In this document: piece after piece, positions 1-64,000 of the stretch
Position numbering within the stretch: the first letter of the stretch is position 1
Layout of the letters: every line of letters begins with the position of its first letter
Source of the DNA: Clostridiaceae bacterium
Lineage (GTDB): Bacteria; Bacillota; Clostridia; Oscillospirales; Acutalibacteraceae
Assembly (NCBI GenBank): GCA_016297645.1
Contig: JAEDGF010000002.1
Span: forward strand, 5,266 to 69,265
Length of the DNA stretch: 64,000 nt
Direction: 5' to 3'
Program-made: the position numbers and the translations under genes
Notes under the pieces: generated by a model
The model's database searches: none
Seen by the model: the letters and a program-made list of their open reading frames with translations, nothing else
What the model was told of the DNA's origin: nothing

Positions 1-317
1 TGTGCGGTATTGCGGGCTTGCTGCTTGTTTCCGGTACAAACCACACTATTTCGAGCGAAACGACCGGCGGCAGAGGCTTCACTGCAATAATGGTATCTTG
101 GCTTGCAAAATTCAATCCGTTTGTGATGATTCTTACATCGTTCCTTATAGTATTCCTCGACAGAGGTGCAAGCGAAATAGCTACCCGTTTCCGGCTTGAC
201 GAGAGCATGGCGGATATCCTCACCGGAATCATTCTTTTCTTCATAATAGCTTCCGAATTCTTTATCAATTACAAAATCAATTTCCGTTCGAAGAAAAAGA
301 AGGGGGTAAACGAATAA
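1..317 (+). CDS. ABC transporter permease, C-terminal fragment (BMP/nucleoside-sugar type); 5' end lies outside the window
   Basis: Frame 3 is open from the window edge to TAA 315-317. The tail is hydrophobic (ILTGIILFFIIASEFF). The stop overlaps the ATG of a second permease gene (TAATG), the usual tandem-permease layout. Confidence 0.6.
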   Translation, partial: CGIAGLLLVSGTNHTISSETTGGRGFTAIMVSWLAKFNPFVMILTSFLIVFLDRGASEIATRFRLDESMADILTGIILFFIIASEFFINYKINFRSKKKKGVNE

Positions 318-1297
318 TGAATAGACTTGTCAGCTTTTTTACTCAGGCGATTATTATCGGTATGCCCCTTTTGTACGGTTCCGTCGGTGAAATGATAATC
401 GAAAAATCGGGAAACCTGAACCTCGGTATCCCCGGTATCATGTATGTCGGCGGTATTTCCGGTATTGTCGGCGGATACTTTTTTGAAACATACGGCGACA
501 CTTCGAACACTTTTCTTTGCATTCTCATCCCGTTCCTGTGTTCGATAGTCGGCTCGGTGCTGATGTCCCTTATTTACAGCTTCCTCACCGTCACGCTTCG
601 TGCGAATCAGAATGTTACCGGTCTTGTGCTTACTACTTTCGGTATAGGTATAGGCAGCTTCATAGGCGGTTCGCTTTCAAGCATTCTCGGAACCGGAACG
701 ACTGTTTCTCTTAATATCATCGGCAGCTGCTTCAAAAAAACTCTGCCTTTTGCCGATAAACTCGGTCTGTTCGGAAAAGCCTTCTTCTCGTACGGGTTTA
801 TGACATATCTTGCAATCATTATCGCACTCGTTGCGGGATATGTTCTCAGAAAAACGAGAGTCGGTCTGAACCTGAAAGCCGTGGGTGAAAGCCCGGCAAC
901 GGCAGACGCTGCCGGAATCAGCGTAATAAAGTACAAGTACGGCGCTACCTGCATCGGCGGTGCAATAGCCGGACTCGGCGGACTGTATTATGTCATGGAA
1001 TTTATCGGCGGCACTTGGTCGAATGCCGGTTTCGGCGACAGGGGCTGGCTTGCCATCGCGCTTGTTATTTTCGCTCTTTGGAAGCCCGATCTCGGTATAA
1101 TCGGCTCGATTTTGTTCGGCGGACTTTACATTGTGTATATGTTCATCGGCGGATTGCCCCGTTCTTCACAGGAGATATTCAAGATGCTTCCGTATCTTGT
1201 TACCATTCTCGTTCTTATTGCTATCAGCGTTCGTAAAAAACGCGAAAATCAGCCTCCCGCGAGCCTCGGAGTTTCTTATTTCCGCGAGGAACGCTGA
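317..1297 (+). CDS. ABC transporter permease (BMP-family/nucleoside-type sugar ABC system, second permease)
   Basis: 326-aa polytopic membrane protein, Gly-rich with multiple TM segments. It is translationally coupled to the preceding permease fragment. Confidence 0.7.
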   Translation: MNRLVSFFTQAIIIGMPLLYGSVGEMIIEKSGNLNLGIPGIMYVGGISGIVGGYFFETYGDTSNTFLCILIPFLCSIVGSVLMSLIYSFLTVTLRANQNVTGLVLTTFGIGIGSFIGGSLSSILGTGTTVSLNIIGSCFKKTLPFADKLGLFGKAFFSYGFMTYLAIIIALVAGYVLRKTRVGLNLKAVGESPATADAAGISVIKYKYGATCIGGAIAGLGGLYYVMEFIGGTWSNAGFGDRGWLAIALVIFALWKPDLGIIGSILFGGLYIVYMFIGGLPRSSQEIFKMLPYLVTILVLIAISVRKKRENQPPASLGVSYFREER

Positions 1298-1346
1298 TTC
1301 GGAATTGCACTCTTTATAATCAATATTTCGTTTTGCGAAATTTAAG

Positions 1347-1410
1347 CGGCTGCAACGCGGCAGAACCCGTCACGGGACTTGGTCTGCCCTTGCAGCCGAT
1401 TTTTGTTTTT
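1347..1410 (+). terminator. Rho-independent terminator after the ABC permease genes
   Basis: Long imperfect hairpin cggctgcaacgcggcagaacc / ggtctgcccttgcagccg (1347-1398), followed by atttttgttttt. Confidence 0.7.
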
Positions 1411-1468
1411 CGGCTTTTCCTTTTTCGGAGCAAAAGCAATTATTGACTTATTTTCCTGTGCATTATGC

Positions 1469-1497
1469 TTGAAATTCCTTTGAATTTATGTTAAAAT
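1469..1497 (+). promoter_or_regulatory. SigA-type promoter (TTGAAA-17-TAAAAT with TGt extended -10)
   Basis: -35 at 1469-1474 and -10 at 1492-1497 with a 17-nt spacer. The predicted TSS near 1503 excludes the 1496 ATG and supports the 1538 start. Confidence 0.5.
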
Positions 1498-1537
1498 GTC
1501 ACTAAATAAAAGGCGAAATTTGTTCGGAGTGAAGCTG

Positions 1538-3871
1538 ATGAAGCGTGTTTCAAAGAAAATACTTGTTATTCTTCTTGCCGTTGCTTTTTTGTTCGGCTTT
1601 GTTTCGTGCGGAAAAACGGACGGTGTTGTTGCCGGTTTCTCGGTAAAAAGCTCGAAAGAAACGATAGGCTCGGGTACCGCGTCCTTTCATACTCTGACCT
1701 CACTCCCCGAAAATACCGTTACCACATCGGGACTTACCGCGTTGTCTTTTGAGCCGTCGTCCTCCTCCGTCTGTGTCACGGAGCTTACGAAGGGCAATGT
1801 CTGGTCGGTGCTGCCATTGTTTGAAAACGGTTCGGCTTCCGTCATCGATATCGTTCTCAGAACAGCCGACGGAGTATTTTACCTCAATTCTCAGGACAAC
1901 TCCGTGGCGTTTGGTTCTTATAAATACGAAACCTCCGCAAACGGTGTGTCGGTTGAATATTTAATTGCCGATAATGCGGAAAATGTTTCCGGCGCGGTGT
2001 CCTCCGTTACAAAGGGCGCTGCGGCACGCATCAAGGTCGATTTTACCCTGACAGACGGCGATTTGCGCGTTAGCATCGACTGCGGAAAAATTGAGCTTTC
2101 ACCCGGCGCGGTGCTTGAAAGTATTTCGCTTATGCCTTATTTCGGCGCGATCAAGCCTTCTTCCGAAGGTGAGAACTCCGCTCTCGAACAGGCGGTTCTT
2201 TCTTCTGCACAGGAAAAGGCAGGCATCCCGGACGGTATTCTCTCCTCCGAAAACGCGACGGCTGCTGCCGAAAACGAGAATGAAACGGCAAGGGATAACG
2301 GCGGCAAAAACGGAGAAAGTGAAGAAAAAAGCGATAACGATGAAAACAAGAGTGATGTTTCCACACCTGATTTCTTGCTTGTTCCGGACGGATGCGGGGC
2401 AATTATGTATACAGGCAGGGACGACTCCGCCACCGCCGAGCTTGTATTCGATGTCTACGGCAGCGGTGAAAACAGTGCCGACATCCCCGTGTTCGGAATA
2501 AAAAAGGGGAGCGGTGCTTTTTCTGCCGTAATAGGCGAAGGTGCGGCTCTTGCCGAAATTAAAGCGCGCCGTTCCGAAAAGGATCCCTTCGGCGCAGCCA
2601 CCGTTTATCCGTTTTTTACAATAACCGAAGGTGCGGCAAAGAACGGAAGATACAATTATATTCCGCCGTACAGCGGTAATATTTCCGTTTGCTACCGTTT
2701 TTTGTCGGGCAGTGAAGCGAATTATGTCAGTATGGCAGCCGTCTGTCGTGAAGAGCTTATACGAAACGGCACTCTCTCATCAAAAACACTTTCCGATAAC
2801 GACTATCCGCTTAACATATCGATCATTGCAAGCGCAGACGGAACATCAAAGCGCACAGCTTCAACATTTGAAGAAACGGAAGATCTTTTGCAGCTGTTGA
2901 AGGCAAAGGGAATCGAAAATGCCGAGATCGTTCTGAACGGTATTTTTTCGAGCGGACTTGCTTATGACGGTTCATCCTTAATGCGTGTCCTGAGGGTAGC
3001 CGGAGGTGCGAGCGGACTGCAAAAGCTGTTCGACTATGCCGAAAAGCAAAAATTCACGGTGTTCGCAGGTGTTAACCTCGTAAAATCCGCAGGTCTTAAA
3101 AGCAACAAGACTGCAAAGGACGCAAACGGCGATACCGTAAGTTCATTTGTTTTCAATCCCATTGCACCGCAGATAGGTCAGGCGAAATATGCGGTCGATA
3201 TCTGCTCCGCCGACAGTATAGAGAAAAACACGGTGGAATTGATGAACGGTGCCGAGCGTCTTTCGGTCTCGGGACTGTGCATTCTTGACGGCGATATCGG
3301 TTCTTATTCCGACAGCTCCTCCGGAATGAATTCAGCGCAGGTTTCGGCGCTGCTCAAAAATAACATTTCGGCATTTGCAACGCGCAAATCTCTTGCAATT
3401 TCCTCCGGCAGTCTGAATACTGTCAAAAATGTGTCGCTGCTTCTCAATTCTTCGCTGCATACCGTAAATGCGGAGAGTGAAGCCTATCGCGCTGTCCCGC
3501 TCATTCCCGCGGTGCTGCATTCTACGGTACGGTATTCCGGCGCTCCGGTAAACACCGGTTCGGCAGCTCAGCTCGAACTTCTCAAATGTGTGGAATACGG
3601 CGCACAGCCGTATTACCTTTGGGTATTCGATAAATCGTCCGATTATTGCTATGAGCAGACCTTTAACGACGCCGTTTCTTTCGTTTTGCGCGCAAGCGAC
3701 GAGCTTGGAGAGCTTGGACAGTGCCGCATTGTAAGCCACAGCGAAACGGAAAGCAATGTCTTTTGCACGGGGTACGACAACGGCGCTCTTGTGTATGTAA
3801 ACTACAATAACTATTCGGTCAACATCGGGGATATCTCCGTGCTGCCGTATGATTATATCAGAATAAATTGA
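1538..3871 (+). CDS. Large uncharacterised lipoprotein with an acidic low-complexity linker
   Basis: Start MKRVSKKILVILLAVAFLFGFVSCGK carries a lipobox (FVSC) and is preceded by GGAG. An internal D/E/N/K-rich tract is present (ENENETARDNGGKNGESEEKSDNDENKSD). No catalytic motif was recognised. Confidence 0.6.
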   Translation: MKRVSKKILVILLAVAFLFGFVSCGKTDGVVAGFSVKSSKETIGSGTASFHTLTSLPENTVTTSGLTALSFEPSSSSVCVTELTKGNVWSVLPLFENGSASVIDIVLRTADGVFYLNSQDNSVAFGSYKYETSANGVSVEYLIADNAENVSGAVSSVTKGAAARIKVDFTLTDGDLRVSIDCGKIELSPGAVLESISLMPYFGAIKPSSEGENSALEQAVLSSAQEKAGIPDGILSSENATAAAENENETARDNGGKNGESEEKSDNDENKSDVSTPDFLLVPDGCGAIMYTGRDDSATAELVFDVYGSGENSADIPVFGIKKGSGAFSAVIGEGAALAEIKARRSEKDPFGAATVYPFFTITEGAAKNGRYNYIPPYSGNISVCYRFLSGSEANYVSMAAVCREELIRNGTLSSKTLSDNDYPLNISIIASADGTSKRTASTFEETEDLLQLLKAKGIENAEIVLNGIFSSGLAYDGSSLMRVLRVAGGASGLQKLFDYAEKQKFTVFAGVNLVKSAGLKSNKTAKDANGDTVSSFVFNPIAPQIGQAKYAVDICSADSIEKNTVELMNGAERLSVSGLCILDGDIGSYSDSSSGMNSAQVSALLKNNISAFATRKSLAISSGSLNTVKNVSLLLNSSLHTVNAESEAYRAVPLIPAVLHSTVRYSGAPVNTGSAAQLELLKCVEYGAQPYYLWVFDKSSDYCYEQTFNDAVSFVLRASDELGELGQCRIVSHSETESNVFCTGYDNGALVYVNYNNYSVNIGDISVLPYDYIRIN

Positions 3872-3890
3872 TTTGGTTCGGAGAATAATT

Positions 3891-4463
3891 ATGGCGACAA
3901 TTCATGATGCCTTCACGGGCGGAGTCGAGTTAGGCGGACTGTATTCACAGGCTGACATAAGGATAGCCGTGTGTTATCTGCTTAAAGCGATAAACTGTCC
4001 GATTTCAAAACGCGGCTTTACGGACTCGATGCAGACGGCAAAGCTGATGAATTACTTTGAAGTGAACGACGCGTTGTCATACCTTACCGCAAACGGACTT
4101 ATTGCGGAGGATGTACGCAAGGATGACGCTTACTATTCGCTTCTGCCTCCCGGTGCGGAGCTTTCCGAGCGTCTTGAAACGGATCTCCCTACATATTTCC
4201 GCGATCGTGCGGTCGTAGTTGCACTTAAAGTTGCGGCAAGCGAACGCAGACGGCAGTATGCGCATACCGATATAAAAAAGATCGAGGACGGATATCACGC
4301 TATCCTGAGTCTTACCGACGGAAAAACCCTGATGATGCAGACGACCGTCTATGCGCCCGACAGTCTTCAAGCAAATGCGGTCTGTGCTTCCTTTGAGGAT
4401 GACCCTTTGAAATTGTATACCGCGATCATAAATACCATAACAGTAAAACAGGACGACGACTAA
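3891..4463 (+). CDS. Uncharacterised small cytoplasmic protein, possibly DUF4364-type
   Basis: ATG at 3891 follows GGAGA. The 190-aa ORF sits directly upstream of phoH. The family assignment is from memory only. Confidence 0.35.
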   Translation: MATIHDAFTGGVELGGLYSQADIRIAVCYLLKAINCPISKRGFTDSMQTAKLMNYFEVNDALSYLTANGLIAEDVRKDDAYYSLLPPGAELSERLETDLPTYFRDRAVVVALKVAASERRRQYAHTDIKKIEDGYHAILSLTDGKTLMMQTTVYAPDSLQANAVCASFEDDPLKLYTAIINTITVKQDDD

Positions 4464-4472
4464 GGAGAAAAG

Positions 4473-5444
4473 ATGTACGAATATACACTGAATTTCGAGC
4501 GCATGGAGCAGGCTATCGGTCTTTTCGGCAACTTTGACGAGAATATGCGCATTATTGAAAACGAGTACGGTGTAAGCGTGGTGAACCGCGGTAATTCCAT
4601 GAAAATCTGCGGTGAGCCGGAAAAGGTATCGCTTGCGGCAAAAGCCGTTGAAGGGCTTGTTATGCTGCTCAACAAGGGCGAACAGCTCAATGAACAGAAT
4701 GTCAGGTATTGCATTTCGCTTGTAAACGAAGGCGCGGACGACAGAATCCCTTCGCTTGCGTCCGACTGCATATGTATCACAATGAGCGGGAAACCGGTAA
4801 AGCCCAAAACGCTCGGACAAAAGAAATATGTTGACACCATCAAAAACAATACTATCGTTTTCGGTGTAGGTCCTGCCGGTACCGGTAAAACATATCTTGC
4901 GGTCGCAATGGCGGTGAAGGCTTTCAGGGCAAAGGAAGTCACCCGCATAATTCTTACAAGACCCGCCGTTGAAGCCGGTGAAAAACTCGGATTTCTGCCC
5001 GGTGACTTGCAGCAGAAGGTTGACCCGTACCTCCGCCCCCTCTATGACGCACTGTTTGATATGCTCGGGGCTGATAATTTTCAGAAATGTCAGGAAAAAG
5101 GCAGCATCGAAGTCGCGCCGCTTGCATATATGCGAGGCAGAACGCTTGACGACAGCTTTATAATTCTCGATGAAGCGCAGAATACCACTCCCGAGCAGAT
5201 GAAGATGTTCCTGACAAGACTCGGGTTTAACTCAAAAATAGTTGTGACGGGTGATGTTACGCAGATCGATCTGCCCGACGGGAAAAAGTCGGGACTGAAA
5301 GAAGCCGTTAAAATTCTCAAAGATATACCGGATATAGTTACGGTCAGGTTTACCGAAAAAGATGTCGTAAGGCACCGCCTTGTTCAGGATATTATCAAGG
5401 CTTACGAAAAATACGGCGAGAAAAACAGTAAACCGAAAAAATGA
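4473..5444 (+). CDS. phoH: PhoH-family ATPase
   Basis: Walker A GVGPAGTGKTYLAVAMAV and ILDEAQN. RBS AAGGAGAA upstream. Conserved phoH-ybeY-era-recO neighbourhood. Confidence 0.9.
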   Translation: MYEYTLNFERMEQAIGLFGNFDENMRIIENEYGVSVVNRGNSMKICGEPEKVSLAAKAVEGLVMLLNKGEQLNEQNVRYCISLVNEGADDRIPSLASDCICITMSGKPVKPKTLGQKKYVDTIKNNTIVFGVGPAGTGKTYLAVAMAVKAFRAKEVTRIILTRPAVEAGEKLGFLPGDLQQKVDPYLRPLYDALFDMLGADNFQKCQEKGSIEVAPLAYMRGRTLDDSFIILDEAQNTTPEQMKMFLTRLGFNSKIVVTGDVTQIDLPDGKKSGLKEAVKILKDIPDIVTVRFTEKDVVRHRLVQDIIKAYEKYGEKNSKPKK

Positions 5445-5474
5445 CATTTGAACAGTGAGAGAGGTAATACAGAT

Positions 5475-5981
5475 ATGACTGATAAAATTAAAGTAATCAT
5501 AACCAACGACCAAAATACGGTCAAAGTCCCCTCCGGCACGCGCCTGCTTATCAGGCGCTGCTGTCATGCAGTTTTGCTGCTTGAAAACTTCAAGGGTTCG
5601 GCGGAAATAAGCGTCCGCTTTGTTGATAACGCTCAGATACGGGAGCTTAATGCCCAATACAGGAAAATAGACCGCGAAACGGATGTTCTGTCATTCCCGC
5701 TCGGGGAAAACGGCGAGTATGACATAAACCCGGCGTCGGGAGCATATATGCTCGGCGATATAGTTATTTCCGTGCAAAAGGCGATGGAGCAGGCAAGCGA
5801 GTTCGGTCATTCGCTTGAAAGAGAAATTGCGTTCCTTACGGTTCATTCAATGCTTCATCTGTTGGGCTACGACCATGTTAACGGAGGACTTGAAGCCGTA
5901 CATATGCGTGAAAAAGAAGAAACGGTTCTCACCCAGCTGGGCTTAAAGAGAAACGGAAGCTACTATCTTGACGAGGAATAA
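5475..5981 (+). CDS. ybeY: rRNA maturation endoribonuclease YbeY
   Basis: Zinc motif HSMLHLLGYDH. ATG at 5475 follows AGAGAGG. Confidence 0.9.
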   Translation: MTDKIKVIITNDQNTVKVPSGTRLLIRRCCHAVLLLENFKGSAEISVRFVDNAQIRELNAQYRKIDRETDVLSFPLGENGEYDINPASGAYMLGDIVISVQKAMEQASEFGHSLEREIAFLTVHSMLHLLGYDHVNGGLEAVHMREKEETVLTQLGLKRNGSYYLDEE

Positions 5982-5985
5982 TAAT

Positions 5986-6891
5986 ATGGCTGCTGATTCA
6001 CTTAATTCAAAAACCGCATTTATTGCAATTGTAGGCTGCCCCAATGTCGGAAAATCCTCTCTGCTCAATCGTTTTCTCGGGGAAAAGGTCGCCATTGTAT
6101 CACCTAAGCCGCAGACGACGCGTACACGGATAATGGGCGTGCTGACCGACGGCGCTACTCAGCTCGTTTTTACGGATACTCCCGGCTATCATAAACCGAA
6201 AAATAAGCTCGGCGAAAACATGATAAGAGCTGTCGGCGAGGGAATAAACGATGTAGACGCTTGTCTGCTTGTCGTTGAGCCGTCCGGCGATATCCGTCCC
6301 GAAGAACAGACTCTTATAAAAAAGATCAAAAAGGCAGAACTGCCTGCCGTGTTGGCGATAAATAAGATCGATACTGTGGAAAACAAGGAGGAGCTTCTTG
6401 CGAGAATTAGCCTTTTTGCCGGGCTTTATGACTTTAACGCGATAGTGCCGGTGTCTGCCGTTGACGGCAACGGGCTTGATGAGCTTATCTCCGAGTTAAA
6501 GAGCCTTGCGATGCCTTCGGAGCATCTTTTTCCGGATGATACTCTTACTGATCAGCCCGAAAAGGTCATAGCTGCCGAGTATATAAGAGAAAAAATATTG
6601 AAGTTCGTCGACAAGGAAATTCCGCACGGTACTGCCGTTGCCATTGAAAAATTCAAGGACCGCGCCGACAGCGATATTCTTGATATCGAAGCAACCATCT
6701 ACTGTGAAAAAGAGAGTCACAAGGGCATAATAATAGGAAAAGGCGGCGAAATGCTTAAAAGAATATCCACCGCCGCACGAAAAGATCTCGAAAAATTCTT
6801 CGCCTGCCGTGTCAACCTGAAATGCTGGGTAAAGGTAAAAGAGGATTGGCGCAATCGTGAGGGACTTATCCATAATTTCGGACTTGACTGA
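5986..6891 (+). CDS. era: GTPase Era
   Basis: G1 GCPNVGKSSLLN, G3 DTPG, G4 NKID and a C-terminal KH region (KGIIIGKGGEMLK). Confidence 0.92.
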   Translation: MAADSLNSKTAFIAIVGCPNVGKSSLLNRFLGEKVAIVSPKPQTTRTRIMGVLTDGATQLVFTDTPGYHKPKNKLGENMIRAVGEGINDVDACLLVVEPSGDIRPEEQTLIKKIKKAELPAVLAINKIDTVENKEELLARISLFAGLYDFNAIVPVSAVDGNGLDELISELKSLAMPSEHLFPDDTLTDQPEKVIAAEYIREKILKFVDKEIPHGTAVAIEKFKDRADSDILDIEATIYCEKESHKGIIIGKGGEMLKRISTAARKDLEKFFACRVNLKCWVKVKEDWRNREGLIHNFGLD

Positions 6892-7637
6892 TGGAACGGT
6901 TTACTGTTGACGGAATCGTCGTAAAAACAAGTGTGACCGGAGAATCCGACTACATTGTGTGGGTTCTTACACGGAACAGGGGGGTGCTTCGTGCTTTTGC
7001 AAAGGGCGCAAGGGGTACGAAAAGTAAGCTTCACGGTGCGGTTTCGCAGTTTTGCTACGGTACTTTTACATTTTTCGAAAACAAGGGCGTTTTCAGTATA
7101 TCGGAGGCTGTGTTATCGGAGGCATTTTTTGCTCTTCGAAATGAATTTACGACGCTTACGCTTTCGCAATATTTCTGCGAGGTCGTGCTGAAATGCGTAG
7201 AGGAAAACGCGGACAGCGAGGATTGTCTCAGGCTTTTGTTGAACTGTCTGCATTTTCTCTGCACCGGTTCCCGTCCGCCCGAACAGATAAAATGTATTTT
7301 CGAGCTTCGTTTTGCCTGTATTGCAGGCTATGCACCTATGCTTGTTGCGTGTGACGAATGCGGCGAATACGAAACTCCCGTGATGTATTTTGATTGCTCC
7401 ACGGGTCAGCTTTTTTGCAGCTCCTGCGGACAGGATCGTGCGCTGCCCTCGCTTCCGGTTGCCGCCGTGTCCGTTATGCGGCATATCGTTTTTTCGAAAT
7501 TCGGCTCCGTTTTTTCTTTTACCGCCGAGCCGGAGGTTCTCGACTCCGTTTCACGGCTCACGCAGCAGTATTTGCAGAATGCCGTTCAGCAGCGGTTTAA
7601 TGTGTTGCGATATCTTAATGAAATAACCGACGGTTAA
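6891..7637 (+). CDS. recO: DNA repair protein RecO
   Basis: 248 aa, start overlapping the era stop (TGATG). Internal zinc-finger CDECG...CSSCG. Conserved position after era. Confidence 0.85.
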   Translation: MERFTVDGIVVKTSVTGESDYIVWVLTRNRGVLRAFAKGARGTKSKLHGAVSQFCYGTFTFFENKGVFSISEAVLSEAFFALRNEFTTLTLSQYFCEVVLKCVEENADSEDCLRLLLNCLHFLCTGSRPPEQIKCIFELRFACIAGYAPMLVACDECGEYETPVMYFDCSTGQLFCSSCGQDRALPSLPVAAVSVMRHIVFSKFGSVFSFTAEPEVLDSVSRLTQQYLQNAVQQRFNVLRYLNEITDG

Positions 7638-7644
7638 AAGGAGA

Positions 7645-8039
7645 ATGAAGGTGACAAAACAACGCGAATGTATCCTGCGTGTAGTACGCGAGAATGAAGG
7701 TCATTATACCGCAGAGGAAATTTTTGAGCTTGCAAAAAAAGAATACCCCGGCATAGCCGTCGCTACCGTTTACAATAATTTGAATGCACTTGTCGAAGCC
7801 CGTATCATAAAGAGAATTTCCCGTGTGGGAAAACCCGATGTCTATGATAAGAGCATTCGCCCGCACGAGCATATGATCTGCACCGTGTGCGCCCGTATAT
7901 TCGACCTTGATTTGCCGACTGTCAGAGAGGAGAGGAATTGAACAAATCCGTAAACAGCGTAATTGAGGATTACGACCTTACCGTTTACGCGAAGTGCAAC
8001 GAGTGTATTGAAAAAGAAAAAAATAATAATATCGAATAA
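7645..8039 (+). pseudogene. Fur/PerR-family metalloregulator interrupted by a frameshift near 7926-7940
   Basis: Frame 1 (7645-7941) encodes the winged-helix domain and HEHMICTVCARIFDL, then stops (REERN*). The missing C-terminus, EELNKSVNSVIEDYDLTVYAKCNECIEKE with the second CxxC, continues in frame 3 from 7932 to TAA 8037-8039. Confidence 0.7.
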
Positions 8040-8051
8040 TTGCATATGAAT

Positions 8052-8090
8052 TCGGACGACCGTCGTTCTTTCTCGGACGGGGTCGTTTTT
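8052..8090 (+). terminator. Probable intrinsic terminator after the fur-family gene
   Basis: Imperfect hairpin acgaccgtc / gacggggtcgt followed by ttttt. Confidence 0.5.
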
Positions 8091-8318
8091 CATGTTTAAA
8101 TACGACAGATTTTGTTTTTATAAATTTGTGTTCCAAAATAAAGAACTTATATCGAAAAGAAAAAACCGCGTTTCCTTTGCAATGTGTTTTTTTGAGTGTT
8201 GCTAAGAAAAGAGCGGTCATCTTTTTTTGTTGAGCCTTATACTCGTTTCTTGTTTAAAAAAGTGTTGAGTTCCTGTTTTATTTATATATTCGATAAGGTA
8301 AAAGTATAGCGGACATTG

Positions 8319-8347
8319 TTGACAAAAAAAGAGTAAAATGCTATAAT
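8319..8347 (+). promoter_or_regulatory. Consensus SigA promoter for pck (TTGACA-17-TATAAT with TGc extended -10)
   Basis: -35 at 8319-8324 and -10 at 8342-8347. RBS AAGGAGA lies before ATG 8393. Confidence 0.7.
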
Positions 8348-8392
8348 GATACTGATTTCGGAAAAATTTTTCTACTAAGGAGAACTAAAGAT

Positions 8393-10174
8393 ATGGCACT
8401 TACAACTAACAAGTCCGTTCTTTCATGGATCGACGAAAAAGTTGATCTCGTAAAGCCTTCGCAGATCATTTGGATCGACGGCAGCGAGAGTCAGCTTGAC
8501 GCGCTTCGAGCAGAAGCAGTTGAAACAGGTGAGATGATCAAGCTCAACGAGGAACTTCTTCCCGGTTGCTATCTTCACAGAACAAAGCCCAACGATGTTG
8601 CCCGCGTTGAGGACAGAACCCTCATCTGCACTCCCACCGAAGAAGAGGCAGGTCCTACAAACCATTGGATGGAGCCCGGCGCCTGCTACAAAATGCTTTA
8701 TGATATCGCGAGAGATTCCTATAAGGGCAGAACAATGTATGTTATCCCTTATTCAATGGGTCCCGTCGGCTCAAAGTTTTCTAAGGTAGGTATCGAGCTT
8801 ACCGACTCAATCTATGTTGTTCTCAACATGGCTATTATGACAAGAGTCGGCAAGACTGTCCTTGATGTTCTCGGTGATTCCGATGACTGGGTTCGCGGAC
8901 TTCACTGCAAATGTGATGTTGATGCCGAAAAACGCTGGATTTGCCAGTTCCCTCAGGACAACACCATTATCTCCGTTAACTCCGCTTACGGCGGAAATGT
9001 TCTTCTCGGCAAAAAGTGCTTTGCTCTCCGTATTGCCTCCTATCAGGGCTGGAAAGAGGGCTGGCAGGCTGAGCATATGCTCATTCTCTGCGTTGAAAAG
9101 CCCAACGGCGAGAAGAAGTATGTCTGCGCTGCATTCCCCTCAGCTTGCGGCAAGACCAACCTCGCAATGCTTATTCCGCCCGAGGAGTACAAGAAGAAGG
9201 GCTACAAGGTCACTACTGTCGGCGACGATATTTCGTGGATACGCAAAGGCGCAGACGGCAGACTTTATGCCATCAACCCTGAAAACGGTTTCTTCGGCGT
9301 TGCTCCCGGCACTAACATGAAGTCGAATCCCAACGCTCTTATTTCCACACAGAAGGGCACCATTTTCACAAATGTATGCCACAACCTCGACAACAACACC
9401 GTTTGGTGGGAAGGACTCGACAAGAATCCGCCCACGAACGCTATCGACTGGAAGGGTAACCCCTGGAACGGTGCGGAATCCACAGAAAAGGGTGCTCATC
9501 CCAATTCAAGATTTACCGCTCCCGCAAAGAACTGCCCCTGCCTCAGCCCCGAGTTTGAAAATCCGGAAGGCGTGCCGATCTCCGCAATCGTTTTCGGCGG
9601 CAGACGCGCAAAGCTTGCTCCCCTGGTATATCAGTCAAGAGATTGGAACAACGGCGTATTCGTTGGTTCGATAATGGCTTCCGAAACAACCGCTGCGGCA
9701 GCAGGCGCTGTCGGTGTTGTTCGCCGTGACCCCATGGCAATGCTTCCTTTCTGCGGCTACAACATGGCTGATTACTGGCAGCACTGGATCGACATCGGCG
9801 CAGGACTTGATCCCGAAAAGGCTCCCAAGATATTCAATGTCAACTGGTTCAGAAAAGACGATGAAGGCAACTTCCTGTGGCCCGGCTTCGGCGACAACCT
9901 TCGTGTCCTCAACTGGATTCTTGACCGCTGCGACGGTAAGGTAGATGCTAAGGAAACAGCTATCGGTTATGTTCCTTATGCGGATGACATTGACCTCACC
10001 GGCATCGAGGACGAGGTTTCCAGGGAAACTCTTGCTTCCATCCTCACCGTTGAAAACGACCTTTGGAAGAACGAAGTCCCCGGCATCGAGGAGTTCTATG
10101 CAAAGTTCGGCGACAAGCTTCCGGCTGCTATCAGAGCAGAGCTTGAAACTCTTAAAAAGAACCTTGCCGACTGA
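8393..10174 (+). CDS. pck: Phosphoenolpyruvate carboxykinase (GTP-dependent)
   Basis: 593 aa. The kinase-1a/P-loop context FPSACGKTNLAML is characteristic of GTP-PEPCK. Confidence 0.92.
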   Translation: MALTTNKSVLSWIDEKVDLVKPSQIIWIDGSESQLDALRAEAVETGEMIKLNEELLPGCYLHRTKPNDVARVEDRTLICTPTEEEAGPTNHWMEPGACYKMLYDIARDSYKGRTMYVIPYSMGPVGSKFSKVGIELTDSIYVVLNMAIMTRVGKTVLDVLGDSDDWVRGLHCKCDVDAEKRWICQFPQDNTIISVNSAYGGNVLLGKKCFALRIASYQGWKEGWQAEHMLILCVEKPNGEKKYVCAAFPSACGKTNLAMLIPPEEYKKKGYKVTTVGDDISWIRKGADGRLYAINPENGFFGVAPGTNMKSNPNALISTQKGTIFTNVCHNLDNNTVWWEGLDKNPPTNAIDWKGNPWNGAESTEKGAHPNSRFTAPAKNCPCLSPEFENPEGVPISAIVFGGRRAKLAPLVYQSRDWNNGVFVGSIMASETTAAAAGAVGVVRRDPMAMLPFCGYNMADYWQHWIDIGAGLDPEKAPKIFNVNWFRKDDEGNFLWPGFGDNLRVLNWILDRCDGKVDAKETAIGYVPYADDIDLTGIEDEVSRETLASILTVENDLWKNEVPGIEEFYAKFGDKLPAAIRAELETLKKNLAD

Positions 10175-10184
10175 TAATTAAGTC

Positions 10185-10466
10185 TTAGGCTGACGGGATT
10201 CAAACCCATGTCGCCCGTCAGTGCCCCTTTTTGGCACTTTTCGCCCTTTTCGTCTTGACTTGCGTCAGCAAGCCTGCACCTCAAAAAACGAAAATTGCTC
10301 AAAAATTGTCTACTGTCGGGTGCAGAGCAGTTTTGCCTGAGCTGATTTTTGTTCAGGCAAGGCAAAGCCCGCAGCGAATACTTGATGTATTTGCAAGGGT
10401 TTTAACGCGGCATGAGCGAAAATCAGCCGGTCAAAACCGACACGGGTTCAAGTCCCGTCAGCCTAA
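10185..10466. repeat. 282-nt non-coding segment bounded by 29-nt imperfect inverted repeats resembling tRNA T-arm plus acceptor 3' ends
   Basis: Left arm ttaggctgacgggattcaaacccatgtcg (10185-10213). Right arm cgacacgggttcaagtcccgtcagcctaa (10438-10466). 25 of 29 positions are complementary. The right arm reads as T-stem acggg, T-loop ttcaagt, cccgt, then acceptor cagccta. Confidence 0.6.
10190..10245 (+). terminator. Probable pck terminator (two adjacent hairpins)
   Basis: ctgacggg/cccgtcag (10190-10197 / 10214-10221), then agtgcc/ggcact (10220-10225 / 10233-10238), followed by ttttcgccctttt. Confidence 0.5.
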
Positions 10467-10474
10467 ATAAGAAG

Positions 10475-10525
10475 CAGCCCCGCCGCATATCACTGCGACA
10501 GGGCTGTTTTGCTTTTGTTTTTTTT
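10475..10525 (+). terminator. Intrinsic terminator, better oriented for the + strand; also lies just past the dapA stop
   Basis: cagccc (10475-10480) / gggctg (10501-10506), followed by ttttgcttttgtttttttt. Confidence 0.65.
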
Positions 10526-10526
10526 G

Positions 10527-11423
10527 TTAAACTAAATTCAGTTTTGTGAGTTCTTCGATAATTCTCTCTTTGTTCTTTTCCGACAGCTCGGTAAGAGGAA
10601 GTCGTACCGCGTCCGAAACGGTGCCGCCGGACAGGAGAGAGTAGGCGAATTTTACCGGTATGGGGTTTACTTCGCAGAAAAGCAGATTCATAAGGCGAAG
10701 TACACTGTAAAAGATGCCGTGGCCTTTTTCATTTTCCCCCTCAGACAGGCATTTGCACATTTCATGTATTCTGTCGGGTATGATGTTTGACGCTACTGAA
10801 ATAACTCCCTTTGCTCCGGCGTTCATCATTGACGGCGTAAGGTCGTCGTTGCCGGAATAGTAATCAAGTGAGGAGCCGCACAGCTCGACTGTTTTAAGAA
10901 ATTTTGACATATCGGGGTCGGCTTCCTTGATTGCCGAAATGTTTTTATGTTCTGCGAGAGCCTTGTATGTTTCCGGTGCGACGGAAACTCCGGTTCTTGA
11001 CGGAACATCATAAACAATAATGGGCGTGCTGACTCTGTCCGCGATATAGGCGTAGTGTTTTACTATGCCCTCCTGCGTACATTTATTATAATAGGGAGTG
11101 ACGATTAACAGACCGTCAACTCCCTCTTTTTCAGCCGCATTCGATTTGCGGACTGCTTCCTCTGTATTATTTGAACCCGTGCCGGCAATAACCGGGATCT
11201 TTCCGTTCGAAAAATTGACCGCTGCCGAAAACAGACTCTGTTTTTCGTTTGCCGTCAGGACAGGGGATTCTCCGGTAGTTCCGGCAACTACGAACGCATC
11301 GGCGTGATTTTCTTTCTGAAATTCCAGAAGTTCTTCAAATCCTTTGATATCAACATTTTTGCCGTCCTGTGTAAAAGGCGTGATAAGCGCAGTGGCACAG
11401 CCGGTAAAAATCGTCTTTTTCAA
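10527..11423 (-). CDS. dapA: 4-hydroxy-tetrahydrodipicolinate synthase
   Basis: 298 aa with DapA-family features (GTTGESPVLT, the YDVPSRTG context). Adjacent to asd. Confidence 0.9.
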   Translation of the reverse strand: MKKTIFTGCATALITPFTQDGKNVDIKGFEELLEFQKENHADAFVVAGTTGESPVLTANEKQSLFSAAVNFSNGKIPVIAGTGSNNTEEAVRKSNAAEKEGVDGLLIVTPYYNKCTQEGIVKHYAYIADRVSTPIIVYDVPSRTGVSVAPETYKALAEHKNISAIKEADPDMSKFLKTVELCGSSLDYYSGNDDLTPSMMNAGAKGVISVASNIIPDRIHEMCKCLSEGENEKGHGIFYSVLRLMNLLFCEVNPIPVKFAYSLLSGGTVSDAVRLPLTELSEKNKERIIEELTKLNLV

Positions 11424-11432
11424 AAAATCACC

Positions 11433-12530
11433 TTAGTTTGTTTTTGGCTCAATATAACCTTCCGCGCAGAGAAGCTCGGCTGCAAGTACCGCTCCGCCTG
11501 CCGCACCTCTGAGTGTATTATGTGACAGACAAACAAACTTATAGTCGTATTGCGTGTCCTCTCTCAGCCGTCCTATCGATACTGCCATTCCGCCTTCAAG
11601 ATCGCGGTGGAGCTTTGTCTGCGGCATATTATCCTCGGTAAAATAGTGGAGGAACTGCTTGGGGGCATGAGGGAGTGAAAGTTCCTGCGGTCTGCCCTTG
11701 AAGTTTTTCCATACTTCCAGTATTTCTTCCTTTGTCGGCTTTTTCTCAAAACGGACAAAAACAGCAGCCATGTGACCGTCCGAAACGGGAACTCTCAGGC
11801 ACTGAGCCGTAAAATTCGGACCTGACGCCGGTACGATTTCGCCGTCAACGACCTTGCCCCATATTTTAAGCGGTTCTTTTTCGCTTTTTTCTTCCTCACC
11901 GCCGATATAGGGGATAACATTGTCGATCATTTCCGGCCATCTGTCAAAAGTTTTGCCTGCGCCCGAAATTGCCTGATATGTGCAGACAAGCACATCCTTT
12001 ACGCCGAATTTTTCATCGAGCGGATAGAGTGCCGGAACATAGCTTTGAAGCGAGCAGTTTGATTTAACGGCAATAAAGCCTCTTTTTGTACCGAGGCGCT
12101 TTTTCTGGTGTTCGATGACTTTGCAGTGTTCGCCGTTTATCTCGGGGATTATCATGGGAACATCAGGCGTGAAACGGTTTGCGCTGTTGTTTGAAACAAC
12201 GGGACACTCGGCCTTGGCATATGCGGTTTCCAGTGCCTTTATCTCGTCCTTGGGCATATCGACTGCGCAAAAAACGAAATCGACAGCGGCTGCGATTTTC
12301 TCTATGTCGGCGGTCGCGTCAAGTACCGTCATTTTCTTTACTTCCTCGGGGATAGCAGAAGTCATTACCCATCTGCCTCCGAGTGCTTCTTCATAAGTTT
12401 TACCGGCTGAACGGGGACTTGCGGCAAGGGCTGTAATTGTGAACCACGGATGCTCGGCGAGAAGAGTTATAAATCTCTGACCTACCATTCCCGTTGCGCC
12501 GACTATGCCGACTTTATAATGCTTTTCCAT
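11433..12530 (-). CDS. asd: Aspartate-semialdehyde dehydrogenase
   Basis: N-terminal Rossmann motif VGIVGATGMVGQRF and active-site context SNCSLQS. 365 aa. Confidence 0.9.
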   Translation of the reverse strand: MEKHYKVGIVGATGMVGQRFITLLAEHPWFTITALAASPRSAGKTYEEALGGRWVMTSAIPEEVKKMTVLDATADIEKIAAAVDFVFCAVDMPKDEIKALETAYAKAECPVVSNNSANRFTPDVPMIIPEINGEHCKVIEHQKKRLGTKRGFIAVKSNCSLQSYVPALYPLDEKFGVKDVLVCTYQAISGAGKTFDRWPEMIDNVIPYIGGEEEKSEKEPLKIWGKVVDGEIVPASGPNFTAQCLRVPVSDGHMAAVFVRFEKKPTKEEILEVWKNFKGRPQELSLPHAPKQFLHYFTEDNMPQTKLHRDLEGGMAVSIGRLREDTQYDYKFVCLSHNTLRGAAGGAVLAAELLCAEGYIEPKTN

Positions 12531-12614
12531 TTTGCGACCTCCTTGATATAATGTATATGCAAAAAGGCGATAAAAGTATTGCGCCTTCTTGTTTTTTGTG
12601 CTATTATTTTTATG

Positions 12615-12643
12615 ATTTTATCATTGATTGAAGGATAAGTCAA
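12615..12643 (-). promoter_or_regulatory. SigA-type promoter for asd-dapA (TTGACT-17-TAAAAT on the minus strand)
   Basis: -35 is the reverse complement of 12638-12643 and -10 of 12615-12620. An 8-bp palindrome (12624-12631 / 12640-12647) overlaps the -35. Confidence 0.55.
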
Positions 12644-12691
12644 TCAAAAACAGCAGAGAATATATTATTTGCGGATATTTTGGAGCTTTGT

Positions 12692-13717
12692 ATGAAAAAA
12701 AGTGATTTCTATTTTGATCTTCCCGAAGAATTGATAGCACAGGAGCCTATCCCGGAGCGTGACCATTCGCGTTTGCTTGTTTTGGGGCGTAATACCGGCA
12801 CTGTCGAGCATCACCGTTTCTATGAAATTGTCGATTATCTGAACGAGGGTGATTGTCTTGTCCTGAATAATTCGAGAGTTCTCCCCGCACGCCTTTACGG
12901 AATCAAAGACGAAACGGGTGCAAAGGTGGAGTTTCTTCTTTTGAATAACTGCGGCGACGATGTGTGGGAATGCATTGCCGGTCCCGGTAAACGCGCAAAA
13001 GAAAATACCGAATTCACCTTCGGTGACGGAGTTATGCGCGGAAAGGTCACTCGCGTACTCGAAAACGGCAACAGACTTGTGAAGTTTACCTACGACGGTA
13101 TTTTTCTTGAAAGGCTCGAACAGATCGGTGAAATGCCGCTGCCGCACTACATTACTCATAAGCTTGACGACAAAGAAAGATATCAAACCGTTTATGCGAA
13201 ATTGAACGGTTCGGCTGCCGCTCCGACTGCCGGACTTCATTACACTCCCGAGCTTCTCGAAAAAATAAAAGCCAAGGGCGTAAAGATCGCTTACATTACT
13301 CTCCATGTCGGCATAGGAACCTTTCGCCCGGTTAAAACCGAAAATATAGAAGAGCATAATATGCATTATGAGAACTATTCAATTTCGCCAGAGGCAGCCG
13401 CTCTCATAAACGAGACAAAAAAGAACGGCGGAAGAATCATCTGCAACGGCACTACCTGCTGTCGTACCCTTGAATCCGCTTGCGATGAAAACGGTTTTGT
13501 TAAGGCGTGCAGCAACTCTACGAACATTTTTATCTATCCCGGGTATCACTTCAAGTGCATAGACGCGCTTATTACAAATTTTCATCTGCCCGAGAGTACG
13601 CTGATAATGCTTGTTTCAGCATTCTGCGGCAGAGAAAACACCCTTAACGCCTACAAGATCGCCATTGAAGAACGCTACCGCTTCTTCTCGTTCGGTGATG
13701 CAATGTTTATAGTGTAA
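12692..13717 (+). CDS. queA: S-adenosylmethionine:tRNA ribosyltransferase-isomerase
   Basis: [20 protein letters not shown]-terminus, [11 protein letters not shown] and [10 protein letters not shown] are QueA hallmarks. Confidence 0.92.
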
Positions 13718-13782
13718 ATTTTGTTTTTATGTCTTTGTTACTCGGGAAATTGCGTAACATGACTTTATAAACGAAGAAAAAA

Positions 13783-13826
13783 ACAGGAGGCTCCGATTTT
13801 GTCGGTTAACCTCCTGTACTTTTTTC
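13783..13826. terminator. Bidirectional terminator between the convergent queA and pncB genes
   Basis: acaggagg (13783-13790) / cctcctgt (13810-13817), flanked by an A-run upstream and a T-run downstream. Confidence 0.7.
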
Positions 13827-13838
13827 TGTACTGTTTTA

Positions 13839-15299
13839 TTATTTGTTTTGTAAGCACTCATCAATGAGATGCTGCTTTTTGTCCCAAAGCCTCTGGGTAA
13901 GATCGACATAGTAATTATGCGGATATTCGAATCTGACGACTTCCTCCCACAAGGTGTCTATCTGTTCGGAGCAGTAACTTCTTATGGCTTTCGTATCGGG
14001 GGAGGAATAAACCAGCTTTCCGCCGGAGTAGACGGGAACGAGCAGACGGCGCGCAACAAAATTGTGAACCGTTTTGCGCTTCCATGTGTAGTCGGGGTCG
14101 AAAAGATCATAGGAGTTGACCTTGGACAGATCTTCGTCTTCGAGGGAGATAACATCCGCGATAGCTTTTCCGGTTTCACTGTCGAACAAGCGCCAAAGAA
14201 GCTTCGGACAAGGCGTTGTAATTTTTTGAACATTTTCGGATATTTTGATTTTCGGAACGATCTCGCCGTTCTTTTCAATCGCCGACAGCTTATACACACC
14301 TGCCATAACGGGGTTGGACGCGGAGGTGATAAGCCTTTCTCCTACGAGGAAGGAGTCAATACGGGCACCGTTTTGCAGCATATCCCTGATTATGTATTCA
14401 TCGAGTGAATTCGACGCGTAAATATTGCAGTCGGGGAAACCGGCATCGTTGAGGACTCTGCGAATCTTCTTCGAAAGATATGCGAGGTCGCCGCTGTCGA
14501 TACGGACACCCTTGGGGCGCTTGCCCATCGGGACGAGGACATCGTTGAATGCTTTTATCGCGTTGGGAAGCCCCTTATCCATTGTGTCGTATGTGTCAAT
14601 TAGCAGAATGCAGTCGTCGGGGTAAGTTTCCGCAAATTTGCAGAAGGCATCATATTCGCTGTCGAACATCTGAATCCATGTATGGCTCATTGAGCCGAAC
14701 AGTGGTATCGAAAAGGTCTGGGAAGCGCCGACATTTGTTGTTGCGCAGCAGCCGCCGATATAAGCGCTTCTCGCTCCGTTCATGGCGGAAGAAATTCCGT
14801 GAGCGCGTCTTGCGCCGAATTCGATTACTTCGCGTCCCTGTGCGGCGCGGACGATTCTGTTTGCTTTTGTCGCGATAAGCGACTGATGATTGATAGACTG
14901 TAAAATTATGGTTTCAAGGAGCTGTGCCTGAATTATCGGACCGCGAACCTTAACGACCGGTTCGTTTGCAAAAATGGGAGTGCCTTCGGGAACAGCCCAT
15001 ACATCGCATTCGAATTTGAACGACGCGAGGTAATTAAGAAAATCCTCGCTCAGCCCTTTTTGTCTTAAAAACTCGATCTCATCCTCGGAAAAACTGAGAT
15101 TTTCGATATATTCGACGAACTGCTGGATTCCTGCCATAATGCAGAAACCGCCCAAATCCTTTGAGGGTCGGTAAAACATATCGAACCACGCAACGGTGTT
15201 TCCGCTTCCGTTGGCAAGAAAACCGGCGGATTGAGCAAGCTCGTAAAAATCAAAAAGCATTTCGCACTTTTTTAACGATGAATTATTCATTGCAGCCAT
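13839..15299 (-). CDS. pncB: Nicotinate phosphoribosyltransferase
   Basis: 486 aa. The NAPRTase-family layout (FGARRAHG, the SHTWIQ context) was recognised from the translation. Confidence 0.85.
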   Translation of the reverse strand: MAAMNNSSLKKCEMLFDFYELAQSAGFLANGSGNTVAWFDMFYRPSKDLGGFCIMAGIQQFVEYIENLSFSEDEIEFLRQKGLSEDFLNYLASFKFECDVWAVPEGTPIFANEPVVKVRGPIIQAQLLETIILQSINHQSLIATKANRIVRAAQGREVIEFGARRAHGISSAMNGARSAYIGGCCATTNVGASQTFSIPLFGSMSHTWIQMFDSEYDAFCKFAETYPDDCILLIDTYDTMDKGLPNAIKAFNDVLVPMGKRPKGVRIDSGDLAYLSKKIRRVLNDAGFPDCNIYASNSLDEYIIRDMLQNGARIDSFLVGERLITSASNPVMAGVYKLSAIEKNGEIVPKIKISENVQKITTPCPKLLWRLFDSETGKAIADVISLEDEDLSKVNSYDLFDPDYTWKRKTVHNFVARRLLVPVYSGGKLVYSSPDTKAIRSYCSEQIDTLWEEVVRFEYPHNYYVDLTQRLWDKKQHLIDECLQNK

Positions 15300-15388
15300 C
15301 TCCGTTACTGTTATTTCATCTACTATATTTTACCACAAAGGAGTCGGACAAGCAACAGTAATTTGAAATAATATTGCTTAAATAGTTG

Positions 15389-15418
15389 TTGACAAAAAAG
15401 ACAAAAGTATGATACTAT
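15389..15418 (+). promoter_or_regulatory. SigA-type promoter (TTGACA, TG-extended -10 TACTAT or ATACTA)
   Basis: TTGACA at 15389-15394. tatgatactat lies 17-18 nt downstream. Confidence 0.5.
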
Positions 15419-15419
15419 T

Positions 15420-15616
15420 TTGTTGGATTTGAGTAGAACTGCCGTTTTTACAACAAAAAAAAGATATCTGCGTATTTTTCGGCTGAAAAATGAAAGAGGC
15501 AGACGGCAACAAAAGCCGTGCTGTCGAAACGGGGAATCGTTTGTCGGCTGCCGTCGGATTTTTGGAAAAATTGTTTTCGGCAGCTCTGTTTTAATCGTAA
15601 AAAGGGGGATATAAAA
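15420..15616 (+). promoter_or_regulatory. About 200-nt structured leader with mutually exclusive helices and two U-tracts
   Basis: Helix A is gacggca (15502-15508) / tgccgtc (15549-15555), then ggattttt. Helix B is gctgccg (15547-15553) / cggcagc (15578-15584), then tctgtttt. The two helices share nt 15549-15553. Confidence 0.4.
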
Positions 15617-15868
15617 ATGAGATTACGGTCACAGGAGCTTGGCTCGCGCAACATCATAGGTGCGCGTGTTGAGCAAAAAAGAAAAGAACTCGGCTTGAAG
15701 CAGAAGGATCTGCTTGCGAGAATTCAGGTAAAGGGAATCGAGCTTAACTCCTCGGGGCTTTCAAAGCTCGAAGGGCAGATAAGAAGCGTCAGCGATTACG
15801 AGCTTCTTGCGCTCTCGGAAGCGCTCGGCGTGTCCGTCTTGTGGCTATTGGGGCTTGAAGACGACTGA
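15617..15868 (+). CDS. XRE-family helix-turn-helix transcriptional regulator (83 aa)
   Basis: ATG 15617 follows AAAGGGGGA. HTH segment GLKQKDLLARIQVKGIELNSSGLSKLE. Confidence 0.75.
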   Translation: MRLRSQELGSRNIIGARVEQKRKELGLKQKDLLARIQVKGIELNSSGLSKLEGQIRSVSDYELLALSEALGVSVLWLLGLEDD

Positions 15869-15915
15869 GAAAATCGTTTTTCGGCTTAAAAAAGCGAAAG
15901 ATTGTATTTCAACTG

Positions 15916-15944
15916 TTGCATTCACGCGTAAAAAGATATATAAT
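15916..15944 (+). promoter_or_regulatory. SigA-type promoter (TTGCAT-17-TATAAT)
   Basis: -35 at 15916-15921 and -10 at 15939-15944. Confidence 0.55.
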
Positions 15945-15993
15945 AATTCTGTCTGTTTTATTACGGGCAGATTTATTTTTTTGGTGGTAATTG

Positions 15994-16425
15994 ATGGTAA
16001 GGGATAAGCTGAAAAAAGCGCGTGCAACCAGCGGCTATACGCAAGATGAAATGGCTGCTATTCTCGGTGTTGACCGTTCGACATATTCGTACTACGAAAC
16101 CGGCAGGACCGATATACCCGTAAAGGTACTCATGGCGGCAGCATCGGTTTTTGATATCGCGTTCGAATGGTTTATTACTCCCGATATGAAGCCGCTTAAA
16201 CCCATTGAACAGTTTAACCCGGTTCTTAACAGCGTTAATATTTTTCTGCCCGAAACGCTTCCGAAGGACGCGGGGGATTCCGAAGGGGAATCCGGTGCCG
16301 CTCATTTTACGAGCGAAGAACGGATAATCATTGCCCGTTACCGCATACTGAAAGAAGCCGGGCGTGATAAGGAAATCGACAAATATATGAGCGACCTTGT
16401 TGCGGAAGAAATGGACAAGATTTAA
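15994..16425 (+). CDS. XRE-family HTH protein with an uncharacterised C-terminal extension
   Basis: HTH segment SGYTQDEMAAILGVDRSTYSYYETG. The stop overlaps the start of the next gene (TAATG at 16423-16427). Confidence 0.75.
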   Translation: MVRDKLKKARATSGYTQDEMAAILGVDRSTYSYYETGRTDIPVKVLMAAASVFDIAFEWFITPDMKPLKPIEQFNPVLNSVNIFLPETLPKDAGDSEGESGAAHFTSEERIIIARYRILKEAGRDKEIDKYMSDLVAEEMDKI

Positions 16426-17678
16426 TGAAAAAAAATGCTTTGCCCGAGCTTGCCGTAATCGGCGGCGGAGCGTCCGGACTTGCGGCAGCGGTTTTTGCGG
16501 CAAAAATGGCGCGCGGAAAAATCAGAATAACCGTTTACGAGGCAAATCCCCGTATCGGCAAAAAGCTTCTTGTGACCGGAAACGGCAGGTGTAATTTTTC
16601 TAACCTGAATATGGATTCGTCGCATTTCAACGGTGATGCGGTTCTCGCCGAAAATGCACTCAAACTTTTTTCGACGAATGATACCTTGGAGTTTTTCAAA
16701 GACGGCGGTGTGTTTTACAGGGCGGATAACGCAGGCAGGATATATCCGCTGTCAAATCAGGCGTCATCCGTACTTGATTTTTTCAGAGAAGAAACGCTTT
16801 TATCCGGAGTTTACATCGAAACTCAGTTCCCGGTTACGGAAATTTCGGTAAAAAACGGAGGCTTTTTGATAAACGGCTGCAAAACGGCAGACGCCGTGAT
16901 AGTTGCCTGCGGAGGAAAAGCAGCACCCGTGCACGGTAGCAACGGCGAGTTTTTTTCGGTTCTGAAAAAGCTCGGTATTTCCGTTACACCGCTTTATCCG
17001 GCGCTTACACCCATTTGTATCGACGGCTTTACAAAAGCGTTGAAGGGAATAAGAGCCGAAGGAACAATTACGATCCGTCAGGGCGGTAAGACGATAGCGT
17101 CCGACAGGGGAGAGCTTCAATTTACGGAATACGGTATTTCGGGAATTCCGGCTATGCAGGTTTCGGGAAAAACTGCCACGGTGCTTTCCGAAAAAACGCC
17201 TGTTTTCGCATATGTGGACTGTGCCCCGTCCGTTTCAGCCGAAGAATTGAGGGAGTTTATTCTCCGCTCATTGAATACCCGTCCCGAAAAACCGGCGGAA
17301 ATGCTTTTGTCGGGAATCATGCCGAAAAGGCTTTCGGTTTACCTCTTAGCTGAACTTTCGTTTAAGCCGGATAAACCTATCAAAACGATAAATCCCGGCG
17401 CCGTCGACAAAATTATTGCGGCGGTCAAGAATAAAAAATACAAAATTTCGGGCATAAAAGGCTTTGCGGACGCGCAGGTGACCTCCGGAGGTGTTCCCGC
17501 GTCGGAATTGAATGCAAATACGCTTGAACTGAAAAAAATAAAGAATATGTTTGTTTGCGGTGAAGCCGTCAATGTTGACGGCGAATGCGGCGGATACAAT
17601 CTGCAATGGGCGTGGAGCAGCGCCTACACAGCCGCCGACGCAGCCGTAAAGGAGTTACTCTATGCTCAGAATAAATGA
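16425..17678 (+). CDS. HI0933/BaiN-like NAD(P)/FAD-dependent oxidoreductase
   Basis: N-terminal dinucleotide fold LAVIGGGASGLAAAVFAA, TGNGRCN motif and C-terminal GEAVNVDGECGGYNLQWAWSS, typical of the HI0933 family. Confidence 0.8.
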   Translation: MKKNALPELAVIGGGASGLAAAVFAAKMARGKIRITVYEANPRIGKKLLVTGNGRCNFSNLNMDSSHFNGDAVLAENALKLFSTNDTLEFFKDGGVFYRADNAGRIYPLSNQASSVLDFFREETLLSGVYIETQFPVTEISVKNGGFLINGCKTADAVIVACGGKAAPVHGSNGEFFSVLKKLGISVTPLYPALTPICIDGFTKALKGIRAEGTITIRQGGKTIASDRGELQFTEYGISGIPAMQVSGKTATVLSEKTPVFAYVDCAPSVSAEELREFILRSLNTRPEKPAEMLLSGIMPKRLSVYLLAELSFKPDKPIKTINPGAVDKIIAAVKNKKYKISGIKGFADAQVTSGGVPASELNANTLELKKIKNMFVCGEAVNVDGECGGYNLQWAWSSAYTAADAAVKELLYAQNK

Positions 17679-19269
17679 AATATCCGTTCCGCTCGGTACG
17701 GACGAAAAGCTGCTGAAAAAGGCGGCGGCGAAAGAAATCGGCGTTTTTGAGGGCGATATAACTTTTTTTGAAATCGCCAGGGAGTCGATAGATTCACGCA
17801 AAAAGAACAACATTAAAATGATATATTCCGTTAATGTTGAACTGAACGGTGACGAAAATGCCGTAGCTGACCGATTTGCGTCAAACAAGGTCTGTACCTG
17901 CGAAAAATATAAATATGAAATGCACGAAAATAAACGCGTGTCGCTGTTTCGTCCGGTCGTTGTCGGCTTCGGTCCTGCCGGAATGTTCTGCTCGCTCATT
18001 TTAGCCCGTGCGGGACTTAAACCTCTTGTTATCGAACGCGGAAACGATGTTGATACTCGTACGCGCGATGTAAAGGGCTTTTGGAAGAACAGAATACTTA
18101 ATACATCGTCTAATGTTCAATTCGGAGAGGGCGGCGCCGGTACTTTTTCGGACGGCAAGCTCACTACCGGAATAAAGGACGCAAGGTGCCGCTTTGTGCT
18201 TGAAACCTTCGCCCGTCACGGAGCTCCGGAGCAGATACTTTATTCGTCACATCCTCATATCGGTACGGATAAGCTCGTCGGCGTTGTAAAAAGTATCAGA
18301 CAAGAGATAATTTCACTCGGCGGCGAGGTAAGGTTTGCGTGCCGCCTTAAAGAGATATATGAAGCAAATTCTTATATTCACGGAATATGCTTTACAGATG
18401 AAAACGGTATCGACAACGATATCGAAACGGATTGTCTTGTCCTGTGTATAGGACATTCCGCCCGTGATACGGTTGAAATGCTCTATTCGCACGGGATAAA
18501 GATGGAGCAAAAGCCGTTTTCCGTCGGAGTGCGGATAGAGCATCCTCAGGAGCTTATAAACAGAGCGCTTTTCGGGAAGGAATGGAATAATCCGCTTTTA
18601 GGCGCGGCAAACTATAAACTGGCGAATCACCCTCCGCACGGAAGGGGCGGTTATACTTTTTGTATGTGTCCCGGCGGAACGGTCGTTTGCGCTTCCTCCG
18701 AGGAAAACAGAGTTGTCGTTAACGGAATGAGCGAATTTGCCCGTGACGGTGTAAACGCAAATTCCGCAATTCTGGTAGGTATTGAGCCGGAGCATTTTCC
18801 GACCGAGCATCCGTTGGCGGGAATTGCTTTGCAGCGCGATATCGAATCTGCCGCATTTGAACGCGGAGGAAGAGATTATACCGCGCCTGCCCAGCTCGTG
18901 GGTGATTTTCTTAAAAATAATCCGTCAAAAAAATTGGGAGCGGTTAAGCCCTCATGTACAACGGGAGTTTCGATGGGCGATATAAGAAAAGTCCTCCCCG
19001 TTCCCGTCACCGATTCCATTGCGCTTGCAATTTCGGCTTTTGATAAAAAGCTTGAAGGCTTTGCGCTCCCGGATGCCGTTCTCACCGCACCCGAAAGCAG
19101 AAGTTCCTCGCCGGTAAGGATTCTCCGTGATGAATTCCGGCAGTCATCAATAAAAGGAATCTTCCCGTGCGGAGAGGGCGCAGGATATGCCGGCGGTATA
19201 GTTTCGGCGGCTGTTGACGGCATTCGCTCCGCGGAAGCGGTACTTGACGACTGCGTTGACGATTGCTGA
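17662..19269 (+). CDS. FAD-dependent protein (COG2509-type, uncharacterised dehydrogenase)
   Basis: 535 aa with VVVGFGPAGMFCSLILARAG and GEGAGYAGGIVSAAVDG. Overlaps the upstream gene by 17 nt. Confidence 0.75.
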   Translation: MLRINEISVPLGTDEKLLKKAAAKEIGVFEGDITFFEIARESIDSRKKNNIKMIYSVNVELNGDENAVADRFASNKVCTCEKYKYEMHENKRVSLFRPVVVGFGPAGMFCSLILARAGLKPLVIERGNDVDTRTRDVKGFWKNRILNTSSNVQFGEGGAGTFSDGKLTTGIKDARCRFVLETFARHGAPEQILYSSHPHIGTDKLVGVVKSIRQEIISLGGEVRFACRLKEIYEANSYIHGICFTDENGIDNDIETDCLVLCIGHSARDTVEMLYSHGIKMEQKPFSVGVRIEHPQELINRALFGKEWNNPLLGAANYKLANHPPHGRGGYTFCMCPGGTVVCASSEENRVVVNGMSEFARDGVNANSAILVGIEPEHFPTEHPLAGIALQRDIESAAFERGGRDYTAPAQLVGDFLKNNPSKKLGAVKPSCTTGVSMGDIRKVLPVPVTDSIALAISAFDKKLEGFALPDAVLTAPESRSSSPVRILRDEFRQSSIKGIFPCGEGAGYAGGIVSAAVDGIRSAEAVLDDCVDDC

Positions 19270-19309
19270 ATATCCGTTGATTCTCTCTCAATTCGAAAGG
19301 ATACAGTTT

Positions 19310-20278
19310 ATGAATACTCTTGCTATTATTGTCCCTTGCTATAACGAGCAGGATGTTTTGAAGATGTTTTACGGTGAAATTACGAAAGTGGTTTCTTCCA
19401 TTGCCGACAACTATTCGACAGAGCTTGTTTTTGTAGATGACGGCAGCACCGATAGGACTCTTGAAATTTTGAAAGAGCTTGCTTTGCGCGATCCTATTGT
19501 GAAGTACATTTCGTTTTCCCGCAATTTCGGAAAAGAGGCTGCCATGCTCGCCGGTATGAATTATGCCGTAAATGCTGATTATATCGCAATAATGGATGCC
19601 GATTTGCAGCATTCCCCCGATCTTATCCCCGTAATGCTCAAAAGCGTTTCCGAGGAGGGCTATGATGTCGCTGCGGCAAGACGCTCCAACAGAGACGGAG
19701 AAAACAAGTTCAAGAGCTTTTTGTCCGCATCTTTCTACAAAGTAATAAATAAAATAAGCGAAACAAAAATAAGCGATTCAGCGCAGGATTTCAGAGTGAT
19801 GAAAAACACCGTTGTGAAAGCAATTTTGTCTTTGCCCGAAAAAATCAGGTTTTCAAAGGGAATTTTCAGCTGGGTTGGCTTTAATGTTAAGTGGATCGAT
19901 CACACGAACCGTGAACGCGCCGCCGGTCAGACGAAATGGTCGCTTACAAAGCTCATGAAATACGCAATTGACGGCATTCTCGGCTTTACATCTCTGCCGC
20001 TCAGACTCAGCTTTGCTTTCAGTGCGCTGTTTGCTTTTTGCAGTCTGTTCGGTGTCATATATGCACTGGTGCGCAATATTATCAATCACGATTATATTTG
20101 CAGCATGCCTTTAACTCTCGCCGCAATCTTCTTTGTGGGTGCCGGGATATGTTTGAGTATAGGAATTCTCGGCGAATACACATCGAGAGCATACACGGAG
20201 GTTAAGGGCAGACCTCAATATATAATATCTCAGACAAATACAAGAAATTTGTTTACAATAACAGAAGGAGCAGAATAA
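19310..20278 (+). CDS. Family 2 glycosyltransferase (polyprenol-phosphate sugar transferase, GtrB-like) with C-terminal TM helices
   Basis: LAIIVPCYNEQDVL, VDDGSTD and DADLQH motifs, plus two C-terminal hydrophobic segments. Confidence 0.8.
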   Translation: MNTLAIIVPCYNEQDVLKMFYGEITKVVSSIADNYSTELVFVDDGSTDRTLEILKELALRDPIVKYISFSRNFGKEAAMLAGMNYAVNADYIAIMDADLQHSPDLIPVMLKSVSEEGYDVAAARRSNRDGENKFKSFLSASFYKVINKISETKISDSAQDFRVMKNTVVKAILSLPEKIRFSKGIFSWVGFNVKWIDHTNRERAAGQTKWSLTKLMKYAIDGILGFTSLPLRLSFAFSALFAFCSLFGVIYALVRNIINHDYICSMPLTLAAIFFVGAGICLSIGILGEYTSRAYTEVKGRPQYIISQTNTRNLFTITEGAE

Positions 20279-20279
20279 C

Positions 20280-20480
20280 ATGGTTGTAACAAAAGATACC
20301 AAAATCGGAACAATACTCGAAGCAGACGAGGGCGTTGCACCTTTCTTCCTCAACATGGGAATGCACTGCCTCGGTTGCCCCTCCGCGAGAAACGAAACGC
20401 TTGAACAGGCTTGCATGGTTCACGGCGTTGATGTCGACGATCTCTGCGAGGAGATCAACAACTATCTCGCAACAAAGTAA
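20280..20480 (+). CDS. DUF1858-type small protein (hybrid-cluster-protein-associated redox disulfide domain)
   Basis: 66 aa with FLNMGMHCLGCPSA and a TLEQAC..HGVD pattern. Confidence 0.6.
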   Translation: MVVTKDTKIGTILEADEGVAPFFLNMGMHCLGCPSARNETLEQACMVHGVDVDDLCEEINNYLATK

Positions 20481-21169
20481 TGCCGATACTCGGAACACGG
20501 CTTAAAAAAGCGTCCGAAATGGTTGTGGGCGGTATCCCCCTGATAGATGTGGGTACCGACCACGCCTATCTTCCGGTTCACCTGATAAAGAGCGGTGTCG
20601 TGCCTTACGCTTATGCCGGCGATATCGGTGAAAAACCTCTGAAAAATGCAGAGCTTGCGGTCACACGCTACGGGCTTAATGAAAAAATCAGGCTGTCGGT
20701 TTCCGACGGCTTAAAGGGTTTTAACTTTCAGTTTCCGGATAAGATAAATATTACGATTTGCGGAATGGGCGGAACGCTCATTGTAAAGATATTGTCCGAG
20801 TCGCGGGAAAAGGTCGCTCGTGACGGCGTTCACCTTGTATTGCAGCCGATGACGCATTCCGAGGATGTACGCAAATGGCTTTGCGAAAACGGTTTTTCCA
20901 TTGTATCGGAGGATTGCGTACGCGACTGCGGAAGAATATATTGTTGTATCTCTGCCGACTACACGGGAGAGAATGTAAGTTTTGATGAAGGTTTTTTCTA
21001 TTTCGGTACGCTTACCAAGAACACCGAGGAACAGTCGGCGTTTATTTCGGCTCAGATCGGCAGAGTGCGTAAAAGGCTTGACGCAATTACCGAGGCGAGA
21101 CTTTATCCCGACGAACAAAAGACACTTATTTCGATTTGTGATTACTATGAAAGCAGGTACGGAGAATGA
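20480..21169 (+). CDS. trmK: tRNA (adenine22-N1)-methyltransferase
   Basis: DVGTDHAYLP and ICGMGG motifs. Conserved pairing with the downstream Nif3-family gene. Confidence 0.8.
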   Translation: MPILGTRLKKASEMVVGGIPLIDVGTDHAYLPVHLIKSGVVPYAYAGDIGEKPLKNAELAVTRYGLNEKIRLSVSDGLKGFNFQFPDKINITICGMGGTLIVKILSESREKVARDGVHLVLQPMTHSEDVRKWLCENGFSIVSEDCVRDCGRIYCCISADYTGENVSFDEGFFYFGTLTKNTEEQSAFISAQIGRVRKRLDAITEARLYPDEQKTLISICDYYESRYGE

Positions 21170-21921
21170 CAGTTAAGGATGTTTATGATGCGATCGACAG
21201 CTTCGCGCCGTTTGAATCCCAAAGCGAATGGGACAACGCCGGTATTCTGCTCGGCGATCCGAATCGGGAGGTAACAAAGGCGATAGTTGCGCTCGATGTT
21301 ACCGAATACGAAATCGAAGCAGCGAAAAAAGCCGGTGCGCAGCTTATAATATCGCATCATCCGGCGATTTTTCACCCGGTTAAAAGCGTTCTTGCGTGCA
21401 GTGTGGCTTATGCCTCGATTTCGTCCGGACTGAGTGTTATTTCGGCTCATACAAATCTTGATAAAGCCCCCGGTGGAGTCAACGACTCGTTGTGTGAAGC
21501 TCTCGGCTTGACATATTCAAAGGTTCCGTTACCTGCGGCGTACGGTTTTCTCAATATTTGTACCGTCGACGGGCAGATGAGTACGGCGGAATTTGCAAAG
21601 CTCGTTTCGGACAGACTTTCTGCTGCGGTTTCGTATTCCAAAGGCGCTGAAACCGTACATAAAATCGGTGTTTGTTCCGGTGCCGGCGCCGAGTTCGCCG
21701 AAGAAGCCCGTTTGCTCGGGTGCGACGCATTTTTAACGGGGGATGCGTCTTATCACAATTTTGTCGATTGTGTTTCCCTCGGTATTTCACTTTTTGCGGC
21801 AGGACATTTTGAAACGGAAAACATTATTGTACCTGCGCTGATTAAAAAATTGACGGAGATTTTTTCCGAGGCTGATTTTATTCCTTCCGAAAGGCGCTCT
21901 CCGATCATAACGGTGGTATAA
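21166..21921 (+). CDS. Nif3-family dinuclear metal centre protein (GTP cyclohydrolase 1 type 2 homologue)
   Basis: WDNAGILLGD, ISHHP, AHTNLD and AGHFETE motifs. Confidence 0.85.
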   Translation: MTVKDVYDAIDSFAPFESQSEWDNAGILLGDPNREVTKAIVALDVTEYEIEAAKKAGAQLIISHHPAIFHPVKSVLACSVAYASISSGLSVISAHTNLDKAPGGVNDSLCEALGLTYSKVPLPAAYGFLNICTVDGQMSTAEFAKLVSDRLSAAVSYSKGAETVHKIGVCSGAGAEFAEEARLLGCDAFLTGDASYHNFVDCVSLGISLFAAGHFETENIIVPALIKKLTEIFSEADFIPSERRSPIITVV

Positions 21922-23661
21922 ATGGCTATTGACGGTTTATTTCTGCATTTTATAAAAGAGGAGATCAAAGAATTTGCCGTTGGCGCAAAGGTTGATAAGC
22001 TGTATCTTCCGACAAGGCATGAACTTGTCATATTGCTGCGAACCAGAACGCAGACAAGGCGTCTGTTTGTTTCCGTTTCGGGCAACGCGCCGAGGATAAA
22101 TTTTACACGATTTACTCCCGAAAATCCCGCTAATCCACCTATGCTTTGCATGCTTTTACGCAAGCAGCTTTGCGGCGCTACCGTTACGGATGTCCGGCAG
22201 TTGGGATACGACCGTGTGTTGTTTATTGATTTTGACGCAACAAATGAGATCGGCGACAGAGTAAAAAGAACGCTTGTCGTTGAGATAATGGCGCAGTACA
22301 GTAACTGCATTCTTCTCGATGAAAACGGAGTCATAATAGATGCACTCAAACGAATCGACGCGTCAAAATCTTCTTTCAGAGAGATTCTTCCGCAGCGAAC
22401 ATACGAGCTGCCGCCGCAACAGGATAAACTGAATCCGGAGGAAGCGACTGAGGAGGAAATTCTCGGTAAAGTTCTTTTCTTTACGGATAAAAAACTGTCC
22501 TCTGCTATACTTTCGTCTGTCAGCGGTGTATCCCCGTTGACTGCAAAGGAGATTGCTTACCGCGTAACACTTTCCGATCCGGAAATCAATAAATTGTCCG
22601 ACGGTGTAAAACAGCGGCTTTTACACGAATTAGCGGTTCTTCGCGGATATATCGAAAACGGTGCCGAACCTTGTTATGTGGTTTCCGATACCGGAGAACC
22701 GGTGGAGTTCTCGTTCATGCCGCTGACTTCTCTTTCTTTACGAGGAAAGCTCGTTGCTGAAGAGTCCCTTTCGGACATACTTGACTTCTTTTTTGTCGAG
22801 CGTGAAAAGCTGCTGCGCGCAAAGTCAAAGGCGGAGGATCTGTTCAAAACGGTTTCGAATCTGATTGAACGCACCTCCAAAAAGATAAACAATCTGCGGG
22901 AGGAGCTTTTGCAGGCAGAGGATGCCGAAACAAAGCGTATCTACGCAGAGCTTATAAACGCAAATCTCTATTCGCTGCAAAAAGGAAGCTCCGAATATGA
23001 GGTCGCGGATTACTACAATGACTATAAAATGACAAAGATACCTGCGGCAGAGCATCTTTCTCCGGCGCAAAACGCCCAACGGTATTATAAGGAGTACCGT
23101 AAAGCGCAGACGGCGAAAAAAGTTCTTGCACAGCAGATAGAAGCGGCGTCAGCCGACCTTGAATATCTTGAAACGGTTCGCGATGAGCTGTCGAGAGCCG
23201 AAACGGAACGGGAACTTAATGAAATACGGACAGAGCTTTCGGGCGCGGGCTTCCTTAAAAGCAAGACCGGTACAAAAAACAAGAAAAATGCCCCGATGAA
23301 GCCGCTCGAATTTATTTCTCCGAACGGCAGCAGAGTATTGGTCGGCAGAAACAACACACAGAATGACGCGCTGACCTTTAAGATTTCCTCCAAAAACGAC
23401 ATTTGGTTTCACGCCAAAAAAGCCCCAGGTTCTCATGTTGTCCTCGTCTGTTCGGAGAAAGAACCGCTTTCGGAGGATATTGAGTTTGCCGCCGGAGTTG
23501 CGGCGTGGTATTCTTCCGTCCGTGAACGCGGTTCGGTTGAGGTCGACTACACAAAAGTCAGGAATATAAAAAAACCGCCGGCTTCGCGCCCCGGCTTCGT
23601 AATATATCATGTCTATTCAACGCTTTATGTAAAAGCGATTCGCCCCGAAGATAAAAAATAA
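21922..23661 (+). CDS. rqcH: Ribosome quality-control NFACT-family protein (RqcH / FbpA-like)
   Basis: 579 aa. NFACT-N start MAIDGLFL, coiled-coil middle region, and C-terminal NFACT-R (GRNNTQND...WFHAKKAPGSHVV). Confidence 0.85.
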   Translation: MAIDGLFLHFIKEEIKEFAVGAKVDKLYLPTRHELVILLRTRTQTRRLFVSVSGNAPRINFTRFTPENPANPPMLCMLLRKQLCGATVTDVRQLGYDRVLFIDFDATNEIGDRVKRTLVVEIMAQYSNCILLDENGVIIDALKRIDASKSSFREILPQRTYELPPQQDKLNPEEATEEEILGKVLFFTDKKLSSAILSSVSGVSPLTAKEIAYRVTLSDPEINKLSDGVKQRLLHELAVLRGYIENGAEPCYVVSDTGEPVEFSFMPLTSLSLRGKLVAEESLSDILDFFFVEREKLLRAKSKAEDLFKTVSNLIERTSKKINNLREELLQAEDAETKRIYAELINANLYSLQKGSSEYEVADYYNDYKMTKIPAAEHLSPAQNAQRYYKEYRKAQTAKKVLAQQIEAASADLEYLETVRDELSRAETERELNEIRTELSGAGFLKSKTGTKNKKNAPMKPLEFISPNGSRVLVGRNNTQNDALTFKISSKNDIWFHAKKAPGSHVVLVCSEKEPLSEDIEFAAGVAAWYSSVRERGSVEVDYTKVRNIKKPPASRPGFVIYHVYSTLYVKAIRPEDKK

Positions 23662-23679
23662 CAGAAAAGAGGCAGAATT

Positions 23680-25344
23680 ATGGCAAAATATTCTCTCGGT
23701 ATAGATTTCGGTACACTTTCAGGACGCGCTCTCCTTGTAAATAACGATACGGGCGAGGAGCTTTGTTCGGCTTCACTTGATTATCCCCACGGCGTTATGT
23801 CGGAAGCTCTCCCGACCGGCGAAAAACTCGGTATGGACTGGGCTTTGCAGCACCCTCGGGATTATCTCGATGTGCTTTATACGATAGTTCCGGAGGTTGT
23901 AAAAAAATCGGGTGTTTCGCCTGATGATGTCACTGGTATAGGCGTTGATTTTACCGCCTGCACCATTCTCCCGTGCAAAAAGGACGGTACTCCTCTTTGT
24001 TTTATGCCCGAGTTTATCCATGAACCGAACGCCTATGTAAAGCTTTGGAAGCACCACGCCGCGCAGAAGTACGCTACAAAAGTCAACGAGATAGCGTCGG
24101 CAAGGGGAGAAAAATGGCTTAAAAACTACGGCGGAAAGATATCGTCCGAATGGGCTATTCCCAAAATCTGGCAGGTGCTTGACGAAGCGCCCGAGGTTTA
24201 TGATGCTGCCGACACTTTTATCGAGGCTGCGGATTGGATAATTTGGCAGATGTGCGGTCATGAGGTGCGCAATTCCTGCTGTGCCGGATACAAAGAAACA
24301 TGGAGCAAAAAGGACGGCTTCCCGTCAAAGGACTTTTTTAAGGCACTCGATCCCCGTCTTGAAAATCTTACGGAAGAGAAGCTCTCCGACAAAATCAGTC
24401 CCTCCGGCTCAAAAGCAGGTGAGCTTACGGAAGAAGCCGCGAAGAAGCTCGGGCTTAAAGCCGGTACTGCCATTGCGAATGCAATCATCGACGCTCATGT
24501 TTTCGTGCCTGCCGTCGGAATTGCCGAGCCCGGAAAAATGCTCGCGATAATGGGCACCTCCACTTGTCATATGCTTCTCTCGAAAGAGGGCAGATTCGTA
24601 AACGGAATCGGCGGAATCGTCGAGGACGGAATTCTTCCCGGATTTTTCGGTTATGAAGCCGGTCAGGCTTGTGTAGGCGACCATTTCCAGTGGTTTATTG
24701 AAAACTGTCTGCCGAAATCATACTACGATGAAGCCGAAAAACTGAATATGAATATACATAAGTATCTGCGTTCCAAAGCGGAGAAATACGCACCCGGTGA
24801 AAGCGGACTCATTGCACTTGATTGGTGGAACGGAAACCGGTCGTGCCTTGTTGACGGCGACCTTACCGGAATGATACTCGGCATGACGCTTTCGACAAAA
24901 CCGGAGGAAATTTACCGTGCGCTTATCGAAGCAACGGCTTTCGGAACAAGGGTAATAGTAGAAAACTTCCGCGAGCACGGAGTCCCCGTTGACGAGTTCT
25001 ATGCCGCAGGCGGCATAGCGAAAAAAGACCCAATGACCATGCAGATTTATTCCGATATTCTCAATCTCCCCATAAAAATTGCCGGAAGCGATGAAGGCGG
25101 AGCGCTCGGCTCGGCTATTCTCGGAGCTGTTGCCGCAGGAAAAGCAAACGGCGGATTTGATGACATCTATTCCGCTGCCGCAAAGCTCGGCAAGGTTATG
25201 GACTTTACATATGAACCCATAAAAGAAAATGTTGAAGTGTACGACAAGCTTTATGCCGAGTATAAAACACTTCATGATTATTTCGGAAAAGGCGGTAACG
25301 ATGTTATGAAAAGACTCAAAAATATCCGTCTTTCCGTAAAGTAA
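23680..25344 (+). CDS. araB: Ribulokinase (FGGY carbohydrate kinase family)
   Basis: [18 protein letters not shown]-terminus, 554 aa, FGGY C-terminal motifs. Confidence 0.8.
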
Positions 25345-25372
25345 AAATACTTTACAAAAATCAGGTGCTGCA

Positions 25373-28300
25373 ATGACTGAATTTACCCACTTGCATATAC
25401 ATACGGAATACTCGCTTCTCGACGGCGCGTGCAGAATAAAGCCCCTTATTAAGCGTGTTAAGGAGCTTGGCATGACTTCTATCGCCATGACGGATCACGG
25501 CGTAATGTACGGAGCGGTCGATTTCTATAAAGCCTGCAAAGACGAGGGCATAAACGGTATAATCGGCTGCGAGGTGTATGTTGCGCAGCGTACCCGTTTC
25601 GATAAAGTCCACGGACTTGACAGTGAGCGTTACCACCTTGTTCTTCTCTGTGAAAACGAAACGGGATATCACAACCTTATCAAAATGGTATCCCGTGCGT
25701 GGACGGAGGGATTTTACACAAAACCGAGAGTAGACAAAGAGCTTCTTGAAAAATATCACGAGGGGCTTATCTGTCTTTCTGCCTGTTTGGCAGGTGAAAT
25801 CCCGCAGGCTTTTCTGAATAACGACTACGAAAAGGCGAAACAGACTGCACTGTGGTATCAGAATGTTTTCGGTAAAGACAATTACTTTCTTGAAATTCAG
25901 GATCACGGTTTGGAGGAGCAAAAGCGCACCAACCCCATGATAATAAAGCTTGCGCACGAACTGAACATTCCGCTTGTCGTAACAAACGACGCGCACTATA
26001 TTCTGAAAGAGGATGCGGAAATTCAGAAAATCCTTGTGTGCATAGCAACCAAGCATACGATAGACGAAGATACGGGTATGGGCTTCTCTACGGAGGAGTT
26101 CTATGTAAAATCGGGCGACGAGATGGCGGCGCTTTTCCCCGAGGTCCCCGAAGCTGTCGAAAATACCAATAAAATAGCCGCAAGGTGTCATGTCGGTTTC
26201 AAGTTCGGCGATACCAAGCTCCCGTTTTTCCAGGTGCCTAATGATCAGGATCATTTTGAGTTTTTCCGCGATATGTGCTACAACGGCATGGTCAAGCGTT
26301 ACGGAAAAGACTATCCGCCGGAATACATGGATAGACTTAATTACGAACTGGGAATAATCAATCAGATGGGATTTATCGACTATTTCCTTATCGTTTGGGA
26401 CTACATAAACTACGCAAAATCCGTCGGTATTCCCGTCGGCCCCGGGCGTGGCTCGGGCGCAGGCAGTATTGCCGCCTTTACCTGCGGCATCACCGATATC
26501 GACCCTATGCGTTATTCCTTGCTGTTTGAGCGTTTCTTAAACCCCGAGCGAGTAAGTATGCCCGACTTCGATATAGACTTCTGTTACGAACGCCGCCAGG
26601 AGGTCATTGAGTATGTTGTCAGACGGTACGGCGCAGACCATGTGTCGCAGATAGCCACTTTCGGTACGCTTGCCGCAAAGGGTGCGGTTCGCGATGTCGG
26701 CAAGGTTCTCGGAATGTCCGTTGCCGAAGCGGCAGCCGTAACAAAAGAGATTCCTCAGGAACTCGGAATGACGATTCAGAAAGCCCTTGAAACAAATCAG
26801 GAGCTTAAAAAGATGTATGACGGCAGCCCGATGGTCAAAAAGGTCATCGACACCTCCATTAAAATCGAGGGAATGCCGCGAAATACCGGTATGCACGCCG
26901 CAGGCGTAGTTATCTGCGACAAACCGGTTGACGAATATGTTCCGCTTTTCAAGAGCGGCGACTCTGTCGTAACGCAGTACTATAAGGGTTGGGTTGAGAA
27001 GCTCGGACTTCTGAAAATGGACTTTTTGGGTCTTAGAACGCTCACGGTTATTGCCGACGCGGAAAAAATGATCCGCAAAAAAGACCCCGATTTTTCGATA
27101 GAGAATATCGATGTTGACGACCAGAATGTATATAAAATGCTCGGCGAAGGCGGCACCTTCGGGGTGTTCCAGTGCGAATCCGGCGGCATCCGCGCACTGA
27201 TGATAAATATGCAGCCGCATAACCTCGAAGATATTATAGCGGTTATAGCGCTTTATCGTCCCGGTCCCATGGACTTTATCCCGGCGTACCTTAAAAACCG
27301 ACAGGACCCCGAACACATTCAGTATCACTGCCCGGAATTAAAGCCTATTCTCGATGTTACCTACGGAACTATCGTTTATCAGGAACAGGTCATGCAGATA
27401 TTCCGCGACCTTGCGGGGTATTCGCTCGGCGCCGCTGATATGGTTCGCCGTGCGGTCGCAAAAAAGCAGGCTGATGTACTTGCCGCCCAGCGTAAATTCT
27501 TCCTGTACGGATCAGATGGAAAAGACGGCGGTTCAAAGTGCGACGGCTGCCTTAAAAGAGGGATAAGCGAAGAAGCGGCAAATAAGATATTCGATGATAT
27601 GGCATCGTTTGCTTCCTACGCGTTCAATAAATCCCATTCGGCTGCATACGCGCTTGTAACTTACCGTACGGCGTGGCTGCGCAAATATTATCCGCAGGAA
27701 TTCATGGCTGCGATGCTTACAAGCGTTCTCGATAACACCGATAAGGTCGTTGGCTACATCACCGAATGTCAGACGGGCCTGGGCTTTCAGGTTCTTCCGC
27801 CAAGCGTTAACGAATCGGAGGAGAAATTCACCGTCGTCGGCGATAATGTCCGTTTCGGACTGCTTGCCATTAAAAACCTCGGCAGCGGAGTCATTCAGAC
27901 TATCATAAAAGAGCGTGAGGAAAACGGCATATACAGCAGCTTCAATGAATTCTGCCGCCGCTGTTACGGCAAAGACCTCAACAAACGCGCGCTTGAAAGC
28001 CTTATAAAAAGCGGCGCCTGCGATTGCTTCGGTCTGTACAGAAATCAGATGCTGCTGATGATAGATGAGGTTCTTCTGTCGCTTGAAAACGATAAAAAAA
28101 GCAAGATAGAAGGACAGATAGGTCTCTTCGATCTCGGCTCGGCTCTTGCAAAGGCTGTTGAGATAGCTCCGCCGAATGTACCCGAAATGCCGCAGAAGGA
28201 AAAACTGCAAAACGAAAAACTCACTACGGGACTATATATGTCCGGTCACCCCATGGCCGAATACACCCGTATGGCACAGGCGCTGGGTTCGGCAAAAACG

Positions 28301-29044
28301 GCGGATATCACTTCCTCATCGCTCGACGACCCCGATTCGCTCTATCATGACGGCGACAGAATTCGTCTGTTGTGCATCATGGCGACTGTCCGCAAAAAAA
28401 TCACAAAAAACAACACGACCATGGCATTTCTTTCAGTTGAAGATATTTACGGTTCTATCGAAGTGCTTGTTTTTCCGAAAACCTTTGATAAATACGGTAA
28501 ATTATTTGTTGAGGACGAAATAGTGCTGCTGAGCGCCCGTGTTTCGCTCCGTGACGACGAGGTGCCGAAGCTTCTGTGTGAAGAAGTTGTCCCGCTCAGC
28601 GAGATACCGAGCGACGAAGCCCTGTTAAAGGATTACAAGCTGCCCGGCAGGGAGTACAAAACGCCCCGAAGCGCATATTCTACATATTCTCCCGCTTCAT
28701 ACGATACGGCGGCAAACACGCAGACGGATTCCGCTTCCGGTACAGGCAGCTCTCATACAGCAGCTGCTGCACCTGCCGAGCGTCCATCCGCAGGTAGCTC
28801 CGAGCCGCAGAAAAAGCGCTCGCGTGCGGGAGTTTTCCTCAAAGTTTCATCCAGAGGGGGAGATGACTGCTACAAGGCTTCGAAAATGTGTGAAATATTC
28901 GTCGGTGAGCTTCCGGTTTTTTTCTATTATAATGACGAAAAATCATATAATTTTAATACCGGAATAACGATAGAAAACAACCCGAATCTCATGCACGGAC
29001 TGAAAAAGCTGCTCGGAGAGCAAAATGTCGTAGTTCGGGCGTAA
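25373..29044 (+). CDS. dnaE: DNA polymerase III alpha subunit (DnaE type) with an S/T/A-rich linker and extra C-terminal module
   Basis: PHP domain start FTHLHIHTEYSLLDGA and polymerase core (PDFDIDF, GLLKMDFLGL). 1223 aa. Confidence 0.93.
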   Translation: MTEFTHLHIHTEYSLLDGACRIKPLIKRVKELGMTSIAMTDHGVMYGAVDFYKACKDEGINGIIGCEVYVAQRTRFDKVHGLDSERYHLVLLCENETGYHNLIKMVSRAWTEGFYTKPRVDKELLEKYHEGLICLSACLAGEIPQAFLNNDYEKAKQTALWYQNVFGKDNYFLEIQDHGLEEQKRTNPMIIKLAHELNIPLVVTNDAHYILKEDAEIQKILVCIATKHTIDEDTGMGFSTEEFYVKSGDEMAALFPEVPEAVENTNKIAARCHVGFKFGDTKLPFFQVPNDQDHFEFFRDMCYNGMVKRYGKDYPPEYMDRLNYELGIINQMGFIDYFLIVWDYINYAKSVGIPVGPGRGSGAGSIAAFTCGITDIDPMRYSLLFERFLNPERVSMPDFDIDFCYERRQEVIEYVVRRYGADHVSQIATFGTLAAKGAVRDVGKVLGMSVAEAAAVTKEIPQELGMTIQKALETNQELKKMYDGSPMVKKVIDTSIKIEGMPRNTGMHAAGVVICDKPVDEYVPLFKSGDSVVTQYYKGWVEKLGLLKMDFLGLRTLTVIADAEKMIRKKDPDFSIENIDVDDQNVYKMLGEGGTFGVFQCESGGIRALMINMQPHNLEDIIAVIALYRPGPMDFIPAYLKNRQDPEHIQYHCPELKPILDVTYGTIVYQEQVMQIFRDLAGYSLGAADMVRRAVAKKQADVLAAQRKFFLYGSDGKDGGSKCDGCLKRGISEEAANKIFDDMASFASYAFNKSHSAAYALVTYRTAWLRKYYPQEFMAAMLTSVLDNTDKVVGYITECQTGLGFQVLPPSVNESEEKFTVVGDNVRFGLLAIKNLGSGVIQTIIKEREENGIYSSFNEFCRRCYGKDLNKRALESLIKSGACDCFGLYRNQMLLMIDEVLLSLENDKKSKIEGQIGLFDLGSALAKAVEIAPPNVPEMPQKEKLQNEKLTTGLYMSGHPMAEYTRMAQALGSAKTADITSSSLDDPDSLYHDGDRIRLLCIMATVRKKITKNNTTMAFLSVEDIYGSIEVLVFPKTFDKYGKLFVEDEIVLLSARVSLRDDEVPKLLCEEVVPLSEIPSDEALLKDYKLPGREYKTPRSAYSTYSPASYDTAANTQTDSASGTGSSHTAAAAPAERPSAGSSEPQKKRSRAGVFLKVSSRGGDDCYKASKMCEIFVGELPVFFYYNDEKSYNFNTGITIENNPNLMHGLKKLLGEQNVVVRA

Positions 29045-29157
29045 AAAAAGTGCGACTTGCGTCGAAAAACTGATTGTCTCAATTTTTATGTTGACAATAT
29101 TGTTTTTTAACATTATTATAGTATAGAATTTTATGTAATTGTTCGGAGGAAAATAAA

Positions 29158-30147
29158 ATGAAAACCATCGGTGTTTTAACAAGCGGCGGAGATGCTCCCG
29201 GAATGAATGCCGCAATACGAGCCGTAGCGAGAACCGGCTGTGAAAACGGTGCCCGCGTTCTCGGTATTCGCCGCGGCTTCGCCGGTCTTATGGAAGGCGA
29301 TATGCTTGAAATGAACATCAGGAGCGTATCGGATATAATTCACCGCGGCGGCACGATGCTTTACTCTGCAAGAAGTAAGACATTTTGCACCGAAGAAGGA
29401 ATGCAGCAGGCAATAAAGGTCTGCCGTGAAAATGAGATGGAAGGCATTGTCGTTATCGGCGGCGACGGTTCGTTCAGAGGCGCCCGTGACCTCAGCGTCA
29501 GGGGTATCAACTGCGTCGGTATTCCCGGGACAATTGATAATGATATCGCTTGCTGTGACTATACCATCGGTTATGATACCTGCCTTAACACCATTCAGGA
29601 AATGGTTGACAGAATAAGAGATACCAGCGAGTCGCACGACCGCTGCACAGTTGTCGAAGTCATGGGCAGAAGAGCCGGTTACCTGGCGCTCAATTCCGGT
29701 ATTGCGGTAGGCGCAACGGCTATTCTTATTCCCGAAATCGATTTCGATGTTGAGAAGGATGTCATTGAGAGAATGAAGCGCACTCAGGCAACGGGCAAAC
29801 GCCACTTTATCATTGTTGTTGCCGAGGGCGTAAAGGATAAGCTCGCAGCAGTCGGAATCGACGGAGTTGAAGGACTTGCAAAACGCATTGAGAGCGAACT
29901 CGGCGTAGAGAGCCGTGCGTGTGTTCTCGGTCATGTTCAGCGCGGCGGTTCTCCCACGGTAAAAGACAGAGTTGCCGCAAGCCGTATGGGTTCGTATGCT
30001 GCACATCTTCTCCTCAACGGCGTAGGAAACAGAGTTGTCGGAATGCAGAAGGACGAGATCGTCGACTATGATATAGTTGAAGCTCTCGAAATGAAAAAGC
30101 ACATCGACCTAAATCTCTACAAGATCGCAATGGAAATTTCCATATAA
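29158..30147 (+). CDS. pfkA: ATP-dependent 6-phosphofructokinase
   Basis: IGVLTSGGDAPGMNAAIRAV, GGDGS, PGTIDND and MGR motifs. Confidence 0.93.
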   Translation: MKTIGVLTSGGDAPGMNAAIRAVARTGCENGARVLGIRRGFAGLMEGDMLEMNIRSVSDIIHRGGTMLYSARSKTFCTEEGMQQAIKVCRENEMEGIVVIGGDGSFRGARDLSVRGINCVGIPGTIDNDIACCDYTIGYDTCLNTIQEMVDRIRDTSESHDRCTVVEVMGRRAGYLALNSGIAVGATAILIPEIDFDVEKDVIERMKRTQATGKRHFIIVVAEGVKDKLAAVGIDGVEGLAKRIESELGVESRACVLGHVQRGGSPTVKDRVAASRMGSYAAHLLLNGVGNRVVGMQKDEIVDYDIVEALEMKKHIDLNLYKIAMEISI

Positions 30148-30171
30148 AAGTTTTACCGCACTTTATTTATT

Positions 30172-30200
30172 GGGCTGCCGTCAATGCGGCAGTCCTTTTT
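30172..30200 (+). terminator. Intrinsic terminator after pfkA
   Basis: gggctgccg / cggcagtcc stem with a 6-nt loop, followed by ttttt. Confidence 0.7.
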
Positions 30201-30215
30201 AGGTTATAGTTAAAA

Positions 30216-31229
30216 ATGAAAAAGTATTATCCTTCTTTTTATCATACATCAAGTTGTTTTGCAGGGCACTGCCCGGATACCTGCTGCGCAGGCTGGGAAA
30301 TTCCTTTGTCGGAGCAGGACAAAGAGCGGTTTCGTACCTTCATCCCGGCAGACTATTTTTCCGACGGAATCATAGCGATTGACGAAAAAGGGGATTCGTG
30401 CTTCAAATTGAGCGGCGGCAGTTGTCCGTTCCTGAATAGAGAAAATCTGTGCAGAATCAGGCTTGATTTTTCGCATGAGCTTACGCCCGATGTCTGCCGC
30501 CAGTATCCGCTGTTTATCGAGGAATACGACACTTTTACGGAGTGCTGTCCATCCTTGTCGTGTCCGTCAGTGTGTGAGAGTATCTTTGCGCAGCGCCGCT
30601 TGATGCCGGTTTTTCCCGATCCTGATTATAACGGTGAAGATGAATTTTTGAATTCACTAATTTTAACAAGAAGTAAAGTGCTTTCATTTATCGAAAAAAC
30701 ACAGGAAAACATACAAACTGTTTATGCTGATATTGTTGAATATGCTTCTGCTGCCGAGTCTATGTCATATTCTGCGCAGCCTGTACCCGAAACCGGCAAC
30801 ACCGATACCGGCGCAGCAGTGCAGAAATATATATCGGATTTTGAAACGCTTACAGACGGTTTTATTAAATGCCTGTGTAAAGACTGCGATATACTTACCG
30901 AAAAATGGATGAACATGGTGCGTTCTGCATCGGCTGTTCCGTTCGATTTTCGGGATTTCTCTTTTGTTTTGGCAGAGGATAACAAACGATTCCTTCAATA
31001 TTTTGTTTACAGGTACTGGCTGAAATCCGTCAATGATGATTGCGCCATTCCGTACGCATATTTTATAATGCTGTGTGATGCGGCGTGCGTACACATCAGC
31101 CGTGTTTCCGGCGTTCCTTTCAGTGAAACGGCTCGTCTGTTTTCAAAAGAAACGGAGCATGATTCTGATAATGTTGACTGTTTGCTTGATTTTGTATTCG
31201 AAACGATATTCAATAATTGTGACTTGTGA
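30216..31229 (+). CDS. Cys-rich protein of the YkgJ/FliB (flagellin lysine-N-methylase-like) family
   Basis: N-terminal CFAGHCPDTCCAGWEIPL and downstream CPFL..ENLCRI pattern. The family call is by motif memory only. Confidence 0.45.
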   Translation: MKKYYPSFYHTSSCFAGHCPDTCCAGWEIPLSEQDKERFRTFIPADYFSDGIIAIDEKGDSCFKLSGGSCPFLNRENLCRIRLDFSHELTPDVCRQYPLFIEEYDTFTECCPSLSCPSVCESIFAQRRLMPVFPDPDYNGEDEFLNSLILTRSKVLSFIEKTQENIQTVYADIVEYASAAESMSYSAQPVPETGNTDTGAAVQKYISDFETLTDGFIKCLCKDCDILTEKWMNMVRSASAVPFDFRDFSFVLAEDNKRFLQYFVYRYWLKSVNDDCAIPYAYFIMLCDAACVHISRVSGVPFSETARLFSKETEHDSDNVDCLLDFVFETIFNNCDL

Positions 31230-31303
31230 CAAAAAACTGTTTGACTTTATTTTTTTCGCAGTGTTAAAATTGTTATAAAGAAAAAAACAGAGAGGTTCAA
31301 AAA

Positions 31304-32512
31304 ATGACAAAGAAAATTCTATCCGTATTTCTTGCCGTACTGATGGTTTTCGTCTGTGCCGTTACGGCTTTCGCAGCCCCCGAAAAACACACGCTCCGTT
31401 TCTCGGAGGATGGAAAATTCAAGATAATTCACATCACCGACATTCAGGACGATTACCCCATGTCACCCGTTGCAAAACAGTTTATTAAAGAAATACTCAG
31501 AAACTATCAGCCCGATCTTGTTGTTCTCGGCGGCGACAATACGGTATCCGCAAAAGAGGACAAAGAGGCATCGATAAAAGAGATGTGCGATATTTTTGTC
31601 GAGAGCGGCACATATTTTACTCAGGTTTTCGGCAACCACGACGCCCAGCAGGGGTACGACCGTGAGGAGCTTTTCCCAATGTATGTCAAATATGGCGGAG
31701 AATACTTCCTCGGTTATGATGCGGCAAATGTCGACGGCTCGGATATGACGGGTGTCGGAACGCACAACCTCACCGTAAAAAGCTCCGACGGCACAAAGAC
31801 CGCTTATAACCTCTATATGTTCGATTCGAATATGTATGTTTCGGACGAAAACGGCAACGAGCTGGGATATGACTGCGTCAATCCCGATCAGATAGAGTGG
31901 TACAAGCACACTTCCGCCGCGCTTAAAGCCGAAAACGGCGGTGTTACCGTTCCCGCGCTTGCTTTCCAGCACATTATAGTTCAGGAAGCATTTGATCAGC
32001 TTTTCTATAAATCTCCCGTTTCTCTCGGCTCTGCCGGCAGAGATTTCGACGGCGTAAGCTATACTTATCTGCCCAAGCTCTCCGCAATAAGGGACGGACT
32101 TTTGTTTGAAGCGCCCTGTCCCGGTTATTTTAACCACGGTCAGTTTGCCGCAATGGTTGAAACGGGCGATGTAAAGGCAATCTTTTCCGGACATGATCAT
32201 GTCAACGACTTCACCGTAACGCTTGACGGCATTAATATTACAAACACCGCAGCTGCCACAATGCACTCCTACGGTAATGATTATAACCGCGGCGCTCGTC
32301 TTATCGTTCTTGACGAAAGTGACCTCTCCACATACGAAACCTCCAACATCACATATGCCGAAACCGCTCTTCGCGAGGACTCGGAGCTTTCAAAGATGGA
32401 CGGCGGAATCTCAAAAGCCCACGCATCATTTGCGATTGCCTTCGGCAGTTTCCTTAAAGCACTTGTTCGCCTTCTCGGCGTGTTTACAATGCTGTCCGAT
32501 AAGATTTGCTGA
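31304..32512 (+). CDS. Secreted calcineurin-like metallophosphoesterase
   Basis: Signal peptide (ILSVFLAVLMVFVCAVTAFA). Motifs DIQD, GGDN, GNHD and GHDH. Confidence 0.8.
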   Translation: MTKKILSVFLAVLMVFVCAVTAFAAPEKHTLRFSEDGKFKIIHITDIQDDYPMSPVAKQFIKEILRNYQPDLVVLGGDNTVSAKEDKEASIKEMCDIFVESGTYFTQVFGNHDAQQGYDREELFPMYVKYGGEYFLGYDAANVDGSDMTGVGTHNLTVKSSDGTKTAYNLYMFDSNMYVSDENGNELGYDCVNPDQIEWYKHTSAALKAENGGVTVPALAFQHIIVQEAFDQLFYKSPVSLGSAGRDFDGVSYTYLPKLSAIRDGLLFEAPCPGYFNHGQFAAMVETGDVKAIFSGHDHVNDFTVTLDGINITNTAAATMHSYGNDYNRGARLIVLDESDLSTYETSNITYAETALREDSELSKMDGGISKAHASFAIAFGSFLKALVRLLGVFTMLSDKIC

Positions 32513-32633
32513 ATAATTTATATATAATTTTTGAATAATCGGTAAATTTATTATTGAAAAGCCAAAATACAGTAGACAGCGGCAGTTTTATGTAATAAAA
32601 TAGTAAACAAATTGCATCGGAGGAGGCAAATAA

Positions 32634-34166
32634 ATGAAAACCGTATTTCTTACCGGCGGTACCGGCACCATGGGTTGGGCTGCTTTCAAAGAGCTTTATA
32701 AGCAGAAGGATGTAAAAATTAACTTCCTCGCAAGACCCAGCGACAAAAACAAAGAGCTTCTTCTTCCTTACATGGGCAAGAAGAATGTTGAGATCATCTG
32801 GGGTGATTTCCTTGATTACGATTCGATTCTCAAAGGAATAACAGGCTGCGATTATGTCCTTCACATCGGCGGAATGGTTTCCCCGCAGGCTGACTATAAG
32901 CCCTATACCACGAGAAAAGTCAATGTCGGCGCTGCCGAGAACATCTGCAAAGCTGTCCTCAGCCAGCCCAATGCAGATGATATTAAAGTTTGCTACATAG
33001 GTTCCGTCGCCGAAACAGGCGACAGAAACTATCCCATCCACTGGGGACGCTGCGGCGACCCGATAAAGATCTCCGTATACGACCACTATGCTATCTCTAA
33101 GGTTATGGCAGAGCGTGTTTTTGTTGAAAGCGGCATAAAGCACTGGGCAGTAATGCGTCAGTCCGGAATTCTTTATTCGGCAATACTCCATAACATGGAG
33201 CCTATCATGTACCATGTTCCGCTTAACGGAATGCTTGAATGGTGTACCGTCGAGGATGCAGGTCGTCTTATGTGCAACTTTGTAACAACCGATCTCCCCG
33301 ATGAATTCTGGGGCAAGTTCTACAACATCGGTTCCGGTAAGCAGTACCGTCTTACGAACTTCGAATTCGAAGAGCTTCTTCTCGGCTGCATCGGACTCGG
33401 TTCACCCAAGACTCTCTTTGACCCCAACTGGTTTACAATCAAAAACTTCCACGGCCAGTACTATGCAGACAGTGATCTTCTTGAAAACTATCTTCACTTC
33501 CGTGCGAATATGCCCGTTAAGGATTATTTCGATTATCTCGCAAGCCAGTGCGAATTCTATTTCAGACTTCCCAAGTATATCCCGTTCAAGAAGCTTATCG
33601 GCGCTTGTGCAAAGCCCTTCATGAAGAAGATTGCAATGACCGAAAAGTGGGGTACGCTTGACTGGGTCAAGACAAAAGATCCTGTTCGTATGTCCGCATA
33701 TTACGGTTCATATGCCGATTATCTTAAAATTCCGTCAAAATGGGATCAGTTCAAGCTCGAAAGCCCCGATAAGAGCAATGAAGCTGCCGAGCAGTACAAG
33801 CTCGACCACGGCTATGATGAGTCCAAGCCCCTTTCGGAGCTTACTCTTGCCGATATGAAAAAGGCTGCACAGTTCAGAGGCGGCGAGTGCCTTTCCGCAA
33901 AGATGAAGAAGGGCGACATGACCACCAAGCTTCGCTGGAAGTGCGGCTGTTGCGGTGCCGAATTTGAAGCAAGCCCCACGCTTATCCTTCTCGGCGGTCA
34001 CTGGTGTCCCGAATGCTACCTTCCCGAAAAGGTTTGGAATTATGACGAGATAGCAAAGACCAATCCCTTCTTTGCACAGGTCTGGTACACCAACCACACT
34101 AAGGATGAGCATAATGTATACCGCTTTGACGACATTTTCAAGGGTTGGGAATCTAAAAAGATATAA
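32634..34166 (+). CDS. NAD-dependent epimerase/dehydratase-family protein with a C-terminal Cys4 zinc-ribbon-like extension
   Basis: Rossmann start VFLTGGTGTMGWAAF. C-terminal CGCCG...CPEC. Confidence 0.65.
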   Translation: MKTVFLTGGTGTMGWAAFKELYKQKDVKINFLARPSDKNKELLLPYMGKKNVEIIWGDFLDYDSILKGITGCDYVLHIGGMVSPQADYKPYTTRKVNVGAAENICKAVLSQPNADDIKVCYIGSVAETGDRNYPIHWGRCGDPIKISVYDHYAISKVMAERVFVESGIKHWAVMRQSGILYSAILHNMEPIMYHVPLNGMLEWCTVEDAGRLMCNFVTTDLPDEFWGKFYNIGSGKQYRLTNFEFEELLLGCIGLGSPKTLFDPNWFTIKNFHGQYYADSDLLENYLHFRANMPVKDYFDYLASQCEFYFRLPKYIPFKKLIGACAKPFMKKIAMTEKWGTLDWVKTKDPVRMSAYYGSYADYLKIPSKWDQFKLESPDKSNEAAEQYKLDHGYDESKPLSELTLADMKKAAQFRGGECLSAKMKKGDMTTKLRWKCGCCGAEFEASPTLILLGGHWCPECYLPEKVWNYDEIAKTNPFFAQVWYTNHTKDEHNVYRFDDIFKGWESKKI

Positions 34167-34190
34167 CGATTTCTAAACGGTAATTTTTAT

Positions 34191-34248
34191 TCCCGTGCCG
34201 GTTTTTCCGACAGTCGCAAACTGCTTGAAGCCCGGCACGGGATTTTTT
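34191..34248 (+). terminator. Intrinsic terminator
   Basis: 11-bp stem tcccgtgccgg / ccggcacggga followed by tttttt. Confidence 0.8.
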
Positions 34249-34254
34249 AATATT

Positions 34255-34303
34255 CTTATAAAAAAGCACCGCCGCAATTCTGTCGTTTCGAATTGCAGCG
34301 GCT
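34255..34303 (-). terminator. Intrinsic terminator for the minus-strand operon
   Basis: On the minus strand, gccgctgcaattc / gaattgcggcgg is followed by tgctttttt. Confidence 0.7.
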
Positions 34304-34321
34304 CTTTTCGTATCTGATTTT

Positions 34322-35803
34322 TTATTTGCTTTTCTTAAAAACTTTCTTTATCGTTCTGTAAACGAGAGGTTCGCCGTTGGGGAAAACCCATGAATATCCG
34401 TCGCATTTGCCTATCTCGGAAGCCGAAAGGGGGAGAAATGCGTCCGTGATCCTCAAAAATGTATCGGTTTGCTCATACATAAGGTCGATATCAAACTTGT
34501 CCATTTCATCGTTTTCACTTATAACAGTCAGGCAGTCGGGTGCCGTGACAAGAGATATCTCGGGGATACCGCAGTTGAACGGAGGCTGTCCTTCACCGAA
34601 ATGCAGAAAATTATGCCCTCTGAGCGTAACCGTATTCACTTTTTCTCTGCCTTCAAGACATTCAAAATAGATTCTGTCAAGAGTGTCGTTGCCGGTGTAA
34701 ACCAACTCGGTTTCAACATCGCCAACCTTCTGATAGACACCGAAGCGGTCCTTCCACATCACGCTTCCGAGGTGTTCTATTGATACGCAGGCAACAGCTT
34801 TTATGTGGCCGTTTTTCCCGTCCCAAAGGTCAGTGTGAGAAGCAAGCCATTTCGATGTTGCCTGAACTCCTCCGCCTGCCGCTGTTTTGAAATTGGGAAG
34901 TCTGAAATGACCGGTGGCAAAAACGAAAATCAGAGTTCTGTCGAGCTTTTTCTCTTTGAAGTATTTCAGCATCGTAAGCATTGCGAGAGGACCGTTTTCC
35001 TCAATGCAGTTCGTGCCGTCCGTATGCGTGTTTATCAATATCGCCTCGGATTTGTTTTCACCGGGCAAAATGCAGTAGAATGTTTCGGTGCTGCAATTGT
35101 ATTCCTTTTCGGCTTCGACCGTCAGAGTTGACTGTATGTGTCTTTTCGCAGCCGAAATCACCGTCTGACCGTCCGTAGCGTTTACCCAAACGCAGGGCAG
35201 TCCCTGATAATCGAGTATAAAGGGGAGATACTGTCCCTCTATCATGTCGTCGCTCATGCCCTCCCATACGCAAATGACGGCTTTGCAGCCGGCTGCCTTT
35301 GCGTTCTGCAAAAACGGGAAATTTACAAAAGAGGTCGCAACGGGGCCGTTGTATTTTTCGGGAATGGAAGCGCTTTCCGGCAAACGGTTTCTTATATGAA
35401 ACGCTATCGTGCTGGGCAGGAAGTTCATTTCATCGATTTTTACTACCGCAATTTTTCCGGCAAGTCCGAGGAAGCCGAGACGCTGGTCTGTAATCAGCGA
35501 AAGCTCGGCTGTTATGCCGTTTTCATCGGTTTCTCCCGAATAAGGGAAAACGGAGGAGATATGAACATCGTTGTCACCGGTTTCGTCATGGATAACAAGT
35601 GAAGAACGCTTTTCTTCCCAGCGGTTGAAAAAGTACGGATCTGAATATGTTTCTATTCCGAGAGAATGTATCTCGTTTTTGAGATATTCGATAAAGCCTT
35701 TATGTGCGGCATTTCCCGTAAGACGCGGCCCGAAGGAATTCATCTTTTCGACCTGCCGGAGCATTTCGTCTTTTGTAATGAGATTTTGAACGGTAACTGT
35801 CAT
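34322..35803 (-). CDS. Uncharacterised protein, possibly a PA-domain/M28-like peptidase-fold protein
   Basis: 493 aa. The layout resembles M28 with an inserted PA domain (GKIAVVK...; INTHTDG). No secure catalytic motif was found. The start overlaps the stop of the PHP gene. Confidence 0.35.
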   Translation of the reverse strand: MTVTVQNLITKDEMLRQVEKMNSFGPRLTGNAAHKGFIEYLKNEIHSLGIETYSDPYFFNRWEEKRSSLVIHDETGDNDVHISSVFPYSGETDENGITAELSLITDQRLGFLGLAGKIAVVKIDEMNFLPSTIAFHIRNRLPESASIPEKYNGPVATSFVNFPFLQNAKAAGCKAVICVWEGMSDDMIEGQYLPFILDYQGLPCVWVNATDGQTVISAAKRHIQSTLTVEAEKEYNCSTETFYCILPGENKSEAILINTHTDGTNCIEENGPLAMLTMLKYFKEKKLDRTLIFVFATGHFRLPNFKTAAGGGVQATSKWLASHTDLWDGKNGHIKAVACVSIEHLGSVMWKDRFGVYQKVGDVETELVYTGNDTLDRIYFECLEGREKVNTVTLRGHNFLHFGEGQPPFNCGIPEISLVTAPDCLTVISENDEMDKFDIDLMYEQTDTFLRITDAFLPLSASEIGKCDGYSWVFPNGEPLVYRTIKKVFKKSK

Positions 35804-36633
35804 TTTGAGTTGTCCTCCAAGATATTATAGCTTATTTTTTTGCGTTTTTCATAGTAATTGAGCCGTGTCACACCGAGCGAGAGTAAAAGCTTTATTCCCG
35901 CATCAAGTCCGCATCCCATCTTTTCGGGAAGATGTGCGTCCGAGCCGATAGTAAAATCAGTTCCGCCGAGCGAAAGATATTTCTTCATTATTACTTCGTC
36001 CGGCATGAAAAACGGATCGGAACCGCAATAACCGGAGGTGTTGAGTTCGAGTGATTTTCCGCGCTCTATAACAGCCTGTAATATACTCGTGATTTTTTTT
36101 TCAAATACACTAATATCAACTTTTTTGCCGTATTTATGAATAATATAGCGAAGCGGAACCGTAAGGTGGCTGAGAGAATCATAGTCGGTATATTTTGCAG
36201 TCTGTTCAAGGTCGGAAAAATACTGTAAAAGATATCTTTCCGTCAGTTCGTCGTCCCAAGATGTAAAGTCGATCCCGGAGAAAAACTGCGTCCAACCTTC
36301 CATCTGAACAGAGTGTACCGACCCCATAACAATATCCCAGTCCTTCGCATTGAGAATCCGTTTCTCGTACTCGGCGGACAAAATCGCCTCTGCTACTTCA
36401 ACTCCGGAAAAAATTTTTATCTCGGGGTGAAGGCGTTTCTGTTCGGCGGCATCTGCGGCAGTTCCTTCGATTATTGCGTCATTGTAATCGAACATACACG
36501 GGTCGCAGTCGATATGATCGGTGATTGCATACCCGAAAAGACCGCAATTGACGGCGGCGGCAGTCATTTTCTCCGGAACAGCCTCGGAATCAAGCGAATT
36601 TCTTGTGTGTGAATGGCAGTTAAAAATCTTCAT
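35800..36633 (-). CDS. PHP-family phosphoesterase (HisJ-type histidinol-phosphatase-like)
   Basis: MKIFNCHSHT start preceded by GAGGA, with DH/GSDAH motifs. The promoter at 36663-36691 places the TSS downstream of the longer 36675 start. Confidence 0.7.
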   Translation of the reverse strand: MKIFNCHSHTRNSLDSEAVPEKMTAAAVNCGLFGYAITDHIDCDPCMFDYNDAIIEGTAADAAEQKRLHPEIKIFSGVEVAEAILSAEYEKRILNAKDWDIVMGSVHSVQMEGWTQFFSGIDFTSWDDELTERYLLQYFSDLEQTAKYTDYDSLSHLTVPLRYIIHKYGKKVDISVFEKKITSILQAVIERGKSLELNTSGYCGSDPFFMPDEVIMKKYLSLGGTDFTIGSDAHLPEKMGCGLDAGIKLLLSLGVTRLNYYEKRKKISYNILEDNSK

Positions 36634-36662
36634 TATTTTATCCTCAAAAAAAGTTATATCAT

Positions 36663-36691
36663 ATTTTACTAACAAAATATTAACAATTCAA
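36663..36691 (-). promoter_or_regulatory. SigA-type promoter (TTGAAT-17-TAAAAT, minus strand)
   Basis: -35 is the reverse complement of 36686-36691 and -10 of 36663-36668. Confidence 0.55.
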
Positions 36692-36760
36692 GTACAAACA
36701 CAATTATTTTCGTTTTTTATTATAATTCGGATAATTAAAATGAAAATAAACCGTATTTAA

Positions 36761-36799
36761 ACACCCCTGAAATACCGCGGTCGGCATTTTCAGGGGTGT
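36761..36799 (-). terminator. Hairpin terminator after the GPH symporter gene
   Basis: 12-bp stem acacccctgaaa / tttcaggggtgt. The U-tract on the minus strand is only moderate (tttaaat). Confidence 0.55.
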
Positions 36800-36823
36800 T
36801 CGAAAGCAAGTCTTTATGTGTTT

Positions 36824-38314
36824 TTATCCGTTTTCTTTTTTGCGTATTTCAGAGAGGATTCTGTCGTATTCCTCTTCGTCTATTTTGTATTTCTTCGAAA
36901 TTACATAGAATCCGATTCCCATGAACACGACTGGCAGAACCGTCATTACGCAGCGGAGCGCAAGCGTCATTCCGTCGGAAGCTTCCGATAAGATGTTTTC
37001 GATATAAGACGCTTTGTATTCAACCGTCCAAACCGAAGGATCCGAAATAGCCGAGTTTTCTGCGGCTGAAATTTTGTTCGTTATATCCGTAAGACCTATC
37101 GCAAGATACACGACCATAATAATGACCTGTTGAAGCGAGCTCGACAGCTTCGCCATAAACGGACGGACAGAGAATATAAGAGCTTCGTTTCTTTCGCCTG
37201 TCATAAGCTCGTTGTATTCGATTGTATTGGAAAGGCAAATCGCACCTATGAGATAGAACAGCGAATACCCGAGTCCGATAAACAGCGATTCAGCGCAGAG
37301 AAGATAGAACGAAAGCTTCGGGGAGGTGATGAGTGTACCGGTGAGCATAAATGCCGCATAGCCGCAAATTGTAAGCGCAAACGAAATTCTGACGATTTGA
37401 ATTCGTTTGAGAACCTTTGTAAGCAGCGGATATATAACAAAGCTGATTCCTGATGCCGCACCGTAAAAAACAACAAACAGCGTTGTAAAAGAGCCTTCGT
37501 AACCGTAGGAAAGATAAATGTAGTTAGTTCCGAAAGCGGTGAGCAGTGAACCGCTCATGTTTACGAACAGAAGCATGACGGCTGTCCACAGAACCTGTTT
37601 GTTATTAAACAGTATCTTTATCATCTGTTTGAAGCCTGTTTTTTCGGATGATACGGCATTTCTGAGCGGCTTTTCTTTGACCCCGGCGCAGACAAATGAC
37701 TGACAGCCGATGAAAAGAAGAGCAATAACGATAGAAACCACCTTGTAGCCTGTTACTGCGCTGTTGCCGATCGCGAGCTTACCGACAGTGAGAATGGGAA
37801 TAAGTCCGTTTGCAAGTATCGTTCCCAGCCCGGAAAAGAGATTGGACATAGAGGTGATGACATCGCGTTCGCGCGGCTCGCTTGTAAGCGACGGCAGCAT
37901 TGACCAGTAGCCGATATCGTTCATCGTGTATGTCATGTCCCAAATTAGATAGAGGAAAGTGAAGGCAATGACAAAAGCCGACCCTTTGAGCGGAAGCGAA
38001 AAAATAAGCACGAGTACAATGGCGTTTGTAATTGCGCCTATGAGTATCCACGGCTTGAACTTACCGAACTTTGAACGGGTGTTTTCAATAATTCCGCCCA
38101 TTATAGGGTCGTTGATTCCGTCCCATATACGGCAGATTACCATAATAATGCTTATTGCGGCAAACTGACCGTCGGTAACATCTTTTGTGTACAGAATAAA
38201 TGTAAGTAAAAAGTATGTATACAGTGAGTAAGCAAGGTCGCGTCCTACGCCGCCGAGGCTGTATATCCATTTGTTGCGTGCAAAAAAGTTCCCGGAATCG
38301 TTTTTCTTTTTCAT
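36824..38314 (-). CDS. Glycoside-pentoside-hexuronide (GPH):cation symporter family transporter
   Basis: 496 aa with about 12 TM segments. GPH-type N-terminus (KWIYSLGGVGRDLAYSL, RIWDGINDPIMG). Confidence 0.8.
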   Translation of the reverse strand: MKKKNDSGNFFARNKWIYSLGGVGRDLAYSLYTYFLLTFILYTKDVTDGQFAAISIIMVICRIWDGINDPIMGGIIENTRSKFGKFKPWILIGAITNAIVLVLIFSLPLKGSAFVIAFTFLYLIWDMTYTMNDIGYWSMLPSLTSEPRERDVITSMSNLFSGLGTILANGLIPILTVGKLAIGNSAVTGYKVVSIVIALLFIGCQSFVCAGVKEKPLRNAVSSEKTGFKQMIKILFNNKQVLWTAVMLLFVNMSGSLLTAFGTNYIYLSYGYEGSFTTLFVVFYGAASGISFVIYPLLTKVLKRIQIVRISFALTICGYAAFMLTGTLITSPKLSFYLLCAESLFIGLGYSLFYLIGAICLSNTIEYNELMTGERNEALIFSVRPFMAKLSSSLQQVIIMVVYLAIGLTDITNKISAAENSAISDPSVWTVEYKASYIENILSEASDGMTLALRCVMTVLPVVFMGIGFYVISKKYKIDEEEYDRILSEIRKKENG

Positions 38315-38327
38315 AGCTTTTTCACCG

Positions 38328-38801
38328 TTAAATAATTGTCATTTTTTTGATAACAACGGGAGTTACCGGTCTGTCGCCGTAGGTTGTGGGAACGCTTGCG
38401 ATTTCATCAACGGCTTCAATTCCGTTTACGACTTTTCCGAAAGCGGCGTAGCTTCCGTCAAGGTGGGGAGCGTCCTCGTGCATGATGAAGAACTGTGAGC
38501 TTGCGGAGTTGGGGTTCATGGCGCGAGCCATCGATATAACTCCGCGGGTGTGTTTAATGTCGTTTGTTTTAAATCCGTTTGCTTCAAACTCTCCGGGAAT
38601 ATTTTCATCTGAGCCGCCCATTCCCGTACCGAGGGGATCTCCGCCCTGAATCATAAAGCCCTTGATGATTCTGTGGAATGTTAAACCGTCATAAAAGCCG
38701 TCTTTTACGAGTTTTTCGAAATTTGCGACTGTTTTGGGTGCTTTGTCTGGGTAAAGCTCCAAGTCGATAATTGCGCCGTTGTCCATTTCAATGCGTACCA
38801 T
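38328..38801 (-). CDS. ppiB: Cyclophilin-type peptidyl-prolyl cis-trans isomerase
   Basis: FHRIIKGFMIQGGDP and SQFFI motifs. Confidence 0.92.
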   Translation of the reverse strand: MVRIEMDNGAIIDLELYPDKAPKTVANFEKLVKDGFYDGLTFHRIIKGFMIQGGDPLGTGMGGSDENIPGEFEANGFKTNDIKHTRGVISMARAMNPNSASSQFFIMHEDAPHLDGSYAAFGKVVNGIEAVDEIASVPTTYGDRPVTPVVIKKMTII

Positions 38802-38960
38802 TTTGTAAATCTCCTTTTGATATTTTTCCCTTATATTCTATCACATAATTCATATTTTTTACACTGTGCAATATACCGAATTTTTCCTTTTTGTTTTAGT
38901 TATTATGCGAAGAATTTTTTAATAAATATTACTAAAAAGAAAAAACGGAGATGAATTGCC

Positions 38961-39233
38961 TTGCCGGAAATGAGTTCAGCAGCACATAATGTAATAATTG
39001 AAAACAGAAAAAGAATATCCATGTCGGGTGTGACCGATGTCGGGAGCTTTGATGAAGAAACACTCAATATCGTATCAGCCGACGGAAGCATTACCGTAAA
39101 AGGGGAGAACTTGCAGGTTACAAAGCTCAGTCTTGAATCGGGTGAGCTTTGCGCAGAGGGAGAAATAAACGCCGTTATTTACTCGGCTTCGCCCGTAAAG
39201 GGAAAAGGACTGTTCTCTAAAATGTTTGGATAA
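38961..39233 (+). CDS. yabP: Sporulation protein YabP
   Basis: NVIIENRKRISMSGVTDVGSFDEETL is the YabP signature. The start is ambiguous (TTG 38961 or ATG 38970). Confidence 0.8.
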   Translation: MPEMSSAAHNVIIENRKRISMSGVTDVGSFDEETLNIVSADGSITVKGENLQVTKLSLESGELCAEGEINAVIYSASPVKGKGLFSKMFG

Positions 39234-39244
39234 AAGGAGAGCGT

Positions 39245-39697
39245 ATGGTAAAATACGAAGGTGCCGAAAATCTTCGGCTGTTTATAAAAGCAGGCGGAAT
39301 AGGTTTCGTTCTCGGTTTTCTTTTTACTCTGAAAGACATTTTGTCGGGCGTGAAAAAAGACAGAATTCACATGAAAGCCGTATTTGACATTGTTTTTACG
39401 GTCATTGCGGGCGTTATATCGTTTCTGTTTATTCTCTCGGAGAACAACGGTTTATTCAGGTGGTTTGCTGTAATAGGTGAATGCATCGGTTTATTGCTGT
39501 TTCTTCTTATACCCGGACGCGCCGTGCTTGGAGCATATCTGTTTTTGTCGGGTAAAATATCGGCAATGAATAGCAGAATCAGAGGGAAAATTATCGCCAA
39601 AAGAGCGAAACATGAAAAAGCACGAATGAAAAAAGCCGAGCGGCGAAAAAAAAGAAAAAAACATCCAAAAAAAGTTAACAAAACTATTGCAACATAA
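39245..39697 (+). CDS. yabQ: Spore cortex biosynthesis protein YabQ
   Basis: Follows yabP. Multi-TM protein with a basic KR-rich tail. Confidence 0.7.
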   Translation: MVKYEGAENLRLFIKAGGIGFVLGFLFTLKDILSGVKKDRIHMKAVFDIVFTVIAGVISFLFILSENNGLFRWFAVIGECIGLLLFLLIPGRAVLGAYLFLSGKISAMNSRIRGKIIAKRAKHEKARMKKAERRKKRKKHPKKVNKTIAT

Positions 39698-39751
39698 CAC
39701 AAAGATGATATATAATAATAGAAAAGATTTTTGCAGAAAGAATGGTTAGAG

Positions 39752-40042
39752 ATGCAGACTAAAAAGGGGACAAAGCACAGCAAAATAATGATTGCAGTTG
39801 TTGCTACTGCTGTCCTGTTCGCTGCAAGTCTTTACGGCTTTCTTCAAGCGGATATAAATGCAAAGGCGGAGGAGCTTGCTGGCCTCACTTCTCAGTGGGA
39901 GGCGCTTTCTGCCGAGAACGAAGAAATAAATTCATTGATAAATGAAACCGATGAAGCAAAGCTATATGAACATCTTGCGCGAGAGAGGGGATATGTGTAC
40001 CCCGACGAAAAGATATATTATGATGTGACCCCCGGAAACTGA
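39752..40042 (+). CDS. divIC: Septum formation initiator (DivIC/FtsB family)
   Basis: Single TM followed by a coiled coil, ending ARERGYVYPDEKIYYD. Conserved position after yabQ. The start is uncertain (TTG 39731 is the alternative). Confidence 0.7.
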   Translation: MQTKKGTKHSKIMIAVVATAVLFAASLYGFLQADINAKAEELAGLTSQWEALSAENEEINSLINETDEAKLYEHLARERGYVYPDEKIYYDVTPGN

Positions 40043-40229
40043 TATCCGTGTGTTTTTCTCACGGCTTTTTATGTCGTGTTGCGTGCGCTTTCTTCGGGCG
40101 TTTTGTCATAACGAGAACCACGCGGATTTTGTACCGATAGATATTTTAACTCTCATCAATAGACGCACCGGGTTTGTCGGTGTGATTTATATAGAACAAA
40201 TAAGAAAAATCAGGAGGACTCTTGTCTGT

Positions 40230-40691
40230 ATGCAATCAAAGGTCGGTGAAATATACGAGGGAAAAGTGACGGGCTTGACCGCGTTCGGAGCATTCGTCAA
40301 GCTTTCGAACGGAGAAACGGGAATGGTACATATTTCCGAGGTCGCTCCCGTGTTTGTACATGATATTAAAGATCATGTAAAAGAAGGGCAGGATGTAAAG
40401 GTCAAGGTAATCGCAATAAACGAAGCGAACAAAATCAGCCTTTCTATTAAACAGGCACTTCCGAAACAGGATGACGGTGAACAGCGCAAAAAGAAGTTCT
40501 CCGAATCGGGTTCGCCCAAAGGTAATTCCGGCAGACAACCTTTTGACAGACAGCAGCGTCAGTCCACAAGTAACTCGTCCGGCTCCATGTCCTTTGAAGA
40601 TATGATGGCAAAATTCAAGGCTGAGAGTGATGAAAAAATCTCTGCGTTGAAGCGCTCGGAGCAGCGCAGCAATCGCCGCGGTAATAAATAA
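40230..40691 (+). CDS. yabR: S1 RNA-binding domain protein (YabR-like)
   Basis: ATG 40230 follows AGGAGG. S1 fold GEIYEGKVTGLTAFGAFVKL...GMVHISE. Confidence 0.8.
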   Translation: MQSKVGEIYEGKVTGLTAFGAFVKLSNGETGMVHISEVAPVFVHDIKDHVKEGQDVKVKVIAINEANKISLSIKQALPKQDDGEQRKKKFSESGSPKGNSGRQPFDRQQRQSTSNSSGSMSFEDMMAKFKAESDEKISALKRSEQRSNRRGNK

Positions 40692-40705
40692 TTGTTTTTT
40701 CTTTT

Positions 40706-40735
40706 GAGAGCCGTTTGAGTGCGGCTCTCTTTTTG
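40706..40735 (+). terminator. Intrinsic terminator
   Basis: gagagccg / cggctctc stem followed by tttttg. Confidence 0.8.
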
Positions 40736-40825
40736 TTATATTTGCAAAATGGCGAATAATTCGGCAGAATCTAACCGGAAATCGTTTCGCAACTGTCGGT
40801 TGACAAAAGCGCAACCGTTATGATA

Positions 40826-40855
40826 TTGACAATGGGGGCGGTTTTTTGGTAAAAT
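40826..40855 (+). promoter_or_regulatory. Candidate promoter (TTGACA-18-TAAAAT with TGg extended -10)
   Basis: -35 at 40826-40831 and -10 at 40850-40855. A second TTGACA lies at 40800. Confidence 0.45.
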
Positions 40856-40929
40856 AACACCAGTCCCGAAACTTGTGTTCGACAAATTTTCCGTACTTAG
40901 TTCGTTTTTTACTAAGCTGCGAAAGCAGA

Positions 40930-41005
40930 GAAAACCGTAATGCGGTTTTTACTTGTCGAAACACAGAGAAATCCGTACACGGGTTTTTGCTTGTCGATAT
41001 ACAGT
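40930..41005 (+). repeat. Two tandem 38-nt direct repeats inside a roughly 300-nt leader
   Basis: Unit A is gaaaaccgtaatgcggtttttacttgtcgaaacacaga. Unit B is gaaatccgtacacgggtttttgcttgtcgatatacagt. About 30 of 38 positions are identical. Each unit holds a mini-hairpin, T5 and cttgtcga. Confidence 0.6.
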
Positions 41006-41165
41006 TGTGTGTACGGTTGTTTCTGTCACAGTAAAAGAGGAGTATAGTGTGAATACGGTTCTCCGGGACAGTGTATAGCAGTAAAAAAAGACTTTTTGTT
41101 TTCCCTGTATCCGTCATTGGGGAAAATACCATTATATACAAGTGTTCCAAGGAGATAGTGGAAAA

Positions 41166-41942
41166 ATGAAGGGAGAACTTTGCGTGTCGCTCGGAAGCAA
41201 TCTGTATGCGCTTCGGAAAAGCAGAAAATGGACGCAGGGATATGTCGCGGAGAGAATCGGCGTGTCAAGGCAAGCCGTTTCGAAATGGGAGCTTGACGAA
41301 TCCGTACCCGACATTACAAAACTGAATTTGTTGAGTGAACTTTTCAATGTATCGACCGATGAGCTTTTAACCGAAACACCGGCGAACATTGTTAAACGCA
41401 GCTTGGAAAACAGAAGGAACAGTCGATATGCCGATGAGGCGAACGATTGTCCTGTTGATAATGATGTTCCGAAAAACGGAGAACCCGACACGGAAGAATC
41501 GGATATTCCGCCGCCTGTTTATGCGGAACGCACGGCAGTAAAAGATCGCCCGAAATATTCGCTGTTTCGTGCGGCGGTCGCGTGCCTGATCGGTATTGTA
41601 ATCCTCGGGACGATGTCTTTTGTTTCAACTCTTGTTCCGGCATATGTGGATAGTACATCCATTGTTACGAAAGATGATATCGTAACGGTTGAGGCTGGGG
41701 GAACACTGGTTATACCCGATCGGAACGAAGTTACGATGCGGCTGGAAATAGACGGTGACTTTTTTGCTTTTCTCAACACATACCGCTTGCATTGGCTCGC
41801 CCTAATTGGTTGTGTTGCAATTATCTACGGCATAATAAATACTGTTTTTGTCATAAAGCACGAAGTTAAGTGTGCTAAGTTAAGAGAGGAAGTTGTAAAT
41901 CGTGAATACTCAGAAGAAGAAAAGACAGTTCAAATACAGTAA
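41166..41942 (+). CDS. Membrane-anchored XRE-family HTH regulator (two TM helices)
   Basis: HTH segment WTQGYVAERIGVSRQAVSKWE. TM1 is AAVACLIGIVILGTMSFVSTLV and TM2 is LHWLALIGCVAIIYGIINTVFVI. AGGAG lies before ATG 41166. Confidence 0.75.
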   Translation: MKGELCVSLGSNLYALRKSRKWTQGYVAERIGVSRQAVSKWELDESVPDITKLNLLSELFNVSTDELLTETPANIVKRSLENRRNSRYADEANDCPVDNDVPKNGEPDTEESDIPPPVYAERTAVKDRPKYSLFRAAVACLIGIVILGTMSFVSTLVPAYVDSTSIVTKDDIVTVEAGGTLVIPDRNEVTMRLEIDGDFFAFLNTYRLHWLALIGCVAIIYGIINTVFVIKHEVKCAKLREEVVNREYSEEEKTVQIQ

Positions 41943-42603
41943 GGCAGTAAAAGCAATAGCTGTAATGTTCGTTGTTCTGTTTTCGTTGTCGTCTGCCGTT
42001 GCAGTTGCGCAGGCAAAGAGCGTAGATGTAGATACTGACATTCAGTTGGCTTATCATGAAGTTATCACAGATGAAGATGAATTGAACAGAATTGTTCAGG
42101 AGGAAGGAATAATCCTGTCGGGGACAAAACGACTGGAAAAAGTTGAAAAAATAGTGTATGCTTCAAAAGAGGAGGATACCGGCGCTATGAACATCGGAGT
42201 AGTGCCCTATGCTATACTCTATGAAATAAAAAATGTTGTTGTAAACAGCCCTGACTTCTATTACACATCCGATTATGAACATGACATTACTCATGGGGGT
42301 GGCAGTGTTTCCAAAACATATTCTTTTACGCGAGCTGTAAAGACAAATTTCGGCGGTGTTTCAATCGGCAATAGTACAGTTTCATCAGCTGTTGGATATG
42401 ATATTACGAATAAATACACTGTATCAAAGCATTTCTCGGCAACTATTGCCGAGGGCAAAGTATTGGATGTTAAGGCGTATCCGTTGTACAGACGCACAAC
42501 ATTCGATATCTATAACAAGTGGAACAATACTCTCGTAAAACAGGGCGCTTATACTGATAAGCCGGTAGGCGTTTATATTGCTCAATATACTTATTCTGCT
42601 TGA
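41902..42603 (+). CDS. Secreted beta-rich protein of unknown family
   Basis: GTG start overlaps the regulator gene by 41 nt. Signal peptide AIAVMFVVLFSLSSAVAVAQA. The mature part is rich in S/T/N/G/Y. No family was recognised. Confidence 0.55.
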   Translation: MNTQKKKRQFKYSKAVKAIAVMFVVLFSLSSAVAVAQAKSVDVDTDIQLAYHEVITDEDELNRIVQEEGIILSGTKRLEKVEKIVYASKEEDTGAMNIGVVPYAILYEIKNVVVNSPDFYYTSDYEHDITHGGGSVSKTYSFTRAVKTNFGGVSIGNSTVSSAVGYDITNKYTVSKHFSATIAEGKVLDVKAYPLYRRTTFDIYNKWNNTLVKQGAYTDKPVGVYIAQYTYSA

Positions 42604-42668
42604 TCTCCATTACACTCTTACATAAGCAAAGCCGGGCTGTCCTTTCGGATGGTCCGACTTTGTTTTAC

Positions 42669-42695
42669 GGCAGTTTTTACTGTCATTCTTTTTTT
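42669..42695 (+). terminator. Intrinsic terminator
   Basis: ggcagt / actgtc hairpin (one G-U pair) followed by attcttttttt. Confidence 0.55.
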
Positions 42696-42841
42696 GACGG
42701 CTTTGTTTTTTTATAAAAGTTTCTTCTTTTTTTAGTTTGAATTTAGAATGCCGTTGTAGTATATAGTCATTACGGGAAGGCATAATAAATAAAAATAACC
42801 GCAAGCTCATAAAAAATATATCAATTATTACCAAAAATCAC

Positions 42842-42870
42842 TTTACATTTAGTATTGTATATGCTATAAT
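42842..42870 (+). promoter_or_regulatory. SigA-type promoter for hpf (TTTACA-17-TATAAT with TGc extended -10)
   Basis: -35 at 42842-42847 and -10 at 42865-42870. Confidence 0.6.
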
Positions 42871-42966
42871 ACAGTTGAAAACAATAAAGAAAGGACGGTG
42901 CGGCGAAGTAATATCACTTCAATCTCCGTCCGCTTTTTGTTATTATATATAGAAAGGGATGTAGTT

Positions 42967-43494
42967 ATGAACATCACAGTAGTCGGCAGAAAATGCACAC
43001 CGCGCGAAAATTTCAAAGAAAGAGCAGAAAAGAAACTTTCAAAAATCGATCGATTTTTCGGTGAGGGTGCGACCGCCAAAGTAACTGCAACCGTTGAAAA
43101 GAATTCCCAGTCGGTTGAAATCACCGTTGTAAACGACGGAATGTTCTTCCGTGCGCAGGCGAGAGCCGAAAATATGAACGACGCTCTCGATGAATGCGTT
43201 GACCTTCTTATCCGCCAGATGCGCAAGAACAAAACAAAGCTCGAAAAAAGACTTAAAGCAGGCGCGTTTGACGAATTGGTTGCTCCCGAAGTCGAAGAAG
43301 AAACCGAGTTTGAGCTTGTGAGGACAAAAGTTATACCCGTTAAACCGCAGTCGGTCGACGAGGCAATTTTGCAGATGAATATGCTCGGTCACAAGTTCTA
43401 TGTTTTCCGTAATTCCGCAGACGATACCGTTTCGGTAGTATATCGCAGAGATGACGGCGGCTACGGTCTTATAGTACCGTCAGACGATAAATAA
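42967..43494 (+). CDS. hpf: Ribosome hibernation promoting factor, long form
   Basis: MNITVVGRK... N-terminal S30AE domain plus the C-terminal dimerisation domain (KPQSVDEAILQMNMLGHKFYVFRN). Confidence 0.9.
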   Translation: MNITVVGRKCTPRENFKERAEKKLSKIDRFFGEGATAKVTATVEKNSQSVEITVVNDGMFFRAQARAENMNDALDECVDLLIRQMRKNKTKLEKRLKAGAFDELVAPEVEEETEFELVRTKVIPVKPQSVDEAILQMNMLGHKFYVFRNSADDTVSVVYRRDDGGYGLIVPSDDK

Positions 43495-43594
43495 TAATGT
43501 AAAAGGGCTTTATGGCGCAGAAATGCCGTTCGGACGGAAACAGTGAGGATGGATGATTCATCTTAAAGGTCGGTTTTTCCGAAAAAAATAAGTC

Positions 43595-43623
43595 TTGACA
43601 TTTCTCGGTATAACCTATAAAAT
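43595..43623 (+). promoter_or_regulatory. SigA-type promoter for glnN-1 (TTGACA-17-TAAAAT)
   Basis: -35 at 43595-43600 and -10 at 43618-43623. Confidence 0.65.
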
Positions 43624-43632
43624 AAATTAAGC

Positions 43633-43680
43633 AATGGGGCGCGACTAAAATCGTTGCCCCATTTGTTATATTTCGTTTAT
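43633..43680 (+). terminator. Leader terminator-like hairpin between the promoter and glnN-1 (putative attenuator)
   Basis: aatggggc (43633-43640) / gccccatt (43656-43663) followed by tgttatatttcgttt. Confidence 0.5.
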
Positions 43681-43702
43681 AGAATAATGAGGTAGCATAA
43701 TT

Positions 43703-45796
43703 ATGAGATCGGTGAATGAATTCTTCGGCTGCGATGTATTTGGCGACGATGTAATGCGTGAACGGCTTCCGCATGATACATACAAACAGCTGCAAAAAAC
43801 CATAAAACAGGGTAAGCACCTTGAACTCGGCGTTGCAAATATCGTCGCAAACGCAATGAAGGACTGGGCTATCGAAAAGGGCGCCACTCACTTTACTCAC
43901 TGGTTTCAGCCGATGACGGGTATTACCGCCGAAAAGCACGATAGCTTCGTTACACCTGCCGGAAACGGAAGAATCATAATGGAGTTCTCCGGCAAGGAGC
44001 TTATTCAGGGCGAACCCGATGCTTCGTCCTTCCCGTCGGGCGGTTTGCGTGCAACATTTGAAGCACGCGGTTACACGGCATGGGATGCGACTTCGTACGC
44101 CTTTATTAAAGACGGTGTTTTATGCATTCCTACCGCTTTTTGTTCCTACGGCGGTCATGCACTCGACAAAAAGACACCTCTGCTGCGTTCCATGGAAACG
44201 CTCAACAGACAGGCACTTCGCGTTTTGAAGCTCTTCGGAAATGATGATGTGAAACGCGTTGATGTTACGGTCGGTGCGGAACAGGAGTATTTCCTGATCG
44301 ACAAAAGTGCATTTGAAGCGCGAAAAGATCTTATTTATTCGGGGCGTACGCTTTTCGGTGCGAGAAGTCCGAAAGGACAGGAACTGAGCGACCACTATTT
44401 CGGAGCTATTAAGCCCCGTGTTCAGGCATTCATGACCGAGCTTGACGAAGTCTTGTGGAAGCTGGGTATTCCGGCAAAAACCGAGCATAATGAAGTTGCT
44501 CCGGCTCAGCATGAGCTTGCCCCCGTTTACGAAACAACAAATATCGCGGCAGACCATAATCAGCTCACAATGGAGCTTATGCAGAAAATTGCAAGAAAGC
44601 ACGATATGGTATGTCTGCTCCATGAAAAACCGTTTGCCGGAGTAAACGGCAGCGGCAAACACAACAACTGGGCGCTCGCTACCGATACCGGCGTAAACCT
44701 GTTGAATCCCGGTGATACGCCTGCCGAAAACGCACAGTTCCTGTTGTTTTTGTGCGCCGTTATAAAGGCGGTCGACGACTATCAGGACATTCTGCGCGCA
44801 AGTGTTGCATCAGCCGGCAACGATCACCGGCTCGGCGCTCAGGAGGCACCGCCCGCTATCGTTTCCATCTTTTTGGGAACGGAGCTTACCGAAATTCTGC
44901 ACGCTATCGAAACCGATACGCCCTACGGCGGCAAAGAAAAAGAGCTTATGCGCGTTGGCGTTCACACTCTGCCGAAGTTCCCCAAGGATTCCACCGACAG
45001 AAACCGCACTTCACCCTTTGCTTTTACGGGAAATAAATTCGAGTTCAGAATGCTCGGTTCGTCCGATTCCGTTTCGGAAGCCAATGTTGTTCTCAACACA
45101 TCCGTTGCCGAGGAGCTGCGTCAATTCGCCGATGAGCTTGAAAAAGCGGACGACTTCGAAGTTTCTCTTCATTCTCTCATAAAGCGCGTTATTTCACAGC
45201 ACAAGAGAATTATTTTCAATGGTAACGGTTATGACGAAGCATGGCTTTTTGAAGCCGAAAAGAGGGGACTGCTCAATCTCAGAACGACTCCGGACTGTCT
45301 TCCTTGTCTTATAAAGAAAAAAAACATCGAGCTTTTCACTTCTCATAAAGTATACTCTGCCGAGGAGCTTCATGCCCGTTATGAAATTCTCACAGCGAAT
45401 TACACGAAAATAATCGGCATAGAAACACTTACAATGCTCGATATGGTCAACAAGGACATCCTGCCGTCCGTTGCGCGTTTTTCCGGCGAGCTTGCGGATG
45501 AGGCGCTTGCCAAAAAGTCGCTGCTGCCCTCTGCCGATTGCCGTTACGAGGAAACGCTTGTTCGCGAGCTGTCCGAACTCTCCGGCGCGGTATTTGCAAA
45601 GAAAAACGAGCTTGAAGAGCTTGTCGCTGCCGAGAGTGACTGCCCGGATAACACCTCAGCTGCGATTTTCTGCAAGGAAAAGCTTATTCCGTGCATGACA
45701 GAGCTGCGTATACTTGTGGATGAGATAGAAACAAAGACGGACGCTTCTTTCTGGCCGTATCCGTCTTACGGCGAAACTCTTTTCAGCGTAAAATAA
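43703..45796 (+). CDS. glnN: Glutamine synthetase, type III (copy 1)
   Basis: 697 aa. [37 protein letters not shown] and [18 protein letters not shown] are type III GS hallmarks. Confidence 0.9.
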
Positions 45797-45877
45797 TTTT
45801 TGAAACAAAACAAAAATGCCGCCTGCGGAAACGGAAAACCGTACCGTAAGCGGTATTTTTTATGATTTCATTTGAAA

Positions 45878-46582
45878 TCAGAGAATGAAGTCGCCCTCGA
45901 TTTTGCCGAGATCTTCAAGAACATAGCCGTTTGAAGCGCGCATTATAAATGCGGAGTTTTCGGGTTTTGGGTCGTTTTTTATAACGCTGACTCTGCCGTT
46001 GTTGAATACGATGGCGGTGGAGTCGTCAACACCGAGTCCGTCGTACTGCTGCATTTTGACTCTCTCGGAGAATTTGTGCCATTTCTCATTCTGGAAGTGT
46101 GGACCGAAGCAGAACGGGAAAATGTCTACACCTTCGATAAACATAAAGCCTCCGTTTAAGCCGCAGTCGTCGCAGCCGAAGTGAAACCAACACATTGCTC
46201 CCGATGAGTTTCCGGCGAGAACGGTTCCGTTTTCGTAGGCTTTGTGCATAAGCTCAACAACATTTCTCTTACGCCATGTATCCATGAGCAGTTTCAGGTT
46301 ACCGCCGCACGCATAAATAAGATCAGCGTTCAGAATAGTTTCCCTGATATATTCATCGGAAAGTCCCATATCCGTAAGATAGAGGTGTGTTACCTCGTAA
46401 CCTCTGTTTCCCCAGTATGTGTTTACATTTTCTTCTTCGTCCGGACGGTCGCCGTGCGCCGTGGGAATATAAACCATTTTTTTGTTTTCGCGTTCACCGA
46501 CAAGCCTGTCGATTTCGGTCATTATAAGTTCGCCGTGGGGATGACCGATATCCGCACCGCCGATTGCAACAAGTTTTCCCAT
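45878..46582 (-). CDS. Peptidase S51 / type 1 glutamine amidotransferase-like protein (dipeptidase E-like)
   Basis: MGKLVAIGG start and nucleophile context AGNSSGAMCWF. Confidence 0.65.
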   Translation of the reverse strand: MGKLVAIGGADIGHPHGELIMTEIDRLVGERENKKMVYIPTAHGDRPDEEENVNTYWGNRGYEVTHLYLTDMGLSDEYIRETILNADLIYACGGNLKLLMDTWRKRNVVELMHKAYENGTVLAGNSSGAMCWFHFGCDDCGLNGGFMFIEGVDIFPFCFGPHFQNEKWHKFSERVKMQQYDGLGVDDSTAIVFNNGRVSVIKNDPKPENSAFIMRASNGYVLEDLGKIEGDFIL

Positions 46583-46755
46583 TGTAAATAGCTCCTTCCT
46601 TTTTCTAAATCTTATCACAGCAAAACATTAAAGTACAGGCTTATATGCGAAAAAAATTCTCGGCGATTATTCTTTATCAAAATTTTCAATGTTTACGAAA
46701 AAAACGGTAAAACAAAATTTCTAATAATATAAGTCAAGGTATTTTTAAGTCGGGC

Positions 46756-46784
46756 TTGAATTGACGATGATTATTTGTTATAAT
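46756..46784 (+). promoter_or_regulatory. SigA-type promoter for tdk (TTGAAT-17-TATAAT with TGt extended -10)
   Basis: -35 at 46756-46761 and -10 at 46779-46784. Confidence 0.6.
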
Positions 46785-46826
46785 CTCCGTTGTTGTTTAT
46801 TAAAGACGCGGAAACGGGGCAATCAT

Positions 46827-47435
46827 ATGAATAAACTGTATTTCAAGTACGGTGCAATGGGGTCGAGCAAGACCGCACAGGCGCTTATGACAAAATTCAA
46901 TTATGAGGAAAAGGGTTCGCGTGTCTGGCTTATCAAACCTGCTACCGATGTTCGCGACGGCTTGCAGCTCCTTCGTTCGAGAATAGGACTTGAAGCAAAG
47001 GCTTTTGTCGTTCCTCCCGAGATGAATGTCAGGGAGATGTTCGATATCCTGAAAATGGACGGCTCGGTATATGATGTAATAATAGCTGACGAGGCGCAGT
47101 TTTTTACCGAGGAACAGATTTGGCAGCTTCGTGAAATAGTCTCGGAATACGATATTCCCGTAATGTGCTTCGGGCTTCGCACCGATTTTCAGTGCAGATT
47201 GTTTCCCGGCAGTAAGGCGCTGTTTCAGGTTGCGGATGATATAGTGGAGATCAAATCCGTTTGCAACTGCGGACATAAGGCAATGGTAAATGCCCGTTTT
47301 GGTGAAAACGGAAAGGTTACATTTGACGGTCCTCAGGTCGCTCTCGGCGGAAACGACAGATACGAGAGTATGTGCTGGACCTGCTGGCGCAAGGCGCTGC
47401 GCGAAAACGGATTCGATAAAATCGAGATAGGTTGA
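46827..47435 (+). CDS. tdk: Thymidine kinase
   Basis: P-loop YGAMGSSKT, DEAQFF and the C-terminal zinc ribbon (CNCG...CWTC). Confidence 0.92.
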   Translation: MNKLYFKYGAMGSSKTAQALMTKFNYEEKGSRVWLIKPATDVRDGLQLLRSRIGLEAKAFVVPPEMNVREMFDILKMDGSVYDVIIADEAQFFTEEQIWQLREIVSEYDIPVMCFGLRTDFQCRLFPGSKALFQVADDIVEIKSVCNCGHKAMVNARFGENGKVTFDGPQVALGGNDRYESMCWTCWRKALRENGFDKIEIG

Positions 47436-47454
47436 TTTTAAATAGTAAAAAACC

Positions 47455-47508
47455 GGACTGCCTTTCAGCATACGGAGATGGTAACATCTTCCGCAGCCGA
47501 GGCAGTCC
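47455..47508. terminator. Bidirectional terminator between tdk and the convergent GPH transporter gene
   Basis: ggactgcc (47455-47462) / ggcagtcc (47501-47508). A-run upstream, and tctttgttttt downstream. Confidence 0.65.
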
Positions 47509-47517
47509 TCTTTGTTT

Positions 47518-49035
47518 TTACTTCTTGATTACGATACCTTTTTCAAGTCTTGCTTTTTCAAGGTCTTGAAGCATTTTTGTCTTTTTCTCGCCGGAAATCG
47601 AGTAGAACAGAATCGGGATTATGCATAACAGTAAACTTACTCCGGGGATTATCGAAACAAGCGAGAACATTGCAAAGTTCTGTTGTGTGGTAAGTTCTGT
47701 TGCTGCTTTGATTGCAGTGTCATTGACCATTTCTTCAACCGGGAGCTTTACAAGTATATAAACTATAACGATACCGCAGGTGGCAAAGGCGTTGCCGATT
47801 TTGTTTACAAAACCCTGGCAAGCCGAGCCAAGCGCATTGTCACGGAATCCGGTTTCAAGTTCCATATAGTCAAGACAGTCGCCGATCATCGCGTAGCAGA
47901 TAACATTCAGAACGCCGAGAGGGAAGCTCGAAATGATCATGAACGGAATGCAGGCGTACAGGTTCTGTGTAAACCAACCGATAAGTGTTGTCCCGAGCGT
48001 TGCTGCCGAGCCTATAAGGCAGGTGGTTATAACGAGTTTCTTGTAGTCGAATTTTTTCATGAGTACCGGCATGAGAAGCATTGCTCCGAACATACCCACA
48101 AGTGCGCAGACATCGAGAATGAGCTTTATTCCCGTTACACTGCCGTTAACTGCGGAGTTTATCGCCGCTTCAAGCTGGGTCTGATCTCCGTTGAACTGAT
48201 CGAGTGTGATTTCGCTCAGGGGTTTGCCTATGTAGAAAGCGTAACGCGCCACATGGAGGGACGCCGCCTGTATCATGTATCTTCCGCAGGAGAGGATGCC
48301 CATTGCAATTACGAGCATAAGTGGCTTGCACTTAAATATTCTCGCAAGCTTTCCGGGTTCACCCGGTTTTCTCTCACGATAGGGGATAACAACGCGCTCT
48401 TTTATGCATCTCGTGGAAACGGTGTAGAGCGTTCCGCCTATGATAACAGATGCAAGAACCATGATAAAATATTTTGTTTCTTCATATTTTATCGAGCCGC
48501 TCGACATGAATTTCGGCAGAATAAAGTTTACGACATAGAGAAGTATCATCGGTATTGCCGAGCCGACGCCGTTTACGGTTCTTCCCATCGAGAAAACGCT
48601 GCCGCGCTCCTGAGCGTTCGGTGTCATAACATTCGGGAGCGACCAGAACGGCACATCTGCCATAGTGTAGAGCATTCCCCAAGCGACATAAACAACAGCC
48701 GCATAGACCATTTTTCCGGTAGATGAAATATCGGGGCAGTAGAACATAAGAATTGTGACAATACTTATAGGTATTACAGCCCATACAATAAATGTTTTTA
48801 TTGATTTACCCTTGCCTGCGCGTCTGTCTGCTATTATTCCCATGAGCGGATCGTTGATAGCGTCCCAAACTCTTGCAAGCAGCATAAGCAAAAGAACGAA
48901 CATCAGCGGAACTTGAAGTACATTGATGTAGAAGTCGCTTATGTACGAGGACATCATTGCATAGATCATTCCCTGACCGGCAGCGCCGACAGCGAACATC
49001 CGAAATTCTTTTTTTGATACATATTTGTCGTCCAT
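47518..49035 (-). CDS. GPH/MFS-family glycoside-cation symporter (second copy in the window)
   Basis: 505 aa, polytopic, with RVWDAINDPLMG (GPH signature region). AGAGGT lies before the ATG. Confidence 0.8.
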   Translation of the reverse strand: MDDKYVSKKEFRMFAVGAAGQGMIYAMMSSYISDFYINVLQVPLMFVLLLMLLARVWDAINDPLMGIIADRRAGKGKSIKTFIVWAVIPISIVTILMFYCPDISSTGKMVYAAVVYVAWGMLYTMADVPFWSLPNVMTPNAQERGSVFSMGRTVNGVGSAIPMILLYVVNFILPKFMSSGSIKYEETKYFIMVLASVIIGGTLYTVSTRCIKERVVIPYRERKPGEPGKLARIFKCKPLMLVIAMGILSCGRYMIQAASLHVARYAFYIGKPLSEITLDQFNGDQTQLEAAINSAVNGSVTGIKLILDVCALVGMFGAMLLMPVLMKKFDYKKLVITTCLIGSAATLGTTLIGWFTQNLYACIPFMIISSFPLGVLNVICYAMIGDCLDYMELETGFRDNALGSACQGFVNKIGNAFATCGIVIVYILVKLPVEEMVNDTAIKAATELTTQQNFAMFSLVSIIPGVSLLLCIIPILFYSISGEKKTKMLQDLEKARLEKGIVIKK

Positions 49036-49067
49036 ACGATACCTCTTTTTTTATGCGATATAGATAT

Positions 49068-49096
49068 ATTATATATCTTTCGGTTCTTTAATACAA
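49068..49096 (-). promoter_or_regulatory. SigA-type promoter for the GPH transporter (TTGTAT-17-TATAAT, minus strand)
   Basis: -10 is the reverse complement of 49068-49073 and -35 of 49091-49096. Confidence 0.55.
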
Positions 49097-49383
49097 TATT
49101 ATGTTTGTAAGTTTAATAAATTTGTGTGTATTGTATAAAATTCGAGCGCCGTTTTTATTGAAAAGCTCCTATCAGGCGGCATTTTAGACGATTTTGAAAT
49201 TGTATTGGTTAAAATACACAAAAACGACCCGTGAAGTTTGTTGAACAAAACGAATAAAAAATGTTCCCAAATTTCCGTTTGTTCATAATTTGGTCACAAT
49301 CAAATGATATTATCATAACAACGGATACGACAAATGTTGTATATCGAACAAAAAAAACAATTTTCTTTCAGGGGGGAAAATAA

Positions 49384-49461
49384 ATGTTCGAAATTATTAT
49401 TAAGTATGCAAAAGCAGTTCTCGGCCTTTTCAGCGGATTGTTCGCATTCGTCCGTCAGTAA
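49384..49461 (+). CDS. Candidate 25-aa hydrophobic mini-protein (MFEIIIKYAKAVLGLFSGLFAFVRQ)
   Basis: ATG 49384 lies 7 nt after GGGGGGAA. One predicted TM helix. An intrinsic terminator follows 37 nt after the stop. It is below the ORF-track size cutoff. Confidence 0.3.
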   Translation: MFEIIIKYAKAVLGLFSGLFAFVRQ

Positions 49462-49497
49462 TCGGTTTTTTTGAAAACGAACAGTGTTTTGTTCTCG

Positions 49498-49530
49498 GCT
49501 TTCGGTTTTCCGGAAGCTTTTTTCTTTTTT
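49498..49530 (+). terminator. Intrinsic terminator after the mini-ORF
   Basis: gctttcgg / ccggaagc stem (one G-U pair) with a tttt loop, followed by ttttttctttttt. Confidence 0.7.
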
Positions 49531-49620
49531 CTGACATCGAAATCATCTTCTTTTGTGCAATTATATGCGATAAACTATGAGCAATATAAAAATGTTTTGT
49601 AAACTTCTACCTAAAACGCA

Positions 49621-49649
49621 TTGACTTTTTTTTGTAGTTTTGGTAAAAT
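49621..49649 (+). promoter_or_regulatory. Near-consensus promoter of the aminotransferase-transketolase operon (TTGACT-17-TAAAAT with TGg extended -10)
   Basis: -35 at 49621-49626 and -10 at 49644-49649, with TG at 49641-49642. Confidence 0.7.
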
Positions 49650-49702
49650 ACATGTGAATATTTTTGAGGGGTAACCCCCTTTCTACTTAGGAGGAATGAG
49701 TT

Positions 49703-50464
49703 TTGACTGATTCAAAAACACTTGCATACATCAATATGTATGCCGTACTCGGCACGCTTGAAAATCTCTGCGAGCTTGACGAGAACGCAAGAGCGCTTCT
49801 TACCAACAAAAAACTGATATCCATCGGATTTGATGTTAAGGGCGGTCCCGCTGCGACACTTATGTTCAAAAACGGCTATTGCCGTATGGAGGACGGCTGC
49901 CGCTCCGACTGCACTATCAAACTTCCGTTTTCTTCGTGCGAAAAGTTCAATGGACTTATTGACGGAACCGTGACACCCATTCCTTCAAAGGGACTTGTTC
50001 ATATCGGTTTCCTGCTTAAATCCTTCGTTCCGCTGACAGACCTTCTCTCAAAATATATGCGTCCCGATCCGGCTGACCTTGAAGACGAGCATTTCTTCAA
50101 CATAAGCACTTCTCTTATGTTTTATACCATTACCGTTGCTCTTTCACAGATAGGTAACAATGACGAAATAGGAAAGTTCAGTGCCGATCATATCGTAGAC
50201 GGCGACATCAAGATGTCCATCGCCGGCGGTCCCGCAGCTACCATTCGCGTACGCAACCACAGAATGATCACCGTTAAAAAAGCACCCGAAAAATACCGTG
50301 CAATCATGGAGTTCGGCGACATGAAGCTCGCCCGTGACCTGTTCGACGGAAAGGTTAATGCCGTTGCCTGCATAGGCGCCGGTACTATCAAGATGGGTGG
50401 TATGATTTCAATGATCGACAATGTCAACCGTATTCTTGACCGCGTCGGACTTTATCTTGCTTAA
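49703..50464 (+). CDS. Uncharacterised protein with SCP2 sterol-carrier-like segment(s)
   Basis: TTG start 8 nt after AGGAGG. The C-terminus MEFGDMKLARDLFDGKVNAVACIGAGTIKMGGMISMIDNV resembles the SCP2 signature (..GKLNP..A...GKLKI.G.M). The N-terminal half looks like a second copy. Confidence 0.45.
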   Translation: MTDSKTLAYINMYAVLGTLENLCELDENARALLTNKKLISIGFDVKGGPAATLMFKNGYCRMEDGCRSDCTIKLPFSSCEKFNGLIDGTVTPIPSKGLVHIGFLLKSFVPLTDLLSKYMRPDPADLEDEHFFNISTSLMFYTITVALSQIGNNDEIGKFSADHIVDGDIKMSIAGGPAATIRVRNHRMITVKKAPEKYRAIMEFGDMKLARDLFDGKVNAVACIGAGTIKMGGMISMIDNVNRILDRVGLYLA

Positions 50465-50480
50465 TTAGGAGGAAAGAACA

Positions 50481-51731
50481 ATGGCTTCAAAACATTACAA
50501 TTTCAAAAAAAGTCAGGAGCTTTATGCAAGAGCCTGCAAGGTTATCCCCTCGGGTCTTTACGGCCACCAGGGACCTGCCGAAGGCTGCTGGATTCCTCCT
50601 ACATCATGGCCCTTCTTCACCGAGCGTGCACAAGGCTCGTATTTCTGGGATGTTGACGGCAACAAGTACATAGACTATATGTGCGCTTACGGGCCCAATG
50701 TTCTCGGATATAACGACCCCGATGTCGATGCCGCCGCTCTCGCTCAGGCGAAGCTCGAAAACTGCGTTACCACTCCCTCGACAAAAATCCTTGAATTTGC
50801 CGAGTATCTTGTTGATACCGTTGCTTCTGCCGACTGGGCATTCTTTATGAAAAACGGTAACGATACCACACAGGGTGCTATCATGTGCGCCCGTGCATAT
50901 ACGCACCGCAAGAAGATAATCTTCATAAACGGTTTCTATCACGGTGTTTCCATGTGGACGCAGAAGATAGACTATCCCGGCGTTCTCCCCGAAGATGTTG
51001 CCAACAGCCTCTATGTTGACTGGAACGATTTTGAGGGACTGAAAAAGGTCGTTGAAGAAAATGAAGGCGAAATAGCGGCATTTATTTCGACACCTTATCT
51101 CCACGGCAATTTCGCGGACAATGTACTTCCTGCCGACGGTTATTGGCAGAAGGTAAGAAATCTCTGCACCGAAAAGGGTATCGTTCTTATCGTTGACGAT
51201 GTCCGTGCGGGCTTCCGTCTTGATATAGCAGGTTCCGACCATTATTTCGGATTCGAGGCTGATCTGATTTGCTTCTGCAAGGCTCTTGCCAACGGCTGGA
51301 ATGTATCCGCTCTCTGCGGTAAAGATTTCCTTAAATCGGCTATGAGCGGACTGAGCTACACCGGTTCTTACTGGATGAGTGCCATTCCGTTTGCTGCCGG
51401 TATCGCCTGCATTGAAAAAATGAAGAAGCTCGATACCCCCAAGATGTTCAGAGAAAAAGGTCTTAAACTTTGCGACGGTCTTAAAGCAGCGGCTGCAAAC
51501 AACGGCTTTAACCTTGTTGTTTCCGGTGAACCTTCGCTGTTCTATCTGCGTATAGCGGACGATGACTCGCTTCTTATCCATCAGGATTGGGTTCAGGAAA
51601 TGGTTCACAGAGGAATTTATATCACTTCTCACCACAACCACTTCATGAATGCTTCTCTTACCGACGAGGATATCGAGAGAACCATCGAAGTTGCCGACGA
51701 CGCATTCAAGGCAATTAGACCCAAATATTAA
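50481..51731 (+). CDS. Class-III PLP-dependent aminotransferase (glutamate-1-semialdehyde aminomutase-like)
   Basis: SQELYARACKVIPSG, DDVRAGFRL and the PLP-lysine context DLICFCKALANG. 416 aa. Confidence 0.8.
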   Translation: MASKHYNFKKSQELYARACKVIPSGLYGHQGPAEGCWIPPTSWPFFTERAQGSYFWDVDGNKYIDYMCAYGPNVLGYNDPDVDAAALAQAKLENCVTTPSTKILEFAEYLVDTVASADWAFFMKNGNDTTQGAIMCARAYTHRKKIIFINGFYHGVSMWTQKIDYPGVLPEDVANSLYVDWNDFEGLKKVVEENEGEIAAFISTPYLHGNFADNVLPADGYWQKVRNLCTEKGIVLIVDDVRAGFRLDIAGSDHYFGFEADLICFCKALANGWNVSALCGKDFLKSAMSGLSYTGSYWMSAIPFAAGIACIEKMKKLDTPKMFREKGLKLCDGLKAAAANNGFNLVVSGEPSLFYLRIADDDSLLIHQDWVQEMVHRGIYITSHHNHFMNASLTDEDIERTIEVADDAFKAIRPKY

Positions 51732-51821
51732 AAGAATTCAATGCTCTCTCTTCCCGGCAAACGGGAGGGGAGGGTTGAATATTGTTTATTCCCTTAACAA
51801 TTTTATCAAGGAGGAACAGAT

Positions 51822-52706
51822 ATGCCTTTAACAAAAACAGAGTGGCTTGCCCTTGAAAAAAAAGCTGATGAACTTCGCAACCTTACCCTTGACACAACTT
51901 TCTGGGCAGGAAGCGGACATATCGGCGGAGGACTCAGCGTACTCGACATTATGACAGTGCTTTACCACAAGTATATGCACATCAGAGTTGACGAACCCAA
52001 GTGGGAGGATCGTGACCGCTTTATTCTTTCAAAGGGTCATGCCGGAATCGCTTATGCTCCGGTTCTTTGCGACCTCGGCTTCAACGACAAGGAAATGCTC
52101 AAAACCTTCAACCTCTCCGGCTCAAAGATGGGTATGCATCTTGATTCAAACAAGGTCGTCGGCGTTGACGCATCCACCGGTTCTCTCGGTCACGGAATGT
52201 CCATTGCTGTCGGTACGGCTCTTGCCGCTCGCGTTTTGGGCAAAGACTATGTAACATATGTAGTTCTCGGCGACGGCGAATGCGACGAAGGCTCCAACTG
52301 GGAAGCTGCAATGAGCGCCTCTCACTACAAGCTCAAAAACATGATCAGCTTTGTTGACCGCAACAAGTGCATGATAGACGGCAGAACGGAAGATGTCATG
52401 AAGCTCGAACCTTTTGCAGACAAGTGGAGAGCGTTCGGCTTTATCGTTAAAGAAATCGACGGCAACAACATCTCCGAGCTTTGCGATGCTATTGATTTTG
52501 CTCTTGCAAACATCAATGATCCCGAAAGCGACAAGCCCGTTATGATAATCTGCGACACTCTTAAAGGCTGCGGCATCGACTTTATTGAGGATAACTATCT
52601 CTGGCATTACGGTGCCTTTGATGACGAAAAATATGCAAAGGCAAAAGAAGCTCTTAAAAACTCATACGCCAAGCGTGTGGCAAGAGCAGAAAAGGAGGGC
52701 AAATAA
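51822..52706 (+). CDS. Transketolase, N-terminal (TPP-binding) subunit
   Basis: GSGHIGGGLSVLDI, DRFILSKGHAG and GDGECDEGSNWEA. Confidence 0.88.
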   Translation: MPLTKTEWLALEKKADELRNLTLDTTFWAGSGHIGGGLSVLDIMTVLYHKYMHIRVDEPKWEDRDRFILSKGHAGIAYAPVLCDLGFNDKEMLKTFNLSGSKMGMHLDSNKVVGVDASTGSLGHGMSIAVGTALAARVLGKDYVTYVVLGDGECDEGSNWEAAMSASHYKLKNMISFVDRNKCMIDGRTEDVMKLEPFADKWRAFGFIVKEIDGNNISELCDAIDFALANINDPESDKPVMIICDTLKGCGIDFIEDNYLWHYGAFDDEKYAKAKEALKNSYAKRVARAEKEGK

Positions 52707-52708
52707 GT

Positions 52709-53737
52709 ATGGCAGGCGGAATGACTTATACGGCTATTGATTCCGAATCGCTTCAAACGGCAGAAATCTACGGTAAGGCTCTTGTTGAACTCGGTGAGGC
52801 ACATCCCGAGGTTGTTGCACTTACTGCCGACCTCGGAAAATCGACCAAAATAGGTGAATTTCAGAAAAAATTCCCCGACCGTTTCTTTAATGTAGGTATC
52901 GCCGAGCAGAATATGTTCGGTGTCGCCGCAGGTATGGCAAGAGCGGGACTCGTTCCGTTCCTTTCCACCTTCTCGCAGTTCGCTTCTCTCCGTTCGGCGG
53001 ATCAGCTCTCTACCGACCTTTGCTATCAGAATGTAAACGCTAAGGTTATAGCTACACATTCGGGTACATCTTTCGGTCAGGCAGGCTCTACTCACCACGC
53101 GATTTCCGACCTTGCGGTTACCCGTTCGTTCCCGAATCTTACGGTTATCTGCCCCGCAGACGGTATCGAAACATATCACGCGGTTATGGCTGCGTACAAG
53201 ACCCCCGGTCCGTTCTACATCAGAATCAACCGCGGTTTTGACTACACCCTTTACGGAAAAGACTGTGACTATTATGATCACGGTGAATTCGAAATCGGTA
53301 AGGCAAATGTATGCCATGAAGGCACCGACCTTACGATAATCGCTTGCGGTTCGTGCGTATATCAGGCTGTTCAGGCTGCGAAGTTCTTCGAGAATTCCGA
53401 AGAAGGCTTCAAGATCCGTGTTCTTGATATGCACACCATCAAGCCCATTGATAAGGAAGCAATAGTAAAGGCGGTCATGGATACACGCCGCATCATCACT
53501 GTTGAGGACCACAATGTTCTCGGCGGTCTCGGTTCTGCTGTTGCCGAAGTTGTTGTTGAGTCCGGTAAGGGCTGCGCATTCAAGAAGCTCGGTATACCCG
53601 ATCAGTTCGCACCTATCGGTCTGCATGAAGATATCATGGCTTACGAAGGTATCGACACAAACGGCATAATCAATGCCGTTCGTGAGGTAATGAAAGCTGA
53701 TTTCGAGCTTGATGACGACTGGGACGACGAGGTCTGA
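52709..53737 (+). CDS. Transketolase, C-terminal (pyrimidine-binding) subunit
   Basis: FFNVGIAEQNMFGVAAGMA, GSTHHAISD and the C-terminal domain. Lies 2 nt after the N-terminal subunit gene. Confidence 0.88.
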   Translation: MAGGMTYTAIDSESLQTAEIYGKALVELGEAHPEVVALTADLGKSTKIGEFQKKFPDRFFNVGIAEQNMFGVAAGMARAGLVPFLSTFSQFASLRSADQLSTDLCYQNVNAKVIATHSGTSFGQAGSTHHAISDLAVTRSFPNLTVICPADGIETYHAVMAAYKTPGPFYIRINRGFDYTLYGKDCDYYDHGEFEIGKANVCHEGTDLTIIACGSCVYQAVQAAKFFENSEEGFKIRVLDMHTIKPIDKEAIVKAVMDTRRIITVEDHNVLGGLGSAVAEVVVESGKGCAFKKLGIPDQFAPIGLHEDIMAYEGIDTNGIINAVREVMKADFELDDDWDDEV

Positions 53738-53766
53738 TAACATTTTACCGAAAGGATTGAATAGTT

Positions 53767-54579
53767 TTGGCATCTGATGCAATTTATACCAATAAAATAT
53801 TCCTTTGCGGTGCTTTGCCTCTTTTGAAAACCATTGTTGCGGACATTCCTTCTCTTAAAGAGAAGTTCAAAAATATTCACTGCATTTATCAGGTGAGCTG
53901 CCTTGATCCCGAAGCCCCTCAGGGCAAGTGGGCAACTCATTTCGTAGTAAACGGTGACGAGTGGCTCGTCCATGCCGATAAGGTTGCTCACCGTTTAGGC
54001 AAGCAGAAATATGTTGAACTTGAATTTAAGAGCGTTGATGCAATGAATGCCTTTTTTAAGGGTAAGATCGCTCCGAACACACTTCCGAAGATGAAGGGCG
54101 TTAACTTTGTCAAGGAGTTTGCCGTGTTTATGATGGCGCTTCTTAAAATGGCATCACTGCTCGGCATGACGGAAATTCCGGCAGATGAAGATACAAAGCG
54201 CCTTCTCGTTAAGTGCTATTTTTACCTTCTTTCGGTTGGTATAAGCACTCTTAACAAACAGGGACACAAGGAGATTCACGACTGGTGTCTTAAATCCCCC
54301 GACCGTGTTTATGCATGGAGAGTTGACGGAGAGGACTCCGTTTCGGCTTATATCCGCATAAAAGCAGGTAAGTCAAAGGCAGGTAAGGGCATCTACAAGA
54401 GAGCTATGCCGTTCTTCACAATGCGCTTTAATAATCTTGATTCCGCACTCGGAATTCTCATGTCCATTGATGATATGCTCGCATCCGTCAGAGAAGGCAA
54501 GCTCATCATGGAGGGCGCTCCCGAGTTCGGCGCACAGATAGGCGCATACATGATGCTTGTAGGCGCACTCGCAAAATAA
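53767..54579 (+). CDS. Uncharacterised protein, distant paralogue of 49703-50464 (SCP2-like)
   Basis: TTG start; no in-frame ATG until far downstream. Same two-lobe layout as the first gene. C-terminus MRFNNLDSALGILMSIDDMLASVREGKLIMEGAPEFGAQIG. Confidence 0.4.
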   Translation: MASDAIYTNKIFLCGALPLLKTIVADIPSLKEKFKNIHCIYQVSCLDPEAPQGKWATHFVVNGDEWLVHADKVAHRLGKQKYVELEFKSVDAMNAFFKGKIAPNTLPKMKGVNFVKEFAVFMMALLKMASLLGMTEIPADEDTKRLLVKCYFYLLSVGISTLNKQGHKEIHDWCLKSPDRVYAWRVDGEDSVSAYIRIKAGKSKAGKGIYKRAMPFFTMRFNNLDSALGILMSIDDMLASVREGKLIMEGAPEFGAQIGAYMMLVGALAK

Positions 54580-54671
54580 AAATGTTTTTGTGAACTATGC
54601 ACAACAAACGCGATTTGTGTTTGTCGACAGTGCATAATAACGCTCAAAAAAAACTTTTTTTCGAAAACATA

Positions 54672-54699
54672 TTGACAAACGGAATTTTTTGAGTATAAT
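54672..54699 (+). promoter_or_regulatory. Consensus SigA promoter for glnN-2 (TTGACA-16-TATAAT)
   Basis: -35 at 54672-54677 and -10 at 54694-54699. Confidence 0.7.
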
Positions 54700-54714
54700 T
54701 CACGACATAAGGAC

Positions 54715-54763
54715 AAAGGCGTCCGGAACAGTTCAGTCTGTTTCGGCGCCTTTTTCTTTTTTT
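54715..54763 (+). terminator. First leader terminator-like hairpin downstream of the glnN-2 promoter
   Basis: aaaggcgtccggaacag / ctgtttcggcgccttt imperfect stem followed by ttctttttttt. Confidence 0.55.
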
Positions 54764-54786
54764 GAAAACTAAAAAAAGTGTAAATT

Positions 54787-54840
54787 AAACGGGCAATGGC
54801 GTCTATGTTTCATGAGGACGCTCTGCCCGTTTTTATTATT
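54787..54840 (+). terminator. Second leader terminator-like hairpin immediately before the glnN-2 RBS
   Basis: aaacgggca (54787-54795) / tgcccgttt (54824-54832), with inner stem ggcgtc/gacgc, followed by ttttattatt. Confidence 0.55.
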
Positions 54841-54860
54841 AAAAAGGAGGATGTATCATA

Positions 54861-56963
54861 ATGACTGCAAAACCCGTATCGGACTACTTCGGCTGCCTTG
54901 TTTTCGACGACAGAGTGATGAAAGCAAAGCTGCCCTCGAAGGTCTACTCATCATTGAAAAAGACTATTGACGAAGGTGCTTCTCTCAATAATGAAGTTGC
55001 AAACGCAGTTGCCGACGCCATGAAAGACTGGGCGGTTGAACACGGTGCGACCCACTTCACGCATTGGTTCCAGCCCCTTACCGGAATAACCGCCGAAAAG
55101 CATGACAGCTTTATTACACCGTCACCCGACGGCGGCGTTATTATGGAGTTTTCGGGCAAGGAGCTTATAAAAGGTGAGCCTGATGCATCTTCTTTCCCCT
55201 CGGGCGGACTGAGAGCAACTTTCGAAGCGAGAGGATATACGGCTTGGGATCCCACATCGTATGCCTTCATAAAAGATAAAACACTTTGTATTCCCACAGC
55301 ATTCTGCTCTTACGCCGGAGATGCGCTCGACCAAAAAACACCGCTGCTTCGTTCAATGCAGGCACTCAACAAACAGGCGCTTAGAATTCTCCGTTTGTTC
55401 GGCAATACGGAGGTTAAATGTGTCCGTACTTCGGTAGGCCCCGAGCAGGAATATTTCCTTGTTGATAAAGAGATGCTTGAAAAACGCAAGGATCTTCTTT
55501 TCTGCGGCAGAACGCTTTTCGGAGCAAAAGCACCGAAGGGTCAGGAAATGGACGACCACTATTTCGGTGTTATAAAGCCGAGAGTCGCAGCCTTCATGGC
55601 TGAGCTTAACGAGGAGTTGTGGAAGCTCGGTGTTCTTGCAAAAACGGAACATAACGAAGTTGCACCGGCTCAGCACGAGCTTGCTCCCATCTACACCACC
55701 ACGAACATTGCCACCGATCACAATCAGCTTACAATGGAGGTAATGCAAAAGGTCGCTTCGAAGCACGGTCTTGTTTGTCTGCTTCACGAAAAGCCCTTCG
55801 ATGGTGTTAACGGAAGCGGCAAGCATAACAACTGGTCTATGGCTACCGACACAGGTGTTAACCTCCTGACTCCCGGTGATACACCGTATGAAAACGCACA
55901 GTTTTTGCTTCTCCTTTGCGCGGTTATTAAAGCGGTTGACGATTATCAGGATCTTCTCAGAGTTTCCGTTGCAACGGCAGGCAACGACCACCGTCTCGGC
56001 GCGAACGAAGCACCGCCCGCTGTCGTTTCGATATTCCTCGGTGATGAGCTTACCGCAGTTCTCGATGCTATTGAAAAAGACGCGCCTTACAACGGTGCAG
56101 AGAAAACGGTGATGAAGCTCGGCGTTCACACACTGCCGAAGTTTATAAGAGATACAACGGACAGAAACCGTACTTCGCCCTTTGCGTTTACCGGAAACAA
56201 ATTTGAGTTCAGAATGCTCGGTTCCGCAAACAGTATCGCGACGACCAACATCATGCTCAACGCCGCCGTTGCAGAGTCGCTTAAAGTATACGCCGACCGT
56301 CTTGAAGGTGCGGAGGATTTTGAAACCGCCCTTCATGAGATGATTAAAAAGACCATAAAAGATCACAAGCGTATCATTTTCAACGGAAACGGTTATGACG
56401 ACGCATGGATTAAGGAAGCCACCGAAACAAGAAAGCTCCTTAACCTCAGAACGACTCCCGACGCATATCCCACTCTCCTTGAAAAGAAAAACACCGATAT
56501 GCTTACTTCTCACAAGGTCTTTTCCATGGCTGAGATTAAAGCCCGTTACGAAACCGGACTTGAAAACTATGCAAAAACAGTCAACATCGAAGGGCTTACA
56601 ATGGTCGATATGGCGGTGAAAGAGATAATCCCGGCAATCGAGGCGTATGTAAAAGATTTGTCCGAGAGCGTGGCGGTAAAGAAATCGGCAGTATCCGGAA
56701 TTTCGTGCAAGTGCGAAACCGCGCTTATCAAAAAGCTCTCTCTGCTTGAAGACGAAGCATACGAAGCAGCGGAAAAGCTTGAAACGGCACTTGAAAAGTA
56801 TAAAGCGATTGAAGATATTACAAAAGCAGCTTTCTTTATCAGAGATACCGTCATTTCGGATATGGCGGAACTAAGGAAATACTGCGACGAAGCCGAAACA
56901 CTAACGGCAAAGAAATACTGGCCGTTCCCCACATACGGAGATTTGATGTTCGGCGTAAAATAA
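54861..56963 (+). CDS. glnN: Glutamine synthetase, type III (copy 2)
   Basis: 700 aa and colinear with copy 1 ([55 protein letters not shown]). AAGGAGG lies before the ATG. Confidence 0.9.
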
Positions 56964-56977
56964 ACAGAATACAAAAA

Positions 56978-57207
56978 GCGTTTGAGTCAGGAAAAGTAAC
57001 GCGGAAGGTCGGCGTCAGCGAACGGGGGACGGTGTAAGCCCCGTGCAGGACACCGCGCGAAGAACACCTGATGAGCTGCGAGCCGAACACGGTTTCTTCC
57101 GTAACTAAGCGAGCCGGAGTTGTTCTCCGTTAAACGAACAGAGCTTTTATTGAAGCGAAAAGAGAAAAAAAGATAGGTGGCACCGCGAGTTACGGCACTT
57201 GCCCTAT
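56978..57207 (+). promoter_or_regulatory. T-box leader RNA, Asn specifier (AAC)
   Basis: The stem I base GUUUGAGUCAGGAAAAGUAAC resembles the GA/K-turn region, with distal AGCGAA and GGUGUAA motifs. The specifier is GAAG-AAC-A at 57063-57065. The antiterminator is canonical: AUAGG-UGGCACC-GCGAG-loop-CUUGC-CCUAU (57173-57207). Confidence 0.75.
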
Positions 57208-57240
57208 TGAATGCTGAATAATTTTTCGGAGGAAAAAACA

Positions 57241-58818
57241 ATGTGTTCAATAATGGGTTACTGTGATTTGTGTGACACCTATTCGTCTTTTAAAGAGGGC
57301 TTTGACAAGACCGTTTCGAGAGGACCCGACGACAGCAAAATAATCGATACGGGAAAAGGGCTTCTCGGTTTTCATCGACTTTCGATAATGGGACTTTCGC
57401 CCGAGGGTATGCAGCCGTTTGAGCTTGACGGAAGCTACGCTGTCTGCAACGGTGAGATTTACGGCTTCGAGAAGATAAAGGAAGAGCTTTCGAAAAAATA
57501 TACCTTCAAAAGCGGCTCCGACTGCGAGATAATTCTCCCGATGTATAAAGAGTACGGCACTGATATGTTCGCAATGCTTGACGCGGAATTTGCCATGATA
57601 ATTTATGACGGCTCAAAGGGCGAATACATCGCTGCGAGAGATCCGATAGGAATCCGTCCGCTGTTTTACGGCTATGACGACAAAGGCGTTATTCTTTTCG
57701 CAAGCGAAGCAATCAACATTGTCGGTATTTGCAAAAAAGTTATGCCGTTCCCGCCGGGACATTACTATAAAGACGGCAAGTTTATCTGCTACTGCGATAT
57801 CGCCGCAGTAAAAGACATTTGTCATGATTCTCTTGAAACCGTTTGCTCAAAAATTCACGATAAACTGATAGCCGGTGTAGAAAAACGCCTTGTCGCAGAC
57901 GCAAAGGTCGGATTCCTTCTTTCCGGCGGACTCGATTCTTCTCTTGTCTGTGCAATTGCGGCCAAGAAAAGCGGACAGCCCATTAAGACTTTCGCTATCG
58001 GAATGACCGAGGACGCAATCGACCTTAAATATGCAAAGCAGGTTGCAGACTATATCGGTAGCGATCACACAGAAGTTTATATGACGAAGGAACAAGTAAT
58101 ATCAGAGCTTGAAACTGTCATCCATAAACTCGGAACTTACGATATAACAACTATCCGTGCCAGCATGGGAATGTATCTTCTTTGCAAATGGATTCATGAG
58201 AATACCGATATCCGTGTTCTTCTTACAGGTGAAATATCGGACGAGCTTTTCGGATATAAGTATACGGATTTCGCTCCGTCTGCCGAAGAGTTTCAGAGGG
58301 AATCACAAAAGAGAATCAGAGAGCTTTATATGTACGATGTTTTGAGAGCCGACAGATGCATTTCCGAAAACTCTCTTGAAGCTCGTGTCCCCTTCGGTGA
58401 CCTTGATTTTGTCAAATATGTTCTCTCTGTCGATCCCGAAAAGAAAATGAATGTATATAACAAGGGCAAATATCTGCTCCGTCATGCCTTTGAGGGCGAC
58501 TACCTTCCTCATGACATTCTTTACAGAGAAAAAGCGGCATTTTCCGACGCTGTCGGTCATTCAATGGTCGATTATCTTAAAGAGTATGCAAACGGTCTTT
58601 ATTCCGACAGCGAATTTGCGGAAAAGAGCAGCAAGTACACACACGCAAAGCCCTTTACGAAGGAATCGCTTCTGTACAGAGAGATATTCGAAAAATACTA
58701 TCCCGGTCAGAGCGACATGGTCGTTAATTTCTGGATGCCGAACAAGGAGTGGGAGGGCTGCGATGTCGATGATCCCTCGGCTCGCGTTCTCTCGAACTAC
58801 GGTGCAAGCGGAAAATAA
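57241..58818 (+). CDS. asnB: Asparagine synthase (glutamine-hydrolysing)
   Basis: MC start (Ntn nucleophile Cys2) and SGGLDSS pyrophosphatase loop. 525 aa. Confidence 0.9.
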   Translation: MCSIMGYCDLCDTYSSFKEGFDKTVSRGPDDSKIIDTGKGLLGFHRLSIMGLSPEGMQPFELDGSYAVCNGEIYGFEKIKEELSKKYTFKSGSDCEIILPMYKEYGTDMFAMLDAEFAMIIYDGSKGEYIAARDPIGIRPLFYGYDDKGVILFASEAINIVGICKKVMPFPPGHYYKDGKFICYCDIAAVKDICHDSLETVCSKIHDKLIAGVEKRLVADAKVGFLLSGGLDSSLVCAIAAKKSGQPIKTFAIGMTEDAIDLKYAKQVADYIGSDHTEVYMTKEQVISELETVIHKLGTYDITTIRASMGMYLLCKWIHENTDIRVLLTGEISDELFGYKYTDFAPSAEEFQRESQKRIRELYMYDVLRADRCISENSLEARVPFGDLDFVKYVLSVDPEKKMNVYNKGKYLLRHAFEGDYLPHDILYREKAAFSDAVGHSMVDYLKEYANGLYSDSEFAEKSSKYTHAKPFTKESLLYREIFEKYYPGQSDMVVNFWMPNKEWEGCDVDDPSARVLSNYGASGK

Positions 58819-58846
58819 TAATTGACGAAAAAAATTGCAGACATAA

Positions 58847-58878
58847 GCGCATCGGAATAAACTTCCGGTGCGTTTTTT
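58847..58878 (+). terminator. Intrinsic terminator after asnB
   Basis: gcgcatcgg / ccggtgcg stem followed by tttttt. Confidence 0.7.
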
Positions 58879-59019
58879 CCGAGTTGTATATTTTCAGGAA
58901 AAAACTCCAAAGAAAAAACACAGTTGATTTGTTGAAAACAGTAGATTTTAAAAGTATTATGTGATAAAATAAATTTTGATTGAGTCAAAGGACGCAAAGG
59001 AACTGTTAAGGGGCTATGT

Positions 59020-59979
59020 ATGAATCTGCTTCACATGAAATACGCGGTTGAAATAGCCGAAACGAACTCCCTGAATAAAGCGGCGGAGCATTTGTTCGTG
59101 GGGCAGTCGGCGCTCAGCCGCGCCGTCAAAGAGCTTGAGCTGAATCTCGGTGTGACGCTCTTTGAGCGCAGCGCAAAGGGAATGACTTTGACTCCGGACG
59201 GCGAAACATTTATCGGTTATGCGCGCGGTGTTTTGAAGCAGGTAGAGAATATCGAAAATGTATTCAAAAAGAAAAGTGCCGTAAAAAAGAGCTTTTCGCT
59301 GTCTGCACCCCGTTCGAGCTACATTTGTGAGGCGTTTGCCGATTTTTCGAAAGGCTTTTCCGCTTTTGACGATATTGAGGTTTTTTACAGTGAAACGAAT
59401 ACCATGCGTACCGTGAAAAATGTCATGCAGGACGATTTTCGTCTCGGAATCGTGCGTTACGCCGAGGAGCTTGACAGATACTATAAATCTCTGTTCGATG
59501 AAGAATCGCTGAATTACGAGGTCATATGCGAATTTCGTTATGTGCTTTTGGCAAGTGAGAAAAGTACGCTCGCAGAAAAAGAAGCCGTTTCATTTGATGA
59601 TTTGAAGGGATATATCGAAATTCTCCACGCAGACCCGTCTGTGCCGTCACTCCCGTTCTCCGATTTGAAAAAGACCGAAAAGCCGGACGGAACGGGGAAG
59701 AAGATATATGTTTTCGAAAGGGCAAGTCAGTTTGAACTTCTCTCGAAAAATCCCGATACCTTTATGTGGGTCGCCCCTGTTTCCGACGAAATAATGCAGC
59801 GGTATTCGCTATGTAATCTCCCATGCGGAGAAAACAACCGGCTCTACAAGGATGTGCTCGTCTACAAAAAAGATTACAGCCTGACTGAACTTGACAATAG
59901 ATTTATCGACCTGCTTGTCAAAGCCAAGCGGAGGTTTTTTCCGGCGACAGGTTCGAGAAATAACGGGAGGTATTTATGA
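59020..59979 (+). CDS. LysR-family transcriptional regulator
   Basis: N-terminal HTH MNLLHMKYAVEIAETNSLNKAAEHLFVGQSALSRAVKELE plus a substrate-binding domain. Confidence 0.85.
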   Translation: MNLLHMKYAVEIAETNSLNKAAEHLFVGQSALSRAVKELELNLGVTLFERSAKGMTLTPDGETFIGYARGVLKQVENIENVFKKKSAVKKSFSLSAPRSSYICEAFADFSKGFSAFDDIEVFYSETNTMRTVKNVMQDDFRLGIVRYAEELDRYYKSLFDEESLNYEVICEFRYVLLASEKSTLAEKEAVSFDDLKGYIEILHADPSVPSLPFSDLKKTEKPDGTGKKIYVFERASQFELLSKNPDTFMWVAPVSDEIMQRYSLCNLPCGENNRLYKDVLVYKKDYSLTELDNRFIDLLVKAKRRFFPATGSRNNGRYL

Positions 59980-60722
59980 ATTTTGACAGGATTATTGCAG
60001 TAAGAAACGATAAAACGGTCTACCGCGATTCCGAACGGTGCCTGAAAGTTTTTAATTCCGGCTACACAAAGGCGGATGTCCTTAACGAGGCGCTCAACCA
60101 GGCAAGGCTTGAATGCAGCGAACTCAATGTCCCGAAGGTGCTTGAAGTTACCGAAATCGACGGCAAATGGACGATAATATCGGAATTTATAAGGGGAAAA
60201 ACACTTGAACAGCTTATGAAGGACAGCCCCGAAAAAAAAGAGGAGCTTCTTCGGCGTTTTGTGTCCTTGCAGATACAAACACAGGGAGTTGTTTGCGAAG
60301 GACTTATTTCTCTTAAAGAAAAAATGATACTTAACATAAGCCGCAGTGATCTTGTTGCGACAACGCGTTACGATCTTCTGATGAAGGTTGAAGCAATGCA
60401 CAAGGACAATAAGGTCTGCCATTGCGAGTTCGAACCTTCAAACATAATCGTTACGGACGCAGGCGAGGCGTACATCGTAGATTGGGCGCACGCCGCTCAG
60501 GGTGATCCGCTTGCCGACGCTGCGAGAACATATCTGTATTTCTACTTACAGGGAGATAAGGACGGCGCTCGGCAGTATCTTGATCTTTACTGTGAAATGA
60601 GCGCTTCCGATGCACAGGTCGTAAAAAAATGGCTGCCGCTTGTTGCGGCTGCCCGCAGCACGGGCTGCAACTCTGCCGAACGCGATATGCTGATAAATTT
60701 AGTTAACTCACAGATTTTTTAA
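59976..60722 (+). CDS. APH/choline-kinase-fold kinase-like protein with a variant catalytic loop (HCEFEPSN)
   Basis: Brenner-type motif H-x-[D>E]-x4-N and downstream IVDW. The start overlaps the LysR stop (ATGA). Confidence 0.6.
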   Translation: MNFDRIIAVRNDKTVYRDSERCLKVFNSGYTKADVLNEALNQARLECSELNVPKVLEVTEIDGKWTIISEFIRGKTLEQLMKDSPEKKEELLRRFVSLQIQTQGVVCEGLISLKEKMILNISRSDLVATTRYDLLMKVEAMHKDNKVCHCEFEPSNIIVTDAGEAYIVDWAHAAQGDPLADAARTYLYFYLQGDKDGARQYLDLYCEMSASDAQVVKKWLPLVAAARSTGCNSAERDMLINLVNSQIF

Positions 60723-60738
60723 GGAGGATACATAATAT

Positions 60739-60984
60739 ATGAAAATTACTGTATGCATAGGCTCGTCATGCCATATCAAGGGTTCAAGACAGGTTGTCGA
60801 GCAGTTCCAGACGCTCATAAGCGAATATAACCTCGGCGACCGTGTTGAGCTTGCCGGTACATTTTGCATGGGTAAATGCGACAAGGGCGTATGCGTTACG
60901 ATTGACGATGATTTCTTTTCTGTTGCACCCGAGCTTGCAAAAGAGTTTTTCGTTGAAAATGTTCTGTCGAAGGTGAGAAGATGA
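60739..60984 (+). CDS. Thioredoxin-like [2Fe-2S] ferredoxin (copy 1)
   Basis: The Cys pattern ICIGSSCHIKG ... FCMGKC fits the NuoE/HymA-like small ferredoxin fold. Confidence 0.7.
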   Translation: MKITVCIGSSCHIKGSRQVVEQFQTLISEYNLGDRVELAGTFCMGKCDKGVCVTIDDDFFSVAPELAKEFFVENVLSKVRR

Positions 60985-61229
60985 TAATTCAGATTTGCGT
61001 CGGTTCTTCATGCCATATAAAAGGCTCGGAGGAGCTTGTTGATCTTTTTCAGGATGCCATAGCTAAGAACGGTCTTGAAGGCGAAATAACACTTGCCGGA
61101 AGTTTTTGTACCGGCAGATGTAATCGCGAGGGCGTAACCGTTGCGGTGGATGATGATGTTTTTACGGGTGTTACCCCCGAAAAGTTTGAGGCGTTTTTTG
61201 AAGAAAACATATTGAAAAGAATAAAGTAA
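60981..61229 (+). CDS. Thioredoxin-like [2Fe-2S] ferredoxin (copy 2, tandem paralogue)
   Basis: ICVGSSCHIKG ... FCTGRC. Overlaps copy 1 by 4 nt. Confidence 0.7.
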   Translation: MIIQICVGSSCHIKGSEELVDLFQDAIAKNGLEGEITLAGSFCTGRCNREGVTVAVDDDVFTGVTPEKFEAFFEENILKRIK

Positions 61230-61248
61230 TCGTCGGGAGATTTTACTT

Positions 61249-62922
61249 ATGGAATGCCTTACATTAAAAAAATCAAATTGCAAGAACTGCTATAAGTGTA
61301 TTCGCCACTGTCCGGTAAAATCAATTCGTTTTTCCGGAAATCAGGCGTATATTATCGGAAATGAGTGCATTATGTGCGGTCAGTGCTTTGTTGTTTGTCC
61401 GCAGGATGCAAAGCAGATAGTTGACGAAACCGAAAAGGTCAAGGTTCTTCTTCAATCGGGCGATCCCGTTATAATAAGCCTTGCGCCGTCGTTCATTGCG
61501 AACTACGAGGGTGTAGGTATCGGCGCAATGCGCGAAGCCGCGAAAAAGCTCGGCTTTTTTGATGTTGAAGAAACGGCGATAGGTGCTACGATAGTTAAAA
61601 ACGAGTATGAAAAAATGCTTGCGGACGGCACAAGAGATATTCTTATATCCTCCTGCTGTCATTCCGTTAATCTGCTTATTCAAAAATATTTTCCGTCGGT
61701 TTTGCCCTATCTTGCGGATATCGTTTCTCCCATGCAGGCACACTGCAAAGATATAAAACGCCGTTACCCGAACGCAAAAACTGTTTTCGTCGGGCCGTGC
61801 GTTGCAAAGAAGGATGAAGCTCAGTATTACGAGGGGATAGTTGACGCCGTTCTTACATTTGATGAGCTTACGGCGTGGTTGAAGGCGGAGAATGTTGTCC
61901 CCGAAGTCAAAGAAGATGAGGGCGATGAAGGTCTTGCACGCTTCTTCCCCACTACGGGCGGTATTCTTAAATCAATGACGGAAACCTCGCCCGACTACAC
62001 CTATATGGCTATCGACGGTACGGAAAACTGTATTTCCGCACTTAAAGATATTTCTGAGGGCAAAATTCACCGCTGCTTTATTGAAATGTCGGCGTGTGTC
62101 GGCAGCTGTGTCGGAGGTCCCGTAATGGAAAAATTCCACCGTTCACCGATAAAGGATTATCTTGCCGTTGCCCACTTTGCAAAAGATAAAGATTTTGAAG
62201 TCGTCCAGCCGGAAGAAATCGAAATGCAGAAAAACTTTACTGCAATTGAAAAGAAGCTGCAACCGCCTACGGAGTCCGAAATACGCGAGATACTCCGTCA
62301 GATGGGTAAAATGAAGCCGTCCGACGAGCTTAACTGCGGCTCCTGTGGCTACGACAGCTGCCGCGAAAAAGCCATTGCAATTTATCAGGGCAAGGCTGAA
62401 ATCTCCATGTGTCTGCCGTATCTTAAAGACAAGGCGGAGAGCTTTTCCGACACGATCGTCAGAAATACGCCGAACGGACTTATTGTCCTGAATGAAAAGC
62501 TCGAAGTTCAGCAAATAAACAAGGCAGCGCTTAAAATAATGAACCTTCGTTTTGCCTCAGATATTCTCGGCGACGGTGTTGTACGCATTATGGACACCTC
62601 CGATTTTGTGTCCGTACTCAATACCGGTTCGAGAATCGAAGGTAAACGCGTATATCTTGCCGAATATGATAAATATGTAGAAGAAACAATTGTTTACGAC
62701 CGTGAGTTCAGACTTTTGATATGCATTCTCAGGGATGTTACTGAGGAGGAAACTCAGCGCGAGAAGAAGGAAAATATCAGCCGTCAGACTGTTGAAATAG
62801 CAGACAAGGTCGTTGATAAACAAATGCGTATTGTTCAGGAAATTGCTTCACTGTTGGGCGAAACCGCAGCCGAAACAAAAATCGCACTCTCAAAATTGAA
62901 GGAGTCGATAAACAATGAATAA
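61249..62922 (+). CDS. hydS: Sensory [FeFe]-hydrogenase-like protein (HydS, group C) with a C-terminal PAS-like domain
   Basis: Two N-terminal 4Fe-4S motifs (CKNCYKCIRHCP, CIMCGQCFVVCP). H-domain motifs SSCCH, GPCVAKKDE and EMSACVGSCVGGP. An extra Cx2Cx4Cx16C motif (CGSCGYDSC...C), then a PAS-like region. Confidence 0.8.
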   Translation: MECLTLKKSNCKNCYKCIRHCPVKSIRFSGNQAYIIGNECIMCGQCFVVCPQDAKQIVDETEKVKVLLQSGDPVIISLAPSFIANYEGVGIGAMREAAKKLGFFDVEETAIGATIVKNEYEKMLADGTRDILISSCCHSVNLLIQKYFPSVLPYLADIVSPMQAHCKDIKRRYPNAKTVFVGPCVAKKDEAQYYEGIVDAVLTFDELTAWLKAENVVPEVKEDEGDEGLARFFPTTGGILKSMTETSPDYTYMAIDGTENCISALKDISEGKIHRCFIEMSACVGSCVGGPVMEKFHRSPIKDYLAVAHFAKDKDFEVVQPEEIEMQKNFTAIEKKLQPPTESEIREILRQMGKMKPSDELNCGSCGYDSCREKAIAIYQGKAEISMCLPYLKDKAESFSDTIVRNTPNGLIVLNEKLEVQQINKAALKIMNLRFASDILGDGVVRIMDTSDFVSVLNTGSRIEGKRVYLAEYDKYVEETIVYDREFRLLICILRDVTEEETQREKKENISRQTVEIADKVVDKQMRIVQEIASLLGETAAETKIALSKLKESINNE

Positions 62923-64000
62923 TCTATGCGCAGATATAGGTTGGAAAAGCATCAACCACGAGGGTGAGCAGCTCTGCGGCGACCATGTCGATATAGTCGA
63001 GCAAGGCGAGGACTCCACCGTTATCGTTCTTGCCGACGGACTGGGAAGCGGAGTAAAAGCCAGCATTCTTTCGACTCTTACGTCAAAAATGATTTCAACC
63101 ATGATGGCAGAGGGGATATCCTTGGAGGAATGCGTTTCAGCAATTGCCGCAACGCTGCCGATTTGCTCCGTAAGGGGAGTAGCTTATTCTACGTTTACGA
63201 TAATCCACCTGAAAGACAATTCAACGGCGGAAATAATACAGTATGATAATCCGCCGGTCATAATGTTCCGCAACTTTGAAAGATATGATTACCCGAAGCA
63301 GGAATTAAACATAGACGGTAAGAAAATTTTTAAATCGGTTATCCAGCTCAATGAGGACGATTGCTTTGTCGTGATGAGCGACGGTTGTCCGCACGCCGGA
63401 ATAGGGACGGCTTTCAACTTCGGTTGGAAGGTAGACGAAATTGCCGATTTTATGCAGAGCATTGTGCCTGTCGGTTACACGGCAAAAACGCTTTCAACCA
63501 TGCTTGTTGACGAATGTGATAAGCTGTACGGAAACCACCCCGGGGATGACGCAACGGCTTGCGTTGTCCGGATAAGAAAACGCTGTCAGGTAAATCTCCT
63601 GTTCGGTCCTCCCCGCAACCGCGATGACTGCAACAGAATGATGTCGCTTTTCTTTTCAAAAGAGGGTAAGCACATTGTCTGCGGCGGAACGACTTCTTCA
63701 ATTGTGTCGAAATATCTCGGCAAACCCGTAAGGGCAAGCTTGAAATATGAACGCAGCGATGTTCCCCCGATTGCGGAAATCGAAGGCGTCGACCTCGTGA
63801 CCGAAGGCGTTATTACGATAAACAAAGTTATCGAATATGCCAAAGACGCACTCGGGACAAACGAGCTTTACGAGCATTGGGGATATAAGCGTGACGGCGC
63901 TTCGCTTATCTGCCGTATGCTTTTTGAAGAAGCCACTGACATAAATTTCTATGTCGGGCGCGCCGTAAACCCGGCTCACCAAAATCCCGATCTTCCCATC
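62915..64000 (+). CDS. PP2C/SpoIIE-family serine phosphatase, 3' end outside the window
   Basis: ATG 62915 overlaps the hydS stop region. Motifs GDHVDIV, VLADGLGSGVKAS, SDG and DDATA. The frame is open to the window end, so it is absent from the ORF track. Confidence 0.75.
   Translation, partial: MNNLCADIGWKSINHEGEQLCGDHVDIVEQGEDSTVIVLADGLGSGVKASILSTLTSKMISTMMAEGISLEECVSAIAATLPICSVRGVAYSTFTIIHLKDNSTAEIIQYDNPPVIMFRNFERYDYPKQELNIDGKKIFKSVIQLNEDDCFVVMSDGCPHAGIGTAFNFGWKVDEIADFMQSIVPVGYTAKTLSTMLVDECDKLYGNHPGDDATACVVRIRKRCQVNLLFGPPRNRDDCNRMMSLFFSKEGKHIVCGGTTSSIVSKYLGKPVRASLKYERSDVPPIAEIEGVDLVTEGVITINKVIEYAKDALGTNELYEHWGYKRDGASLICRMLFEEATDINFYVGRAVNPAHQNPDLPI

Follow-up and report, generated by a model that had tools for sequence, protein, structure and literature searches.

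Transketolases and acetoin-type E1 enzymes have a common chemistry, the ThDP-dependent cleavage of alpha-hydroxyketones. FumI, an aminopentol aminotransferase, is a catabolic enzyme that removes the amino group from the sphinganine-like backbone of hydrolysed fumonisin, with pyruvate as its preferred acceptor. In E. coli transketolase, the salt bridge between D469 and R91 is lost and a pocket opens when D469 is changed, and the substitutions D469T, R520Q and S385Y shifted the range of acceptors away from phosphorylated sugars and towards non-polar aldehydes (PMC5073344).

An operon that combines relatives of these enzymes lies in the window, the 64,000-nucleotide stretch of DNA that was analysed. 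Its features are as follows.

49621-49649, plus strand: putative sigma-70-type promoter, TTGACT-17-TAAAAT with an upstream TG (extended -10); consensus scan, 10 of 12 matches plus the TG, and direct reading of the sequence
49703-50464, plus strand: P1, two tandem SCP2 folds, 253 aa, TTG start; ORF, Pfam, family profile, AlphaFold/Foldseek
50481-51731, plus strand: AT, class-III PLP aminotransferase of the FumI type, 416 aa; Pfam, PDB match, motif
51822-52706, plus strand: TKN, N-terminal (ThDP-binding) subunit of a split transketolase variant subfamily, 294 aa; Pfam, PDB match, residues
52709-53737, plus strand: TKC, C-terminal subunit (pyrimidine-binding and C-terminal domains) of the same split transketolase variant subfamily, 342 aa
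53767-54579, plus strand: P5, distant paralogue of P1, two tandem SCP2 folds, 270 aa, TTG start; ORF, hhalign, AlphaFold/Foldseek
54723-54756, plus strand: terminator-like hairpin with a T-run, the first one 3' of P5; terminator scan and direct reading of the sequence

The layout given in an earlier note on this DNA was confirmed throughout: five co-directional genes (49703-54579) separated by gaps of 16, 90, 2 and 29 nt, preceded by the extended -10 element, which is predicted to act as the promoter. The TTG start proposed for P1 is backed by an AGGAGG 7 nt upstream and by the invariant family residues A8 and N11, which precede the ATG (codon 12) used in public gene calls. The same calls start TKC at Met5, and P5 has a GAAAGGA ribosome-binding site upstream. 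The hairpin at 54723-54756 is the probable end of the operon; instead, or in addition, it may be part of the next gene's leader, since a separate perfect promoter (54672-54699) directly precedes it. No literature on this five-gene cassette was found, in line with its earlier description as unassigned.

Synteny analysis bore out the conservation of the block as a unit. All five genes are kept in 56 of 58 Acutalibacteraceae loci, whatever the neighbours, and 20 of 31 distant metagenome loci have the full set too, despite a P1 identity of only ~30%; because the gene order recurs over such distances, the arrangement is not a matter of chance. P1 is followed by AT in 68/68 distant loci, and the transketolase by P5 in 56/58 close and 20/31 distant loci. 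A further 7/31 distant loci lack the transketolase and P5 and carry an adjacent SCP2-E1alpha-E1beta fusion in their place. SCP2 domains accompany every ThDP-enzyme variant, whether transketolase or E1, and the partner genes co-vary as a unit across phyla, the transketolase being exchangeable for the E1 enzyme. The divergent neighbour, an MFS_2/GPH symporter by Pfam/NCBIfam profile search, had been proposed to share a 670-nt control region with the operon. The spacer measures 667 nt and also contains a 25-codon ORF and a hairpin, but the symporter is adjacent in only 2 of ~58 informative Acutalibacteraceae loci (the closest relatives) and in none of the distant loci. The symporter and the shared control region are outside the conserved unit.

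The case for P1 and P5 as SCP2-like paralogues is stronger than it first appeared, with support from Pfam, profile-profile comparison and predicted structures. The N-terminal PF02036 match of P1 itself is weak (E = 0.0026), but 40 of 67 family members match this domain (best 4.5e-11). The family comprises 493 cluster representatives at 50% identity, nearly all of ~250 aa, and its profile matches rabbit SCP2 (1c44) across residues 153-242. P5 has 1222 homologues, and among the 120 listed there is no Pfam annotation and no functional name; 12 of 27 P5 family members match Pfam SCP2. Aligned against each other, the two family profiles match across 226 columns (hhalign 98.3%, E = 1.3e-14), and by this comparison P1 and P5 are distant paralogues. 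Foldseek searches with the AlphaFold models (pLDDT 97.1 for P1 and 93.9 for P5) returned SCP2-fold structures almost exclusively; in the P1 search each significant match covers ~110 residues. Among the structures matched are some that contain C16 fatty acid, 1-dodecanol or decane-sulfonate as ligand, as well as UbiJ, an SCP2 domain of the ubiquinone pathway. An SCP2 fold alone is no proof of lipid binding; it is the fold together with the co-conservation that suggests a carrier role.

Pfam likewise confirmed the three middle genes as a class-III aminotransferase (AT: PF00202, Aminotran_3, 8.7e-41) and a split transketolase (TKN: PF00456, Transketolase_N, 5.4e-44; TKC: PF02779, Transket_pyr, 1.4e-43, and PF02780, Transketolase_C, 2.4e-27). 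The view of AT as GSA-aminomutase-like, however, does not hold in terms of substrate. The best PDB match is FumI (6hbs; E = 1.2e-87, 38.7% identity over the full length), against ~1e-48 for GSA aminomutases, and AT scores below every NCBIfam cut-off, those of HemL and GntE included. The PLP lysine is kept, but the substrate-binding motif GVNSPVR of HemL is absent, its place being taken by a G[LVI]YGH motif common to FumI. On sequence, the closest characterised and solved relative of AT is FumI rather than HemL, although the 39% identity lies below the 61-75% that proven fumonisin transaminases share among themselves.

The best PDB matches of TKN (6yak, 1.1e-67) and TKC (6yaj, 3e-77) are to the split transketolase of C. 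hydrogenoformans. Catalytic residues are retained in every cassette transketolase: in E. coli numbering, TKN keeps His26, His66, His100 and His261, and TKC keeps Glu411, Ser385, His461, His473 and Arg520. Recognition of sugar hydroxyl and phosphate groups falls to Asp469 (which reads the sugar C2/C4 hydroxyl), Arg91 and Arg358. Asp469 is Ala in 100 of 102 cassette TKC orthologues and Gly in the other two, while the adjacent Glu468 is replaced by Q, S, A or T. At position 358, Arg gives way to Ala in 90/102 and is kept in 12/102. All 100 TKN orthologues carry Asn for Arg91 and GSLGHG for GSLGQG. These substitutions resemble those engineered in E. coli transketolase for aliphatic aldehyde acceptors.

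These data largely refute the reading of the middle genes as an ordinary pentose-phosphate transketolase and a HemL of tetrapyrrole synthesis, caught by chance between two proteins of little-known function. Split enzymes are the normal transketolase of many Firmicutes, as the C. hydrogenoformans match recalls, and AT does match HemL models; but no HemL or transketolase NCBIfam model comes anywhere near its curated cut-off, the HemL motif and the canonical Asp469 and Arg91 are missing, and the four partners co-vary across phyla with a transketolase that can be swapped for E1. Such a housekeeping pair is extremely improbable.

Retention of the phosphate-binding residues Ser385, His461 and Arg520 speaks for an imported hydrophilic amino sugar or aminopolyol that would be transaminated to a keto sugar and cleaved by the transketolase, with the SCP2-like proteins as structural or regulatory subunits. 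The divergently adjacent GPH symporter of the window would fit such a route, as would genes that adjoin the block in many of the Acutalibacteraceae, namely an FGGY kinase, a second aminotransferase and a class-II aldolase/epimerase of sugar-phosphate type (FucA/AraD family). At one locus (L064) the aldolase/epimerase and the second aminotransferase even stand in place of P1 and AT, and these two neighbours hint at sugar-phosphate-like chemistry. We nevertheless consider a sugar substrate unlikely: the symporter adjacency is not conserved; no orthologue has Asp469 or Arg91, small or neutral residues standing in their place; AT clusters with an enzyme that deaminates a lipid amine; and a soluble sugar would hardly account for three independent SCP2 associations, one of them the E1 fusion. 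The transaminate-then-cleave logic with SCP2 carriers put forward in the earlier note is the best fit. Among the substrates it listed, the amphiphilic amine is favoured over the amino sugar or aminopolyol because the transketolase has lost sugar-reading residues and SCP2 accompanies every ThDP variant.

Our tentative preference is for lipid-amine cleavage, a reading that is quite possible though short of probable, in which the operon would be a cytoplasmic module that takes a lipophilic vicinal amino alcohol and removes and cleaves its polar head. What the analysis establishes is gene content, folds, synteny and active-site substitutions, from which the substrate, the direction of the route and the carrier role are inferred. 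The chemistry shared by transketolase and E1 would imply an alpha-hydroxyketone as the deaminated intermediate and a vicinal amino alcohol as the starting amine; the foremost candidate is a 2-amino-1,3-diol of the sphingoid-base kind, for instance sphinganine. By homology to FumI, AT would pass the C2 amino group to pyruvate, yielding alanine and a long-chain 1,3-dihydroxy-2-ketone, chemically a ketose with a lipid tail. The variant transketolase would take this ketol as donor, break the C2-C3 bond to free a fatty aldehyde, and pass the two-carbon ketol on ThDP to an aldose phosphate; with Ser385, His461 and Arg520 retained, a sugar phosphate probably still takes part in the reaction. P1 and P5 may bind the insoluble amine, ketol and aldehyde and shuttle them between the membrane and the enzymes. 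The SCP2-E1alpha-E1beta variant is of the acetoin-dehydrogenase type, which cleaves methyl alpha-hydroxyketones, and would suit 1-deoxy bases. Genes near distant cassettes are consistent with regulated catabolism in which pyruvate and alanine are used and aldehydes arise: an alanine dehydrogenase directly 5' of P1 (L124/L125), TetR regulators (12 distant loci, plus the Acutalibacteraceae set), SNF/MFS/EamA transporters, an Fe-alcohol dehydrogenase and an aldo-keto reductase. The operon itself contains no ceramidase, glycosidase, or fatty-aldehyde dehydrogenase or reductase.

The wide retention of the block within the family, regardless of neighbours as for a core function, means that a housekeeping or biosynthetic role may apply. 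Both reactions are freely reversible, and in the reverse direction the transketolase would take a C2 ketol off a ketose phosphate or hydroxypyruvate and join it to an SCP2-bound fatty aldehyde, and AT would aminate C2 from alanine, making a sphingoid-like 2-amino-1,3-diol without serine palmitoyltransferase. The likeness of the transketolase to variants engineered for aliphatic aldehyde acceptors would suit this direction, the adjacent alanine dehydrogenase could supply the amino donor, and an extended SDR with a weak fatty-acyl-reductase-type match (NAD_binding_4) precedes P1 in two loci (L092/L102). A transketolase and an aminotransferase reportedly also work as a biosynthetic pair in the case of anisomycin (AniP with AniQ). 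Synthesis is rather unlikely all the same, given the catabolic, pyruvate-preferring FumI as closest characterised aminotransferase, the frequent TetR regulators and uptake-type transporters nearby, and the lack of any N-acyltransferase, ceramide-synthase-like gene or aldehyde-generating reductase conserved with the block; no sphingolipids are known from Oscillospirales either.

Stereochemistry may weigh against sphinganine as the substrate of lipid-amine cleavage. The ketols that transketolases form and split have the (3S) configuration, whereas the ketol from natural D-erythro-sphinganine would be (3R); fumonisin-type (2S,3S) bases would fit better. Together with the FumI homology, the many carriers among livestock rumen and hindgut MAGs and the suitability of the E1 variant for the methyl ketone 2-keto-HFB1, this match speaks for detoxification of another hydrophobic amine (for instance a feed-borne backbone of the fumonisin/AAL type, or else a different lipophilic amino alcohol or an alkylamine), with transketolase or E1 clearing the reactive ketone or aldehyde. 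We regard this as quite unlikely. Sediments, bioreactors and hypersaline mats also commonly carry the cassette, as do human-gut assemblies, and selection by fumonisin is improbable in such settings. No FumD-like carboxylesterase is associated with the cassette, and a transketolase donor must be a 1-hydroxy-2-ketone, which 1-deoxy fumonisin backbones lack.

A further point in favour of lipid-amine cleavage is habitat: the exact P5 protein is present in human-gut assemblies, with relatives in rumen and hindgut MAGs, and such habitats are rich in sphingoid bases supplied by diet, host and Bacteroidota. Lipid-amine deamination coupled to cleavage as proposed here would probably be a pathway not described before, and its likely pay-off for the organism would be the detoxification of antimicrobial long-chain bases and the salvage of their nitrogen, C2 unit and fatty chain.

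The five co-directional genes of the block were recovered by an open reading frame scan at exactly the positions assigned to them in the earlier note, with intergenic gaps of 16, 90, 2 and 29 nt. The operon consists of two SCP2-like proteins (P1 and P5) at its ends, a class-III PLP aminotransferase (AT) and the N- and C-terminal subunits of a split transketolase (TKN and TKC); a divergent symporter gene of the GPH family lies upstream.

Features of the block and of the DNA upstream of it
47518-49035, divergent from P1: GPH symporter gene (MFS_2, Pfam)
49385-49462: 25-codon open reading frame, MFEIIIKYAKAVLGLFSGLFAFVRQ, preceded by GGGGGGAA, inside the 667-nt spacer between GPH and P1
49497-49518: terminator-like hairpin and T-run, 3' of the 25-codon frame in the same spacer
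49621-49649: promoter TTGACT-17-TAAAAT with a TG extension (consensus scan)
7 nt 5' of the P1 start: AGGAGG, a ribosome-binding-type site
49703-50464, + strand: P1, open reading frame of 253 aa, TTG start
50481-51731, + strand: AT, open reading frame of 416 aa
51822-52706, + strand: TKN, open reading frame of 294 aa
52709-53737, + strand: TKC, open reading frame of 342 aa
53767-54579, + strand: P5, open reading frame of 270 aa, TTG start

Public gene calls begin P1 at the codon-12 ATG (242 aa, skipping 49703-49738) and TKC at Met5 (338 aa, skipping 52709-52720). For P1 the TTG start read in the earlier note is the better call, because the invariant family residues A8 and N11 sit upstream of the codon-12 ATG; the AGGAGG site also backs it.

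Synteny analysis revealed that the block is kept as a unit in relatives. Scanning a single genome for each GTDB species gave 195 stretches that encode a P5 relative, and the 80 loci kept for analysis come nearly all from metagenome-assembled genomes labelled Acutalibacteraceae, Oscillospiraceae, Ruminococcus or Clostridia/Eubacteriales, many of them from the ruminant gut. Of the 58 loci whose upstream sequence was long enough, 56 had the complete P1-AT-TKN-TKC-P5 order. An identical P5 protein is found, in the same context as in the window, in many public assemblies, human-gut ones included. When a distant P1 subfamily (30-36% identical to P1) was used to search metagenomes, 80 environmental loci were obtained, and AT follows P1 in all 68 of them with enough sequence. 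The full five-gene order was found in 20 of the 31 long distant loci, with identities to the window of ∼50% for AT, 55-60% for the transketolase and 30-35% for P5. In 7 of the other 11, an opposite-strand gene next to P1-AT encodes a fusion of an SCP2 domain with E1alpha and E1beta. In some distant loci (L133, L128, L138), neither TKC nor P5 was recognised after P1-AT-TKN at the thresholds applied, which could reflect a divergent C-terminal subunit or an ORF-calling artefact in high-GC DNA.

The symporter does not share this conservation. Among the 58 informative Acutalibacteraceae loci it adjoins the block in two (L003, 86% identity; L028, 47%), plus same-species contigs, and it is absent from this position in the other ∼56 and in all distant loci. 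The earlier note had treated GPH as a partner of the block, and a GPH-coupled sugar operon was rejected on this lack of conserved adjacency. Its description of the intervening DNA as a shared control region does not hold in simple form either, since the 25-codon frame and the terminator-like hairpin lie inside the spacer. A second GPH-family symporter gene is found at 36824-38314 (- strand), and its product is 29% identical to that of 47518-49035 over 151 aligned residues. The GC content of the block (∼0.47) equals that of its surroundings, and a horizontally acquired island was rejected on this basis; no P1 relatives were found in the plasmid collection.

Downstream of P5, a terminator scan and direct reading placed the first terminator-like hairpin at 54723-54746. 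This strong hairpin and T-run follows within ∼25 nt of a perfect promoter (TTGACA-16-TATAAT, 54672-54699), and a second hairpin (∼54790-54835) lies 5' of a type-III glutamine synthetase gene. The 54672-54860 region looks like an attenuator-type leader and has no Rfam match. An Rfam scan of the whole window found no family, so no riboswitch accounts for the long 5' spacer or the downstream hairpins. The glutamine synthetase gene (54861-56963) has a paralogue 9 kb away (43703-45796, 66% identical), and the pair brackets a peptidase-E-like gene, a thymidine kinase gene, GPH and the five-gene block.

The assignment of SCP2-like paralogues to both ends of the block was borne out by profile and structural comparisons. 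At the level of single sequences the signal is faint: the N-terminal part of the window P1 scores below threshold against PF02036 (18.5 bits vs a gathering score of 21.3, E 0.0026), P5 has no match in Pfam (PF02036 included), NCBIfam or a PDB sequence search, and single-sequence PDB searches with either protein gave nothing meaningful. At the family level, 40 of 67 aligned members match PF02036 for P1 (lowest E 4.5e-11), as do 12 of 27 for P5 (lowest E 1.3e-5). An exhaustive HMMER search defined a P1 family of 493 cluster representatives, nearly all of ∼250 aa, and one P1 homologue, from a Desulfobacteraceae metagenome-assembled genome, is named 'SCP2 sterol-binding domain-containing protein'. 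The search for P5 homologues found 1222, with no Pfam domain or functional name among the 120 listed. The P1 family profile matches rabbit SCP2 (1c44) over residues 153-242, which together with the N-terminal PF02036 match indicates two SCP2 domains in P1; it is the only profile to reach SCP2, the P5 family profile having no meaningful match in the PDB. The two family profiles align with each other over 226 columns (hhalign 98.3%, E 1.3e-14).

AlphaFold models were generated for P1 from the P1-family alignment (pLDDT 97.1) and for P5 from a mixed alignment of both families (pLDDT 93.9). At E ≤1e-3, Foldseek matched both models in the PDB exclusively to SCP2-fold structures, those of P1 being the C-terminal domain of the alkylsulfatase SdsA1, UbiJ-SCP2 and sterol carrier proteins, each over ∼110 residues. 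Each match spans one half of the query, which argues for two tandem domains, and no full-length solved counterpart was found in the Foldseek PDB search (query TM-score ≤0.36). P1 and P5 are thus predicted, from profiles and models, to be distant paralogues with a tandem double-SCP2 architecture. The SCP2 folds of UbiJ/UbiT and SdsA1, among the top structural matches of P1 and P5, are bacterial domains that present hydrophobic substrates to enzymes; the tandem arrangement of P1 and P5 and the identity of their partner enzymes set them apart.

The aminotransferase had been described as GSA-aminomutase-like, and only part of that description stood. Pfam confirmed a class-III aminotransferase, but a HemL-type enzyme is contradicted by a score of 207.9 bits against the HemL model TIGR00713 (cut-off 527) and by loss of the HemL motif GVNSPVR with its substrate Arg32, in whose place stand GLYGHQ in the window protein and G[LVI]YGH in its orthologues. 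All other NCBIfam matches also fall far below cut-off, including GntE (236 bits vs 525) and, among the weaker ones, PigE. Among solved structures, 6hbs ('aminopentol aminotransferase') is by far the closest to AT, matching residues 10-412 at 38.7% identity (E 1.2e-87, 297 bits), as compared with ∼1e-48 for GSA aminomutases in the PDB search. This structure (6HBS_A) is FumI from Sphingopyxis sp. MTA144 (PMC9858248). Its substrate, hydrolysed fumonisin B1, is an analogue of sphinganine; FumI moves the C2 amino group onto pyruvate, and the resulting 2-keto-3-hydroxy compound is likened by its authors to a simplified ketose (PMC3136697).

The window AT shares with FumI the class-III PLP fold and the N-terminal G-x-Y-G-H motif, and this motif and the PLP lysine are kept in all cassette orthologues. 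FumI itself converts a long-chain 2-amino-3-hydroxy lipid and pyruvate to an alpha-hydroxyketone, and its host differs in being an aerobic alphaproteobacterium. Its likeness to AT leaves room for a hydrophobic amine other than a sphingoid base, such as a mycotoxin backbone, as the substrate of the block, which we regard as very unlikely. Proven fumonisin transaminases are 61-75% identical to one another (PMC9858248), as against 39% between FumI and AT, so that AT forms a separate subfamily. No SCP2 or transketolase partner for FumI is described in the literature found, to which the original fum-cluster paper (Heinl 2010) did not belong.

The reading of the remaining middle genes as both halves of a split transketolase was upheld by Pfam (Transketolase_N 5.4e-44, Transket_pyr 1.4e-43 and Transketolase_C 2.4e-27 on two adjacent polypeptides) and by the best PDB matches of the subunits, 6yak for TKN and 6yaj for TKC. 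Against the best NCBIfam model, NF004559, the two subunits score 233.8 and 263.3 bits; the cut-off of 488 is set for the full-length enzyme, so that holding a split protein to it is fair only in part. Residues were compared with the split transketolase of Carboxydothermus hydrogenoformans, human transketolase and 100-102 cassette orthologues (E. coli numbering). His26, His66, His100, His261, His461, His473 and Glu411 are kept in the window and in these orthologues, and the cassette enzyme shares with the canonical C. hydrogenoformans (6yaj/6yak), E. coli and human enzymes the ThDP and pyrimidine domains and the catalytic residues, with the same two-subunit layout as 6yaj/6yak.

The residues of sugar-phosphate recognition (Asp469 in GEDGPTHQ, Arg91 and Arg358), which canonical enzymes keep together with Glu468, are not retained as a set. 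None of the cassette enzymes has Asp at position 469 (Ala in 100 of 102, Gly in 2), and Q, S, A or T takes the place of Glu468. Asn replaces Arg91, which forms the salt bridge with Asp469, in 100/100, and Ala replaces Arg358 in 90/102. The motif GEDGxxHQ accordingly reads G[QSAT][AG]G[STA]TH[HN], and GSLGQG has become GSLGHG in 100/100. Asp469 (Asp477 in yeast) is known to read the acceptor C2 hydroxyl, with Arg358 assisting in phosphate binding. Ser385 and Arg520 are retained, and this partly retained phosphate site suggests that the enzyme acts on one sugar-phosphate and one non-polar partner. In E. coli transketolase, mutation of D469 abolishes its salt bridge with R91 and opens a pocket, and with D469T, R520Q and S385Y the specificity moves away from phosphorylated sugars and towards non-polar aldehydes (PMC5073344). 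In the cassette enzymes, the type of change made by engineers to gain aliphatic-aldehyde activity has thus been fixed naturally. Unlike canonical transketolases, these enzymes are also encoded in every case together with SCP2 proteins and a FumI-like aminotransferase. The pairing of a HemL enzyme with a housekeeping transketolase was rejected on the motifs and NCBIfam cut-offs and is extremely improbable.

The fusion gene of the distant loci provides a second ThDP partner for P1-AT. It encodes ∼870 aa, with an SCP2 domain followed by the E1alpha and E1beta parts of a 2-oxoacid/acetoin-type ThDP dehydrogenase in one chain (L084:12121-14724; also L089, L090, L091, L097, L099 and L111), and adjoins P1-AT in loci that lack the transketolase and P5. 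Its SCP2 domain is detected by Pfam at E 3e-4 to 1e-2 and by hhalign against the P1 family at E 9e-5; no E2 or lipoyl partner was seen near the fusion genes. Because AT follows P1 in 68/68 loci and the third partner is interchangeable, the tandem-SCP2 protein and AT form the invariant core. The ThDP enzyme that joins P1-AT always comes with an SCP2 module of its own, in the form of P5 or fused to the enzyme itself. E1 enzymes of the acetoin dehydrogenase class (AcoA/AcoB) cleave methyl alpha-hydroxyketones by ThDP, and an E1alpha-E1beta enzyme is the alternative partner in the 7 loci, although here alpha and beta are fused behind an N-terminal SCP2 domain. Transketolase and acetoin-type E1 have in common the ThDP-dependent cleavage of alpha-hydroxyketones, the class of compound that a FumI-type transaminase forms from a vicinal amino alcohol.

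Genomic neighbourhoods provide further indications of function. In the distant set, TetR regulators lie near the block in 12 loci, alanine dehydrogenase is directly 5' of P1 in two (L124, L125) and its family occurs in 5; other neighbours include SNF, MFS and EamA transporters, Fe-alcohol dehydrogenase, aldo-keto reductases, sulfatases and an extended SDR. Alanine dehydrogenase, TetR and transporters as neighbours fit a catabolic or detoxifying role. The same logic is known from taurine degradation by Tpa-Ald-Xsc, in which a class-III amine:pyruvate transaminase is combined with an alanine dehydrogenase that recycles pyruvate and a ThDP enzyme that acts on the carbonyl product. Xsc differs in being acetolactate-synthase-like, its substrate is a small sulfonate and the system is without SCP2 proteins. 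About 31 Acutalibacteraceae loci (e.g. L014:1178-3904) carry, just upstream of the block, a divergent TetR gene, the gene of a 404-aa class-II aldolase/epimerase built of two Aldolase_II domains in tandem, and that of a second aminotransferase resembling GSA aminomutase (∼492 aa). In L064:2094-7863, the aldolase and second aminotransferase directly precede TKN-TKC-P5 and replace P1-AT. This set is absent from the 64-kb window and was left out of the list of operon parts.

Together, the SCP2 folds and the lost polar residues of the transketolase point to a lipid tail on the substrate. The most economical model, which we favour tentatively, is deamination of a sphingoid base followed by transketolase cleavage with SCP2 carriers. 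AT would convert a long-chain 2-amino-1,3-diol (a sphingoid base) and pyruvate to a 1,3-dihydroxy-2-ketone and alanine, and the transketolase would then release a fatty aldehyde and hand the C2 ketol on to an aldose phosphate. The lipids would be carried by P1 and P5, and the SCP2-E1 variant would act on 1-deoxy (methyl-ketone) bases. Substrate identity, pathway direction and carrier function are what we infer from these comparisons. Stereochemistry presents a difficulty for the model: transketolases use (3S)-ketols, and D-erythro bases would yield (3R).

The same chemistry could run biosynthetically to an amino-diol lipid independent of serine palmitoyltransferase. This cassette would then be a ThDP-dependent route to sphingoid-type long-chain bases, in which the transketolase would build a 1,3-dihydroxy-2-keto head on an SCP2-held fatty aldehyde and the FumI-like AT would add the amine. 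A known system with comparable enzymes is the biosynthetic prodigiosin pair PigD/PigE, with a ThDP C-C enzyme followed by a class-III aminotransferase on a lipophilic carbonyl (a fatty aldehyde), although its ThDP enzyme is of another family and SCP2 proteins are lacking. Given a neighbourhood that fits catabolism or detoxification, we consider the biosynthetic direction unlikely, for the pathway in general as for the long-chain-base route in particular.

A route for a hydrophilic amino-sugar or aminopolyol was among the alternatives offered in the earlier note. Of known sugar routes, the sulfo-transketolase (SqwGH) and apiose AptAB systems have a specialised split transketolase that is part of a catabolic operon and cleaves an unusual ketose. 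Those operons encode sugar isomerases, reductases and exporters and are without an aminotransferase or SCP2 proteins, so that gene content alone sets them apart; no isomerase, reductase or exporter partner of this type is present in the operon, which holds only P1, AT, TKN, TKC and P5. With the evidence for a lipid tail set against it, the hydrophilic route seems quite unlikely, and sphingoid-base breakdown is retained as the working model.

Each cassette protein falls in a known superfamily. The transketolase subfamily devoid of Asp469 and Arg91, as well as the tandem-SCP2 proteins and their obligate tie to a FumI-like aminotransferase, appear to be undescribed. The earlier note called the operon unassigned, and our search agrees, no description of the cassette or its pathway having been found in literature on its protein families, sphingoid bases or the fum cluster.

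Sphingoid bases are abundant, bioactive and antimicrobial gut lipids. To our knowledge, the only well-described route for their degradation is the eukaryotic-type kinase and S1P-lyase pathway, and their disposal by anaerobic gut bacteria is largely open. The cassette provides a concrete, testable candidate: its four protein families are defined, the changes Asp469 to Ala and Arg91 to Asn are a diagnostic signature of its transketolase, and the SCP2-E1 variant is interchangeable. It occurs in ∼195 GTDB species, Acutalibacteraceae and their relatives, as well as in assemblies from the human gut and the rumen and in distant environmental anaerobes. If the model is true, it would reveal a natural transketolase specificity not described before, directed at lipid ketols and aliphatic aldehydes and obtained until now from protein engineering only; it would give a function to hundreds to thousands of 'hypothetical' tandem-SCP2 proteins and supply enzymes useful for fumonisin and sphingolipid detoxification. 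The biosynthetic reading, if true, would imply an unrecognised class of amino-diol lipids in anaerobic Firmicutes, Desulfobacterota and others, and the catabolic reading, if true, would be the first sphingoid-base breakdown without phosphorylation or S1P lyase.

Follow-up and report, generated by a model that had tools for sequence, protein, structure and literature searches.

Genes and features of the locus

The window, by which we mean the whole 64,000-nucleotide stretch of DNA that was analyzed, closes on six open reading frames that follow one another on the forward strand. The first (59020..59979) encodes a 319-aa putative LysR-family transcription regulator with an HTH_1 domain (2e-19; 69.7 bits versus a cutoff of 26.6). 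Its LysR_substrate domain scored 22.2 bits against a cutoff of 28, and the full-length protein fell far below the equivalog cutoffs of the CidR-, GltC-, and CcpC-type models. A 248-aa kinase-like protein of the APH/ChoK fold follows (59976..60722; Pfam APH, PF01636, 2.4e-12, 47.6 bits versus a cutoff of 23.2). Next are genes for two thioredoxin-like [2Fe-2S] ferredoxins, Fd1 with 81 aa (60739..60984) and Fd2 with 82 aa (60981..61229). They are paralogs with 48% identity and the same cysteine pattern (C6-x4-C11-x31-C43-x3-C47 in Fd1), and they match PF01257 (2Fe-2S_thioredx) with 32.8 bits (7.5e-8) and 37.1 bits (3.6e-9), respectively, against a cutoff of 24.8. Fd1 is NuoE/HoxE-like according to NCBIfam, and its gene is preceded by an AAGGAGG ribosome-binding site. 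The remaining two genes encode HydS, a 557-aa putative sensory [FeFe]-hydrogenase of group C (61249..62922; Fe_hyd_lg_C, 3.2e-48), and a PP2C/SpoIIE-type phosphatase (62915..64000, continuing past the window end; SpoIIE, 3.8e-14 for the part in the window).

A preliminary description of this DNA had named these reading frames and domains along with three stop/start overlaps. All six reading frames were confirmed in the window DNA, and each of the other features was recovered from the DNA, the translations, or profile searches. The overlaps read ATGA between lysR and the APH-like gene (59976-59979), ATGA between fd1 and fd2 (60981-60984), and ATGAATAA, 8 nt in length, between hydS and the PP2C gene (62915-62922). 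As had been noted, the window stops inside the phosphatase gene, which ends 87 nt further on (G000:C45:69352 = L002 5353) and encodes 390 aa in full. The suggestion that a hydrogenase gene might follow was borne out when the contig was extended. There, 47 nt past the PP2C stop and 135-1556 nt beyond the window end, lies a forward-strand gene for HydA2 (L002 5401-6822 = G000:C45:69400-70821), a 473-aa monomeric group B [FeFe]-hydrogenase that scored 563.6 bits with TIGR04105 (cutoff, 450) and carries the motifs TSSCCP, GPCTAKK, and MACVGGCIGG.

From lysR to hydA2, the intergenic gaps are -4, 16, -4, 19, -8, and 47 nt. Upstream of lysR is a promoter-like region on the forward strand (58932..58970; TTGAAA-17-TATTAT, a consensus match alone, at 10 of 12 positions), overlapped by an extended -10 element on the same strand, TGATAAAAT (58962-58970). 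Elements of this TGnTAtAAT type are found 45-55 nt 5' of lysR in many orthologous loci. Downstream of hydA2 is a terminator-like hairpin (L002 7006-7026), a consensus match from a search whose hits were not above shuffled expectation, and beyond it the extended contig carries convergent DUF4037, TPR, and cysK genes. Because of the short gaps and overlaps, the promoter-like site before lysR, and the hairpin after hydA2, the seven genes (lysR, the APH-like gene, fd1, fd2, hydS, the PP2C gene, and hydA2) are predicted to form one operon. The locus looks chromosomal, with glnN, asnB, and cysK in its flanks.

A putative sensory hydrogenase and its phosphatase

HydS consists, in order, of two [4Fe-4S] clusters, the H-domain, a Cx2Cx4Cx16C cluster, a PAS domain, and a conserved C-terminal helix. 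The two N-terminal motifs, CKNCYKCIRHCP and CIMCGQCFVVCP, are matched by Fer4 dicluster families. Every motif listed in the preliminary description (SSCCH, GPCVAKKDE, EMSACVGSCVGGP, and CGSCGYDSC-x16-C) is present in the translation, and SSCC, GPC, and ACVGSC align to C300, C355, C499, and C503 of CpI, such that all four cysteine ligands of the H-cluster are present. The C-terminal Cx2Cx4Cx16C [4Fe-4S] motif, a published feature of sensory [FeFe]-hydrogenases, was detected as PF04060 'FeS' (1.5e-10; 41.1 bits versus a cutoff of 23). A PAS domain after this cluster is the criterion that separates group C from group D. With the single sequence, Pfam returned PAS below its cutoff (best E, 0.008). 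Nevertheless, a profile of 41 orthologs matched the PAS domains of CitA (PASc; 5fq1, E 4.8e-6), ThkA, WalK, DosP, and FixL, and Pfam PAS was found at E <= 1 in all 41 orthologs (best, 8e-11), which bears out the PAS-like C terminus proposed earlier.

Placement in a catalytic group would have spoken against a sensory assignment. The scores of HydS with the catalytic-group models were far below their cutoffs: 83 bits of 406 for TIGR02512 (group A), 83 of 765 for NF040763, and 194 of 450 for TIGR04105 (group B1). Taken together with the H-domain, PF04060, and PAS, these scores uphold the assignment of 61249-62922 as a putative sensor. We place HydS in group C, as a predicted PAS-bearing enzyme of the M2f type, because it shares 70% identity with the HydS of Ruminococcus albus, which Greening et al. 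(2019; PMC6776011) classed as group C. The literature still describes group C enzymes, without exception, as "putative" H2 sensors. The biochemically characterized group C enzyme of Thermotoga maritima, TmHydS, has the same M2f layout (two [4Fe-4S] clusters, H-domain, C-terminal [4Fe-4S] cluster, and PAS), and its counterparts of CpI M497 and M353 are likewise Ser and a small residue; the enzyme differs in having Ala at the C299 position (PMC10055695), where the HydS of the window has Cys.

This cysteine bears on whether HydS could act not as a sensor but as a catalytic hydrogenase of low activity, with the two ferredoxins as redox partners. The proton-relay Cys at the C299 position is kept in only about 17% of sensory sequences, and HydS may therefore have appreciable catalytic activity. 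Moreover, TmHydS and TamHydS turn over measurably, and two dedicated ferredoxin genes adjoin hydS. However, the residues at the other two second-sphere positions (Gly for M353, Ser for M497) are of the sensory type, and HydS carries a PAS domain and is coupled to a PP2C gene in every scorable locus (64 of 64). The same operon already encodes a separate catalytic enzyme, HydA2, while data from R. albus and the genetics of hfsB in Thermoanaerobacterium indicate a regulatory role. We regard a purely catalytic HydS as highly improbable.

The full-length phosphatase matches SpoIIE (PF07228; 4.6e-14, 53 bits versus a cutoff of 25) and is composed of a PP2C domain (residues 1-222) and an alpha/beta domain (residues 223-390). 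Its AF2 model (pLDDT 78) has its best PDB matches in SpoIIE 5mqh (Foldseek E 9e-14), RsbX, RssB, and Rv1364c. The DG.G, SDG, and GDD motifs are invariant among 41 orthologs (D23, D41-G42, D156-G157, and D211-D212), and the protein is thus a predicted phosphatase, with a modeled PPM fold and its metal-binding Asp motifs kept. The partner-switching phosphatases SpoIIE, RsbU, and RsbX are closest in fold and share these conserved Asp motifs. Unlike them, the PP2C of the window has neither a STAS substrate nor an adjacent HATPase_c_2 kinase, and it bears a unique alpha/beta C-terminal domain of about 165 aa. No Pfam family matched this domain, which is present in 1082 representative clusters.

Conserved gene order and two proposed modules

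The composition of this cluster is not novel, as the same gene order has already been published for pRUMAL01 of R. albus 7 (RUMAL_RS17345-17385), where LysR, Rex, AdhE, a phosphotransferase, two ferredoxins, HydS, a SpoIIE phosphatase, and HydA2 follow one another (Zheng et al. 2014, J Bacteriol 196:3840; Greening et al. 2019, PMC6776011). Gene order and orientation, the hydS/PP2C overlap, and the pair of ferredoxins are alike in the two loci. Protein identities range from 51% for LysR (RUMAL_RS17345) and 53% for the APH-like protein (RS17360) through 67% and 68% for Fd1 (RS17365) and Fd2 (RS17370) to 73% for HydA2 (RS17385) and 76% for the PP2C (RS17380). There are also differences: pRUMAL01 is a megaplasmid; rex and adhE are lacking from the window; and lysR, which stands apart from the cluster in R. 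albus, here overlaps an APH-like gene in which Glu has replaced the catalytic Asp. By sequence, the locus is a gene-for-gene ortholog of the R. albus hydS/hydA2 cluster and an ordinary addition to a known system. In R. albus, the cluster responds to H2, with expression 111-fold lower in coculture with an H2 consumer (PMC6776011) and about 90-fold lower for HydA2.

A second relative is the hfsABCD operon of Thermoanaerobacterium saccharolyticum and T. thermosaccharolyticum, which encodes, in the same order, a PAS-bearing hydrogenase (HfsB), a Ser phosphatase (HfsC), and a HydA2-like ferredoxin hydrogenase (HfsD), and for which the regulatory role of hfsB has been demonstrated genetically (PMC11837493). 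HfsA is described otherwise than as a thioredoxin-like ferredoxin, LysR and APH genes are not reported in the hfs operon (PMC11837493), and the likeness rests on descriptions, not on sequence comparison. By published description, hydS-PP2C-hydA2 would be the equivalent of hfsBCD.

We compared gene order across 40 loci of the family and 80 named species, with subsets of 64, 69, or 72 scorable loci. The order Fd-HydS-PP2C-HydA2 occurred in nearly all 40 family loci, even with HydS identity as low as 38%. The PP2C gene directly followed hydS in 64 of 64 loci, hydA2 followed the PP2C gene in 59 of 64, and two ferredoxin genes lay 5' of hydS in 64 of 69 close loci (one in distant relatives). The 8-nt hydS/PP2C overlap recurred in 59 of 72 loci, which supports translational coupling of the two genes, whose overlap had been pointed out earlier. 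In many relatives, LysR and APH genes share synteny with hydS; the opposite would have counted against the module as first described. The cluster starts with LysR in at least 36 of the 80 named loci, and the APH gene is directly 5' of the ferredoxin genes in 54 of 69.

Yet these upstream genes also occur without the sensor. The APH family is found in 60 of 120 genera, 22 of which lack HydS, and 18 HydS-positive genera carry it away from hydS. A recurrent neighbor is adhE, which adjoins the APH gene in 24 of 38 loci lacking hydS linkage. Relatives of the LysR gene adjoin adhE in HydS-negative genomes as well, and LysR-Rex-AdhE-APH is found without HydS in two loci (L158 and L160). Close species interchange layouts with and without Rex/AdhE. 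A check of co-occurrence proposed in the preliminary description therefore gives a divided answer: Fd-HydS-PP2C-HydA2 is a tight core, whereas LysR and APH are present in HydS-negative genomes with adhE. Comparative gene order suggests that the cluster is a fusion of this core, Fd(-Fd)-HydS-PP2C-HydA2, with an adhE module of LysR, Rex, AdhE, and the APH-like gene. In the window, rex and adhE are not between lysR and the APH-like gene, and no bifunctional adhE was found in the entire assembly; both genes appear to have been lost from the module here, leaving lysR joined to the APH-like gene by ATGA.

This pattern bears on the view that the operon is a self-contained circuit, in which the PP2C is governed by HydS and countered by the APH-like protein acting as a Ser/Thr kinase, while a phospho- or redox-regulated LysR drives the operon as output. 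The packed genes with overlapping stops and starts, the recurrence of LysR and APH upstream of the core, and the position of the R. albus kinase-like gene within an H2-regulated eight-gene cluster (PMC6776011) would all fit. However, genomes without HydS and PP2C carry APH and LysR with adhE, 16 HydS-positive genera lack any member of the APH family, and no replacement kinase was found in distant HydS clusters. The APH-like protein is itself a poor match for the role. Its AF2 model (pLDDT 92) is nearest to APH(3')-Ia, APH(4)-Ia, and YtaA among solved structures (TM about 0.65-0.70 overall, and 0.67-0.70 for the two APH enzymes), so that the modeled fold is closest to small-molecule kinases. 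In the catalytic loop, where H-x-D-x4-N is expected, the window copy reads HCEFEPSN, with Glu replacing the catalytic Asp; it retains the metal-binding D169-W170, the beta3 Lys, and the alphaC Glu. The Asp is kept in 49 of 51 orthologs (48 with HGD), the exceptions being HCE in the window and one HGG. Given the small-molecule-kinase fold and the lost Asp, it is doubtful that the APH-like protein of the window would act as the kinase opposing the PP2C. LysR regulators are not known to be phosphoproteins. A self-contained circuit thus seems unlikely, and what stands of the complete sensor-to-transcription circuit envisaged earlier is the coupling of sensor and PP2C, but not the part assigned to LysR and APH, which are not HydS specific and travel with adhE.

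The window copy of the APH-like gene appears to be fast evolving and unusually diverged. Its ratio of APH to HydS divergence ranks 2nd of 67, and the median ratio is 1.50 in loci without an adjacent adhE versus 1.09 in those with one, for loci that are related and not independent. Among the 80 species, 7-9 have the LysR>APH layout without adhE and yet keep the catalytic Asp; therefore, the absence of adhE alone does not amount to APH decay.

Proposed signal route, cofactor assembly, and implications

We consider it very likely that the locus is a seven-gene operon of the R. albus/hfs type with an H2-responsive scheme, assembled from two fused modules and with rex and adhE lost. Orthology, gene order, domains, the intact motifs for cofactor binding and PP2C catalysis, and the HydS-PP2C coupling were computed here, while the steps from H2 binding through to HydA2/AdhE output are drawn from published systems. 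By that analogy, HydS would bind H2 at the H-cluster, and electrons would exit through its FeS chain, probably into the two dedicated thioredoxin-like [2Fe-2S] ferredoxins. The C-terminal region of HydS, with its [4Fe-4S] cluster, PAS domain, and helix, would then alter the activity of the bound PP2C. The resulting phosphorylation state of a target may lead to more ferredoxin-dependent HydA2 (plus AdhE where present) as H2 accumulates. A comparable logic is known from HoxBC-HoxJ-HoxA of Cupriavidus necator, where a low-activity hydrogenase serves as H2 sensor and acts through phospho-signaling on hydrogenase expression (Greening 2019, PMC6776011), though with an enzyme of the [NiFe] class and with a histidine kinase and response regulator, no PP2C being involved.

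An opposing kinase could also be encoded elsewhere. On contig C119, a hydCBA cluster contains an RsbW/SpoIIAB-type kinase beside a second, PAS-less, group-D-like sensory hydrogenase, and the two sensors might work as a push-pull pair in which this kinase and the PP2C act on a shared non-STAS phosphoprotein. Once the sporulation trio (one STAS, one HATPase_c_2, and one SpoIIE) is set aside, a single SpoIIE-type PP2C and a single HATPase_c_2 kinase are left over in the genome, and there is no second STAS. The nearest structures of the PP2C (SpoIIE, RsbX, and RsbU type) are classic opponents of such kinases, the hydrogenase adjoining the kinase carries the same PF04060 cluster, and 41 of 54 HydS-positive genera have the kinase. 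Yet it is missing from 13 HydS-positive genera, several of them 98-100% complete, and present in 28 HydS-negative ones; the association may therefore just reflect shared hydrogenase content. Furthermore, the DRTGG neighbor is unrelated to the C-terminal domain of the PP2C (hhalign probability, 0.5%). We judge the push-pull arrangement very unlikely.

The H2-responsive scheme also presupposes an assembled cofactor. In an assembly that is about 98% complete (97.9%), HydG, HydE, and HydF were not found above cutoff, tblastn with HydG and HydE of the same genus gave no match, and neither HypD nor HypF was found. HydG is missing from 26 of the 54 HydS-positive genera of the family, with HydE and HydF missing too in 4 of 5 well-assembled HydG-less genera. 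If the absence of HydE, HydF, and HydG is real, the H-cluster cannot be made by the known route. Under such circumstances, the cluster would sense no H2 here; HydS and HydA2 would lack the [2Fe] subcluster, and the module would be inert or an FeS-only redox reporter. Against this, the H-cluster ligands and pocket residues are all conserved, with purifying selection evident, and identities to relatives of 70-84% for HydS and 73-86% for HydA2 argue for functional holoenzymes. The assembly is also a 143-contig metagenome-assembled genome, and maturase-less organisms with active [FeFe]-hydrogenases have been reported in other lineages. Loss of H2 sensing therefore seems quite unlikely in this organism. 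For this bacterium and the maturase-less gut Clostridia, about half of the family's HydS genera, we entertain, with low confidence and provided that the gap is real, the idea that the [2Fe] subcluster is made or acquired by a novel route or that sensing is of the FeS-only redox kind. They keep four well-conserved genes of the [FeFe]-hydrogenase type: HydS, HydA2, a bifurcating HydABC, and the group-D-like sensor.

While the window copy brings no new principle, the comparisons narrow how the signal leaves the sensor. Across genomes, the invariant unit is Fd-HydS-PP2C-HydA2, including the C-terminal domain of the PP2C, and the kinase-like and LysR genes travel with adhE rather than with the sensor. 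The 165-aa C-terminal domain, widespread and uncatalogued, is a promising candidate for the link that is missing. More generally, a maturase gap, if real, would affect all figures for H2 production that are estimated from genomes of these lineages. HydS-PP2C is thought to set the fate of electrons, toward H2 via the ferredoxin-only hydrogenase together with ethanol, or toward the bifurcating hydrogenase together with acetate, a choice that in rumen and gut fermenters bears on methane emission and the H2 balance of the gut.

The predicted hydS operon and its published counterpart

Judged by its sequence, the locus at the 3' end of the window is a transcription unit of the R. albus hydS/hydA2 type, which has already been published. 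A tblastn search with HydS, the putative sensory [FeFe]-hydrogenase, against plasmids led to pRUMAL01 of Ruminococcus albus 7 at 70% identity. There, the gene order is LysR, Rex, AdhE, phosphotransferase, (2Fe-2S) ferredoxin, (2Fe-2S) ferredoxin, hydrogenase (HydS), SpoIIE phosphatase, and 4Fe-4S protein (HydA2). Compared with this cluster, the window locus has lost rex and adhE, while the shared proteins are 51% (LysR), 53% (APH-like), 67% and 68% (ferredoxins), 70% (HydS), 76% (PP2C), and 73% (HydA2) identical. In R. albus, HydA2 transcripts are ~90-fold lower when an H2 consumer holds H2 low. The "eight-gene cluster" of that species is 111-fold lower when H2 is held low in this way, and the same study classed HydS in group C and called the phosphatase a subunit of HydS (Greening et al. 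2019, PMC6776011). The hfsBCD genes of Thermoanaerobacterium are the recognised equivalent, and a regulatory role of hfsB is backed genetically (PMC11837493). Given this match, the functional idea of the preliminary description, a putative H2-sensing signalling module, is the published hypothesis. The locus is a further member of a known system whose mechanism is still unsolved.

The module itself is confirmed as first observed. Specifically, six plus-strand open reading frames were recovered at the coordinates and with the domains originally assigned to them: LysR (59020-59979; HTH_1, 2e-19), an APH-fold protein (59976-60722; PF01636, 2.4e-12), two thioredoxin-like [2Fe-2S] ferredoxins (60739-60984 and 60981-61229; PF01257, 32.8 and 37.1 bits against a cutoff of 24.8, with the pattern C6-x4-C11-x31-C43-x3-C47 in both), the 557-aa HydS (61249-62922; N-terminal 4Fe-4S dicluster, Fe_hyd_lg_C 3.2e-48, PF04060 1.5e-10), and a SpoIIE/PP2C phosphatase (from 62915; 3.8e-14). 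The three stop/start overlaps also read from the DNA as reported (ATGA, ATGA, and ATGAATAA). The window covers 5266-69265 of contig C45 in the source assembly. Past its end, the phosphatase is complete at 390 aa and, as had been foreseen, a hydrogenase gene follows. This gene starts 47 nt beyond the phosphatase gene and encodes a 473-aa monomeric [FeFe]-hydrogenase, HydA2 (5401-6822 of the fetched locus L002), that passes NCBIfam TIGR04105 for group B1 (563.6 bits; cutoff 450). Its 73%-identical R. albus orthologue, a ferredoxin-only enzyme, was labelled "group A1" (Greening et al. 2019), in conflict with the group B1 model passed here.

The unit is bounded 3' of hydA2 by convergent DUF4037, TPR, and cysK genes. 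Taken together, the intergenic gaps from lysR to hydA2 (-4, 16, -4, 19, -8, and 47 nt), a promoter-like site ~50 nt 5' of lysR with the extended -10 TGATAAAAT, and a hairpin 3' of hydA2 indicate a predicted single operon of seven genes. No convincing Rex-box or other conserved operator was found 5' of lysR, where only the extended -10 was shared. At 59911-59931, within the 3' end of lysR and just 5' of the APH start, the sequence holds a terminator-like hairpin and T-run (CTGCTTGTCAAAGCCAAGCGG AGGTTTTTT). Such a hairpin could lower the share of transcripts that continue past lysR into the downstream genes; matches of this type are not above chance in this region.

A family sample of 121 genomes (one per genus, besides the source genome's own) includes 55 with a HydS orthologue. 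The ferredoxin-HydS-PP2C-HydA2 core is kept in the 40 loci that were fetched, down to 38-43% HydS identity. Synteny of the upstream genes, which the preliminary description had counted in the module, held only in part across these loci: APH accompanies hydS in the closer clade only, and LysR does so in a subset. At least 593 species loci were recovered with a profile built from the C-terminal domain of PP2C. Among the best 80, PP2C is directly 3' of HydS (64/64), overlapping it by 8 nt in 59 of 72 cases, and is followed by HydA2 (59/64); two ferredoxins precede HydS (64/69), with APH 5' of them in 54 of 69.

HydS, its phosphatase, and a possible partner kinase

Several features of HydS point to a sensor. 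When aligned to CpI, it retains every H-cluster ligand and carries Gly where CpI has M353 and Ser where CpI has M497, the latter equal to S267 of TmHydS; both substitutions are typical of sensory enzymes. HydS keeps the cysteine equivalent to CpI C299, as do only ~17% of sensory sequences. None of the models for the catalytic groups comes near its cutoff with HydS, in agreement with the initial placement of this protein outside those groups. Its M2f architecture (C-terminal [4Fe-4S] plus PAS) is the feature that parts group C from group D. The PAS-like C-terminus, which falls below the Pfam cutoff in the single sequence, is backed by the orthologues: a tail profile of 41 sequences matches solved PAS structures (CitA 5fq1, E 4.8e-6; also ThkA, WalK, DosP, and FixL), and all 41 match Pfam PAS at E <= 1 (best 8e-11). 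A very conserved helix of ~55 residues follows the PAS domain.

The phosphatase model (pLDDT 78) matches SpoIIE, RsbX, RssB, and the RsbU domain of Rv1364c, and all metal-binding Asp motifs are invariant. Fold searches with the full-length model were dominated by PP2C matches. The protein ends in an alpha/beta domain of 165 aa (residues 223-390; window 63581 to 84 nt past the window end) with the invariant motifs GPP, CGGTT, DLVTEG, and NPAHQN. No Pfam family was found for it in the 40 members checked. SIS gave a single weak match (3trj, E 0.005) and had no Pfam support in the 40 members, so the domain was kept as an unassigned alpha/beta fold; DRTGG was rejected (hhalign probability 0.5%). 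Across 1082 representative clusters, the domain is mostly the tail of ~390-aa PP2Cs, and it also occurs as stand-alone proteins of ~160-170 aa. It is the best candidate for the missing signalling link.

It is conceivable that the phosphatase works as a push-pull pair with a kinase from a second hydrogenase cluster (source genome, contig C119, 2-7999, minus strand). This cluster encodes HydC (NuoE-like), a DRTGG protein, a 143-aa RsbW-type kinase (HATPase_c_2), a PAS-less, group-D-like hydrogenase of 428 aa that is a putative sensor (CGACGSPTC/PF04060 motif), a PHP protein, HydB, and a bifurcating-type HydA. Once the sporulation proteins SpoIIAA, SpoIIAB, and SpoIIE are set aside, only two partner-switch-type enzymes are left in the genome, a single PP2C (the HydS-linked one) and a single RsbW-type kinase (that of C119); no second STAS protein was found in the genome beyond the sporulation set. 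Yet the C119-type kinase is missing from 13 HydS-positive genera and present in 28 HydS-negative ones, and the PP2C tail shows no relationship to the C119 DRTGG protein.

Maturase genes

The source assembly (97.9% complete, 143 contigs) has four [FeFe]-hydrogenase-type genes. In this genome no HydG was found, tblastn with same-genus HydG and HydE gave no match, and the best scores for HydE (20.9 bits, cutoff 254.6) and HydF (84 bits, cutoff 325.6) were well short. Substitution of HydG by hypFCDE was rejected since HypD and HypF are absent, neither scoring above cutoff. The missing maturases may reflect an assembly artefact, yet the gap recurs in good assemblies. HydG is missing from 26 of the 54 HydS-positive genera in the family sample, and HydE and HydF are also missing in four of five HydG-less examples that are 98-99% complete. 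One sampled genome (G031) has an orphan hydF (locus L040, C1:130436-131587; 557.6 bits, above cutoff) directly 5' of LysR-APH-Fd-Fd-HydS, while hydE and hydG were not found in it. Hosts of [FeFe]-hydrogenases without maturases are documented among archaea and some eukaryotes; we found no literature statement of such hosts among gut Clostridia.

The kinase-like gene, LysR, and adhE

The preliminary interpretation stands for the sensor, the phosphatase, and the hydrogenase; it does not for LysR and the APH-like protein as dedicated signalling parts. The APH family occurs in 60 of 120 genera; 22 of these 60 have no HydS, and 16 HydS-positive genera lack the family. In the 38 genera with both, APH adjoins hydS in 19-20 and lies elsewhere in 18. 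Away from hydS, the adjacent gene is adhE in 24 of 38 APH loci, in the order AdhE>APH or, in a 38%-identity clade, APH>AdhE; the remaining neighbours are heterogeneous. On this distribution, APH was rejected as a dedicated HydS partner. No replacement kinase was found beside hydS in APH-less relatives, whose flanks are heterogeneous. In two loci (L163 in G094; L193 in G085:C9), AdhE>APH>HydA2-like and APH>HydA2-like occur with no HydS or PP2C between, so adhE and a group-B-like hydrogenase gene can be the immediate neighbours of the kinase-like gene on its two sides.

The nearest structures to the confident APH model (pLDDT 92) are those of aminoglycoside kinases and YtaA/CotI, a fold likeness that does not specifically favour a role as a Ser/Thr protein kinase. 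In the window, its catalytic loop (residues 149-156) reads HCEFEPSN instead of HGDFNPSN, while the catalytic Asp is kept in 49 of 51 orthologues, including that of the same-genus species. When scaled to the divergence of HydS, APH genes that lack a neighbouring adhE appear to evolve faster (median APH/HydS ratio 1.50 versus 1.09 with it; Mann-Whitney p 1.7e-6, the loci being related and non-independent), and the window APH ranks second of 67 by this measure.

Among the best 80 species loci, close species swap between LysR>Rex>AdhE>APH (12-13), LysR>AdhE>APH (8), LysR>APH as in the window (7-9), and LysR>Rex>APH (3-4). Furthermore, LysR(<)-Rex-AdhE-APH and LysR(<)-AdhE-APH are found in HydS-negative genomes (loci L158 and L160), and LysR relatives (E <= 1e-50) occur in seven HydS-negative genera. 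Because APH and LysR accompany adhE where HydS is absent, the R. albus-type cluster is an adhE module fused to a hydS module, with lysR and the APH-like gene on the adhE side. No bifunctional adhE was found anywhere in the source assembly, where the best tblastn matches to R. albus AdhE are partial and 33% identical; the only Rex homologue is a weak one (29%, contig C124). The organism is probably unable to form ethanol through AdhE, the route under control of the cluster in R. albus.
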